The position numbers and the translations under genes were made by a program. A DNA stretch of 64,000 nt from Bugula neritina (Eukaryota > Animalia > Bryozoa). Of the stretch, positions 1-64,000 are shown one piece after another. Position 1 is the first letter of the stretch. Every line of letters begins with the position of its first letter. The DNA lies in NCBI GenBank assembly GCA_964035545.1, contig OZ037769.1, positions 2,790,001 to 2,854,000 on the forward strand, written 5' to 3'. The notes beneath the pieces were generated by a model. The model searched no databases, was not told where the DNA came from, and was given only the letters and a program-made list of their open reading frames with translations.

Positions 1-725
1 AACATTTGCTCTGGAAACTTGATTTTAAGGCATTTGCTATGTACTTTTTGCTTGATGACTACCAACATTATTAATCACCGGGAAGATTATTTTGCTTATA
101 TTTCAGCATAACAGACCAGTTAAAAATTCTCTACTTGCAATAATTGTAATAATTTCTGTTCAGCTATACATACCATGCTATGCTTTTACTAAACACACAT
201 GCAAAGCCAAATTTATAACTTTGGAGTTGCTTTACCAATATAAAATGAGCCAACGGTTGAATGAAAAATTTCAACATAATATTGCTAATGTAGTGCAGTG
301 ATACCTTTTACACTAACGGCAGTGATTAGTCACAATAAATTTTATTTTTTTTAAAAGAAAATTAAAAGAAGTTAAAGAATAAGAAAAATTGAGGATTTTA
401 AAAGAGGAAATCAAACATAATAGTTGATAAGTAAAAACTATTTTAGATATTCAACTTGTAAATTATACGGCTTGATTCACATATTTACTAGCACGTATAT
501 AAAAACAATTAGTTATGGAAAATATTGCTATACAGAGACCAGAAAAACCCACAGTGAACCGATATTTTCATCTCGAGTTTGCTTACCAGAAAAATTTTGT
601 TTTTTAAACTTTTCTCTTTGCAAGCTTTTCTAGATCAACTAATGCCTGTAGGATAAATTACCTTTGTTTGTCATCTTTTAATTATGATATCTGTTTTAGA
701 CTTTCCAAGCAAGCATGATTAAAGG

Positions 726-3700
726 ATGACAAAATGGACAATAACAGTTTTAAGTTTCTTATATTTCCTCCAAGGCATGCCTTATGGCATTCAGATCAAA
801 TTCCTTCCCATAATTCTCAGGAAACATGGAGTTTCGCTGAGCAACATTTCTCTGTTTAAACTTCTCTTCCTTCCCTGGGTGTTTAAAGTAAGTCTTGCTT
901 TGTCTATTCTACTCAGTATACTCAATAGTAGTTGTGTAGTAGCGTGTATGCATATATTCAACTTGGAGTTATCATCCCCTGAAGCATGTGTTTCCCACTA
1001 TAATTACTACCCTATAATGTATTATGTAAGTAAGTCATATGATCAATGTAATCAAACACTGTGACATATATTTAAACTTCTTAACACAATACAATTAGAA
1101 ATATGAGAATGGACCCATTTGGTTGTAATAGTTTATAGCTGAGCTAGACATAAAGTATCAATGACATTACGTAGTGAGGATAGAAATATTGAATTAGTGT
1201 ACTTAGGTTTCATTCTAGAGATATATTTGATACAGGGTACGAGATCAGAACACAATTACACTAGCAGATCATTTTATCTAATATGATTGTAATGCAATCA
1301 AGTATAGACAACAATTTACTTTTTACTTTGCGTCATAGTTTGTAAAAATATACATCAAACTTTAGGATATTTCCAATTTGCTTTTGTAATTCAAGTTTGA
1401 CATTAGTATAGCTAGCCCCCCCCCTAATCAATGCAAAGATTCAAGGCTACATCTACAATTAGTTAAGTTAATGAAAGATAACTCCTTACCATGCAAGCTT
1501 AAGGCTAGTTTGTTTATTAAATCACTATGTTTTTATTAAATGCTGTTAAGAACAATTAGAATGCACTATAAGTTATAATAAATAACTTTGTTACGATTTA
1601 TAGCATTTTCTGGTAAGACTGGGGTTGTTGAACTGCATGCAATGCTTTAGCTTGGCACTATACATACACATACACATTTGTGTTGATGTGTTAGGCCATA
1701 GTTTATTAGGGAATCCTAGTTTTAATGCTATCAATAGATTGAAAGTTACCTTCCCTTTTAGTTATAGTGAATGGAATAAAATTCTATTGCTAAATACGTT
1801 ATTCTTAACAGATATCTTCAGTTTTTCAATTCCCTGCATAAGCCTTCTTTTAGAGGTTGTTAGGCTATAACTTATGTTCGCTTTGCTTCAAATGTTATTA
1901 CAACAAGCCGAAGTATATGTCGTATATCTACATGAAATATGTCATAAAAATGTTTGACACTCTCCCTAGTCATTTCTATTTAACTGGCCAGCACGCATTC
2001 TAAATATTAAACATGTTTTGGAAGGAAATTTCTTGAAACAGCACCAGGTTGGTGGGGGAAGGGTGTCAAGTTTGGAACTTAGGTTTGCAACTGTAGATAA
2101 TCTCTTGGACTGGGGAATCATCTTCTCATGGTTAAAATAAAATTATAATGGGAAATAAAGCATGTGGTACGATAATAAATACTTTTCAAATTATATGATT
2201 TGTGTTAAGGAAATTCAGAATAGCAAGCGCCATCAGTATTGGTACAAATTTGAACCCAATGTGTTATTTAACCTAGATTTGAATTTAGAGTAAGTTTAGT
2301 AATTTTATAAAGGGCCAAATATTTAGTGTTAATTTGTGGTTTTCAAATCTCATGTTTAACAAATAATTCATAGATCTACTTGGAAAGTAAAGCTACACTA
2401 TAATTTCATTCAGTTCTAAAAGCTAGCTGCCAGGAACTGCTGCCTCTGTGGCACCTGCAAATTGGCAGCATTTTGAAATGAGGAGTGTGCACGGGCAAAT
2501 GTACGTAGGTGTAGGTGCTTTTCCAGAACACCTGATGGTTAGAAAGTGTAGCTAAAGCTGTCTGGTCTACAGTTCACAGAAGTGACTGAAATGCTCTCAA
2601 AAAGCAATTAAATAGTAAAACAGCAGCAGTTGCTGATACATAAAGCATTGATTAAATTTCCATAACTTCGTCTTATTATGACAAAATGATTGAGAGCAGT
2701 AAAGGTAATAAATATGCAATTACCAGCCTATAAACAATAAAAATACTCTTTTATATAAGCAGTAAAAATTTAAATAATGTTATTTACTTTGTGTTAGAGA
2801 AATAAGTTGAGACATTAGTAACTCATTGTACTAGTTAACTAGTACTAGTAAATAGATTGATAATCACCAACTCTTTATCATAACGTGGTATCCATGGAGT
2901 ACAGATTGTAACAGCATTTCAGCATCACTGGAGAAATAATATCTGTCAGAAAATTATAAAATCTGAATTAAATTAAAAATTACAACATTAAATTATCTTA
3001 ATTATTTAATATATTATTACATTATGAGCAAGAAGTATGGAGTAAGTCATATTGTGTTATTACTCATTCTCTTGCTCTGTTAGTTGTCACAGTACATATC
3101 GAAGCACATGTCATCACGTGTCACATCGAATCTCAGTTGTCACATTGCATTTGGATGATGGAAAGGTTCTCTTCATTTTTTCAATTAGGTAAACCATAAA
3201 GGTTTGACTCTTTTGATGCTAATAAGTTTCCTCAAATAGTTTTGTATTGTAAATTTTAACCAATAGCATCTTCATGTGATGAAGTAAAAGCTGCCTCTTT
3301 AAATAACTTTGATGGTGGCAGCGAAAGTCTCCAGTCAGCGTGGCAGCCGAGTTTACACAACATACAATGACCGTGCAGTCTATATTCCATATATGAATTC
3401 CATATCCAACTATGAGTTGTCTTCTCTCAAGTTATGACTCAATTTCAACCTCCCGCTGAAGTAAAGTACGTAAAAGAGTATGATACCGGGGATTGTCACC
3501 ACGCTGCCAATAGTGTGCATCAGAGAGGCAGCATTCTTGTATTTGTCTGTAATATCCTTGTAGCCTGTATCAAACAATACGCAATTATTGAGCCTGTAAT
3601 AAGATACTAAATGCCAAAGTAAGAACATTAAAATGTCAAGGCTAGTTAAGAATCTGCCTTGATGATATTGACTAACTTGTTCATCTTATGGCAGCATATT

Positions 3701-6700
3701 GCTGTATACATGCTGCCAGTTGTCGATAGACAAAAAAAATCTGTCAAACTAAATTGAATTATAAACATAAGATAAGAGGTGGTTGTTGGAAGGCACAGAT
3801 GGTGGTAATCATTACATACCATGCAAACATAGCACTTCCTCTGTGTAGTCTGAGTATACTATAGAGTTATGTGCTATGATAGTATATACAATGTAACAAA
3901 CACACTTCACATGTCTGCATATAGCTTCAATACTGGAGATCTCATTGTGACTAAAGCTATAAACTATCAATTTTGTATACAAAACATTAATTAATATAAC
4001 TCAGTTTGGTCATAATCTGCATGCCTTTTCCAGTAATATAATAATATAACTCCAGCAATATAATAATATAACTCTAGTAATATAATAATATAACTCCAGC
4101 AATATAATAATATAACTCTAGCAATATAATAATATAACTCTAGTAAAATAATAATATAACTCTAGTAATATAATAATATAACTCTAGTAATATAATAATA
4201 TAACTCCAGTAATATAATAATATAACTCTAGTAATATAATAATATAACTCTAGTAATATAATAATATAACTCCAGCAATATAATAATATAACTCTAGCAA
4301 TATAATAATATAACTCTAGTAAAATAATAATATAACTCTAGTAATATAATAATATAACTCTAGTAATATAATAATATAACTCCAGTAATATAATAATATA
4401 ACTCTAGTAATATAATAATATAACTCTAGTAATATAATAATATAACTGTACATATAATGACCTCTTAGGCATTCCTTTAATAGTATAACAATAGAAGGGT
4501 TGTTACTATATGTTCTATTGTAATTGTGTTACACTAAGAGATGTTATGTTGATAATTATCAGTCTTGGTTAACAGTATCAGTGAAGGCAGGGTGTTTGTG
4601 AAATACTAACCATCTTGAGCTGTTATCATGGCCACCACAGACACTATAGATGCTAATATCCCCGCAGTCACTCCGATAAATGTAATGTGAAGGACACCCC
4701 AAACTATTATGTCACATTTCCCTCTTGAAGAGTCATCTCCACTTGTCTGGTTCTTTCGGCAGCCGCATTGAGCTCTCCCAGACATTTGCTCTATGTCACT
4801 GTATGCTGGTGGCTGTTCGCTGAAGTGCTCTATGTAGGGTGGTAGCCCAGGACATTGGGGGTTTGGGGTAGCCACCCTCACTCTGGTACAACTTATGTTA
4901 CTGGATACACTCTCTTCGTTGAAGTCGTTATCTGTCAGAGAAAATCAAAATAGTAACCAGGTGTTACTCAACTGTTAAACTCAAATACAGCTTCATTGAG
5001 AGATTCTTCTAAATGTTGAAATCTAAATGGACTGAGGATTTGTTTACTGCTAGTACAGGAATATCTACTTTTAGAGGGTAACTGTTACCAACAATAGTTA
5101 TCCAGTGCATTTGTTGTTTGAACTAGTTTTTACAATATTTTCATTTTATTGAGATTGAAAGCAATTTTCAATTGCTTGTTTTACAGGCATTATCTTCACA
5201 TATTGGTCAAAATATCACTTAAAGTTTATTCCTACTTTGAATGAAATACTTGCATGAATGAGAATATGAGAGTGAAAATAAATTAAAGTTTGGAATAAAA
5301 TTCTATTGTTACTTATTTACAATTACATTTTAGCTATTGCTGTTTCTATTATTACATGATCATATTATTATCAGTCGTTATCAAATAGTAATTAAAACTA
5401 AGATCTTTATCGCTATTGTTTTAATAATTAGGTAATTGTTAACTTTGGCAAACAAATAAACTTATGCCCATTACTACGAGTATGTGTAATCAGAATAATA
5501 GTATCTCAATTGAGTGTATCTATTAGTATTATTGCAGAAAATGTAGTTCTTTCTTTTCCAGTTATGTAATAAATTAATGTAATAAAGCTCATCAATTACG
5601 AAAGGCTAGTATTTCAACCAGTAGTTCTCGTGCAGATATCTTACTTTATTGGGTGTTAATATTCCCATTTTCTCGACATTTTGAATCAAAATACAGTTTA
5701 CAATTCAAAGTAGCTACCCCCCAAAGCTCATATAGATTTAATTAAAAAAAGTTGAAAAAATTGAATTTTAGGTTTGTACACATGTTATCGTTTTTAAATT
5801 TACGTTAACTAAACATAGAAGTTGAAAATTTGTATGGTTAATATTTATTGTTCACTAGAAAAATGTGAAGATATTTTAAGATTTAAATGCTTCAAAGTAT
5901 ATAATAGCACTCGAACGTTCATATGGCGTAGCTAAGCTAGCTATGTTGAGTATATTCTTATTTGTGTTTATTTCTTGTTTATTCATTACATCAACTGTAG
6001 AAACCACTTCTCACTCTAGAGAAACAGCAGGGTTTCTAGTTTAATGAAGACACTAATGAGCTAAGTTACTGAGTTATGTTATTTACTTCTCATTACTTGG
6101 GTTTAAAGTTTAAACTCATTCTTTACTACTAATAGGCATCATGATTATATTCATTACACTGTATTAGCAATAAATAGCATATATAGTAAGTGTATCTTTA
6201 AAATATGTTATGTTTACTCTTGAATATCATTTTTATTTTATATTTTTTTATAAAAGATTGGAAAAACAATAACTTGTTATAAATGGAAAACGTTTACCTG
6301 TTAGTACGACAGTGTCCCCTGATCTAGTATCCATGTTGATGTCACACTCCCTTTGTTCTCTACAGTAAATTCTTTGTTCACTACAGCAAGATTTCCTAAT
6401 AATTTGCTTGAAAACCTCAATAAACCCTAGCTCTTCCCTGACACGTGAGGAATGGAACACCCTCTACTGCTACAACTATAATAGTATTAGTGTAAAACCA
6501 CGTGATGGTATTTAAAGGTGAAAACGAACCAATCACCTTGCTCAGTGAGCTTGAAAGCTATCAATGTTTCAATAGGATAATTAATTGGTATGATGAACTT
6601 CCTGGGTACTATACTACTTCAAAATGTTGCTATATTAGCACTTCTCAAGATTTCTTTCTTTCAAACTTGTACTATTGAATAGCCGAAATTTTCTATAGCC

Positions 6701-9700
6701 TGAAATATGAATACTTATTGGGTTGTGTGGGTGTTGTCCATAAAGTGACATGATGTTGCCTGGTCATAGGCTATTGAATGAAATCACGGTACCTCTCATA
6801 AATTGAGAGTGTTTCAAGTGTACAGGTGTTGAAAGACATTCCGGTTTGAATCATTAGTGGAGTTGATCAGGTCATCTGTGTTACAACCTCTTGCTTCATG
6901 CTTTTGGCTCCTCTTCCTTCCTATACACTATAATTTCATCATTTTTGTTGGGAGATATTTCTACACGTGTGTTCCTTTGATTCTATTTTTGGTTTTAATT
7001 GCCGGTGAAACTAAGCTAGAAATTTAGTTCCACGCTTGATTTGATTTTATTTTTGGTTTAATAGCTTCCAAAATGAACAGAAATATTCAGATGCCTTCAA
7101 ATCTGGCAAAGTAGCAAACAATAATTTCTTTTGATATTATCTGCCCTGTTACTACAGTTACAGCATTACTATCACCTGTATGCAGTGTCATAGTAATATT
7201 ATCACCTGTATACAGTGTCATAGTATTACTATCACCTGTATGCAGTGCCACAGTAAAACTATCACCTGTATGCAGTGTCATAGTAATACTATCACCTGTA
7301 TGCAGTGTCATAGTAATACTATCACCTGTATGCAGTGTCATAGTAATACTGTCACCTGTATGCAGTGTCATAGTAAGACAATACCATGAGTGACACCCTG
7401 GCACTGGCACAATGCTCAAAGGTGATAGTGAAGATGATTATTGTGTTAGTTGGGTGATTGTTGTATTAGTGGGAGTGATTGTGTGCTTGCACGGCTTGTT
7501 ACATGCGTTTTTCCTGCACTTGTCTGTCCATCACACGTCACATCACAGCATGGCACACTTCTGTAGGATTACCCGCTTCATACCGTAAATCAAGATTATA
7601 CATTATTTTATTTGAATCAATCAACATTGTTGCATCTTCCCATATATTATATAATATATTTCTGCCAAGCTGGGCATCTTTGCTAACCTGTCTAATTTGA
7701 TGGACTTATTGAGTGTTGCTTTCCCGAATATTCTTTACTGAATATTATTTATTGAATATTGGTTGTTAAGTATTGGTTATTGGAGATTGCCTGTTGTTTG
7801 TTACATACAGAAATAGAGGGTTTTCACTATTAATGTAGTAGGATTGAAACTAAGAAAGGGTTATGGCATTTTAAAGTTAAACAATGTTTGATGGTGCTAT
7901 ACTGTACTCAATGTTTTTAATCATTACCTGGCCATGTGAATATTCTACCAGTTCTTATAGCATGTCCAGTATATAGTATGCATTCAGTATATAGCATACA
8001 GTGTATAGCATACAGTATATAGCATACAGTATATAGCTCTTCTCTATTACCAGCTGCTATGGGCTCCCCTAGTGGACAAGCATGGCACTAAGAAGCAGTG
8101 GCTAATTGGCACTACAACCTTGTTGGCCTTGACCTGCCTGCTCACTGCCTCTGTCAATTTCCATAGCCTCAGCTCCCTAGCCCTAATGCTTTTTCTGCAA
8201 AATATATGCGTCTCAGTACAAGATATCTCAGTCGACGCTCTTGCAGTCTCCATCTTGTCCACTGAAGATGTTGGGCTGGGAAACGTAGCCCAGGTTACTG
8301 GCTATAAAGTTGGGGGCGTCTTGGCAGGTTAGTATCACTCCTTGCTGGCACCTTAAGCTAAGTTAGAGTTGTCTTCACAACCCTAGAAATAACTCCAACA
8401 GTTTCATATTCAAAGCTTACGCTGCTTAATTCTCACTGCATGTGTCTGGGAGTTATGTTATCTATGAAGTTTTATCACCTGCAGCCACCTGCCTTGGGCT
8501 GCCAGTCTAATAGATGCAAAATATTATACAGGTTGTTTTCAATTAAAATATTGTAGTTTTTGCTATATGGCCACACAGCAATGCTTTTGTTGGGTACTTT
8601 GTTTGAGCTCAGAAAAACTACCAAATTATGTTCTCTCTAATTATAACACTAATCCACTTTTCCTTCTCAGTACAGCACGGATTTCCTGTTAGTTCCGTCA
8701 GTTTCCTGTTTGTTTAGCGCTACTTCCTGTGTTAACAGCCGTTTACTTGCCGTGTATTGCAGGTGTGATGTATATGATGGTACACAATAGTGCGGGGCAT
8801 GGGGCAACTTACATTATTCTGGCCTTAGTCTATACTGTAGCCTTAGTGCTTATTCACTATGCTGACATTCACAGTCTACAGGGAACTCCGCCTCCAAATG
8901 GCAGCTCTAAACACAAGCCACTAAAGAGTTCATCTAGTCAAGAGAAAATAACTCTGAAAGAGAAATATTTCAGTACACTATGTCAAGCTGTTGAAGTTGA
9001 AGGATCACTGTGGATGATAGTGTATACTTGTATATATAAGTGTGGTAAGTTGTGTGCATGTACACTATACACTTACAGTATATATGTACACTATACACTT
9101 AAACTATAAATTTATCTACACTATATTCATACACTATGCACACACACTGTACTTCTACATTATACACTTGCATTATACACTTACACTGTACATGCATTAT
9201 GCACGTACATTATATACTTACACTACACTGACACTATATACATATATACATATGTCAACTTTGTGTAGAGATTTATACACATACATACTGATAATACAGA
9301 GTGGTGTTAATAAAAAGAAGGGAGAGCAAGTAATATATATTATTTTAACTCTAGTATTGAGACTATTGCAAAATTTTTGCCATGTGTATAATAACCATTT
9401 AAGGTATTTAAATTCTACTTTATAATTATTTTAATGTAGTGTGTTACTAAAAGGAATTTACTTTTTCAAAGGATTGCCTAAGAGGAAAAACACTACATGT
9501 AATGAACTCGTAAGTGTTAAGACACAAGCATTTTGATTCAACTTTATTTCATCATTTAGAGTTTATAACCTTGAAATTTTATGCATATATTATGACATGT
9601 TGCATAGTAGGTAGGGTGAGCTAGTTACAAAGGAAAACTTTTCCTTGTGAATGTTTAGTGAGATGAATTAGTGAGCCAGTTAATATATTATTAATTTGAA

Positions 9701-12195
9701 TGTAATTAGTTCATGTTACTTTATAAAATATCCTTAAGTTGGTCAAAGAATATTTTGAAAAGATTTTCTCATTCATATCATTAGAAGACTTATAGTTTAC
9801 TTATTTCAACCAGTGCTGCTTTATAAAAAGGCTGAGCTGTATTGTCTTTCATTATTCTGTGTATTAAAATTTTTTTTAAAATAAATACATATTCTAGAGA
9901 AATTTACATAAGCTGGGAAAGCTTTTCCCTAATGCATTATAGCTTTTCATGTATCATCACAGCTATGCCAGCTATATTATGCTTTTTCCACTTTCATTAT
10001 GACTACTATACAATATCTAACCTTTTTGACTGGTATAAAAACCTGGCATTTTCATTATCTTTACTTGGTATTTTGCAACCTGCCACTTGCAACTTATAAC
10101 TTATGATGTAATGGTTTCACATTGCTATTTTCTTTCAGTCTGTGGCAATAAAATATCTCTATACACTTAAAACACAACACATATTCTAGGGAATTTCTTT
10201 TCATAATTTCATCTTTACTTAGTATTTTGCAACCTCCCACTTGCAACCTGCCACTTGCAACTTATAACTTATGATGTAATGGTTTCACATTGCTATTTTC
10301 TTTCAGTCTGTGGCAATAAAATATCTTTATGTACTAAAACACAACACATATTCTAGGGAATTTCTTTCATAATTATGTATTGCTCTGGCAAATCCTTTGC
10401 TAAATTCAAATTTATAGTTTTTATTAACATAGGGTGTTGGCTAGCACTGCATATCTTTCTAAATAAATTATGTTGTTTTTTAACTCTGCCATGTCTAAAC
10501 TGTGAACACACTTATATTAACTGTATGTATAGTAAGTACAGTTTTACTTGCTAAAATATGTGTTACAGAATCTATCAGTTCCATAATAATTATCAGCATG
10601 CCATACTAACCCATATAGTGTTGATATATTAATTCATCTAGCTGTAAGAGTAACTACATAAAATGTACAACTATACATAAAATATAATATTTACATCAAT
10701 TCATAATAAAATATATGTTATCTTAATATAATATGTTGTAGGTGAGAATTCAAGCATAGCCTTAATTCCGTTACTTCTACTGGACAGGGGGGTGTCTGAT
10801 ACTAAAGTAGCTTTTTGTACGGGAGTTGTGGGCTCTCTCGCTACTATATTTGGTAGTTTAGTTGGTGGCGTCATCTTGAAACGGTGAGTTTAGTTATAGT
10901 ACTGAGTACTAGCACTTAGTACTAATAGTGAGTACTAGCACTGAGTACTGACTAACACTGATTACTAATAGTCAGTACTAGCACTGAGTACTGACTAACA
11001 CTAATTATAGAAAAGTTAAATGTTATACTAGAAAGTTCTTGACAATTGTGCGTTGCAAAAGCTAAGAAAACTTGAAGCGGTTTGAGTTAAGTGTGAGTGC
11101 TATAGTATACAGGAGAGAGGCTTTGGTATTGAAACGATATATTCAACATAGTACTTCAGTTTGGTGCAGTTGCTATCACAACTGAAATATCCAGATCAAC
11201 GACAATAGCATTAACTTGTGTATACTTTCAGGTTTTCCTCTCATTTGTCCAGCTACATGCTAAATATTGGTAGAGTATTCACCATGGCCTGCATTACTAT
11301 ACTCGTCGGCAACTTGCTTTCAGTGACAACTACTCAAGACAATAATTATACAGGTGAGAAAACTCTCATCTCAGTAAATGACTGTAATATATGTGTGATT
11401 TGTGGGCCATATATGTCAAGATGTCACACTGTAGTTTGTATGCCCAAAATTTTCTACTATCTTTAAAATCACCATCTCTGTGCAGCTTTTGTGGAGAATT
11501 AGAATTCTGAGGTATTTTTTCATCCTTTACATGCTACTAGTGCTGAAATGCTTTACTTGTAGATATATTAAAATATGCTTGTAGATATATTGATAAGCTT
11601 GTAGATATATTGATATGCTTGTAGATATATTGATATGCTTGTAGATATATTGATATGCTTGTAGATATACTGATATGCTTGTAGATATACTGATATGCTT
11701 GTAGATATACTGATATGCTTGTAGATATATTGATATGCTTGTAGATATATTGATATGCTTGTAGATATATTAATATGCTTGTAGATATATTGATATGCTT
11801 GTAGATATACTGATATGCTTGTAGATATATTGATATGCTTGTAGATATATTGATATGCTTGTAGATATACTGATATGCTTGTAGATATATTGATATGCTT
11901 GTGCTGCGTGCAGCTCTTTCTAAGTGGCGTATCAAGTATATTAACTTTCTCTTGGATGATGCACCTATCCCAGAATGCACCAGCAAGTATACAGTCGACC
12001 AATTACACAGCACTAGCCACCAGTGAGATACTTGGCAAGCTGATCTTCGGCTCCTTTATTGGTTACCTACCAGAATACGCCGGCTATCAGCTGACTTTCT
12101 ACGCACTGTTGGTATTAGTGGTTGCAGTAGCCTTTGTGACTTTCTCTACACCAAAATACCTCAGGGGGTTGGGGTGTCCTAAACAAACATCGTGA
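726..12195 (+). CDS. MFSD3: Major facilitator superfamily domain-containing protein 3 (AmpG/SLC33 family), ~430 aa; coding exons 726-887, 8054-8327, 8763-9044, 10742-10883, 11232-11353, 11885-12195
   Basis: Motifs LYFLQGMPYG, LPWVFK|LLWAPLVD, QDISVDALAV, QVTGYKVG, YKCGE and TFSWMM..SQ.AP..IQSTNYT.LAT.EILGKL are typical of MFSD3. All introns are GT-AG with consistent phases. Confidence 0.9.
3410..6334 (-). CDS. Uncharacterised two-TM membrane protein (~214 aa) nested antisense in MFSD3 intron 1; exons 6334-6298, 4931-4611, 3858-3820, 3740-3677, 3593-3410
   Basis: Five GT-AG exons join in one frame (645 nt). The product has N-terminal LPPY and PPAY motifs, TM1 IIVWGVLHITFIGVTAGILASIVSVVAMI, a Cys-containing loop and TM2 IGSVVTIPGIILFYVLYF. 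Confidence 0.65.
4030..4447. repeat. 22-bp minisatellite (CYAGYAATATAATAATATAACT) x19 with an 8-unit higher-order duplication
   Basis: Directly visible tandem array; the pattern of variant units recurs with a 176-bp period. Confidence 0.95.
7166..7376. repeat. 30-bp minisatellite (ATCACCTGTATGCAGTGTCATAGTAATACT) x7
   Basis: Directly visible; it produces the spurious ORFs 7087-7419 and 7180-7389. Confidence 0.95.
9905..10370 (+). mobile_element. Dispersed repeat (non-autonomous TE-like) with an internal ~160-bp tandem duplication; related copy at 29905-30155 (-)
   Basis: Shares blocks such as GGAAAGCTT, AGCTATATTATGCTTTTT and TTTTCTTTCAGTCTG..CAATAAA with the reverse complement of 29905-30155. 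Segment 10057-10200 is repeated at 10212-10370. Confidence 0.6.
11556..11900 (+). repeat. 20-bp minisatellite (GTAGATATAYTGATATGCTT) x~17 whose last unit contains the MFSD3 exon-6 acceptor
   Basis: Visible array. The last unit gives TTGTAG|ATATATTGATATGCTTG, encoding D-I-L-I-C-L in the required phase. Confidence 0.9.
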
Positions 12196-12744
12196 TGTTG
12201 TAGAAGGGATTGGGAAAGGCTAGAGCAAACCTAGACTGCAAAAGTGATAAAGTTCGAGACAAGCCAACACGTTTTTAAAATAAATTTAAGAATTTGTCAG
12301 TATTTTAGTGGATATTTCAAAGTGATTTTGATTTCCCCCCTAAATCTCTGTGCTATTTTACACACAATGTTTCTCTATCATGTGTTGGATTTTTCCTTGC
12401 AATAGTATTAAATATTGATTTTTCTAAGACATAATTTTATTCAATTTTTTTACTAGACTCATGCGTAATTTATATTCATTAGAGCTTCGTTTGCTCAAAG
12501 ACAAATAATTTAAATATGGTTAGACAAACAGTGGATGATTTTTTAAACCAGCTACTATACGTGCTATAAAGATAAAACTGGAGTTGTCATTCCATGAATA
12601 AAATATATTTAATAATATAAAACCTAAAAATAAGTTCCTAATAGCTTGTTTATTTGCACCTTGGCAGCAAAATAGATAATTATGAAATCAGCCGTATTAC
12701 AAAAATATCAAGCAGCATATTAAACTTGAAAATTGTCACACAAG

Positions 12745-14391
12745 TCAGCATTTTTTTACCTCATCTTTCAGAGAGCTGGGAACACGATCAACCTTAGCAA
12801 TATACTGTTTGTTGACGGCCCCATCACTGTATCTGCTGTAGAATGGGCTAGCTTCCAGCAAGCTTTCCTTAAAGTTAGGTAGTAAATAACACCACGCAAG
12901 AGTAGTGATATCTTTGCTGGAGTTGTCTTCTTTCAGCTGTAAATGTATATACAAGTTTTAACAAAAAGCTATATTTAGCATATGAAGAGAATAAGATAGT
13001 GTGATCCAACAATCTAACAGAACCTCCAACATGGTTGAAGTGTCGGAACATAATTTTCTTTAGGAATTTAATTAATAAGTACAAAATATGCTTTGTGAGT
13101 TATGAATAAATGCAATATAGAAATACCATGAGATAAGCATACCCCCATCAGCGAATATTTATTCATGTGTAGGCTTTGGATTAAACACTTATAACTTAAA
13201 CTAATATATAGCTTATTCATTGTCGCATGGTTATATAAATATTCTGCATAAAAAGTGAGGTGAAAACTCACAAAGAAAATCACATTAAAATCAATTTCCG
13301 TAAGTTTTCATACAAAAATTTTAGCGCTGCATCAAGAACGCTATGGACATACAATAAGATAATTATGAATGAAGATATGTGTGCTATCTCCTACACTGAT
13401 TTACTAGTGAGAAAGAGGTAAATTATTAAAAATGCTTTAGGAGACAACACCCTCTATCTATCATAGAATATTTTTAAATATATTTCATGGATCCAATTAA
13501 GCTATTTAAACAGATATAATAGAACTATTTGGTCTCTACATAATACAGCTTGACTTATGATGCAGTAAGACACACTTAAATACAAACATATTCAATATTT
13601 TCAGAGAATAAACACATATTACACAATGATGCGCTTACCAACACGTGTGTGCAGTACTTACAAGTTGTATAGGAATCTCAGATCGTACGTAGAGGTTGGG
13701 GTGATCTTCTAATTCATCTAACTTTTTCATGATTGGCCACGTCACTTCGTATAACTCCCCGTAGACTTGCTGCAATTACATGAGACATGCAACTGGTGAA
13801 TAATAAGTGAGTGATTTGCAGCAAATATCAGTGCTGGTGTGTTAACAGAAAAAATGGTACACAGCAAGAAAGAAAAAAAAGAACAAGGAGAGAAATTAAA
13901 AAATTGCTAGTATTGTACTAATCACAAACAAATGTATGAACTAAAGTTGTTGAGCAGTTTGCAGATAATAAAGTTATAGGAAGTTATAAGAAGTCACAAA
14001 GTGAAGAATTGAATAAGTTTGTTTCTACAATCTAAGTGCTTTATAGATCAGATGTAAACTTACTTCTCCTTGTCCTGTCCTATCCAATAAGAATGGGACA
14101 TTAAAAGAACTTCCAATAACAAGAGGTCTTTTATCAACGGTCACAGCATAACCTATAGAGAAATTACCTAGCAGTTACTTTTCAACTCTAGTAGTTCATT
14201 ATAATCTATGCAAGTTCATTGAATCCGAAACCTCAAGTAAAATTTCAATTTTTTTGCTGCTAACCTTTGAACTTAGCTGCTTCATCATCCTGACTGAAAT
14301 CGCTTTCATTGCCTTTCGCTAAGGCGTTACCTAAGAGGTGGTGATTTGGGTGGCCTGTTTGGAGTGTACCATAAACAAACACAGAGAACAT
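12745..14391 (-). CDS. GGACT: Gamma-glutamylaminecyclotransferase (AIG2/GGCT-like fold), ~171 aa; exons 14391-14265, 14152-14064, 13769-13662, 12936-12745
   Basis: Motifs VFVYGTLQTGHPNH, PLVIGSSFNVPFLL, VYGELYEV, LDELEDHPNLYVR and AWCYLLPNF; GT-AG introns in phase. Confidence 0.88.
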
Positions 14392-16518
14392 TCTAAACCG
14401 GTTTAGATACAGCGCAATCTGCCAAATCAAAAAATAAAAATACACATTATTATCGCTAATATAAGAAATTTAGTTGCAAAAATTTCAACGCACGAAACAC
14501 AAGTAAAAATTTCAAAAAACACTTATGTGAAAAAAAGCTATCAATATAATGATATTAGCACTAGGATCATCAACAGTATTAAAAAGGTAGAATAAATTTG
14601 ATGCCTAGCTGTTGAAGGTTTCACAAATGAGCTACTTCAATCCTAGCGAAAATAAAAATCCATAAGGATAATAGTAATGAGAGCTGCTAGTGCTATAAAT
14701 AAGCTACGTGTCTATAAAATAAGAAGTTATTGATGTGTACAATGGTAAGATTTTGGTAACCATATTCACAATTAGACAATGATTATTAGTTTCACAATCA
14801 TAAGCTCAATGATGAATCATGGTGAGTAGGATACGTAACCTGAATAACAAACAAGAGTAAAACTGCAATTTGTTATAAGTTAGCAAGTCAACAAAAATAT
14901 CTATATTTATACTATGCTTATAGCTGGACTCTGATTCTGTTTTGATTTCAAGTGAAAACTTCAAGATATTTAAGACTGCTACTTGAAATTTAAACATAAA
15001 TCTTAACTTAATTACAAACCTGAAATTATCCAAGTATTTATATAATTATAATTTACATTTACAGTTTTAGCTTTTGCAAATGCAGTTAGTGGCTACGATT
15101 ACTGAGTAAAAAATCAATAATAATCAACTAAATTACAAATATATTATTGAAATAATAATGATTATCAACATATTTATAAATTAAAAAAGCCAAAGCCTAT
15201 TTTTAATCTAGCCTTTTCAAAATCAATGTTGGGCTTGCCTTTAGTTTGAGTTTCAAAGTCAAAGTGTCAGACTCAGTAATCGCCATAATCACCGTGGTAA
15301 CTTTACTGTTTAACTTACAGTTAGCTAAGTTACTAGCACTAGCAGTATGAGTATCACTAATGACTACGAATAACCATGATCATTACATAAACAATTACAT
15401 AAACTATAAATATAACTATAAGAAAATCTCAATCTGAATCTCAAACTCAAAATCAATCTGAATCTCAATCTGCGTTACTGTTAGTAATTAGTAATACTAA
15501 TGAGATGCTAACAGCAACAGTGAGTGTGACTGTGAAGTTGATTTTTTGTTGTCAAAGACAAATGTAATACTAATAGTAATTATGTATTGTAAATTTCTAA
15601 ACTAAAACTAAAAGTAAAACTATAAATTATAAATATATAAGATTGTCTACAGAAAATCAACTAGATGTTTGAATCTAATCAGCGTGAATATTAAAAGTTG
15701 AACTGTAATTAAAACAACATATTTTATAATCATATTACTTAATCATAAGATCTAACAATGATGTAGCTTACATTATTATTATTATAATAATTTAGTATTC
15801 ATAGCAATAAATCATTCATTGACCCAGCCCCTTTCATTTTGCCGTTGGATCAGTAAGTTTACTAAGAGAAAAACGCAAGTGGTTACATTCACAATATATC
15901 GGTCAAAGAAACGACGTTATTACATCGATCTTATGCGAAGTTTATATTGGCTGAAATGTTTAGAAGCAGACTAATCAAAGTGTCGCACTCTCTCTATAGG
16001 TATACAAAGCTTTGTAATGTAAATCCTGCATTTGTTACAAAGAATAGTGTCATCCGTAGCCTACATTGCATAGCAAAAATCGAGCTGAGAGTAAAAAGCA
16101 ATTAAACAATAAAAATGTGCAAGATTTACTGTGAACTCAGAACTCAAAGAACAATTTCGAATACCACAGCAAAGGTTTTGTTTTGTTTAGAATATATGCG
16201 TGAATGTTTGTATACTAGCAAATTTATTTTTGGTATGTGGGATCAAATAATGGATCAAAAGTGTTTTTTATTTCTCTGCATACTGTTACACCATTGCATA
16301 TATAATATTACAGCTATATATATGACATAGTATATAAACACAATAAATTCATTACAAAATTAATATGTTTCTACATGACTACACAGTAAACTATTTGCTT
16401 TGCAAACATATTTTACAATATTTACACAGAAATAGAATTATAAATTAATTATATATAAGTGTTCTACAAGGATAGGTGAAGGAACAACTAAAAACTATAA
16501 AAAGAGTGATTAGGCCAA

Positions 16519-19500
16519 TCAAATCTGACATATGTAGTTTATAGGCCCGCCCACTGAGCTGACACGCCCCCATATAGTGTCAGTTCCTTCGTATGACTCC
16601 AAGTACGGGCCGAAGATCTCCCTGCCAATCAGAACATCTTGTCGCAGCAGACTTCGCTCCATCAAGTTCACCACCAGTATCAGTTCATCTAGCTTTGCTG
16701 ACCCCAGGTCAAACACGAGCTGCTTGTTGAAGCTGTATGTGAGGCAGGTTTTTCTAGGTAGAACTTGTGAGGATTTTAGACTTTTTATCTTTTTATATTT
16801 GTGGTACATCGTAGCTTTAACATACACATCTGCAAATAAAATATTTATAACATAGCGAAACTTTTTTTGGGTATTGTTTTTGCAATGAATTAAAATGTAA
16901 AAGTTTTTCTTATCATGAGGAATGCAATTTAATGGTATGATAAATATTATAGTATTTAGTCTTATACAAGATTTCAATTTAAAAATGTTTTTAAATAGAT
17001 AATAGAGCAGTAATTTCACATGTAAGTTATCTTCGTAAGAAAATATTCTCACAATTTTATTATATTTTGAGAAAAAGTGGGAAAATATGTTCATATTTAA
17101 ATTAAAAATTTAACCATTTTAACAAAAATGCTTCAATTAAATATACATCATTATGAATAGATATTTTTAATTTATCGATGTTTGAAATTAAATTTTTTTA
17201 GCAGCCATTTTATTAGCTGCATACATAATCATTGCTTATTATGAATATATTTTTTGTTAAACCAATTCAACTATGCATATAAATAGCATTGCATTAAACC
17301 AATTATAGAATGAATTTGCAGGAATCTCAACTCATTGTATCTACTTGATTTTAAGTTCAATATAATTAAATATTCTTTTATTATTATCAGCTTTGAGCTT
17401 TTATATCTTAATAATAAGTTATTTAAATCGTGAACGCTGATTGGTTGCTAATGTTTTCACCTGACAATCATTCTACTTTATTTTATTTGATATTATGGTA
17501 TATCTTATTTATAGAATGTAATATTCAATTAGTTCTAGCTTTAAAGGTAATCTGTATATACCCAATGAAAAGACCGTTTACAGCTATTATCTCAGTCATA
17601 AGCATATTGAGCAAAAATACCAAAATACAGGTTAAATTACACAACGTACGGTTATCATAAAATCTGTTGATATTGGAGATCTCCAACTTGTTGATGGTGA
17701 GCAGAAATTCTAACTTCTGGATGTCATGTTCTAAAGTCACTAAAAGGGAGGCACCTATTGCACTTTCCTGAGAACAACAATATAAAATTTATATGATGTG
17801 TTGTAAGTAATATAATAATATGGCTTATATTAGATATAATACAATGTTATACACGGCATAATTATATTAAATTAAAAGAATCCAACTTAATTGTAGTAGT
17901 TTGTGTGCTTTGATATATATTACCCAATCATAAAATTAAATTTCAACATTAAGCTGTCTATTTGATGGAGTTTTTTATTTGTTGCTATGGTAACTGTTGC
18001 TATAGCATCACAGTAATTTTCTAAAGCAAGCTTTGATCAAATACACATTCCTATAAATGTGTAACTAGAAAAAAATATTTAAGTAATTTTGCAAAAATAA
18101 CCATTACCAAGTATTACACCCTCTTTAACTAGTAAGTTGAACGATTAGTGTTAATGTACTATATATAGTAGTCTATCACAGCACTAAACTTTCAGCTTAC
18201 TAGTTAAAGATTGTGCAATACTCTAAATTAGTTGTACAACATGGCTGAAGTACCTTGAGTTGCCTACTCAACATCTTGGCCTGCTCACGTGGAACTTCCT
18301 TACACGCCTCTTTGTAATCATCGGAATCTATATGAAGTTTAGTAGTGCCATGAGCCAAACAGATATCCTGACAGCTTGAATCTAACAGTATCACCTCCAG
18401 CACTGTTCCTACATCCAACAATGTACAAAATTCAGTACAGTATGCAACATTTAAACAGATATAACCACATAATATAATGTAGCATTTTTAGCACCACTTC
18501 TGCAATTTTGATATTTTACATAAAAACACACGCATGGCTCAAACCTACAGAAATAATAGCAACTGGCATTTGAAATAGAACGATTAGATTTTTTTCCAAA
18601 GAATTAGTCAATCTCTTGGCTCACCGATTGGCACACAGATGTTCTTATCGATGTCGAGACAGCCAGAGTTTGTTGTTGAGTCGATAGTTTCAATCTGTCG
18701 TCCGTCAGTATTGCTTCGAATCACGCATCTCATCCGAATGTTATCATTTAGTTTGGGTAAGTTTTGTACACAAGACAAGTGCAGTTTCACTCTGAAAATA
18801 CAATTACAAAATTCTAACTCTGGCAATAATACAGAATTTTTAAAAATGCACATTTAGATTTGAACACATTTATCAACAATGTATATTTTGCATGAAAGTC
18901 TTGTCTAACATTTGACTTAAAATTTAAGATAGTTGAGAAAGAAAAAGATGCCATTAATAGAGTTTAAAGCCTGATTATCTACAAACCTGACTATTGGTGC
19001 AAACTGTATTCTTATCAACTTCCAACTCAAGAAAGGAAGGCTGAATAATAAACTTACTAACAGCCCTTTTTACATCATGAAATCTGAGCACAATTAGCTG
19101 CACTTATGAAGCTGTGATTACAGCTCATTGCAACAAGACAATAATATCACTAAATCTATTTATTATATGAACTAATATTACTCTATTGGCAGCAATTATA
19201 TAACTACCTTACTTTATAAGTATTACTTACATATAATATATGTAAGTAATACTTATATTAGTATATTATACCACTAACATATATACTACTTATATATATA
19301 TATTATAATACTTGCATAATATATACTATATAGCACTTGTACACCTACTGTGACATATTGTATCTACTGTATATCTACTGTATATCTACTGTATATCTAC
19401 AGTATATCTACTGTGATATACAGTATATCTACTGTGATATACTGTATATCTACTGTGATATACTGTATATCTACTGAGATATATTGTATCTACACTCACC

Positions 19501-20944
19501 TCTTACTGCTGCCTTCATCTGCTGTCACTGTGTATATCAGCTCTCCAAGCAGCCTATCAACTCTGCTCTGCTTGAAAAACTCAGAACTCAAAGCTCCGCC
19601 CCAGTCAGTTGTGTGGTAAAGGTCAAGTTTAAGGTCACTGACAGTCAGTGCAGATTCTTTGCTGCTATTGGCTGTTCGAAATGTCACAGATGAAGGCATG
19701 GTATTTCTTCTCTTTGGTATTGGTGTGGAGGCTGGGGTAGAGTTGCGACTTCCGTAATCAGTCTGTTTATAATATTCTTCTTGGTCTACAGTATATTTTG
19801 ATAAGTGTAGCTACAGGTGTATGTATGTGTGTGTGTGTGCGTGTGTGCGTGCGTGTGTGTGTGTGTGCGTGTGTGCGTGTGTGCGTGCGTGTGCCTGTGT
19901 GTGCCTGGGTGTGCCTATGTGTGCCTGTGTATGAATTTCTCAGTCTAATAATGAAATTATATGGCAATTTTGCTCAGTCAGATTATAAGGGACGAACCTG
20001 GTTGTTGAAGACTCTTAATTTCTGGGATCCAAAAATCCACTTTAGGCTCAGCTTTGACAACTGAAGCAGGCATGAGAATCTCTATTTTACATTTCTTATT
20101 ATCCGCGTGTTTGTGATTCGATTTGGTTGTAGTAGGAGAAGATAACACTGGAATAGAAATACTAAGGCCCATAGCAATACAGTCGAAATGTTTTTACAAT
20201 AAGATACAATGCCATGTCTTCCACTATACACTAAATGTGAACAATAATATTGACCGATTGATTCATTGCCTGTTATATCATAACCATTTGATGACCAGGG
20301 TAGTCGGCTGCTTTTAGTAGAGTTCAAGAGTTCAGATGTCATTGATTGTTATCTGAATGATAATTGGCTGTGTTCTACTTGTCACGTGTTTTACTTTTTA
20401 AAAGCATTATTTGATCCACTACAGCTCTATAAATTTCAAATTTCATTTCAATAGTTAAATAAAATATTAATGTGAGTAATGTAGAGTATAACATATAGTA
20501 TATAAAAAGTATATAACATAGTATATAGGAAGTATGTACAGTATATACGCAGTCTAAGCTGTATATAGTATATAGAGTGTATATGTATAGGATATATATG
20601 TAGTTGATATAATATAAAACACATATAGTATAAAGCGCACGTATAAATTATACATCAAAGAAACAAAAAACAGTTGGCACATTATAGCATGTATAAATGG
20701 CTTGTGAGACATAGACATGCTATATCTGATAGAAGGCATATTTTTGAGATGAGCTAATATCTTTCTATTCTGTAGCTACTTGTGTAAATAACTACCAACC
20801 ACTGGTAGCTTTCAGAACTATTGGCTTCTTTTCCTCTTCACTTTCATCATCTGTGTCTGCGGTCCCTTTCTTACAGCACGAATAAATAGAAATAAGATGT
20901 CCACCGACAGCGGATAACCATTTTATACTTTTTAACTTCTCCAT
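16519..20944 (-). CDS. Divergent tandem-C2 synaptotagmin-like protein (SYT15/TC2N-like), ~443 aa, no TM helix; exons 20944-20800, 20147-19998, 19785-19500, 18791-18625, 18408-18254, 17767-17650, 16829-16519
   Basis: Seven exons join in frame. It has a VDFWIP motif, DLKLDLY and LLGELIYTV entering C2A, and C2B motifs VYVKATM..KYKKIKS, FNKQLVFDL and IGREIFGPY..W resembling SYT15. Confidence 0.72.
19349..19492. repeat. ~21-bp degenerate minisatellite (TACTGTATATCTACTGTGATA) beside a splice donor
   Basis: Visible array ending about 7 nt from the donor at 19499. Confidence 0.85.
19815..19931. repeat. (GT)n/(GTGC)n microsatellite
   Basis: Directly visible. Confidence 0.95.
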
Positions 20945-22353
20945 CTTAGCTACAGTTTCCTCATATCTACACAGAAATGTATAAATGAGACCGGCCTATT
21001 TGATTTAATGTAGAGAAAAGATTAATAATAACTTTTAAATAAAATGAAATAAATAAAATAGAATAAAAATTAAGCTCCAATTAAACAAATGCAAAGAAAC
21101 GACTTTGTAATAATTTTCAATGTGTCATAGCAAAAGCATATTATATAGCGCAACTTATTTTCTTTATTAGAAGATACAACTTTTAGTGAATTGTAAGTAG
21201 TCAGCAAAGCTGCGTTGAAATCCAGCTTTTCAACTAGATATGCTGTACTCATTAACCTATGACACTTATTTCAACAACTTTTCCGATATTCCTTTTAGCG
21301 CTGTCTATTACAATATATGGTGCAGAATGATAAAATCTATAATGGCTTTGGACAACTGCAAAAATCTCATGGGGAAAAGGTGACTAACCTATTACAGCTA
21401 TAGCACTTGTTAATAGTTTAAAGTAGAGTAAACTGACAATAAAACCCTCTAACAAATGATATTCCTTCTACCAGATGGCAAGAATATCTACCATTTGTGA
21501 ATGCATCATTGACTATAGCTAACAGTGAAATCAATATTACAGTTCTATGACATAGCAATCTCCCAAGAAATGCAGTCTTAAATAGTTCAAATATAATTAC
21601 AATATTATGTTTGTTCTAGGTTTAAGCCAACATAATTGATTCGAATCAAATGAGTCACTGTAAACATGAATGAAGTTAAAATGGCATTTTAATGATAGCT
21701 TTGCATAATTTTAAGGAATGTATCGCGTAAAAGCTAGTGCTTCAAGGCTTATGTTGTCATGAATAAGCTATAAAAAGCGTTTGACAGATAAAAATAGCTG
21801 CCATGCAGAAGTAACAAAATTTGGATAAAATAAAGACAATGCCGGGAGTTGTGCATCTTTGAGTAAAACAAACCATATACGATAAAAAACTAGCATTTCT
21901 TGGCACAAAGAACAAGAGTTTGAATTTCATGACGTTGAATCACAGAACAGAGAAGCAAACTCCAACCTAATACTTTCATCGGTCAAACTTCTATATACGT
22001 TACTTAATATTTATAACTTTAGATTGATTTGTAAAAGTTCAGATTTTACCTTTTAGATCAAAGTTACTAGGTGCTAATGCATTGCATATAATATTCTAAC
22101 AACTTATTAATCGAGTGATAATGAAACAGGGCATTGCTCTATACTGAATTGTGAACCAAAGCCATAATCAATAAAGTTCCAAGTGAAACATATTTTTGAT
22201 CTCTATTTAGCATTAATTGGCTTCTATTTTATTACCAGATGAAAGCTAAAATGAAGCATTTTCAAGAAATATACATCAAATTGAATAGAAAAAATTCAAT
22301 CATTGTCACTAACTACCAAATAGCATATATTGTGGCGTAGTGATTGTCCAGTA

Positions 22354-22425
22354 GCCCTCATAGTGTAATGGTTAGCAAGGTTAGTTGCAAGTTAGAGGTC
22401 TGTGGTTCGATTCCAAGTGGGGGCA
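22354..22425 (+). pseudogene. tRNA-like pseudogene or tRNA-derived SINE head (anticodon loop GCA, Cys-like)
   Basis: The acceptor stem GCCCTCA/TGGGGGC pairs, and the A-box TAGTGTAATGG and B-box GGTTCGATTCC are present. The anticodon and T stems carry mismatches. Confidence 0.65.
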
Positions 22426-24760
22426 GAAGGCTTTACATATAACACATTATAAATTACTAGTTTGGTTTGGTGACTAATATAACAATAACAATATATGATA
22501 TAATACATTACCTTACATGTCAATAACATTAACCAACTATAGAATTTCGTAAGGGGCTCTTTAATTCAAACAGAACAAGATGATAATTTAAACTCAGTTC
22601 AGCCTGTCGTTAAATTATTGCTGCCAGGCTACAGTAGCTGACTTCCACTATATGTGCATGGTTGGGAGCTTAGTTCCGAAGTTGGTGAGGGACCAAGGGA
22701 ATTGTTATTATTCTCTACTTACAATTGTCAACTGTTACTATTTTCACCACAACACCATTATTTATGTTCCCATGTTAATTAGATATTACTAGATCAATAA
22801 TAATATATAGATCTACATTTACTATTGTGTATAATGCTGTATAAAGTGCATTTGCAATGCGTTTTATGTAGAGGCACTTTATGCATGAACCCAACCACGT
22901 AATCCGTTGTATATATCAAACTCGCCAACACGGACTCTATGTATTGCATGCTTAACTAATTGAAGAAATAACATAGACTGGAGACCCTAGTTTAAAAATG
23001 GATAGTAAATAGTGTTGTTTAAATTGGTGCAAATAAATTCAGTTTTATGGTAAATTAATATCATGACTTGGAAATGCCTTCCGGTACAGATAGTTTGCAC
23101 ACTCTTGCCTGAACTGAATATAAAGTATAATGCCTGATTCACAGATTACGTAAGCCTAAATGATAGCATATTATTTTAATGTTTTGAGATTACCAGATTT
23201 CTACTTCACAGAAGCAGTTTGGTTGTAGTCTAAACAGAAAAAGTACATTTCAATAATCAGATTGACAAAAATTCGTACTTTCAAGCTGTTATGAAAAAAA
23301 AATCGCTCATTATTAAAAGACTCGTGTGCATCACAATGTTTGGATTTTGGTTATTTGAAAATTTTTGCCATCTAATAACATTTGTTCATATGATTTGGCA
23401 TTTTATTAGTTTCATGGGAATGCATATGGTATGAATAACTCTTAATTTTTAAATTCAGTGTATAGAAACAAGTTCTATATAGTTGCCTCTAAGAGTTTCA
23501 GCTGGGATCATTTAATGTTTCCATTATGTTCAATAAACTGTTAACTTATCTAGTTTTCTTATGAAATATTTTCAGCTTTTAACCTGCAAACAATTTGCTG
23601 CTGCTTTTGTCAGCACACAGAACACAGGTATATTTAGGCTGCAATTTATACAACTCATATAACGGTTGTAGTTTTGATAGTTCTAAAGCAAATGCATTAC
23701 CAATTAACTTCTAAAAATTGTAGCCATTACTGAGTTGAGCTTAGTATAAAATTTATAGACATGCTGACGACAGAAAAACACTGAAACATCGAGTTAATGA
23801 AGTCATGTGTTTAACTTACCGGTTGCAGCACCTTAGCTCTTTGATAACTGTAAAGTAAGTAACACCAAAATCATTTATTGCGTAAAGTCATATGATAGAA
23901 TGAGATTGATTTACCTACTATACTGATGTATGTGGTGTAAGCTTATTGAAACTTAAGCGCTATATCTGGTTGAATATATAAAATGTATATATTAATAGCA
24001 TACTAGCAGTTATAACGTGTGTATAATATTGATTCTTCTGTGTCACTCTTTAGCCACTATTATATCTAGCATATTATTATGTAATTATTTAGTATATTCA
24101 CATTACATTGTAAATAAAATACTAAGTGTTAAAACAACTGTTTGATTTTTTTGATGATGCAGAAATCATTTACATTTATATGAAAAGTTTGTCTTATATC
24201 ATCTGTACTATATATAAGTATTATTATATTAGTACAACTGTATATACCTTAATATTCTACACATTAACTAGTATTATAATAATATATGTTTATAAACTGC
24301 ATTATTATGTATTATAATATATAGAGCTGATAGGTGCATGTCATCTTATTAATGTATCATTGAAACTAGCCACCATGCATAGTAATAGAGATGTAGTTAT
24401 ACATTTTACTGTAAGGGTTGTTAAAAAAGCATATCTAGTTTAAACTGATATTCTTATGTATTGCATGGCAAACAGAGTCAAAATACTCTATATACTTGAC
24501 ATGTTAAACACAGTACTTTAATTATTAAAGTCTTGTTATGTAACATATTTGTTGTTTCTCTTGATGCTTTTTCTCTCGTGTAGAAAAGGCAGCATGGAAT
24601 ATTAAAATAAAGCATTTACTGGGAGTAATCTTATCTTCAGAGACAAAACAGAGTTTCACGATGCATTGAAGAAAACAATTTATTGTAACATTTTCAGTGA
24701 ACAAATCAAGCTAGCATTCATGTCTTTCTCACGGTGCTGCCAAATGTAACAGCTGTTCTT

Positions 24761-27700
24761 CTAAGCAGAACCGTTTTCTTTAGCTAGTTTTGCGGCAGCA
24801 ATAGAGTATTTGACGATAGTGGCTGCTGACTCAGCATCGGCAGCAAGCAAGTCTATTCCCTCCGCGACAATAAAGTTGTAAATGTTACCAAACAGTGTTA
24901 CGGTGACGTCGGTGTTAGTGAACTTTCCAGTAAAGAAATCGTAGTTGTAACGATCATAGAGGCACTGAAAAAATAAAGGTAAGTTTATACAAACCAGAGT
25001 ACCCTGGCAACAGCAGTGTTATTATTATTGCAGCTTTCACGAGCTTTAATTAAATATTAACATTTTCAAATTTGAGTTTAATATATTATTTACATTTATT
25101 ATTATTAATTATATTTATATTATTCAGTATATATATTCACCATTAGTTTAATTTTTCTGTTTTCTGCTTTTTGAATTACGTATTTTAATCAGCAATACAC
25201 TTGTAGTAGTTTGACTAACACATGGAAGTATATATACTGATACTGGTATAGCAAGACAAGACTAAGTTATGTACCTTAACAATGGCAAAGCTATTGTCGA
25301 TGGCGTTGTCTTCTATCCAGGCAGCGTCAATCCTTTCCACTTCTAATGCATCATTGGCAACTTTCCATCCGGGGCAAGCTGTATTAATATAAAACATACT
25401 CACCTACAGCAACTGCAACAAACGGCTGCATTTTTATATGTTTTTGTACCCAAGTATACTTAAATGCATTTGTTTGGAGTGTACAGTGATACAATTCGCA
25501 TAAATTATGTCTGATTATGATGAGAGACTGTAACATCTGATAAATTATTCTACTAAAAATGGTTAAATGCAAAGAGAATGTTAAAGTGAGTTTTTAAATT
25601 TGGTTTTCCAATTAGTAGATCCTTGTGATTGTTTTTAGACCAATTATAATAATACAAACTACTTCATAGCTACTAAGCAATATAATAATACAGGGTTTCA
25701 CTCTAACAGAACCTCATTTGTATAAACATAAAGCCCAGTTTTCTGAAAATGTAAATAATATACTCACAAATTTCAGCATCAAAACTGCAGTCGCTACAGA
25801 TATTTGGATTAGCGTAGTAGCCACATTTGTCATTATTCGTTCTCAAGTCATTGCAGCTTGGTGGGCTGGATGGCAGAGGTGATGCTGTAGTGGTTATAGC
25901 ATCAGTCCTTTTAGTCAAGTCTGTTGGAAACCCAAAACATGCTTAACTATGCAGCAAAGCCTGGATATGATATTTTCTAGGTTTTATACAAATTACTTCA
26001 TGTTGAAATCGAGTAAAGAATATAGATTAAAAAGTTTCATTTTACTTAACATTTTTAAACATTATATACATATTTGTAATTTGAAAAAAATGGGAAAAAA
26101 TTTAGAAGCCATATATTCTACTTATTACCATTGAAATATAACTTTTAATTCAGCGGTAACTGAGGTGAAAGTGGAAACAACTCCTAATCTTTCATTTAAT
26201 ATATGTTGGAATTTATTAGTATGTATAAGTAAGAAATTGCAAATTAGTGCTACATGAGATATTGATTAGGTGGTGTAAAAATTTAGTTCATCAAATAATA
26301 TTAGTGCCAAATGTCGACTGAAAGTTTGGTACTGAATTTGGCCTACTTATATTAAAAATAAATTAAGATATAGAACTTACAGTTTAGGGATCTCCTTCTT
26401 TTGCCTACAAACAAAATACACACAATGAGCTATTAAATATATTTAAATAGAGCAATTTGTATTGAGCACAAGATCTTATTCATTCACTTCACATCTAGTG
26501 AATTTGCTGCAATCGTCTTAAAACAAATGATAGTATCAATGCAACTGCATCTATCTTTGTTAACCTGCAGACTTACTAAAAAATCTTTTCTCATATATTT
26601 TCCAAGTAGCAGTCATAAAGAATACGCACAAACAATTGATCCTATTATCATTAATTGTTGACCCTACATAGAGATGATAACTCTTGAAAAATTCTAACTT
26701 ACTAATAATTATATCATTATTTTAAATTTTTGATGATACCTGTGATGAGGTTACCAACAAAGTTGGCAGCGTTTTGCAGAGTATCTATTGCGTCTGAACC
26801 AAAACTAATGATTTGCTTTCCGGCGTTTGTTGCAAAATTAAGTGCAGTATCTAAAATTGCAAACAACACAAACTACAAATAATAAAAAAATAAATTATGT
26901 ATTTATCAACTACCAGGTATACTAGCTGTTGCAAGTAACAATATCATATGAAAACATGTTTTGCTGCATTATGGTTTAGTAAATTATAATGTCAATGCTG
27001 AGTACAAGTACAGCTTCTGTCAATGTGCCAGCATGTCAACCTATACACCAATCTCTCATATTACTGACACATAAGCAGACGACGTTGAAAAAGAATTAAA
27101 AATACTTTGCCATTTAGAGCTTTTTTTAACAGGTGACAAAAACTTTCAGGTAAAACCAGATTCAAATAATAACAAGAACACAATTTTTAAAGCAAAAAAA
27201 TTGTATAATATCAAGCATCGAATTTGATAACTAGAGTTGCTATAATAAACTTATTCGATCAATAAAAATTTGCACATCTGTATTCTAGAAACTGCGTCTT
27301 TGCTTAATCAAAATTTGAAACTTATTTTGAAAAGTGACTCACTGATTGCTGCGGTGAACTCTGCTCCAGCAACTATGGCAACTTTCTGAGCACCATTCAC
27401 ACCACTTCTGATATCTAAACTCAAACAATACACAGTTTAATAGTACTAAAATAAAGCACTATAACCAAGTTATTGATGATACTACACGAGTTATATAGAA
27501 AGAATTATATGTCTGCAACGGAGCATCATAAGTAAGTAATATTAGTTTAAATTACATTCTGATTTCAAGCATATATATTATGATAATGAATAATTATGAT
27601 AGAACTACCCATAATAACTTATGAAGTTGTCAAAGAATGCTAGTTAAATATATTATGATTAGAACTTGTTTATACGTCAGCCTAATGTTGACATTTTAAG

Positions 27701-28887
27701 AGTATGACAACAAAAACTTATAATGTGGCAGTACATCAACACAAGCAATCATGTAATACAAATTATAACGTAGCCATATAGCACTTTGATAGAATTTATT
27801 AAAGTGATACACATATCAAAATACAGTTTATATTAAAATATGCTACATAACTATACTCACTGCTGCCTATGACGTTGATGGCGTTCTGTGCTCCAGAAGT
27901 TGCACTGGAATACTGGTTTGTGACAGCACCTGCGACGCTGTTGCTATGACTCACAAAGAAGTTGGGAACATCCTCAGTGACAAATGACACAAGAGATGGG
28001 CAAGAGTCCTTTCTGCAAATAATTGTACAATCAATTATACTTCCCCCGTGCATTTACAGACCAACTTTTGACATTTTTATACTAAAACTAAAACTAAAAG
28101 ACTATAAGTTAATTAACATTGGCAGGCAAAAAGCAGCAAAAAACATGAGAAAGGGGTTAAGATCAGTATTAAAAGTTTGGGGGGCAGCAAGGGTCTACAG
28201 GGGTGCACAGGGGTTTGAACACTGGCTGAGATGTGAGACAATCTACTTACTTATCTTTACATTTTTGTTTCACGCATGAGGAGCAAGAAGTGTTGGCTAC
28301 TTCCTTGAGATCATCACAGGCGTCATCAATAGGAGCCATGGCATCTAAAGCTGCCTGTAGCTCGGCTGTTTGGGCATCAACAGCGGTTTGTAAAGTTGGA
28401 CCTCCACTGATGGACAAATCTAATAAACATATTCAAAAGCATATTGCATGTATATCACTACTCACTAATCTAGTAATAATCTGCATCAGAAGCTATAACA
28501 CTTAAACATATTATATTAAGGACAAAATGGCATCATTTACAAATGAAATAGCATATAGAAAAATTATACAACTATTCAAGTTTCGTTTATAGAAAGCAAA
28601 AGAATGGTCTAAGAAACTTTTAGAATTAGTTGATCAACAAAAATTGCTTTTTTACCGGAATAAAACAGAGTGTTTCAGAATAAACTGATTATACATAAAC
28701 TATTATGCTTGCATGATGCTTAAAAACAGTTACACCTTGTATACTTTTACTTCACCAAGTTATACATAGTCTCGCACACTTTCTACTCACCAAGTAACAC
28801 ATAGTCTCGAAGCTCAACAATACTGCTTGGTTGTGAGAACACAACCATAGGGAACAGTAGAATACCACAGAAGATCTTGAAAGACAT
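24761..28887 (-). CDS. CLU-like: Secreted clusterin-like protein 1 (~356-361 aa); exons 28887-28791, 28419-28251, 28012-27861, 27414-27343, 26850-26755 (or -26740), 26404-26381, 25920-25768, 25378-25275, 24964-24761
   Basis: Signal peptide; C-x10-C-x2-C-x4-C-x6-C (CDDLKEVANTSCSSCVKQKCKDKKDSC); GKRRR|SL furin site; C-x9-C-x8-C-x2-C-x7-C (CNDLRTNNDKC...CSDCSFDAEISC); C-terminal TDVTVTLFG. The gene model is solid; the family call is by recalled comparison with human clusterin. Confidence 0.75.
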
Positions 28888-28942
28888 CTTGAATCTGGAA
28901 ACAAGTTCTCGTAAAGTGAAGATATTTACAAAACCTCCCCAT

Positions 28943-28949
28943 ATTTATA
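28943..28949 (-). promoter_or_regulatory. Putative TATA box (TATAAAT) of clusterin-like 1
   Basis: Lies about 55-60 nt upstream of the ATG at 28887. Confidence 0.45.
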
Positions 28950-29904
28950 CCAAATCTAACCTACGGTTTTCAGAGCATTCTTGGAAACCAAGTGACATCT
29001 AGCCTTAGTTCTACTTTTGGTAGTGCTTGAAAGTTGGAAATGGAGAGATACACCCCCATTCAAAACAAAGTTTATAAGGAATTAGTGGAGGCAAGCAAAT
29101 ATGAGGGTGACACTATAGACAAAGGGCTAGTTGTAAACTAATATTTGAGTGACCATTCTAGCTAAAAATTGACATCGTACACGTGGCATAATTGTTCAGT
29201 GAGTAGGTTGTCTAAAAATGGTGACCGAAAACATATTTACTGTATTCACTACTACATTCACATATTTACTATATTCACTACATGCTATTATAATGATATT
29301 GCAGTAAAATATTTATGTTACCTTCTATATATCATAATATGTTATTTCAAAATATATATATATTGCCTCTATTCAATTTGTTTAATAAATAATAATAAAT
29401 TAAATAGATGCAATTTAAATGGCATACATGTTATGAGCTGTAAAAATATGATATTTGCTGCAGAATAAATATATGGACACATGGACGCATAGCAATAACT
29501 AATGTAGATAGTATAATTTTTCATTAATATTAATAAGTTTTTGATTTATTTCACTGGAAAAAAATATGATCTTGAAAAAAGCTATTAAATTGTAATCCGT
29601 ACTGTAATAGTAAACTTCAAAATGGTTACAAATGGCTATATAAACTTTCTCTCTCCAAATTGAAAATACTTTAATCTCATCTTTGTGCCCCATAGTGTGG
29701 TGGAAAAACAATAAACACAGTTGTTTAGACTTGAAGATATATCATGCTATATAACAATTATTGCTGTGATATATTTAGAACTAAAAAAGGTTGTATGTAT
29801 AAGGAGACCAAATAATGCAGTGAGTTTATACACTGCTTTTATATCTCAGATAGAATAAACAATGACAAAAAAGGAGCAAATAAGAAAGGTGTTTTGCTTT
29901 AGTA

Positions 29905-30155
29905 TACATAGATATATATGTTTATTGTCGCAGACTGAAAGAAAAGAGCAAAAGAGATATTGTTATAAGCCATAAGTGATAAGTGTTAAGTCATAAGGGA
30001 ATGAATATTAGAAAATGTTGGGTTTATATAACAGTCTAAAAAGTTAGCTAGTTTGTAGTAGCCAGAATCATTGTAGAAAAAGCATAATATAGCTAACATA
30101 GCTATGATAATACAAGTAAAGCTGTGATTATTCAACAAGCTTTCCAACCTCATGT
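29905..30155 (-). mobile_element. Second copy of the dispersed repeat at 9905-10370
   Basis: Reverse-complement similarity; the ORF track also shows similar translations (SFTCIIIAMLAILCFF vs SFSCIITAMPAILCFF). Confidence 0.6.
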
Positions 30156-32253
30156 AATGTCCCAACAAAAGGTATGACACCGAAGCTGTCTATTAAACAT
30201 TAAATAATAGATCTAAGAAACTGCATAATGTAGGTGTGTGAAAAGTTTCAGGTATATGAAAATATAATATTACGCACAAGTATAATAATATAGTAAAAAA
30301 ATAGATTTTTTGAATGCTAGTTCCTCTATGTCTATATATACATAAAATTATATTTTAATAACCCACTGTTTTACATGCTATAAAATAAGAGCTTAGTTCT
30401 AAAAATTATAAAACTGAGTATTTTATTTTTAAAATTCTATTGACGTTTTGTGGCAGTAAAAATAAAATTTGAAACAAATCAACCATGACAATATTACGTG
30501 ACAAGACTAAAATAATGTGTCATATACGTGTAGATGTGTTGACAAGTGTGTCTGCTTTCTAAATATTACTACACATGGGTGTAATACCAGCAGTATTAGA
30601 ATTCTAACAAGTGTCATGTTTCTTTTTGACACCTAGTAGCAGTTGCTTGCAAAAAAAGCATGATGAGAAAGTAGCTGCGTCATTGTCTAACAACTATGCT
30701 GCCTAATAGAATAACTCAAAGAAACTCATTAATGAACATCTTTTCTTGGTATTTTGAGAAGTGGTTGCTCAGTGTAATATAAACTTATTCTATAAGGTCT
30801 TTTATATGTATTAAGATATATATATATTAAATTTGAATGACATTGGTTTTTAGCCTGCGTATACTTGAACGCTTACTTAACTGTTTAAAATACTCTCCTG
30901 TTTGAAAGTATAGAAAGTAAAATAAGTGTTACAGATGCAACGGTAGTCATAAAATTTAATGATTGCTTCAATGCAGTAACAAATTAATACATAAGAGGTT
31001 TGAAAATACATAATGAGCATATAGCAAAGGAAAAAGATAAAGAGTAAACATTAGATGAACGACAGATCTAACACCGAATGGCAAGAAAATGCATGCAAAG
31101 GTAAGAGCAAAAGTTTTTTATGAGAATATGAGAAATATAAAACATTGTCAGGCACTTTATTGTAAGTATGAGGGTAAAAATAATAAAACTTTTGACAATT
31201 TGAAACTCCACATTGAAAATTTTCTTTTTACACTTGCAATGAGCTGCTGGTGACACGTTGTCGAATAGTTGTTGAAACTGCTTACAGAAATAACTTTTTG
31301 TTCATCTAATAACTGTTGTTGTATATTTGGTATATACTTATACACAGTTTATTTTGTGAGGTAACTTTTTTCTTTTTTTCGGTTATTTTTAATACGATCA
31401 AGGCTTTTGCAAAAGTGTATATATATGGTAGCCTACTATAACAGTAGTTGAGTTATTATTTCTTTATTTCTTTAAATAGTGTGCCAAAAATGCTAAAATA
31501 ACTATACTACTATTCATTTATTATGCAATAGCTTAATAGTGTAATAGCCCATAGCTGTAAGTAAAATATGAACGAAAATTAGAATATAATGATTAAATCA
31601 AGTAGTAACAAAATAATTTATTTTAAAGCTAATTTTTGACATAGCAAATACAGCTGAAACTTTTAGAATAAATTTTACATTAGAAAAAGGTAAGAGAATA
31701 TAGCACAAAATCTGAAAAAAACTATTATAGATTAGTGCTAGAATTTTATAGCTAATATACACTGTATCTCAATAGATATATACAAATATTTTTAAAACAT
31801 GAACAACTCTTCTAGAAAGTTTAGGACGTCAATCAGAAAAAAAATAACAATATAAACAGGTTGCAAATTAGGCAACTAATAAATAAAAATAAACTATGCA
31901 TGTATAATTTAGATTATTTTTGCTCTATCAAAATACTATATTTAGGCAGAAACTGTGTCACATAAATATTATATAATGTTTAAAATGGTGGTGTATTGAA
32001 ATATATTTAGAAAATAAAGAAAGAGTTTTACGTATTGCTGGTTGAGATTAATAAACTAAAATTAGTTTCTGCCTGTCACATCTTCCAAGTGTCAGCTGAC
32101 ACGGCAGCTATATTTATCTGCCAGCATATTGAAATATGACAGTTGACATAAGTGGCAGTAGTAAACAAATAAAACTGGATAAACTTGTTGAGATTAAGTC
32201 TGTGCTCATAACATCAGTCATAGGAAGTATAGTCAGTTGATATAACAGAAGGC

Positions 32254-34422
<2,169 letters not shown>

Positions 34423-35519
34423 CACATTCTGAGCTCTTGCAGCTTGTGTAGTGTTTTGAAGTTCACGATAGAAGATCTGTAAAATAATAGCTCTCTAGTT
34501 GCAATATTTAGTTATCAGTATCTAATCGAATTTGCATTATAAAAAAATCGTTGAAAACTTACTACTAATTGCACAAGTAATATGTTTGCTGTTACGCAGC
34601 TTTTACCATAATAATTTTGTTAAATATAACTATACATCACATTAAACTAAACAGTTGAATCTTTATTCTTTTATCTATTTACCACAAAAGGGGGTAGGGG
34701 GTGGTAGTTGCTTCCTATTGCCTCGTTCTTTACAGATTATTGGTTACACGCTCGAAGTCCAAGGCTTGCAGTCTAGCCATTTATAAATATTCTTAGTTTT
34801 AGGGAACATAATTTTAAAATATTTCACAATTTAGATGGTAGAACAGGGAGATAATTTTTAAGCAAAAAAAAATATGCAGTAGTAACCAATTATTTTACAT
34901 CAATTTATTGCAAAAAACTCTATTTAGCTTTATTTATGGTAAATGTCAGCGCAGATGCCTTGATGTAGTAATCTTAGGCAGGCTGTTGCACAGTATACTG
35001 TAGAGTAAGCAATAGATAAAGGAAACTCTCTCGCAATTACTTTAGTATATTTTATTGGCTGCTAAATATTATTAAATAACAGATAAGTAAAACATGTAAT
35101 CTTCAGCAGAATGTTTGCTGTCAATAAAATAGAATAAAATAGATCAAGTAAATTATTAAAAAAAATCACTCCACAACCGAGTTTATTCAACGTAAGGGGA
35201 CTTTCATCAAACACAAACAGTTCCAGCAAAATATCTATGATGAGATTAAACTTTCTACAGAAATTCTCTCTATAACGTTAAGCCGTAAATCTTATTTCTA
35301 CTATACAGCTAAGATTCCAAGTCGAGAAAAATTTCAATTAAAAAAGAGATAATTCTCAAGAACACATTGTCTGTGATATTTCGTATTATTTTATCAGAGT
35401 TAAGACTTTGTACAGGGATGTCATTTGAGTCTCTATACAGGCCGTGAGGTGTAGATGTGACAAGTGATGGGTATGTACAGGTGAGTGGCAGGTGAGCATA
35501 TATGAGTACACAGTATATA

Positions 35520-35693
35520 CAGAATGCAGACATATGAGTTAGCAGAGTGCAGACGTATGAGTTAGCAGAGTGCAGACGTATGAGTTAGTAGAGTGCAGAC
35601 ATATGAGTTAGCAGAGTGCAGACGTATGAGTTAGCAGAGTGCAGACGTATGAGTTAGTAGAGTGCAGACGTATGAGTTAGTAGAGTGTAGACG
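35520..35693. repeat. 23-bp minisatellite (GAGTGCAGACGTATGAGTTAGYA) x~7 in the duplicated UBA2 3' UTR
   Basis: Visible array; the paralogous array at 41125-41254 has fewer units. Confidence 0.9.
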
Positions 35694-35734
35694 TCAAGCA
35701 GTTGGTTTATCAACAGCTACTAGCGGCTGCCATC

Positions 35735-36405
35735 TTAGCTGACTGTCAAATCATCAGCCTTGAGCTTCTTGCTGATCGTCTCATCACCACCATTCGGCGC
35801 CGACCTTTTCCTGTCTCCGGTGGCGGCCATATTTTGTTCAATAACCTCCATTTCATCATCTGAATCTTCTACAAGTTGAACAAAATTGACTCACAGTAAC
35901 TACAACAATCTACAGTAACTACAACAATCTACAGTAACTGGAACAATCTACAGTAACCACAACAATCTACAGTAACTACAACAATCCACATTCTACAGAG
36001 CTGCAACAGTTTACAGCAATTGCAGCAATATATGAGGAACATAACATTGTAATAAACAATTATAATATAGCAATTTAAAATCGTTATGTGTAATGATTAT
36101 GTATAACGAGAATAAAAACTAACTAGAGTAACATAAGAGGGCTAATAATACAGGAAATCCGCCATTTATCACCTGGAATTTGCAATATTAAGTAAAGTCA
36201 TATGCAGGCTGCCACCAGGCTGGTATAACTACAGAATATCCAACAAAATCCATGAGAGCTCAAAGAATAGAAGCTAAATGTGTGTTAATAAACTGCAGTG
36301 CACAACATACCTGTCTTAGCCTCGTTGGGAAGTTTTTCAGGCTGAGCGTTGAGTTGGGTTCTATCAACTATTAGCTTGTACAGTTTACCTTCCTCCAGTG
36401 AGGTG
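35735..36405 (-). pseudogene. UBA2: Duplicated UBA2 terminal exons 13' (36405-36311) and 14' (35868-35735) with intact splice sites and ORF
   Basis: [31 protein letters not shown] and [11 protein letters not shown]...[11 protein letters not shown] match 41872-41778 and 41428-41295. Confidence 0.85.
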
Positions 36406-37331
36406 CTGCAACATCAACACAGAGACGTATAACAACTCAATAACTCAATTGTGAGATTACTTTTTTTCTTTTTTTTTCATTATTTTTAATACGATCAAGA
36501 CTTTTGCAAAAGTGTAATATGGTACTAAAAATAAAGTTATCATTTCTTTATTTCTTTAAATAGTGTGTGAAAAATGCAAAAATAACTACTATTCATTTAT
36601 TATGCAATAGCCTAATAGTGTAATAGCCCATAGCTGTAAGTAAAATAGAAACGAAAATTAGAATATAATGATTGAATCAAGTAGTAACAAAATAATTTAT
36701 TTTAAAGCACATTTTTGGCATGGCAAATACAGCTGAAACTTTTAGAATAAATTTTACATTAGAAAAAGGTAAGAGAATATAGCACAAAATCCTGAAAATA
36801 CTGTTATAGATTAGTGCTAGAATTTTATAGCTAATATACACTGTATCTCAATGGATATATACAAATATTTTTAGAACATGAACAACTCTTCTAAAAAGTT
36901 TAGGACGTCAATCAGAAAAAAATAACAATATAAATAGGTTGCAAATTAGGCAACTAATAAATAAAAATAAACTATGCATGTATAATTTAGATTATTTTTG
37001 CTCTATCACAATACTATATTTAAGCAAAAACTGTGTCACATAAATATTATATAATGTTTAAAATGGTGGTGTATTGAAATATATTTAGAAAATAAAGAAA
37101 GAGTTTTACGTATTGCTGGTTGAGATTAATAAACTAAAATTAGTTTCTGCCTGTCACATCTTCCAAGTGTCAGCTGACACGGCAGCTATATTTATCTGCC
37201 AGCATATTGAAATATGACAGTTGACGTAAGTGGCAGTAGTAAACAAATAAAACTGGATAAACTTGTTGAGATTAAGTCTGTGCTCATAACATCAGTCATA
37301 GGAAGTATAGTCAGTTGATATAACAGAAGGC

Positions 37332-39988
37332 ATGAGATCTGTGCTTGTAAACTCTTGTGTGCTGCTGCTTTTTTGCCAAACATGGCTTATTGATGCATTG
37401 ACAGTCCGACCATTTATTTTGGCTGGTAAGTATTTTCTGTTATTATATTTTTGTGGTTGCAACTTTTCTGGAGAGGTTTTACATTGAAATAATTCTTTTA
37501 ACTTTTGTTACCATTAGAAACTAGAGAACCATTGGCCTGCAGAAATGGTTTCTAAATGAGTAAAGTGGAATATAGCTTGCATATTCCTATATATAATATA
37601 TTTATTGAACAGTTTTTCCATCTTATATTACAACATCTCTACCTGAGGTGGCCTATAATGATGTAAACTTTTTACTACAAACTCTCTGGTGTTCAAAGAT
37701 AATAAAAATTTAAAACTTTGTTTTAATTCAATGACGTAAACCAACTTTAAACTATTCATCCGGTATAAGCAATAGATAGTGCCATGACGAAATAGAATTT
37801 AATTTGGTATTCATTTCAATTTGGACAGATTTGACCAATGGGGTGGCAGCAGTGGTGAGTGAAGAAATCAGAGAGCAGACAACTCTGCTGGAGGCAGCAG
37901 CTGAGAATCAGAGGCTTGTGAATGAACAGTGCGCTGTCTTAGAGCAGCAGTCACGTGACAGCTGCTTGCAGTGCGCCACCGACAAATGTGAAGAAGAGTT
38001 GAGACTTTATAAACTTTATGTTCACGATTAGTATTTTAGTCTTAAAAACTATATAAACATAGTTTCTGGTAAAGTAAATTAACATTAATATGGCCAAACA
38101 AACAATAATTGTTTGGGTTGATGAAAAAGGACAACTCTTCATTATGAAAATTTAATGAACGACAATAATAATTGGTCATTTAATTTTACTGTTGCAAAAA
38201 ATATACTTCATTATTCATGTAGCATAAATCATTTTATAGTGAATGATATACATTAATTACCTTTACTGGTACATATACTGTGAAAGCTGTGTGTTGTTTT
38301 GTATAGGAGATCAAGTTGTACCGCCGCAGCCAACAATGTTGCGAATACTGTTGTAAAATCAGTGAAGAAAAAATTAAGGCGTTGGGGCAGGCGAGAGCTA
38401 AGGCAACTTAAAAAAAAATGTAAGCCCTATTATAGAGCACTGATATATGTATATGATAGCAAATAGGAAATAGTTTATATCAACTATGATTTTTACTAAT
38501 AAATTTATATTTGCTTTTATTTAATTTATATCAATACAAAATTGAAAAATCAAGCTCAATAAGAAAAGATTCTATCTGATTATTGTTTAGATTGCTAAGG
38601 ATAATGGTAAAAACCTAGAACAGATTATTTTGAATGATATACTGTAAATGATATACTATAAATAAAACACTGTGAATAATTTTATATTGTAAATAATATA
38701 CTGTAGATAACATACTGCAGTAAATAATAAACTGTAAATACAGCCAGCCATGCAATAGACTATTCTAACAGCCATTTGTATTAAACTACAAGGAACAATA
38801 ATTTTCAGCAAATGAAAGTCGTGAAAGAAGATTTCTTATAAGTTGTGACGTCTTCAACTCTGGTGGTCCAGTAGATTGTGAAGAATATGCAGATCCTTCC
38901 ATATGCCCTGCTTGTGTGTTTGACAAAGCATCAAGTGAGTACATATAGAGGTCATTGTTGCTGAACTATATATATATATATATATATATATTCATTTCAT
39001 TTATGTCAATACTAAAACAGACACTCATGTACTGCATTTACATGTTGATGTTTAAATGTATATGGTTTTTTACAACAGCCAATGTTTATATATGTAAAAG
39101 TTTACAGCGCCTGCAAACTGGAAATGTTTGGTTTATAGCTTGCATGCAATGAGCAACAAAGAGAGCCAAATAAGTCTGGTGGTTTATAAAGCTCATAAAG
39201 CTTTAAGCTATAATAAAATATTTTAAAAGAGTCTGAATGGATTAACTTGAAAGCACTTGTCATTTTGTGCCATATTCTGCCACTTAGGTTGTCCAGGCTG
39301 GTCAGCTGCTAATGCTGCCACTGAAAGACTTACTGCTGCCACACAATGGATAGAAGCTGCTCAAACAAACGGCAACATTGAAATCACTCAGGTAACAATC
39401 ATTCAGGTGTCAGTAACTCAGGTATCAGTCACTCAGGTATCAGCCACTCAGGTAACAGTCACTCAGGTATCAGTCCCTCAGGTATCAGTCACTCAGGTAA
39501 CGAGTTTGAGGCTACGGTTGTAATTCTTGCGAGAACACAACTTCTTTTGCTAAACTCTAATCTTGAGAACAGGCTTTTCCTGATTTCTCCATTGCTGCAC
39601 CTACCTCAAGATTAAGCCAACTTAAGGGCAAAACTTTGCTAATAATTATATTAAAAAGATTTGTAGTTGCTAGTGGGTTTTGACTGCAGTAAAATACCTT
39701 CCGGTTGCAGTTTTTCCTCAACTATCGAATTAAATTGTAAACCGACAAGGAATTACAACTCCGCATGAAATTGTAATGATTATCACTTTTCATTGGATAT
39801 TGCAGATGCTATATGAGAATAGAGATTATGACCTTGCAACGGGTGGGTTCAGGAACACCGGTGTATTTATAGACATGTTTGGAACTTCCTACACCTTCAC
39901 CATCAGCGAGCCCGTAGATCTCATCAACATTGTTGGGACAGCAAACTTAATCTCTACATACGTTATTAGTGCTGCAAGAAATGCTTAA
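37332..39988 (+). CDS. CLU-like: Secreted clusterin-like protein 3 (~262 aa); exons 37332-37425, 37829-37997, 38307-38419, 38809-38934, 39288-39391, 39806-39988
   Basis: Signal peptide; CAVLEQQSRDSCLQCATDKCEEERSSC; WGRR and RERR processing sites; CDVFNSGGPVDCEEYADPSICPACVFDKASSC; TERLT..W; TGVFIDMFG. Exons of 169 and 104 nt match paralog 1. The exon-2 donor (GTTGAG) is weak. Confidence 0.75.
39383..39502 (+). repeat. 15-bp donor-containing repeat x8, in frame and stop-free
   Basis: CAG|GT every 15 nt from 39392 to 39497. Confidence 0.9.
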
Positions 39989-41294
39989 CACATTCTGAGC
40001 TCTTGCAACTTGTGTAGTGTTTTGGAGTTCATGATAGAAGATCTGTAAAATAATAGCTCTCTAGTTGCAATATTTAGTTATCAGTACCTAATAGAATTTG
40101 CATTATAAAAAAAATCATTGAGAACTTAACACCAACTGCACAAGTTCTAGCAATATAGTTACATACGACAATATGTTCGCTGTTACGCAGCTTTTACCAT
40201 AATAATTTTGTTAAATATAACTATACATCACATTAAATTGAACAGCTGAATCTTTATTCTTTTATCTATTTACCACGAAAGGGGGTAGGGGTGGTAGTTG
40301 CTTCCCATTGCCTCGTTTGTTACAGATTATTGGCTACACGCTGGAAGTCCAAGGCTTGCAGTCTAAGCCACTTACAAATATTTTTAGTTTTAGGGAACAT
40401 AATTTTAAAATATTTCACAATTTAGATGGTAGAACAGGGAGATGGTTTTTAAGCAAAAAAAATATGCAGTAGTAAACAATTATTTTACATCAATTTATTG
40501 CAAAAAACTCTATTTAGCTTTATTTAACCGTAAAGGTCAGCGTAGATGCCCTGATGTAGTAATCCTAGGCAGACTGTTGCATAGTATAATGCAGAGTAAG
40601 CAATAGATAAAGGAAACTCTCTCGCAATTACTTTAGTATATTTTTATTGGCTGCTAAATATTATTAAATAACAGATAAGTAAAACATGTAATCTTCAGCA
40701 GAATGTTTGCTGTCAATAAAATAGAATAAAATAGATTGAGTAGATTGTTAAAAAAAATCACTCCACAACCGAGTTTATTCAACGTAAGGCGACTTTCATC
40801 AAACACAAACAGTTCTAGCAAAATTTCTATAATGAGATTAAACTTTCTACAGAAATTCTCTCTATAACGTTAAGCTGTAAATCTTATTTCTACTATACAG
40901 CTAAGATTCCAAGTCGGGAAAAAATTCAATTAAAAAGGAGATAATTCTCAAGAACACATTGTGATATTATGTATTATTTTATCAGAGTTAAGACTTTGTA
41001 CAGGGATGTCATTTGAGTCTCTATACAGGCCGTGAGGTGCAGATGTGACAGGTGATGGGTATGTACAGGTGAGGGACAGGTGAGCATGTATGAGTACACA
41101 TGTCCTGGGAGCTGCTGAGTATATACAGAGTGCAGACATATTAGCTAGTAGAGTGCAGACGTATGAGCTAGTAGAGTGCAGACGTATGAGTTAGTAGAGT
41201 GCAGACGTATGAGTTAGTAGAGTGCAGACATATTAGCTAGTAGAGTGCAGACGTCAAGCAGTTGGTTTATCAACAGCTACTAGCGGCTGCCATC

Positions 41295-44200
41295 TTAGCT
41301 GACTGTCAAATCATCAGCCTTGAGCTTCTTGCTGACCGTCTCATCACCACCATTCGGCGCCGACCTTTTCCTGTCTCCGGTGGCGGCCATATTTTGTTCA
41401 ATAACCTCCATTTCATCATCTGAATCTTCTACAAGTTGAACAAAATTGACTCACAGTAACTACAACAATCTACAGTAACTGGAACAATCTACATTCTACA
41501 AAGCTGCAACAGTTTATAGCAATTGCAGCAATATATAAAGAACATAACATTGTAGTCAACAATTATTATAATTATAGCAATTTTAAGTTGTTATGTCCTG
41601 CAGAGATAATCTACAACAAGAATAAAAAGCACACAAGCTGGAATTGGCCCATAACAATGAAAGTCCTATTGAAGCTGCCACCAGGCTGGTATAACTACAA
41701 AATAGCCAACTGGTTCCATGAGAGCTCAAAGAATAGAAGGTAAATGTCAAGTCAGCTGACTTTAGCACATAACATACCTGTCTTAGCCTCGTTGGTAAGT
41801 TTTTCAGGCTTAGCGTTGAGTTGGGATCTATCAACTATCAACTTGTACAGTTCACCCTCTTCCAGTGAGGTTCTGCAATACCAACACAGAGACGTGTAAC
41901 AACTCAATAACAAATCCATACACAGACACAACACAAAAACCTGCATACACTGCACAATAGTTAGATTATACCTGCATACACTGCACAATAGTTAGATTAT
42001 ACCTGCATACACCTCACAATAGTTAGATTATACCTGCGTACACCTCACAATAGTTAGATTATACCTGCAAGCACTGCACTGTATCTCCATATGCAAACAT
42101 ATGTATAAAATAACAGGTAAATGAGATACAGAAATTTGTCACATGTCACTCACGTCACGTTGACAATAATGACGAGGTTATACTCTTGTAGAAAATCGTC
42201 ACACTTGAGACGACTTCCCTCCAGAATGTTGAATTCGGAGAGATATTTGGTTTCATTTCCTTCCGTTACTCCCTCCTCATCAGTGAGCAGAATCGTGCCT
42301 TTACCATCATCCAGTTCAATGTCTGGTGACTGCATACCTAACTCTCCCTTCAGCACCTGTAGCAACACATGTACATGTAGTAACAGATGTACATGTAGCA
42401 ACACATGTACATGTAGTAACAGATGTACATGTAGTAACACATGTACATGTAGTAACACATGTACATGTAGTAACAGATGTACATGTAGTAACACATGTAC
42501 ATGTAGTAACACATGTACATGTAGTAACAGATGTACATGTAGTAACACGTGTACATGTAGTAACACATGTAGAGGTATAATCACTGTAGAGGTATTAGTA
42601 CTGTAGCAACACATGTACATGTATCAGTAACATTACAATACACACATGTACCCTGTGAGTATACCTTTTCGCTAAGACTCTGCAGTGTCATTGAGGAAGG
42701 GTCAACTTGTAGGATGACTTCAGGTTTGTCTGAGCAGACGTAGCACTTGGGGTTAGCTTTATCCAAGACACACGGGTTGAGTAACATCTTATGGGGGTTC
42801 GGTTTTCTTACCAGATATGTCTGCAATATACAATATAGTATTCATCATAGTATAGTACTCATAGTATAGTACTCATAGTATAGCACTCATAGTATATTAC
42901 TCATAGTATCGTACTCATAGTATATTACTCATAGTATAGTACTCATAGTATAGTACTCATAGTATAGTACTCACAGTATAGTACTCACAGTATAGTACTC
43001 ATAGTATAGTACTCATAGTATAGTACTCATAGTATATTACTCATAGTATAGTACTCACAGTATAGTACTCATAGTATAGTACTCATAGTATAGCACTCAT
43101 AGTATATTACTCATAGTATCGTACTCATAGTATATTACTCATAGTATAGTACTCATAGTATAGTACTCATAGTATAGTACTCATAGTATATTACTCATAG
43201 TATAGTACTCATAGTATAGTACTCATAGTATAGTACTCACAGTATAGTACTCACAGTATAGTACTCATAGTATAGTACTCATAGTATAGTACTCATAGTA
43301 TAGTACTCATAGTATAGTACTCATAGTATATTACTCATAGTATATTACTCATAGTATCGTACTCATAGTATATTACTCATAGTATAGTACTCATAGTATA
43401 GTACTCACAGTATAGTACTCATAGTATAGTACTCACAGTATAGTACTCATAGTATAGTACTCATAGTACAGTACACTACTTACAGCTTTACACTTTTCTA
43501 TGCCCCCACAAACAATCTTCATACACTCCATGACCTGTACAGCTGCTATGATAGCGTTGGTAGTGGCTATAGCGGGTATAATGTTACCAGCCATGGCTAA
43601 AACAATTATATACTATATATTGTATGCAGTATATGTTAGAGTATCCTACCGCTAGTAGCTCTTACCAATCATATACTATATATTGTATGCAGTACACGTT
43701 AGAGTATCCTATCGCTAGTAGCTCTTACCAATCATATACTATATACTGTATGCAGTACATGTTAGAGTATCCTATCGCTAGTAGCTCTTACCAATTATAT
43801 ACTATATACTGTATGCAGTACATGTTACAGTATCCTATCCTTAGCTCTTACCAAGTATACAAAACCACCTTGAAGTGTAAAAGAAGTATGTGAATTTACA
43901 CCCTGTGTAGTATAACTGCTTCATCAGAACACAACAGGGGTGTTTCAATATAATGTATCTTTTAGGACAACTTGTGTTGAGTGTATAATAAATAGAATCC
44001 AGCTTTAGTACGATTTCAAGGGTGAAGAAACAGTCAAAAACTTGAGAAAAACCTCGTCAAAAAATTCGGATTTTAAAATTCCATTAGACGGATTTTATGA
44101 CTTATTGTAATCATGCGCCAACTTTTCTATATAATCGTAGCGTAGAGTTATATACAGTATTAATAAGAAGTATACACAAAGTATACAAGTGGTTATAAGA

Positions 44201-47200
44201 AGTATACAGAGTATACTAGTAGTTATGAGAAGTATACAGAGTATACAAGTAGTTATGAGAAGTATACAGAGTATACAAGTGGTTATAAGAAGTATACAGA
44301 GTATACAAGTAGTTATGAGAAGTATACACAGAGTATACTAGTAGTTATGAGAAGTATACGAAGAAAGAGAGAGATAATTGCACTCACATTTGATGTCAAA
44401 ACGAGATTTCCTCTGTATGTGGAAAATCTGCATTCTCAAGTTGGCAGCACTGGCTACAAAGTCCATGGCGGCAGGTTCATCCTACCAACACCAGAGATGT
44501 ACAGACAACATATAATATTATACATACTCGTACATCATTAGACAATACTATGTAATATATTGTATTATGTACATTATGCAATACAATGTAATATATTATG
44601 TTACAACATGTATAATATATACAATGACATGTACTATATTGTACTATATTATGTATAATATACAATATTATGTAACAGATACCATATTGTATGATATGTA
44701 AAATATAACAGTGTGCCTGTTAGTTGGTATAAGAAACTGGGTTATGTGGCAATGCAGTATCGGGAATATTGTATCATTCTATAATATAACAAATGCTAAT
44801 AAATTGACATATGATAAAGTGGTGAGGGAAAGAGAGGATGCAGTGAACTATTAGAGGGGGAGGGAGAGGATGCAGTGAACTATTAGAGGGGGAGGAGAGG
44901 ATGCAGTGAACTATTAGAGGGGGAGGGAGAGGATGCAGTGAACTATTAGAGGGGGAGGATGCAGTGAGCTACACTAACCTTGTCCCACACAAGCGTATCG
45001 TCTGTGGAATTCTCTTTCAAAAGACGGAGATCTGCCAACGAGGAATAGAAAGTCTGTTTGCAGCCCTGCACCGACCAGACCTTCTGAGAGGAGAGACCAG
45101 AGTCTACACCACCATCTGCTTCAGCTGGTTGTGATAACGTACACATGTGTTAGACTGGATGTGATAACTAATGTACACATGTGTTAGACTAGGTGTGACA
45201 AACTGCGTGTTGCTGTGTCAAGGTCGCAATAGGCTACGAGATTACCTGCACTGTCAACTAGTTTATTCACATCAGAGTCTAGAGGTTGAGGCGCTCGTCT
45301 GCTCTTCCAGAGATTTTCCATAGACAGCAAGTAGTGTATGTCATTGATAAATAACTGCAAGGAAAGTCAGCAACCATGAGAGTAAAACCATAAAAACAGT
45401 AAACAGCATGAGATGTGAATAATTTACCAACATCATATTCCTACACTTGAATACAAAGTAATAATTTCTATTATCTATAAATAGATTTTCTATGAGTGTA
45501 GCAAGTATTTCTAGAGAATATTTCTACTAATTTATATACATAATATAGTGGATAGAGATCTAATTAATACAGTGAAATAATATACAGTACTTATTTCAAT
45601 CTTCTGACACAAGTAAACTGTGTAAAATTGGATTACATGTAGAAATTAACAGAACCGTATACTATATTAATGAAACTATATGCTATGCTATTTCCATAAC
45701 TTTAAATTGACCTCTAAAGTAACTCATCCAAATAGAAGTAGAACTCAAGACAATCACCTTAGTAAACAGTTTATCCGCATCATATTTGGTCTCCTCCGCC
45801 CACTGCCTGGTACTAGCTCGCTGTATGCCTCCTGTAGCTCCTTGCACGGCCTCTTTGTCCAGAGCTGACTTACCAGCGTCTGCTGCCAGCTCTGGGTCCT
45901 CTGTATCTGGAGAGACATCTTGGTCAGGATCTTCTTCCCCAAACAGTTGGCTGTCGAAATATAATGTAGTGTTTATTACTGACTGTTAGAGTGTGTATTG
46001 TATATGACTAACTCATATGGTATATAGCGTATATAACTAACTCAGAGGGTATATAGCATATAATATGTAGTGCATATAACACAGACTGAAAGTAAATGGT
46101 ATAGAATAGTAACAACATAAGAGTGAGTGATACAAAATATAAATTTCTCACCAAATTTACCTTCTATTAAAATTCACAAGTTTAACCAAGTATTTCCATT
46201 GTCATTATTTTTACCAAAACAAATAAAAGTTACAAACTTGACAAGCAAATCAACAAGCTAGTGAAATGACTTACTTGAACAAATGTTTGGCCCAGACTAT
46301 ACAGTGAATTGGTTCAGACGGTGTGTTGCGTATTGTACAGCCTGGGAACGACTTCTGTGGAGGTTTGGGTTGACACTCATAGCATTCAGTTAACCCCCTG
46401 AAATCAAGAAACATACCAGCTACAGTACAATATATAGACTAACTACATTACAATATATACTAACTACAGTACGATATATACTAACTACAGTACAATATAT
46501 ACTAACTACAATACAATACATACTAACTACAATACAATATACTAACTACAACACAATATATACTAACTACAATACAATATATACTAACCTCTTTATCACT
46601 TGCACTTGTCCGAGATACCCCGCAGTGCCGGCTTCTATCAGAGGTACCTTGGCAGCCAGACACATCCTGTTAACATGAGTTCGAGCAGCTAGAAAGTACA
46701 GCACACATATTCATAGTACACATATGATTGACTGTAGTATTACTTAACATGGGTTAAGAATAAACATAACTACTGAAACATTGTTTCAAAACCAAGCATA
46801 CAATTAAAAACTAGAAGCTCCAAAAAAAGAAAATAGAAAGGAAATAGCTAATTACTAAAGATGTATATACTGCGTCAGAGTTAGATTTAAAACATGTGAA
46901 CTAAGAGCCAATTTTACACTTTCTAGTTTAACTTTCAAAAGAGTTGTTTGCATTGGTGAAGTTTTGCATCATATTTTCACAGAATGTCAGTGAAACAGAT
47001 TAGAAACAAGCACTAGAAAGAGGGTTTACACACCCCGGTTATCTAATGCATTGAGGACGACGTCAAACTGTTTGAAGAACTGAACCCCATAGGCGGAGTT
47101 GAAGATACTGTCGTGATACGCTTTGATATTCACATCCTTCCGATATGCCAGAACACTTTCTCGGGCAACCTAAGAAAAAACAACACAACAATAAATAAGA

Positions 47201-49135
47201 CACAGAATAGATTTGTGAAAATAAATCATGTATGAAAAATGTGCTATTTGCTTAAACTCCCGTCTCTGTAAAACACAACTTTTGATAGAGTTAAGAGATG
47301 TATTTTAAACCATGCTGAAAGATAGCTTCATTTGAAGGACAAGAACAGGTAATATTGGGTGCTGTTCTATATTTCACTGATAACCATGAGCTGAGTATAG
47401 ATGGGTGTCCCCTCCCTCCCCCAAACCATATTATTTATCTGATAACAATGTTGAAGAAAAGTGCCAAAGAATGATCAAATATGGTTGAACATTTCTTTAC
47501 CATACTTACTTATCCCATTAATATGAATTGCATTCATATAAATGGAATTCATTATCAACAGCTTGTACAACAAACAGTGGGTTGACATAAGTTTATAATG
47601 AACAAATATATTTAATGGAGTTCCACACAGAAAAATAATATGCTTTTACTTCCAAGATCTTTATAACTACGACATGTTGTTCTTGAATGAAAATATCTAC
47701 AATACAAGAACTCCAGGCACCTACAAGACAACCTACCTGAGATTTAGACTTGCCAACGTGCTCTTTACGAAATAGAAACTGCCGGTTTAGATTGCTCACG
47801 TCAATTGTGTCTAAATCAATCTGTAACGGAATATTACAGCAAAAGTTAACATAAGTATACCATGTAACATAGTTTGCTATAGAGATGAGTTGAGAAAAGT
47901 GACTACTAGCTAAAACCTGAAAGCATAAAAGCAGTGAGGGCACACATAATATTCTGAATTAAAATTATCATTAACTTAAACAGACTTAACACTAGCATTA
48001 ACTTCAGATAATAATTTCATAGCTATAATAATGGTTAGGCAACAATTATTATGACTATGGTTACTCTTAGTAGGATGATAATGATGGCAAATAGACATCG
48101 AGAAGTTAATTAAGGCATATACTTCAAAATAATCAGTGTACATTCTTACAGTATAAATATTGCAACGATTTATTTTCATATGCTTGTAAGAATAGGCACA
48201 CAACTACATTATGTTAAGTAGTAGTACATATGAGAATAGGCACACAATTACTATTACTATAAAAAAATTTTAAAAACGTTGTTAAAATAAGTCCAAAATT
48301 ATATTTATCAACATATCTATATTCCTATTGATATTCATACTGATACTAACATTAAACATGACCATCTATAGTTATACTTAAAGTAATTCAAACTGTAACA
48401 TTTATACTTATACTTATAGTTAATTATTAATAATAATATTAACAGTCACACTAATACTTAAAGCCAAAAATTAAATTTAATTTATAATTGATAAAATTAA
48501 ATGTAATAGTAATACTAGCGTTTAACAGCAACACTAACACAGTAACAGTGTAAGTGTAATACTAATACTAATACTAATAGTTATAGTAATACTAATACTA
48601 AAAGTAAAACAATGCTAAAATGTAATACTACCAGTATTGCTATAACTATTACTAATTCATTCATTCACATTGTCATTGTGATTAACGAGATTGATCGCCT
48701 AGTAGTGACTGTGATACTAATGGTAATTTAGATTGTGCTTTTCAATTTTCTCATTTTCTTTTTGAGTAATCAACTAATACTGTTTTTGACTAATCGATCA
48801 AAACACAAGTAATTCCAAAAACTAATAAATTTTACATGCTCAACTTTAAATTTAACTTAAGGACAATATTTGAAGCTGTAATTGCTTACCAGATGAATAT
48901 CTTGGAATCCAACTAGAACCAAGTTTTTCAACAGTTCACACCCGATCCCACCTGCTCCGACAACAAACAACTTGGCATTTTTAATAGAAGAAACTAAATT
49001 TTGTTGAAAAGGACTGTTAGTGTTAGTACTGCCCGTGGCAGTAAGTAAATTGGAACCATTATTTATACTGTTATTAATATTGGCATTAGATTCCATAGTG
49101 ACAGGTTGAGTTTTCACTGTGGAGGAAGCTGCCAT
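41295..49135 (-). CDS. UBA2: SUMO-activating enzyme subunit 2 (~643 aa); exons 49135-48890, 47820-47737, 47169-47034, 46688-46589, 46397-46275, 45950-45758, 45354-45246, 45124-44979, 44481-44388, 43596-43484, 42820-42665, 42356-42154, 41872-41778, 41428-41295
   Basis: [41 protein letters not shown] and CYVC zinc pairs, catalytic [43 protein letters not shown] and a C-terminal basic NLS-like segment. Confidence 0.96.
41938..42075. repeat. 31-bp minisatellite x~4 in UBA2 intron 12
   Basis: ACCTGCATACACTGCACAATAGTTAGATTAT repeated. Confidence 0.9.
42357..42572. repeat. 18-bp minisatellite x~12 abutting the UBA2 exon-12 acceptor
   Basis: ACATGTACATGTAGTAAC repeated. Confidence 0.95.
42843..43472. 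repeat. 14-bp minisatellite (ATAGTATAGTACTC) x~45 filling almost all of UBA2 intron 10
   Basis: Directly visible. Confidence 0.95.
43605..43855. repeat. 63-bp minisatellite x4 next to the UBA2 exon-10 acceptor
   Basis: Units start at ~43609, 43672, 43735 and 43798. Confidence 0.92.
44155..44360. repeat. 30-bp minisatellite x~7 near the UBA2 exon-9 donor
   Basis: GAAGTATACAGAGTATACAAGTAGTTATGA repeated. Confidence 0.9.
44830..44968. repeat. ~31-bp purine-rich minisatellite x4-5 beside the UBA2 exon-8 donor
   Basis: GAGGATGCAGTGAACTATTAGAGGGGGAG repeated. Confidence 0.9.
46418..46588. repeat. ~21-bp minisatellite x~8 starting at +1 of UBA2 intron 4
   Basis: The minus-strand unit GTTAGTATATATTGTATTGTA begins with the donor hexamer. 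Confidence 0.9.
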
Positions 49136-49814
49136 ACTTTTTGCTGAGCACGTGATATTGCCTATGGTCTGTAATATTGCGAGTGAAGACAGTCTGGAAA
49201 AACCAATACATCATTTTATTTCAAAGCACATCTTTTTACTTTGTGAACACAGGTTTTTAAAAATAGCGATTCATATTATTTTTGTTTTATCTAACAGTGA
49301 ATTCGCTTTAATGAATAAAGTCCCAATCGGGCGCATATCTTTAGATATACCGAGCGCGTCGGTAATTTAGGACAGCTATTCAGATTTTGCAGCAATGTGC
49401 ATGTCATTGTGATTGTCATTGTGTGCTAGTGCTAGTCATTCACTTTCTGTACACTCACCACCGTGTCCAGTTATTGCAGTTAACTGTAAAGGTATTATTA
49501 ATATTCAATTCATATTATAACTATTGGATTGGAGTAACATTCATTCTGAAGTTAAAGCTTCATCTAATATTGCTATAGTTATTAATATTTAATAAATTAT
49601 ATGAATATCTTATATCTCATTAATATTATTATTAGTTATTACTAAGTCTAAGAGTAAGACTAGTAATTTATAAAAACAGATGAAGGATATTTTTTATTTT
49701 AGTACGAAGGCTAAAGTGAAGTCATTCATCATTGTGCTTAGTCTTTCAAATGTAGATGTAATATCAAATTTTAAAATGTTGAGCTGACAGTGACTATTGC
49801 ATTTGTTTTACTAG
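49136..49814. promoter_or_regulatory. Probable bidirectional promoter shared by UBA2 and MMACHC
   Basis: Divergent start codons are 680 bp apart, with a CACGTG E-box (~49150), CCAAT motifs (~49203, ~49323) and a local CpG cluster at 49328-49362. Confidence 0.6.
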
Positions 49815-51543
49815 ATGGATGCAAAACTAACTGAAGTGAGGGATGAAGCAGAAAGTCGAGGCTTTGTTACGTACACTTTTAAGGTATTTATTCAATTTCC
49901 ACGAGCATTTTTTCTCATTTTTTAGTATTTTTGATGACTCTCTATAAGTATAACTCAAACTTGTTTCATAATTTTTATTTTCTGTTCACTACTTGGTGAA
50001 ATCATTTTTACATGCCATACATTTAGAAGTCTGCAACCTAGACGTTTGTCATGTTAGGTTGGGTGGTACAATGATGCAGTGAGTGATGCCTTCAAGCTGC
50101 CTTTTAAATATGATGCCTTGGGTGTTTTACTGTTGAGCAGCCCAGATATGTTTGAACTCAATTTCCTTCCCTATCTCAAAAGTAACCCTACACAGGAAGT
50201 TCACCGTGACCCTCTAGATTGCTCCGTGGCTGACTTTGTGTCACATTTAAAGAAGGTATGGTTGTTAATAATATATAAAATATATATAAATATACTCAAC
50301 TAAATCTGTAAACAACAGTGATTTTGAGGCTTGTCTTCTCCTCATCATAGAACACAGTGGGTAGTGTAATATAAATAAATATAGATAATATTTTCAGTAA
50401 AACATATATATGATAGTAATTGATAATATTAGTCTAATAATAATTTTATATATTAGTAAAATATAGGTGATGTAGTTAGTAAAACTATTGAACATTATAT
50501 ACTTTGATGAGGGCTTTAGACTGTGGTGAATCATAAAATTTTGCAAGTGAATTTTTCAGCCAATTACCACATTCTATTCAGTACGTAATTATTTACCATC
50601 TAACATGCTGCAATGTCCATTATCATGTCAATATAGCTCTTGTGTGTGTTGGCAATAATTTTGCTAAACAAATAAAAACAACAAGGATATATGTAATTGG
50701 AATACAGATGGCTAACATTAAGGCTTTAAGATGAGCAGCTGTTTTATGTTTTAGAGCATTCTCAGGGATGAGGCAGTTGAAACTTATTTTGATTACGAAA
50801 TGGATCCCCGAACTCGGCGACCTCGAATTCTTCTGCAAACAGTCGGCCATGTTTCAGGGGCCGCCTTCTACTACCAGCAGATGCATGTCAGTGATTCGGA
50901 GTCGTCTAAGGTAAATATACGTGAAGTAATCTTTGGACACTTGCTAGTTTGAAGTGCATATGAGCCTGCCTTAAACGTACCTGTAATGTTTTAGTAATAA
51001 AGTGAATCAGGACAAGAAAGCTGCTTTGTCACCTGTATTGTTATTTTACCTCAGTTGCAGGAGTCACGTCAGGCCAGCAACAGGATATATGGTTTACTGT
51101 GCTTGTATGTACATTTATGAAGTTCAATAATAAATTAGTCTAGATCTGTGTAACAAGCTACTAAGACATTTCCTTGCTGCTCCTATCGCAGAAGACAATA
51201 ACATTAAACTACCTCAAAGCTTTTTTTTATTTTGCAGAAGCTTAATGGTGTCTCCATTCACCCCGACTATGGTGGTTGGTTTGCATTCCGTTCTGTGATG
51301 GTCTTTCCACATCATTTTCTTCCTCGTGATTTATCCCCCAAACCACCTGTTGATGTTGTCCCAGGAAATGAAGACAGATTAAAGTTACTCCTGTTATTCA
51401 ATGATCACTGGAAGGATAATAGGTTTAGAGACATAATACAGCCGAAGAAACGGTATAGTGAGCTGCAGCAAAAGTATTTTAACACTCTGCCTGCCGATAG
51501 AAAGATATTAGTGAATGATTATTTATCAGGGCTTCCTCTGTGA
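49815..51543 (+). CDS. MMACHC: Cyanocobalamin reductase/alkylcobalamin dealkylase CblC (~242 aa); exons 49815-49883, 50058-50255, 50755-50910, 51238-51543
   Basis: Motifs GF.TYTFKVGWYN, SSPDMFE, DPLD, FDYEM..RRPRILLQTVGHVSGAAFYY, GVSIHPDYGGWFAFRSV, FNDHWKD.RFRD and YSELQQKYF.T.P.DR. Confidence 0.95.
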
Positions 51544-53053
51544 ATACAACATGGAAGATTTGCTGCATTCCATCAAATTTTAGACAAATCTAATATAGAT
51601 TTTTGTTAATTTTATTATATTTTTGTGATTTTATTTTGTTAATTACTCATTTTTTATGTATACAATTCTATTAAGTTTTATTGTTGTGATGATCTCCCAA
51701 CTATTATTTTCTCTGTAATTGTTACCAGTGTGGTGTGGCTTTAGCTTTAACTTAAACTAGATTCACTTGTAAGATATTTTTGTAGTCCTATATTTTACTG
51801 CATTCTATTGACTGTGCAATATTGTTATATAGCATTTTGGTTTGTGTTGACAATTTTTTCCATTCTTAGTTTTTGTGTGAATTAATAAAGGAATGAGGAA
51901 ACATGTTATAAGTTGAACATTGTTCACATAATTATCTGTGTTAAAATGTTGCAGTTTTGTGGTTTTATAATCCTAATGCCTTTTTATTTCAGTCCTATTT
52001 TTTATAGTAATTCTTATAAAAGTTGTGAAGCAATACAATTGTGTGAGTGTACACTTTTTATTTCTAGATATAGGATAACTTATGGATAAAATGTTGAGTA
52101 TGGTTGCTGCTGGAGCAAATCTCATAACATGATTTGCATCCAACTTGTCATAATTATCCCTCAACATGCATATTTCCAGCATTAAATATTAATACCAGGT
52201 TAATCTGCAGATGTGGTGCTTGCGTCAGAAAAGCTACTTCATAGTGGAATATGTCTCTAAAACTACACTAGAAAAAAAGTTAAAGCCAATGCATCGACAT
52301 ATTATTAGCATAAACTTCAAGTTAGTTTGAATTGATATATATATAATTTTGTTGAAAAAATTGTGTGTCAATCTTCAGCAGTTAAAAAAGTTTTTGCTGC
52401 CATGCTGCATTGAAAAGTTTTGTATTACTAATTACGCAACTTTGTAGTGTCAAAGTGTTGATTCTACACTTCTAGTATACTTCCACCCCAACAAGTTCTC
52501 ATCTACATAATAACCTCATATTTAATTAACAGTTACTTTGATTAAGCGAGACTAGCCTATTATAATTTTTATATATCTAGTATATGAAATACAAATTTGT
52601 ACTTATTCAATCTGATTTACTCTCATTATACAGTGAAACTGAAAGCTAATGTATACATTGGTCCATCACCTAAGCTGAGTGATGTCTGCCTCTACAAGTG
52701 TATTTATATTGAGTATTACCTGATCATGCACCTCTAGATAAAACCTTATTTTCCAATACTTAGTGTAGTAAAATTTAAAATACATATAATTCTTTATGTC
52801 TCCAAACTTTAGGATTGCTAGCATACTTGTATCATTGACAAAACACTTTATTGATCTAAAAATAGCTACAATTGCATGCATAAAGTTTCAAGAACATAGA
52901 TATGTTTTAGTTGTGTTTGTTTATCTGGAAAATAATTTGCTATATTTCAACAACAATACGAAACAGCTGTTTAGTTTACTATTACAAGTAGTCACAAAAA
53001 CAAGCATCTGCAGAGAGAGCAACTCTAGTCTTGTGGCTAGTTAGTATCGTTTG

Positions 53054-56013
53054 TCATTGAGGGTACCCGGCTGCAAGGAAAACTTTCTTGGGGGACTTTT
53101 TGGCTCTTTTTGAAGAAATGATGTGAATCACAGGATTTTGGGATGAATTTGGATTTTTGCTGTTGACCATATTATTCTTGCCTTTTCCTGAGGTCTTTTT
53201 CTTGTTTTTACGATTATTATTTGGTTTCTTCCTGTTTACAGTTTTTAGGTTGTTTATTGCTACATCCCCTGTCTTGGAGTTCTTTTTGTCTTTGGCATTT
53301 TTCACATCTTTTTTGACCTGCTTAACTTTTTTCTGCTTTTGAACATTTTTCTTTCTGTCCTTAGTAATTTTTTTCTTCTGCTTTTGTGCTTTATTTTTTA
53401 TATTGTTTTCATTTTGCTTCTGCTTCTTTTTGTCATTTCTGATGTTTTTTCTTTCTTGATGTTCTTTTTCTGCCTTTTTAACCTTTTTCTTAGCTTCTTT
53501 TTTCTTCTGCTCTTTCTTTTTCTTCTTTATTTTTTCATGTTTGTGCTTTTGCTGCTCTTTTTGAATAGCGTCTAATATTGATGTTTGATGCTTCTTTCCT
53601 TGATTTTTCACAATGCTTTTAGGTATGTTTTGTTTCTTAGCACTTTTTTCTAGTTTTCTCGTTATCTTTTTAGCTTTTCTGACAGCCTTTTTGTTTTTGC
53701 CATGAACTTGAAGAAGCTCCCTAAGATCACTTTTCAACTTGTTCCTTTTTTTATCAGAGATTTTCCCAGGTTCTTCCAAAATATGCAGCACGTTACCAAG
53801 TGTTTCTCTAAAAGTTGAACTTTCAACTTTGTGTTTCAATCTTTTTTTGGTTTCATTCTCTTTTATTTTGCTATGTTTTGTTTTGTGCTCCAATTTTTTC
53901 AGCTCATGTTTTATTTTATCTTTAATCTCCTCCCCTATTTTCTTTTTATGATGCTTTTTTGCTTTCCGCTTAAGCTTTTTTACTTCATGTTTGATTTTTT
54001 CTTTAGCTTCTTTTCTCCCTTCTCCTTTCTTTGGAAGGTGCTTTGCTTTGTGCTCCAACTTTTTTAGATCATGTTTTATTTTATCTTTAACCTCCTTCCC
54101 TTTTTTCTTTTCATGATGCTTTTTTGCTTTCCGCTTAAGCTTTTTTACTTCATGTTTGATTTTTTCCTTAGCTTCTTTTCTCCCTTCTCCTTTCTTTGGA
54201 AGGTGCTTTGCTTTGTGCTCCAACTTTTTTAGATCATGTTTTATTTTATCTTTAACCTCCTTACCTTTTTTCTTTTCATGATGCTTTTTTGCTTTATGTT
54301 CAAGCTTCTTTATTCTGTGCTTGATTTCATCTTTAGCCTCAGCTCTCTTCTTTCCATCTTTTGGAAGATGTTTTGTTTTTCGCTCCAACTTTTTCAGATC
54401 ATGTTTTATTTTGTCTTTAACCTCTTTCCCTTTTTTATTTTCATGATGCTTTTTTGCTTTACGCTTAAGCTTGTTCACTTCATGTTTAATTTTTTCTTTA
54501 GCTTCTTTTCTTCCTTCTCCTTTTTTTGGAAGGTGCTTTGCTTTGTGCTCCAACTTTTTCAGATCATGTTTTATTTTATTTTTAACCTCTTTCCCTTTTT
54601 TATTTTCATGATGCTTTTTTGCTTTGCGCTTAAGCTTCTTTACTTCATGTTTAATCTTTTCTTTAGCTTCTTTTCTTCCTTCTCCCTTCTTAGGAAGATG
54701 CTTTGTTTTTCGTTCCAATTTTCTGAGTTTATGTTTTATTTCTTGTTGTGCTTCTTTTTTATGTTCAGGCTTTTGATGGTCATGTTTTACTTTATGCCCT
54801 ATCTTCTTCAAATCATGCCACAAGTTCCCATTTTCTTTCCATACATTCTTAACTTCTTCTTTTACCCAATGCCTTTCTTTTTCATGTTTAAGTTTACGGA
54901 ATCTTTTCTTCAGATCATTATATCGGTGTTTGCTCTCTTCCAGACGCTGTTCCAGCAGCATTTTTTTCAATCCTTCTTGCATTGGGTTCTTTTTGTGTTC
55001 CTTCCTGTTATGCTTCTCATCACCTTTAGCTTTTCCTTTAATTTTCTTTTTTATTGACCTCTCAATCTCTTTAGCTTTTGCTTTTTCACGACCTGTGTAA
55101 AAATTAAACAGCAATAAAGTAAGATTTTAATCTATACACTATTGGTTTTTAATTCAAGTTTATAATTATTTCACTTTTAAAAAATCTTAATTTTCCTAAT
55201 GAATGTAGATGAATATCCTAAACAGACTGAGTTTCAAAATCAAAAAGGCAACATTTGAAACATGGCTATAATAGAAGTTCACAGTGATTTGGACATCATA
55301 ACCCATTAAGACTTGTTACAAGTAAACCAGCTTACCATGTTTCTCTTCTTTAGCCTTGTGATGACTAATTGGGGACTTATGCTCAGCTGAATCAAGCTTG
55401 TCCACCACTTGTCTGGTCTTGTGGATAGCATGCTTTATGCCATGCTTAGCGTTTAGTGCATTTAAAAATGGATGTTTAAGTTCTAAAACATAAAACATTT
55501 GTTCGAATATTTGTAACCTTTTATACATAAAACGGCTGTTTTAGATTCACTTTCCAAGTTCTTGCTTGAAAGTTAAAAATCTAAAAGTGCCTACTATCCA
55601 TATACAAGTAAAGGGTCAATTAAAACTTTATCACATTGATATCAGCAACTCTACATTTCTCTTGATTTTCTGTAGCCAGATCCTTTTACTCAATATTTTT
55701 ACTGCTCTAGAATATTGTTTAAAGTTGTTAGATAACTAGCAGCGTTGTGATGGTTATTATATTTACACATTTCCAGCAAATTTGAGCTTATTCTCTATAT
55801 ACTATATCTAACGCTGTATATGCCTACTAATACCATATCTTTTCAAAAAACTAGAGTTGCTTTCTATGGGTTCACCTATAACAGTTATTTTTTACATGCA
55901 GCTAAAAATATAATTGAGTTATGCTCACCTGACAAAAATTTGTTTCCCTTTACTTCGTGATAATTTACAAGACATATTGCTGCCACGTAACCCAGCAGCC
56001 CCCAAACTTTCAT
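53054..56013 (-). CDS. Secreted, extremely Lys/His-rich repetitive protein (~756 aa); exons 56013-55929, 55482-55336, 55092-53054
   Basis: Signal peptide MKVWGLLGYVAAICLVNYHEVKG and phase-1 GT-AG introns. The 2-kb exon has ~5 copies of a 55-aa (165-bp) unit made of two related KIKH(D/E)(L/V)KKL half-units. Confidence 0.8.
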
Positions 56014-57079
56014 GTTTGCAAATGACTGGAACTTGATAATAATATTTTGACGCTACTACCTGTATGCTGAATACTGCTTGTCCCTGCGGCATTCAAAGCT
56101 TGCACGAAGCCAAGCTAACTTTACTTGTTGTTTCTCATTCGTAGTTTATACAAAGCTTATAGCTGCATGGTACACATTTCTAGTGGACGCATCACAGCTA
56201 ACTATTTTAGCAAAACATCATAGCAGCATTTTTTCTGAAAAATTAACAGTTTTCATGCTAGAATTATTTGGAAAGTAGATGCGCAGATATATTATTGGTA
56301 GAAAGTAGCACAGATTACTATAGCTATTGTTTCATAATTTATCTGTATACAGGTAACAATACTACAATAACAATACTATATAAATAGACTTGAAAAATAA
56401 AATTTATATCTTAAACAAATTCATTATAAAGTTTAAGACTTCAATTCAATGGCTCTCATTATATTATATAGTCAACAATCTCTGCAAACAGTAACACTGG
56501 GCTAAATACTATATAAGGAAGATGGAATAAAATATCAGCAGAAATAAAATTGTCTATATAATAAAGTATGTCTCTATTTTAGTAATAGAGCTTCCATTGA
56601 TTTTAGGTAACATCTTTTTATGTTTCAATTTTACAGCTTTTTACATGTTGCATCGCTATACGTTCTATACGTTGCTTTTAGAAACTTCCATTTTCATTGT
56701 GTCATAATTAAAGGAGTAACTAGCTGTTAACTTGTCTACTGCTTTTGTACCGTGACTCTGAAATATTGGAAGTTGTCATACCTCTGGCCAATCTGTTTCC
56801 AACATCTATTAGAAGTTGCTCTATCTTGTGATTACTTTGTATATGAATTTAGCAACAGTAGCCAGTATATATTTTTAAGAAGAGATTATTGCTATGCTGC
56901 ACAGTAGGAATAGAGGTAATAAACTAACACCATATTCATAGACAGTGACTGAAATCAGACTTGAATTGGATGTTAATATTGAGATTAGCTGCTCTATAAT
57001 AGTTTGCAGTGTATCTGGGTATAATGTTGACTGAATATTGACTGAACTAAAATAATTACAATTATAAAGCTCTATTTTC

Positions 57080-57095
57080 ACACGCACACACGCAC

Positions 57096-57174
<79 letters not shown>

Positions 57175-57181
57175 CACACAT

Positions 57182-57226
<45 letters not shown>

Positions 57227-57266
57227 CACACATACACGCACACATACAACACACACATGCGCACAC
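57080..57266. repeat. (CA)n microsatellite
   Basis: Directly visible. Confidence 0.95.
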
Positions 57267-57907
57267 AGGTGCTACATTTAATGGCATTTGGTCTATTTAT
57301 GTTTCAAACATTTGATTTGAAAGTATGTTTGTTTTATACACAATTATTTAACAAACCGTAATGCAGTCTGATCTTTTTGTTACGCAATATTACGTGCCAA
57401 TTAAACAGCATGTAATATAAACTATTTAATTTAATGCAGCAAGACAATACTTTTATTAGATAATTATAAGTTTAAGGTAAGGCCAATATTCTTCAACAAT
57501 TTACTTTTTTAAATGTATCTATGAAAAGTTATTAGAGTTTTTATTGATTAAATAGATTTATTTTAATGTATTGGAACTCTCTATATTGATTTGTTGAAAC
57601 TATTGAGATGTATTGCAGTAAACAGAACAACATATGTTTGTCACCTATCAGCACCAACAGCTTTTCTGTGAAAGATGAACAGGAGTGGATTGATCATCCT
57701 TTACTCTGGTAGGTTTTTAATAATTAATAGTAATATGTAATGATAATTATAATATTTGTTGCTGGCTTAAGCATTGTGTATCTTTTTTAAAAAGTCAGGC
57801 TGGTAAACTGTCTTAAAGTATTTATTCTTTCGACTTTATAGCATATAATATGTAATATTATAGTTTAAACCCCTCTTCGTTTTGTTTCTAAATAGATCAT
57901 TAATGTG

Positions 57908-57925
57908 TATATAAAATTGACGTCA
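57908..57925 (+). promoter_or_regulatory. TATA box (TATATAAAA) followed by a perfect CRE palindrome TGACGTCA
   Basis: Sits about 110-125 nt upstream of the ATG at 58035. Confidence 0.45.
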
Positions 57926-58034
57926 CTAGTTGTGTTCTTGGGGAGAGGACAGTTGTGTTAGTGTGATGCTAATTGTAGGCCTATATAGCTTGCACTCAGC
58001 TTGCCCAAACCATTTGCATCTGGATGGTAGAGAA

Positions 58035-59402
58035 ATGAAGCCGATAGACTACCGGTGTTTAGTTCTGTTGCTTTCAGTTCTCAGCACTGCAAACGCTTGG
58101 TTCGGCAGAGAGGCTGCCGTTGAACCTGATTATGAATTAGTAGGACAACATAATTTTGGTGAAAACCAGAATTTTGAAGGTAATCCTGCGGCTGAATATG
58201 GCCAGCAAGGTATGTTCAATAATGAGCGGTATGAACAACCTCCTATGAACTATGAAGGTCAAAGACCCAGCAGTTATGGAGGCTCAATGGGAGAAAGGTT
58301 TCAGAACGGTATGCAGGCGATGCGTGGTTTTGCTTCGCAATATGGTGAGAGTCGAATGCCTGGCATGAGCAACATTCTGAACGCAGCCGTGGCGGCTCGT
58401 GATGGTAACAAAGAAGAGTTTCGGAAACAGCTTCTCACAGCTGGTATGAAAAAAGCTGGAAAGATAGCTTCACAGAATGGTGCTGCCTCAGCAGCTCAAC
58501 AGAGAAATGCAAACGAGCAGCAACCAAGCAGTGGTCATAGTGTCTTGCACAGCATACTCGGTGCTACTGCAGCTGCCCATAAAGGCGATAAAGAGGCCTT
58601 TCATAACCATTTATTAAATGTTGGCATACATAAAATAGCATCTAAAGTGGGAGGCAAGCATGGCGAAGTGGTGAAACAAGCTCTTTCCCTGGCCGCCGGC
58701 CACGGTAATGCGAAGGAGTTGAAGAAGCATTTACTGACTGAAGGACTGAAAGGTGTTACGGGGGTTCTTGCCAAACATGGAGGTAAAAAAGGACAGGCTG
58801 TTGCACAGGCTATCACAGGAGCTGCGGCAAGTGGAGGTGGTTTTAAGGCTATTCAAAAGTCTTTAATAAATACAGGCATAAAAGGAGCCACACAAGCAGG
58901 TGTAGATGCTGCCACTGGGCTTGTAACCGAGTTTGCTGGCCCGGCAGCAGGTATGATTGCTAACAAGCTCTTGGGGAAAGCTGGAGGTGCTTTGGACAAA
59001 GTTGTTGGCAAATATGCCGTCAAAGGAGCTGAAAAGCTAGAAAAAGTTGGCGTAAAAGAAGCTAAAAAGCTTGGCAAAGGTGCTGTAAAAGAAGCTAAAA
59101 AGCTTGGCAAAGGTGCTGTGAAAGAAGTTAAAAAAGTTGGCTCAGAAGCTAAAAAGATAGGAAAAGGTGCCGTGAAAGAAGCTAAAAAGATTGGACACAG
59201 CGTAGCTAATGCTGCTAAATCAGTGGGAAATAAAGTCAAACACTTCTTTCATGGCTGGGGTGAGCTACTAAAATCTACAAGAACTTGTAGATTTCTATTT
59301 AATTGTATAAAATAATAATTATTCCCTGCAAAACTATTCTGATAATATATTTTAATATGTTTGTTTGTTTTAGGAAAGAAAAGAAGGAGAAGAAGAAGAT
59401 AA
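58035..59402 (+). CDS. Secreted Gly/Ala/Lys-rich helical protein (~417 aa) with 11-mer repeats, ending HFFHGW-GKKRRRRRR; exons 58035-59259, 59374-59402
   Basis: Signal peptide MKPIDYRCLVLLLSVLSTANA, a long ORF, KLGKGAVKEAK repeats, a TGGG|GTGAGC donor and a TTTTAG|GAAAG acceptor. Confidence 0.82.
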
Positions 59403-59833
59403 AGTTCTCACTATTCCACATCTAGTTGATTTTCCTCGATGAAATGCCATTTGGTTGCAATTTTAACTCTTACTTTCATTTATCCCAGCATTTCAATATC
59501 AAAATGTAACAATATTGTCACAGTTCTTTTTTAATAAAGCTTTTATACTACAAACTACAACGGAATAATTTACTTGAAACAATTTATTTCTATAATAAAA
59601 CATATGCTGAGTATCATGATAATTTCAATTTAAACTTGTGGAGTAGCACAATAGATGGTCCTACATTGGGTTACACAGCTGCATTGAATTCAAGTTAACA
59701 GTTGGCAAGTTGATAATTAGCACCTTCTGCTTTTTGTATGCGGTACCTAAACTTCTAAATGTTAGGCTTAGGTCAACCAGAGCTTAGTTTCAGTTCCTTG
59801 TGACAAAGAAATAATTCTGCGGGACAAGAATCT

Positions 59834-60115
59834 TTCTATAAGCAACTTTGAGTTAGGTGACTGAGTGCTGTAGTTTGGGGTTCTTGAGTTTGGAGGCTTT
59901 TGTTGAAACTTTAAACTCGACCAACTCCAACTGGGAGACCCCAAACTACTACACTTAGTGACCCCCAACTCAGGGCTGCTGATAGATGATTGCACAAAAC
60001 AAGACTCCTAGCTTTACTTACTGTATCAAAGAACTAGTCTATAAGCAGCCCCAAGTTGGGGGTGAAAGACAAATTTAAAGTTTGGGGGTCTCAAGTTTGA
60101 AGTTTGCCTAAAAAG
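59834..60115. repeat. Degenerate foldback element: three ~70-bp related arms in alternating orientation
   Basis: 59920-59985 is an imperfect inverted repeat of 60038-60108, and 59834-59897 is a direct-orientation relative of the latter. Confidence 0.55.
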
Positions 60116-61144
60116 CCACTATATGTATGAAGTCATTTTCAGTCATTTAAAAACAGTTAACAATGGAAGGACAACTCCGTAGTATTATATATTCAATAAA
60201 AGTATAATTTTATATGCAGTTAATAATTTTAAATCATTAGAAAGAGCATTTGCAGGGTTGTGTTATGCTTGCACTCATCACATGCTTAATATATAAACTT
60301 ATCATCTCGAATTAATAAAAAATATGTCAAAAAGATACAAAGAATGTGGAATGCTGATTTATAGTAATAACAAAAGTATTATTTAAATCTTTACATGCTA
60401 AGAGCTTTTTTTTACACAAAGCTATCTACAGTGTGTAAAATCTAGTAAAGTTATAAGCAATTATACATTTTTTTTCAAAAGAATACATTGCTACTATTAA
60501 TAGTTTCCTGTGCTTTTAGCAGTTCTCAGTAAAAAATTGGGCTATGCAAAAATCTGAAGTTTAGTTATTCGGCACTATTGCTTACTATAATAGGTGCATA
60601 TTTTGCTAGCCAGAGAATTCCTATGTGCCACTTTTCATCTAATTGGCTCTCTATTTCACAGTCAAAAGACCATCTTTTCCTAATATCAAGTCTGCCTATA
60701 GGGAAGCTACTGTAATCTACAAACACCATAACTCAATAATTCTCACCTATTCTCACCTTATATCTCCTCTTTGTCTTGTTCAGTATGAGGGGGGGAGGGG
60801 GGGCCCATAACTCAATATTGTTGTTGTTATATATTATTATGTATTGTTGGATTATTTATAACAGAGTTGCTGCAATGCATTTTTATTAAACTGTGTAAAA
60901 TATTATTATATAGCTAAAATGTGTCATTAGATTATGATTATGATCATTATTGTTATACTATAATAGCTCGTTGTTAGATTCTATATAATACTGTTGTTGC
61001 AATATATTATTTTTAAATTATGAATGATATTATTGCTATATGATGAAAATGTAGGTTTTATCTCACATGCGATATGTTCTCTTTCAAATCTTAGCACTTT
61101 TGTCTTTAGAAATATTATCACAGCTTAATCTAGTTCATACCTGT

Positions 61145-61460
61145 TTATTATAATATATAATACAACATAACATAATATAATATAATGTAGCATAACATAA
61201 CATAACATAATATAATGTAGCATAGTATGATATAACATAACAAAATTTAATAAAACACAATAATATAATATAACATAACACAATATAATATAACATAACA
61301 TAATATAATATATAACATAACACAATATAATATAACATAACATAATATAATATAATATATAACATAATATAATATAATATAATGCATTGTAACATAGCAG
61401 GCTAAAAAGTAATATAATGTAATATAAATTACACAATATAATATTATAACATAATATTAT
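61145..61460. repeat. (ATAAY)n pentanucleotide microsatellite
   Basis: Directly visible. Confidence 0.9.
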
Positions 61461-62123
61461 ACATATATATTTTCACAACCATGGGTGACATCATGTTATA
61501 TTATAGATAATGGAATATGTACTAGCATCAGCAACTGGCTATAACTACAGTCACTCATGCTGCCTCGAATTACTAAAGAGATCAATGTCAACAAGCAAAT
61601 CAGCATATGAACAAGTCTCTCTAACAAAAACACAGAGCTCTGTAATAATAAGATATATCGAACAATAAACACCACATGTGTTCATAGACAAGAATTATAA
61701 TGACTTTATTTCATATATAACTAGGCACCAACAATTTTAAAAAGACTTGTTGTAGGAAATCGGAAAATATAAGTACCTATAGGTCTCCTATAATATACCT
61801 TTTTGATTTGGAGTTGTGACACAGCGTAACACAATAAAGCTGTGCAAGCATTTAATCGAATTAAAATAAAATTTAAACACCTTCATTTTGTATCGATAAA
61901 CAGTTTATAATTTATATTTAGTTTTCACCAGAACAGCTGAGCATCAGTAATTTCTATATATTAGTTTGGCTTGCTGTTGTGCCCCCAGCTTCATCACGGG
62001 ATGCATGCATCAGGTGACACGGCTACAGCTCATTGGCTGATTCAGTTCTCAACATTATAGTCGGGATTCGGGCATATAAACTCTGCATCTTAGTTGTGAC
62101 TTTGCAGTGAGTATAAACTCACC

Positions 62124-63269
62124 ATGAAACTTGTATTAATAGGAATTCTGGTAGTGGCAGCTGGAATAGCAAACTCTCGAAGAATTCATAATGGTAAAAT
62201 ACTTATCATTCTTACAAAAAAGATTGAGTTTTACATTTCTCGAGTCAAGAACAAGTGATAGTTAATAGATAAATATAGAATGTCATATACAATCGAAAAG
62301 CTTAACAATTGTTTTTATAGCTCATCAGTCTTTAAGTCTTAAAAGACAAATTAAAAATTGTATTGTATATAGTTGGGATCTAAAACAATTAGTTTTCATT
62401 TTTCAAAATTTATTTTAGATGTCGAGTCATATAACATAAGAGCCCGGCGTGGGTTCTCTATGTCGCTAGACCAGTTAAAGTCATTTCTAAATGGACAAAG
62501 TGGAAGCACCAATGCCAACTCTAACACCAACACCAACACCAATGCAAATCAGCAAAGCTCCAGTTCGACAAAGAACCTGAAAAACAACTTGAAAAATACT
62601 GCTAGAAATTCGGTAACAAACTTGGCAACTGATTATGGCGGTCCAGTTGGTGGCGCGTTGGCGACGAGCCTGACAAGCAAAGGCACCATGAAAAAAGTTG
62701 GTAATATGTTCAAAGGACTGGGAAAAAGCAGTAAGTAAATTTCTTTTCTAATAACCAAATTTACGTTTCTAAAAATGGCTGTTGTATGTTAAATAATTAT
62801 AAATAGTTACTTGTGACTGTGCAGTGTCTTCTTACATTGTAGCGATTCAATGACTCAATGATGGTTCAGGCTTACTTGCACATATATGCATTGTTTTGGA
62901 GATGTATGAATTTATTTGCACGCTTTTATAGAAAAGAAGAAAAAGGAAAAGAAAAAGAAGAAAAAGGCTAAAGAAGCCCAGCAAGCTCAAAACAGTAACA
63001 ATGGTTGTACTTGCAATGGAAATAATGGGAGTAATGGCAGCAATGGAAATAATGGGAATAATGGCAATGGAAATAATGGGAATAATGGAAATAATGGGAA
63101 TAATGGCAATGGAAATAATGGGAGTAATGGTAGCAATGGAAATAATGGAAATAGTAAAAATAACAATAATCGCAATGGTGGCAATGGTAACAATGGGAAA
63201 TCAGGAAACAGCAATGGAAAGCATAAAAATAAGCATAAGAAACAAAATCGTAACAACAATAACAAATAA
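62124..63269 (+). CDS. Secreted Asn/Gly-rich protein (~239 aa) with an RARR furin site, poly-Lys, CTC and (GNN)n; exons 62124-62193, 62419-62730, 62932-63269
   Basis: Signal peptide MKLVLIGILVVAAGIANS, phase-1 GT-AG introns, and an upstream TATAAA at ~62075. Confidence 0.82.
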
Positions 63270-64000
63270 TAGAGCTTTTGTCTATGACTTTTTTATTTTG
63301 AAATAAAGTCATGAGACGAAATCATTTAATTTTATGTGAAGTTTTGAGCATTAGTAAAGATCAATTTGCATAAACATTAGCAATATTTTTCCGCATAGAA
63401 AAGTTCTCTTATTTAATAATTTTTTCAATAAATTTTGTAAGAGTAAAAACTCAATATGTATTATAGCCATTTCTCAAATTAACATTTTCAACAAGTTTTC
63501 AAAGACTTTTCAGTCAAGTTTATAGACAACAATTTTTGATCAACATTGGGCCTTCTTTCAATTATATTCTTTAGGTAGATTTTGTGAGTTTCCTTTAGAC
63601 AGATATATCCACATTTCTATAAAGCATATCATACTAATATATTTCATGATGATTTAACACAATGAGCAAAAAGTGTATATTCTATTGAAAACTTAATTAA
63701 AATTGAAAAAACATATCAAAGCTAAATTTTGACAAAGATACAAGCCCTGTTTTTATAATTAGAGATTTAACTTTGCTGTTGACCAATCACATGACTTGAG
63801 AAAAAAAATATATGGAACCATAGGCATTCTTTGCTACATCTTGTTAAGCACAATTTATATCTACATAATATAGCTATCTTCAATTAAGTTCTATAAAAGA
63901 AATTGAGATTATAGCTTTTGTGGAGAAAACTGCAAGAAAATCAAGTTTGGTTGCAGAAGGAGCCTTTATTTAAAACTGAAAGAGTTCAGGAGGCTGCAGT

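Follow-up and report, generated by a model that had tools for sequence, protein, structure and literature searches.

Human clusterin is a chaperone of blood and brain that has been linked to Alzheimer's disease, and CLUL1 shares the scaffold and cysteine pattern of CLU. Vertebrate clusterin (CLU/ApoJ; PF01093; PDB 7zet and 7zeu) has a signal peptide, a discontinuous arrangement of coiled coil, disulfide domain and alpha/beta domain, two five-cysteine clusters with a basic cleavage site between them, a conserved Trp, a V-x-V-x-LF strand and a final helix; its three-helix coiled coil (helices 2, 6 and 10) is about 85 Å long. Lipid binding and chaperoning by the human protein are driven by helix 7, which is amphipathic, and by disordered tails in which Phe, His and Arg are abundant (PMC12527946). 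To the authors of the same 2025 structure paper, clusterin is a 'conserved vertebrate secretory glycoprotein', one 'phylogenetically younger' than the small heat-shock proteins (PMC12527946). Our literature search, with its incomplete coverage, found no report of an invertebrate clusterin; clusterin is described as a vertebrate protein.

Gene models at the Bugula neritina locus

The window analysed here is a 64,000-nt stretch of Bugula neritina DNA. The host had been predicted to be a non-vertebrate, and the window matches B. neritina sequence at about 74-90% identity across exons and introns. Two of its genes, A (361 aa) and C (262 aa), are intact, and B is a truncated copy, apparently in tandem. 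The three paralogs originally predicted, two of them full-length, are all present, and a fourth, D, lies outside the window on another contig.

Gene A occupies the minus strand (28887 to 24761) and has 9 exons, GT-AG introns throughout and zero internal stops. Exon 1 (28791..28887) encodes the putative signal peptide and first strand and is followed by a phase-1 intron, five codons ahead of the conserved Gly of helix 1; exon 2 (28251..28419) encodes the short stalk helix and Cys1-4. Exon 3 (27861..28012) carries Cys5, the start of an amphipathic linker and the motif FVTEDVPNFF, which aligns with the clusterin stretch following Cys129. The linker extends through exon 4 (27343..27414) and exon 5 (26740..26850), whose last codon is the Gly of the G-K-R signal, and the predicted GKRRR/SL cleavage site falls in exon 6 (26381..26404; 24 nt). 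Cys6-9 are encoded by exon 7 (25768..25920), and the phase-1 intron after it interrupts the codon preceding Cys10. Exon 8 (25275..25378) encodes Cys10, the return stalk helix and the conserved Trp 19 residues on, with a phase-0 intron in the first strand of the C-terminal domain, and exon 9 (24761..24964) encodes the alpha/beta domain, with its TDVTVTLFG hairpin and last helix, and the stop codon at 24761. Independent support for this model comes from the published B. neritina protein EB796_007907, whose eight introns are identical in place.

Gene C is on the plus strand (37332-39988) and has 6 exons. These encode the putative signal peptide (exon 1, 37332..37425); the stalk helix and Cys1-4 (exon 2, 37829..37997); Cys5 and a short cationic amphipathic tail of 22 aa, net charge +6, that ends W-G-R-R (exon 3, 38307..38419); the RERR furin site and Cys6-9 (exon 4, 38809..38934); Cys10, the return helix and the Trp (exon 5, 39288..39391); and the alpha/beta domain and the stop codon at 39988 (exon 6, 39806..39988). 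An intronless contig from run SRR4020085 matches all six exons over their full length, with a DNA identity of 83-93%, which shows that the gene C orthologue is spliced, and comparison with this contig indicates purifying selection (dN/dS 0.25). No RNA runs containing the window itself were found; the sole matching run sits on the window with no joints, and the window may have been derived from it.

Copy B, also on the plus strand (32254-34422), lacks the 3' part of exon 2 and exons 3-4. It retains the exon for the putative signal peptide (32254..32347), an exon 2 (32781..32906) that breaks off past Cys1, at a GT derived from (TA)n, the exon for Cys10 and the return helix (33752..33855) and the last exon (34240..34422). 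The site of its loss of about 1 kb holds a MITE-like palindromic element and (TA)n (32931..33124, no assigned strand); the element has 97-nt arms that are 97% complementary and at least 40 dispersed copies. At 57930-59411 the window also has a secreted gene unrelated to the family, whose product finishes with Lys-rich amphipathic repeats and W-G-K-K-R.

Similarity to clusterin in sequence, structure and introns

The cysteine spacings were as first described: 10-2-4-6 in the first cluster of both genes, with 9-8-2-7 in the second cluster of A and 10-8-2-7 in that of C. In D, Watersipora and the long Lingula protein the first cluster reads 10-2-4-7, the spacing of human clusterin. The ten cysteines line up with those of human C102-C129 and C285-C313, and the pairing is probably the five-rung antiparallel ladder of clusterin, judging from this register and the fold match. 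Other likenesses were less consistent. The C-terminal TxVxVxLFG pattern fits gene A, while gene C reads TGVFIDMFG, and the resemblance of TERLT to AERLT of clusterin is a coincidence: the motif is missing from A and D and lies 10 residues past the last Cys, against 21 in clusterin.

Homologues annotated as uncharacterized or hypothetical were found in B. neritina (EB796_007907), Watersipora (XP_067934185), Lingula (XP_013383260 and XP_013383274) and Branchiostoma (XP_035668320 and CAH1254094). They share the ten cysteines, the 19-residue distance from Cys10 to Trp, the G-K/R-R site and introns; linker length and charge vary, and no Pfam domain is on record where domains are shown. There are several paralogs per genome, unlike vertebrate clusterin. 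In a long-branched, unrooted tree Bugula A groups with C (support 94/93, not starred). The short forms may therefore have arisen independently in Bugula and in Lingula, and the head-to-head layout common to the two is not necessarily ancestral. Four exon-profile matches of 2,000-2,800 aa were rejected: the two that were scanned are bacterial Ig-like repeat proteins, and the other two were judged alike by length and repeat count.

The top PDB match of the family profile was human clusterin 7zet (E 0.0038 and 0.0049), with the ten cysteines, the Trp, V-V-LF and the final helix all collinear. Half-profiles were not significant against the PDB (E 7.2 for one, no match for the other), and nothing was found by searching the PDB with single exons or by ESM Atlas feature searches. 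The Pfam comparison suggested in the original prediction was borne out in part. Clusterin was the top match of both Lingula proteins (E 1.4e-4 and 8.9e-4), but the PF01093 gathering cut-off of 23.6 bits was not reached by any exon or homologue, the best score being 21.4 bits for Lingula (E 1.4e-4); single exons of the window and the Bugula orthologues gave zero matches. The one match of PF01093 to the genome (E 5.9), which lacks the cysteine pattern, was dismissed as chance. Since the cut-off is not reached, we regard the genes as a sister family rather than as Clusterin members. The comparisons were made with CLU, and the family may be orthologous to CLU or to CLUL1.

Structural searches used template-free AlphaFold models of a Lingula protein (pLDDT 83) and the Bugula gene A orthologue (pLDDT 70, core about 90). 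As had been anticipated, clusterin chains ranked first for both models, and indeed took the top three Foldseek places. For Lingula the Foldseek probability was 1.00 and the VIA Z 8.9-9.3, against 4.7-4.9 for the next match; the Bugula model was weaker (Foldseek E 0.003), its VIA Z of 7.3 being level with plain coiled coils. Clusterin aligned end to end (25-445) at rank 1 in both cases, with a clear margin for the Lingula model only, and an Atlas search gave a Clusterin cluster at TM 0.55 over 187 residues (rmsd 3.9). Both models have the discontinuous coiled-coil, disulfide and alpha/beta layout. The alignments have 14-19% identity and a global rmsd of 15-25 Å, to which the shorter stalk is an expected contributor, though maybe not the sole one. 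Clusterin helices 6 and 7 have no confident counterpart.

The short stalk of the original prediction was confirmed and given a length. From the conserved Gly to Cys1 there are 29 residues, against 64 in clusterin, and from Cys10 to Trp 19, against 55, so that the two antiparallel stalk helices are 35 and 36 residues shorter and the clusterin three-helix coiled coil of about 85 Å is not matched. Human CLU introns lie at c.97, c.934 and c.1164; the papers searched did not give the exact human exon limits. Three introns are common to Bugula, Lingula and amphioxus, and the shared phase-0 intron aligns to human T388/V389 in one profile alignment and is two residues off in another. The human exon 7/8 boundary has been bracketed at 388-393 and exon 6/7 at 293-317 (PMC3296573); at the position checked, the phase-0 intron, family and human CLU appear to agree within the published 7/8 limits. 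Taken together, we consider it very probable that these genes are homologous to vertebrate clusterin/CLUL1 as a sister family. This supports the original interpretation, and none of the grounds it named for rejection (lack of a significant profile or structural match, another disulfide topology, a vertebrate host) was encountered.

The linker, its probable cleavage site and possible functions

Between the two clusters lies a Gly/Ala/Val-rich periodic helix, mostly 4-11% aromatic, that differs from the disordered human tails. It is amphipathic in 11/11 proteins, with a peak at 94-101 degrees and a moment roughly double that of shuffled sequences; D, Watersipora, Lingula and amphioxus also show an 11/22-residue autocorrelation. 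Net charge ranges from -28 to +6 and tail length from 22 to 136 residues; the linker helices have pLDDT under 50. A periodicity near 98 degrees and 11/22-residue repeats are also features of exchangeable apolipoproteins and other 11-mer amphipathic repeat proteins. There is no sequence match to these, and the family repeats sit inside a disulfide scaffold, so the likeness would be a functional analogy only. N-glycan sequons number 0-4 per protein, compared with six, and about six N-glycans, in clusterin.

All 11 proteins have G-K/R-R at the linker end, a probable cleavage and amidation signal, and six contain R-x-x-R as a motif. Furin cleavage, as first proposed, fits the canonical RERR of gene C; the gene A site, G-K-R-R-R-S-L, has Lys at P4, where a strict furin site has Arg, and so counts as a dibasic convertase site.

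The explanation we favour, and consider reasonably probable as a whole, is a clusterin sister family, inherited from the ancestor of protostomes and deuterostomes, with a two-chain scaffold and a tail that binds lipid or hydrophobic surfaces. The protein would be secreted, given the hydrophobic N-terminus seen by inspection in all full-length members. Its N-terminal strand and helix are predicted to pack against the C-terminal alpha/beta domain, with a short two-helix stalk leading to the cysteine clusters, which the same disulfide ladder would join. A convertase cut at G-K/R-R would yield two disulfide-linked chains, the first perhaps left amidated via the Gly and carrying a tethered amphipathic helical tail. 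This tail is likely the working part, comparable to the clusterin tails and helix 7 in binding lipid or exposed hydrophobic surfaces, and the protein may act, in body fluid or secretions, as a holdase or as a carrier of the apolipoprotein type. It does not follow that the chaperone/apolipoprotein function of human clusterin carries over to the family, since the tails on which it depends in the human protein are composed differently in these homologues.

Alternatively, the homologue might serve in defence, displaying or releasing an amidated membrane-active peptide, with no lipid-carrier or chaperone role. The short, strongly amphipathic, cationic tail of gene C with its W-G-R-R end points this way, as do the D and Watersipora tails, which end F-G-K-R with cationic last turns, and the unrelated secreted gene nearby; amidated fish antimicrobial peptides resemble such tails. 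Against this, the tails of amphioxus, the long Lingula protein, gene A and an unplaced homologue are neutral to strongly acidic (to -28), and in gene A no dibasic site separates Cys5 from the tail, which would therefore be expected to remain tethered. We consider this reading unlikely. A structural part in mucus, cuticle, shell matrix or adhesive, self-assembling via the amphipathic repeats after cleavage, is likewise improbable. In its favour, linker length and charge vary widely while the scaffold stays constant, the genes have undergone tandem expansion, and the named hosts (bryozoans, a brachiopod and amphioxus) are ciliary suspension feeders, but the host list may merely mirror search sensitivity. 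Resemblance of a helical hairpin with cysteine clusters to clusterin by convergence or prediction artefact is very improbable: the marginal scores (PDB E 0.004; below the Pfam cut-off), the half-profiles and the middling Z scores that coiled coils reach would fit it, but the four collinear segments with ten cysteines in register, the matched shortening of both stalk helices, the first rank of clusterin in every whole-protein sequence-profile and PDB structure search and the intron at the aligned exon 7/8 boundary argue against it.

Implications for the clusterin family

Homologues in lophotrochozoans and amphioxus push the origin of clusterin back to at least the protostome-deuterostome ancestor, and the brachiopod and amphioxus relatives suggest that the fold itself dates to that ancestor. 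The family members are in effect natural deletion variants, with the ends and disulfide core of clusterin, a short stalk and a different tail. They therefore bear on the roles of the long stalk and of the conserved disulfide-domain surface, and allow one to ask whether lipid binding or chaperoning arose first. More tentatively, the clusterin scaffold may be an ancient bilaterian display platform, whose short-stalk ancestor bore a convertase-released, amidated amphipathic tail; vertebrates would then have added five heptads to the stalk, changed the tail chemistry and gained chaperone and receptor roles, while the invertebrate proteins keep the original role, probably lipid or membrane binding. 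If this is true, the invertebrate proteins would reveal what clusterin originally did.

Gene models and the host locus

The two intact clusterin-like genes of the window were modelled by hand, with GT-AG at every intron and no internal stops. Gene A (28887 to 24761, minus strand) comprises nine exons encoding 361 aa, and gene C (37332-39988, plus strand) six exons encoding 262 aa. Both are real genes, and the models reproduce the cysteine spacings of the original prediction (10-2-4-6, then 9/10-8-2-7). The region is collinear with a published B. neritina contig across UBA2, a 265-aa gene and the A orthologue (EB796_007907), at approximately 74-90% DNA identity including introns, so that the host is an invertebrate, a Bugula-like cheilostome bryozoan, and not a vertebrate. 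All eight introns of model A are present in the gene of the published protein. One intronless contig spans the six exons of C, which shows that a C-type gene is spliced in a relative. The collinear contig of the published assembly carries just one C-type gene.

A truncated copy, B (32254-34422), lies within a 5.5-kb tandem repeat (31354-36444 and 36449-41911) in which the last UBA2 exons were duplicated along with it; the repeat is a real duplication or an uncollapsed haplotype. Because B and C differ by 4-5% in non-coding DNA and by 5.7% at non-synonymous sites, B looks like a relaxed gene or an uncollapsed haplotype. If spliced at a new GT at 32907, it would be in frame and encode 168 aa, keeping as sole cysteines Cys1 and Cys10, eight residues apart and disulfide partners in clusterin; this form would be a stalk and end domain without the disulfide domain or the tail. 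It is probably not under selection, since dN approximates intron divergence. A hairpin MITE-like element (32931-33124), with at least 40 copies genome-wide, sits at the deletion junction of B.

A further paralog, D (365 aa; contig C4, approximately 6274750-6276910), is flanked by exons of another gene on the same strand, a matrix metalloproteinase as judged by eye. When the whole genome was scanned with the family profile, no paralogs beyond A to D emerged.

Homologues and the relationship to clusterin

The window genes were searched exon by exon, their joined translations served for checking the frame and counting features, and full-length searches and folds were run on database homologues. 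Lingula anatina and Branchiostoma yielded full-length homologues to a profile of the C-terminal exons; Watersipora subatra, B. neritina, additional amphioxus genes and unplaced sequences came from further searches. The named homologues all carry the annotation uncharacterized or hypothetical. As each search was either word-limited or based on a shallow profile, the hosts listed are a minimum. In Lingula, one long and one short family gene lie head to head, as in the window, and amphioxus has three family genes consecutively, including such a head-to-head pair. A search of published papers found no report of these proteins.

Among 177,635 PDB sequences, human clusterin (7zet) ranked first for the family profiles (E 0.0038 and 0.0049). 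The cut-off of Pfam Clusterin (PF01093) was not reached: no exon matched that family in the exon-by-exon search, and for both Lingula proteins it was the top match slightly below cut-off (21.4 and 18.8 bits). The alignments to 7zet were collinear over four segments: helix 1; the first cysteine cluster together with the aromatic motif that follows; the second cysteine cluster; and, in the C-terminal domain, the Trp, a strand and the last helix. As neither half-profile was significant alone, the signal in the sequence is weak.

Template-free AlphaFold models were obtained for the short Lingula protein (pLDDT 83) and for the A orthologue of Bugula (pLDDT 70; core approximately 90, linker below 50). 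In both predictions a strand and a long helix are followed by short helices, a return helix and a domain of three strands with a final helix. Clusterin ranked first for both, by a smaller margin for Bugula. For the Lingula model, the three clusterin chains were the sole Foldseek matches with E < 0.001 (probability 1.00), VIA scored clusterin at Z 8.9-9.3 and the next fold at 4.7-4.9, and in the Atlas the Clusterin cluster matched with TM 0.55 over 187 residues. The Bugula model gave E 0.003 and a Z of 7.3, which plain coiled coils equalled. A further ESM Atlas match of the Lingula model is an 883-aa chordate S1 peptidase cluster (TM 0.50, 157 residues, rmsd 3.0).

The description "short-stalk" proved apt. 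Helix-1 Gly to Cys1 spans 29 residues versus 64 in clusterin, and Cys10 to Trp 19 versus 55; thus both antiparallel helices are shorter by the same five heptads. The same fold with a shorter stalk requires such matching, and this would explain the high global rmsd against clusterin.

Three introns are common to Bugula, Lingula and amphioxus: phase 1, five codons ahead of the helix-1 Gly; phase 1, within the codon preceding Cys10; and phase 0, where the C-terminal domain has its first strand (lacking in D). Human CLU introns, which we take to lie at c.97, c.934 and c.1164, would match all three. In one profile-7zet alignment the phase-0 intron aligns to human T388/V389; the human exon 7/8 boundary lies between residues 388 and 393, from variant tables with the 52-residue isoform offset subtracted (PMC3296573).

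The tail and its possible function

In every one of the 11 proteins tested, the segment after Cys5 reads as an amphipathic helix (its periodicity peaks at 94-101 degrees, with a moment approximately twice that of shuffles), with 22-136 residues, net charge -28 to +6 and often 11-residue repeats. In each it terminates in G-K/R-R, the usual signal for dibasic cleavage and amidation. The genome encodes copper monooxygenases that match, at family level, the group to which the amidating enzyme belongs. Human clusterin, in contrast, has disordered hydrophobic tails; its chaperone, receptor and lipid functions reside in those cleaved tails and in amphipathic helix 7 (PMC12527946). It has six N-glycan sequons, versus 0-4 here.

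Elsewhere in the window, an unrelated secreted ORF (57930-59411) with C-terminal Lys-rich amphipathic repeats has a phase-1 intron after FFHGW, joining to G-K-K-R-R-R-R-R-R-stop; it resembles the clusterin-like linker in its tail with a G-basic ending and in a phase-1 intron at a similar place. A 686-aa repetitive ORF (53054-55114, minus strand) is Lys/His-rich with extreme strand skew.

The amphipathic segment might be a membrane-active defence tail, which we consider unlikely, and we give slightly less credence to the protein being a matrix or mucus component. Non-homology with clusterin is very improbable. The genes are a homologous sister family of clusterin; the homology originally proposed stands, without membership of PF01093, since they score below the Pfam cut-off and differ in stalk length, in the type of tail and in glycan number. 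With moderate confidence, we favour a secreted protein whose two chains would be held by a disulfide scaffold and whose tethered amphipathic tail may bind lipid or hydrophobic surfaces.
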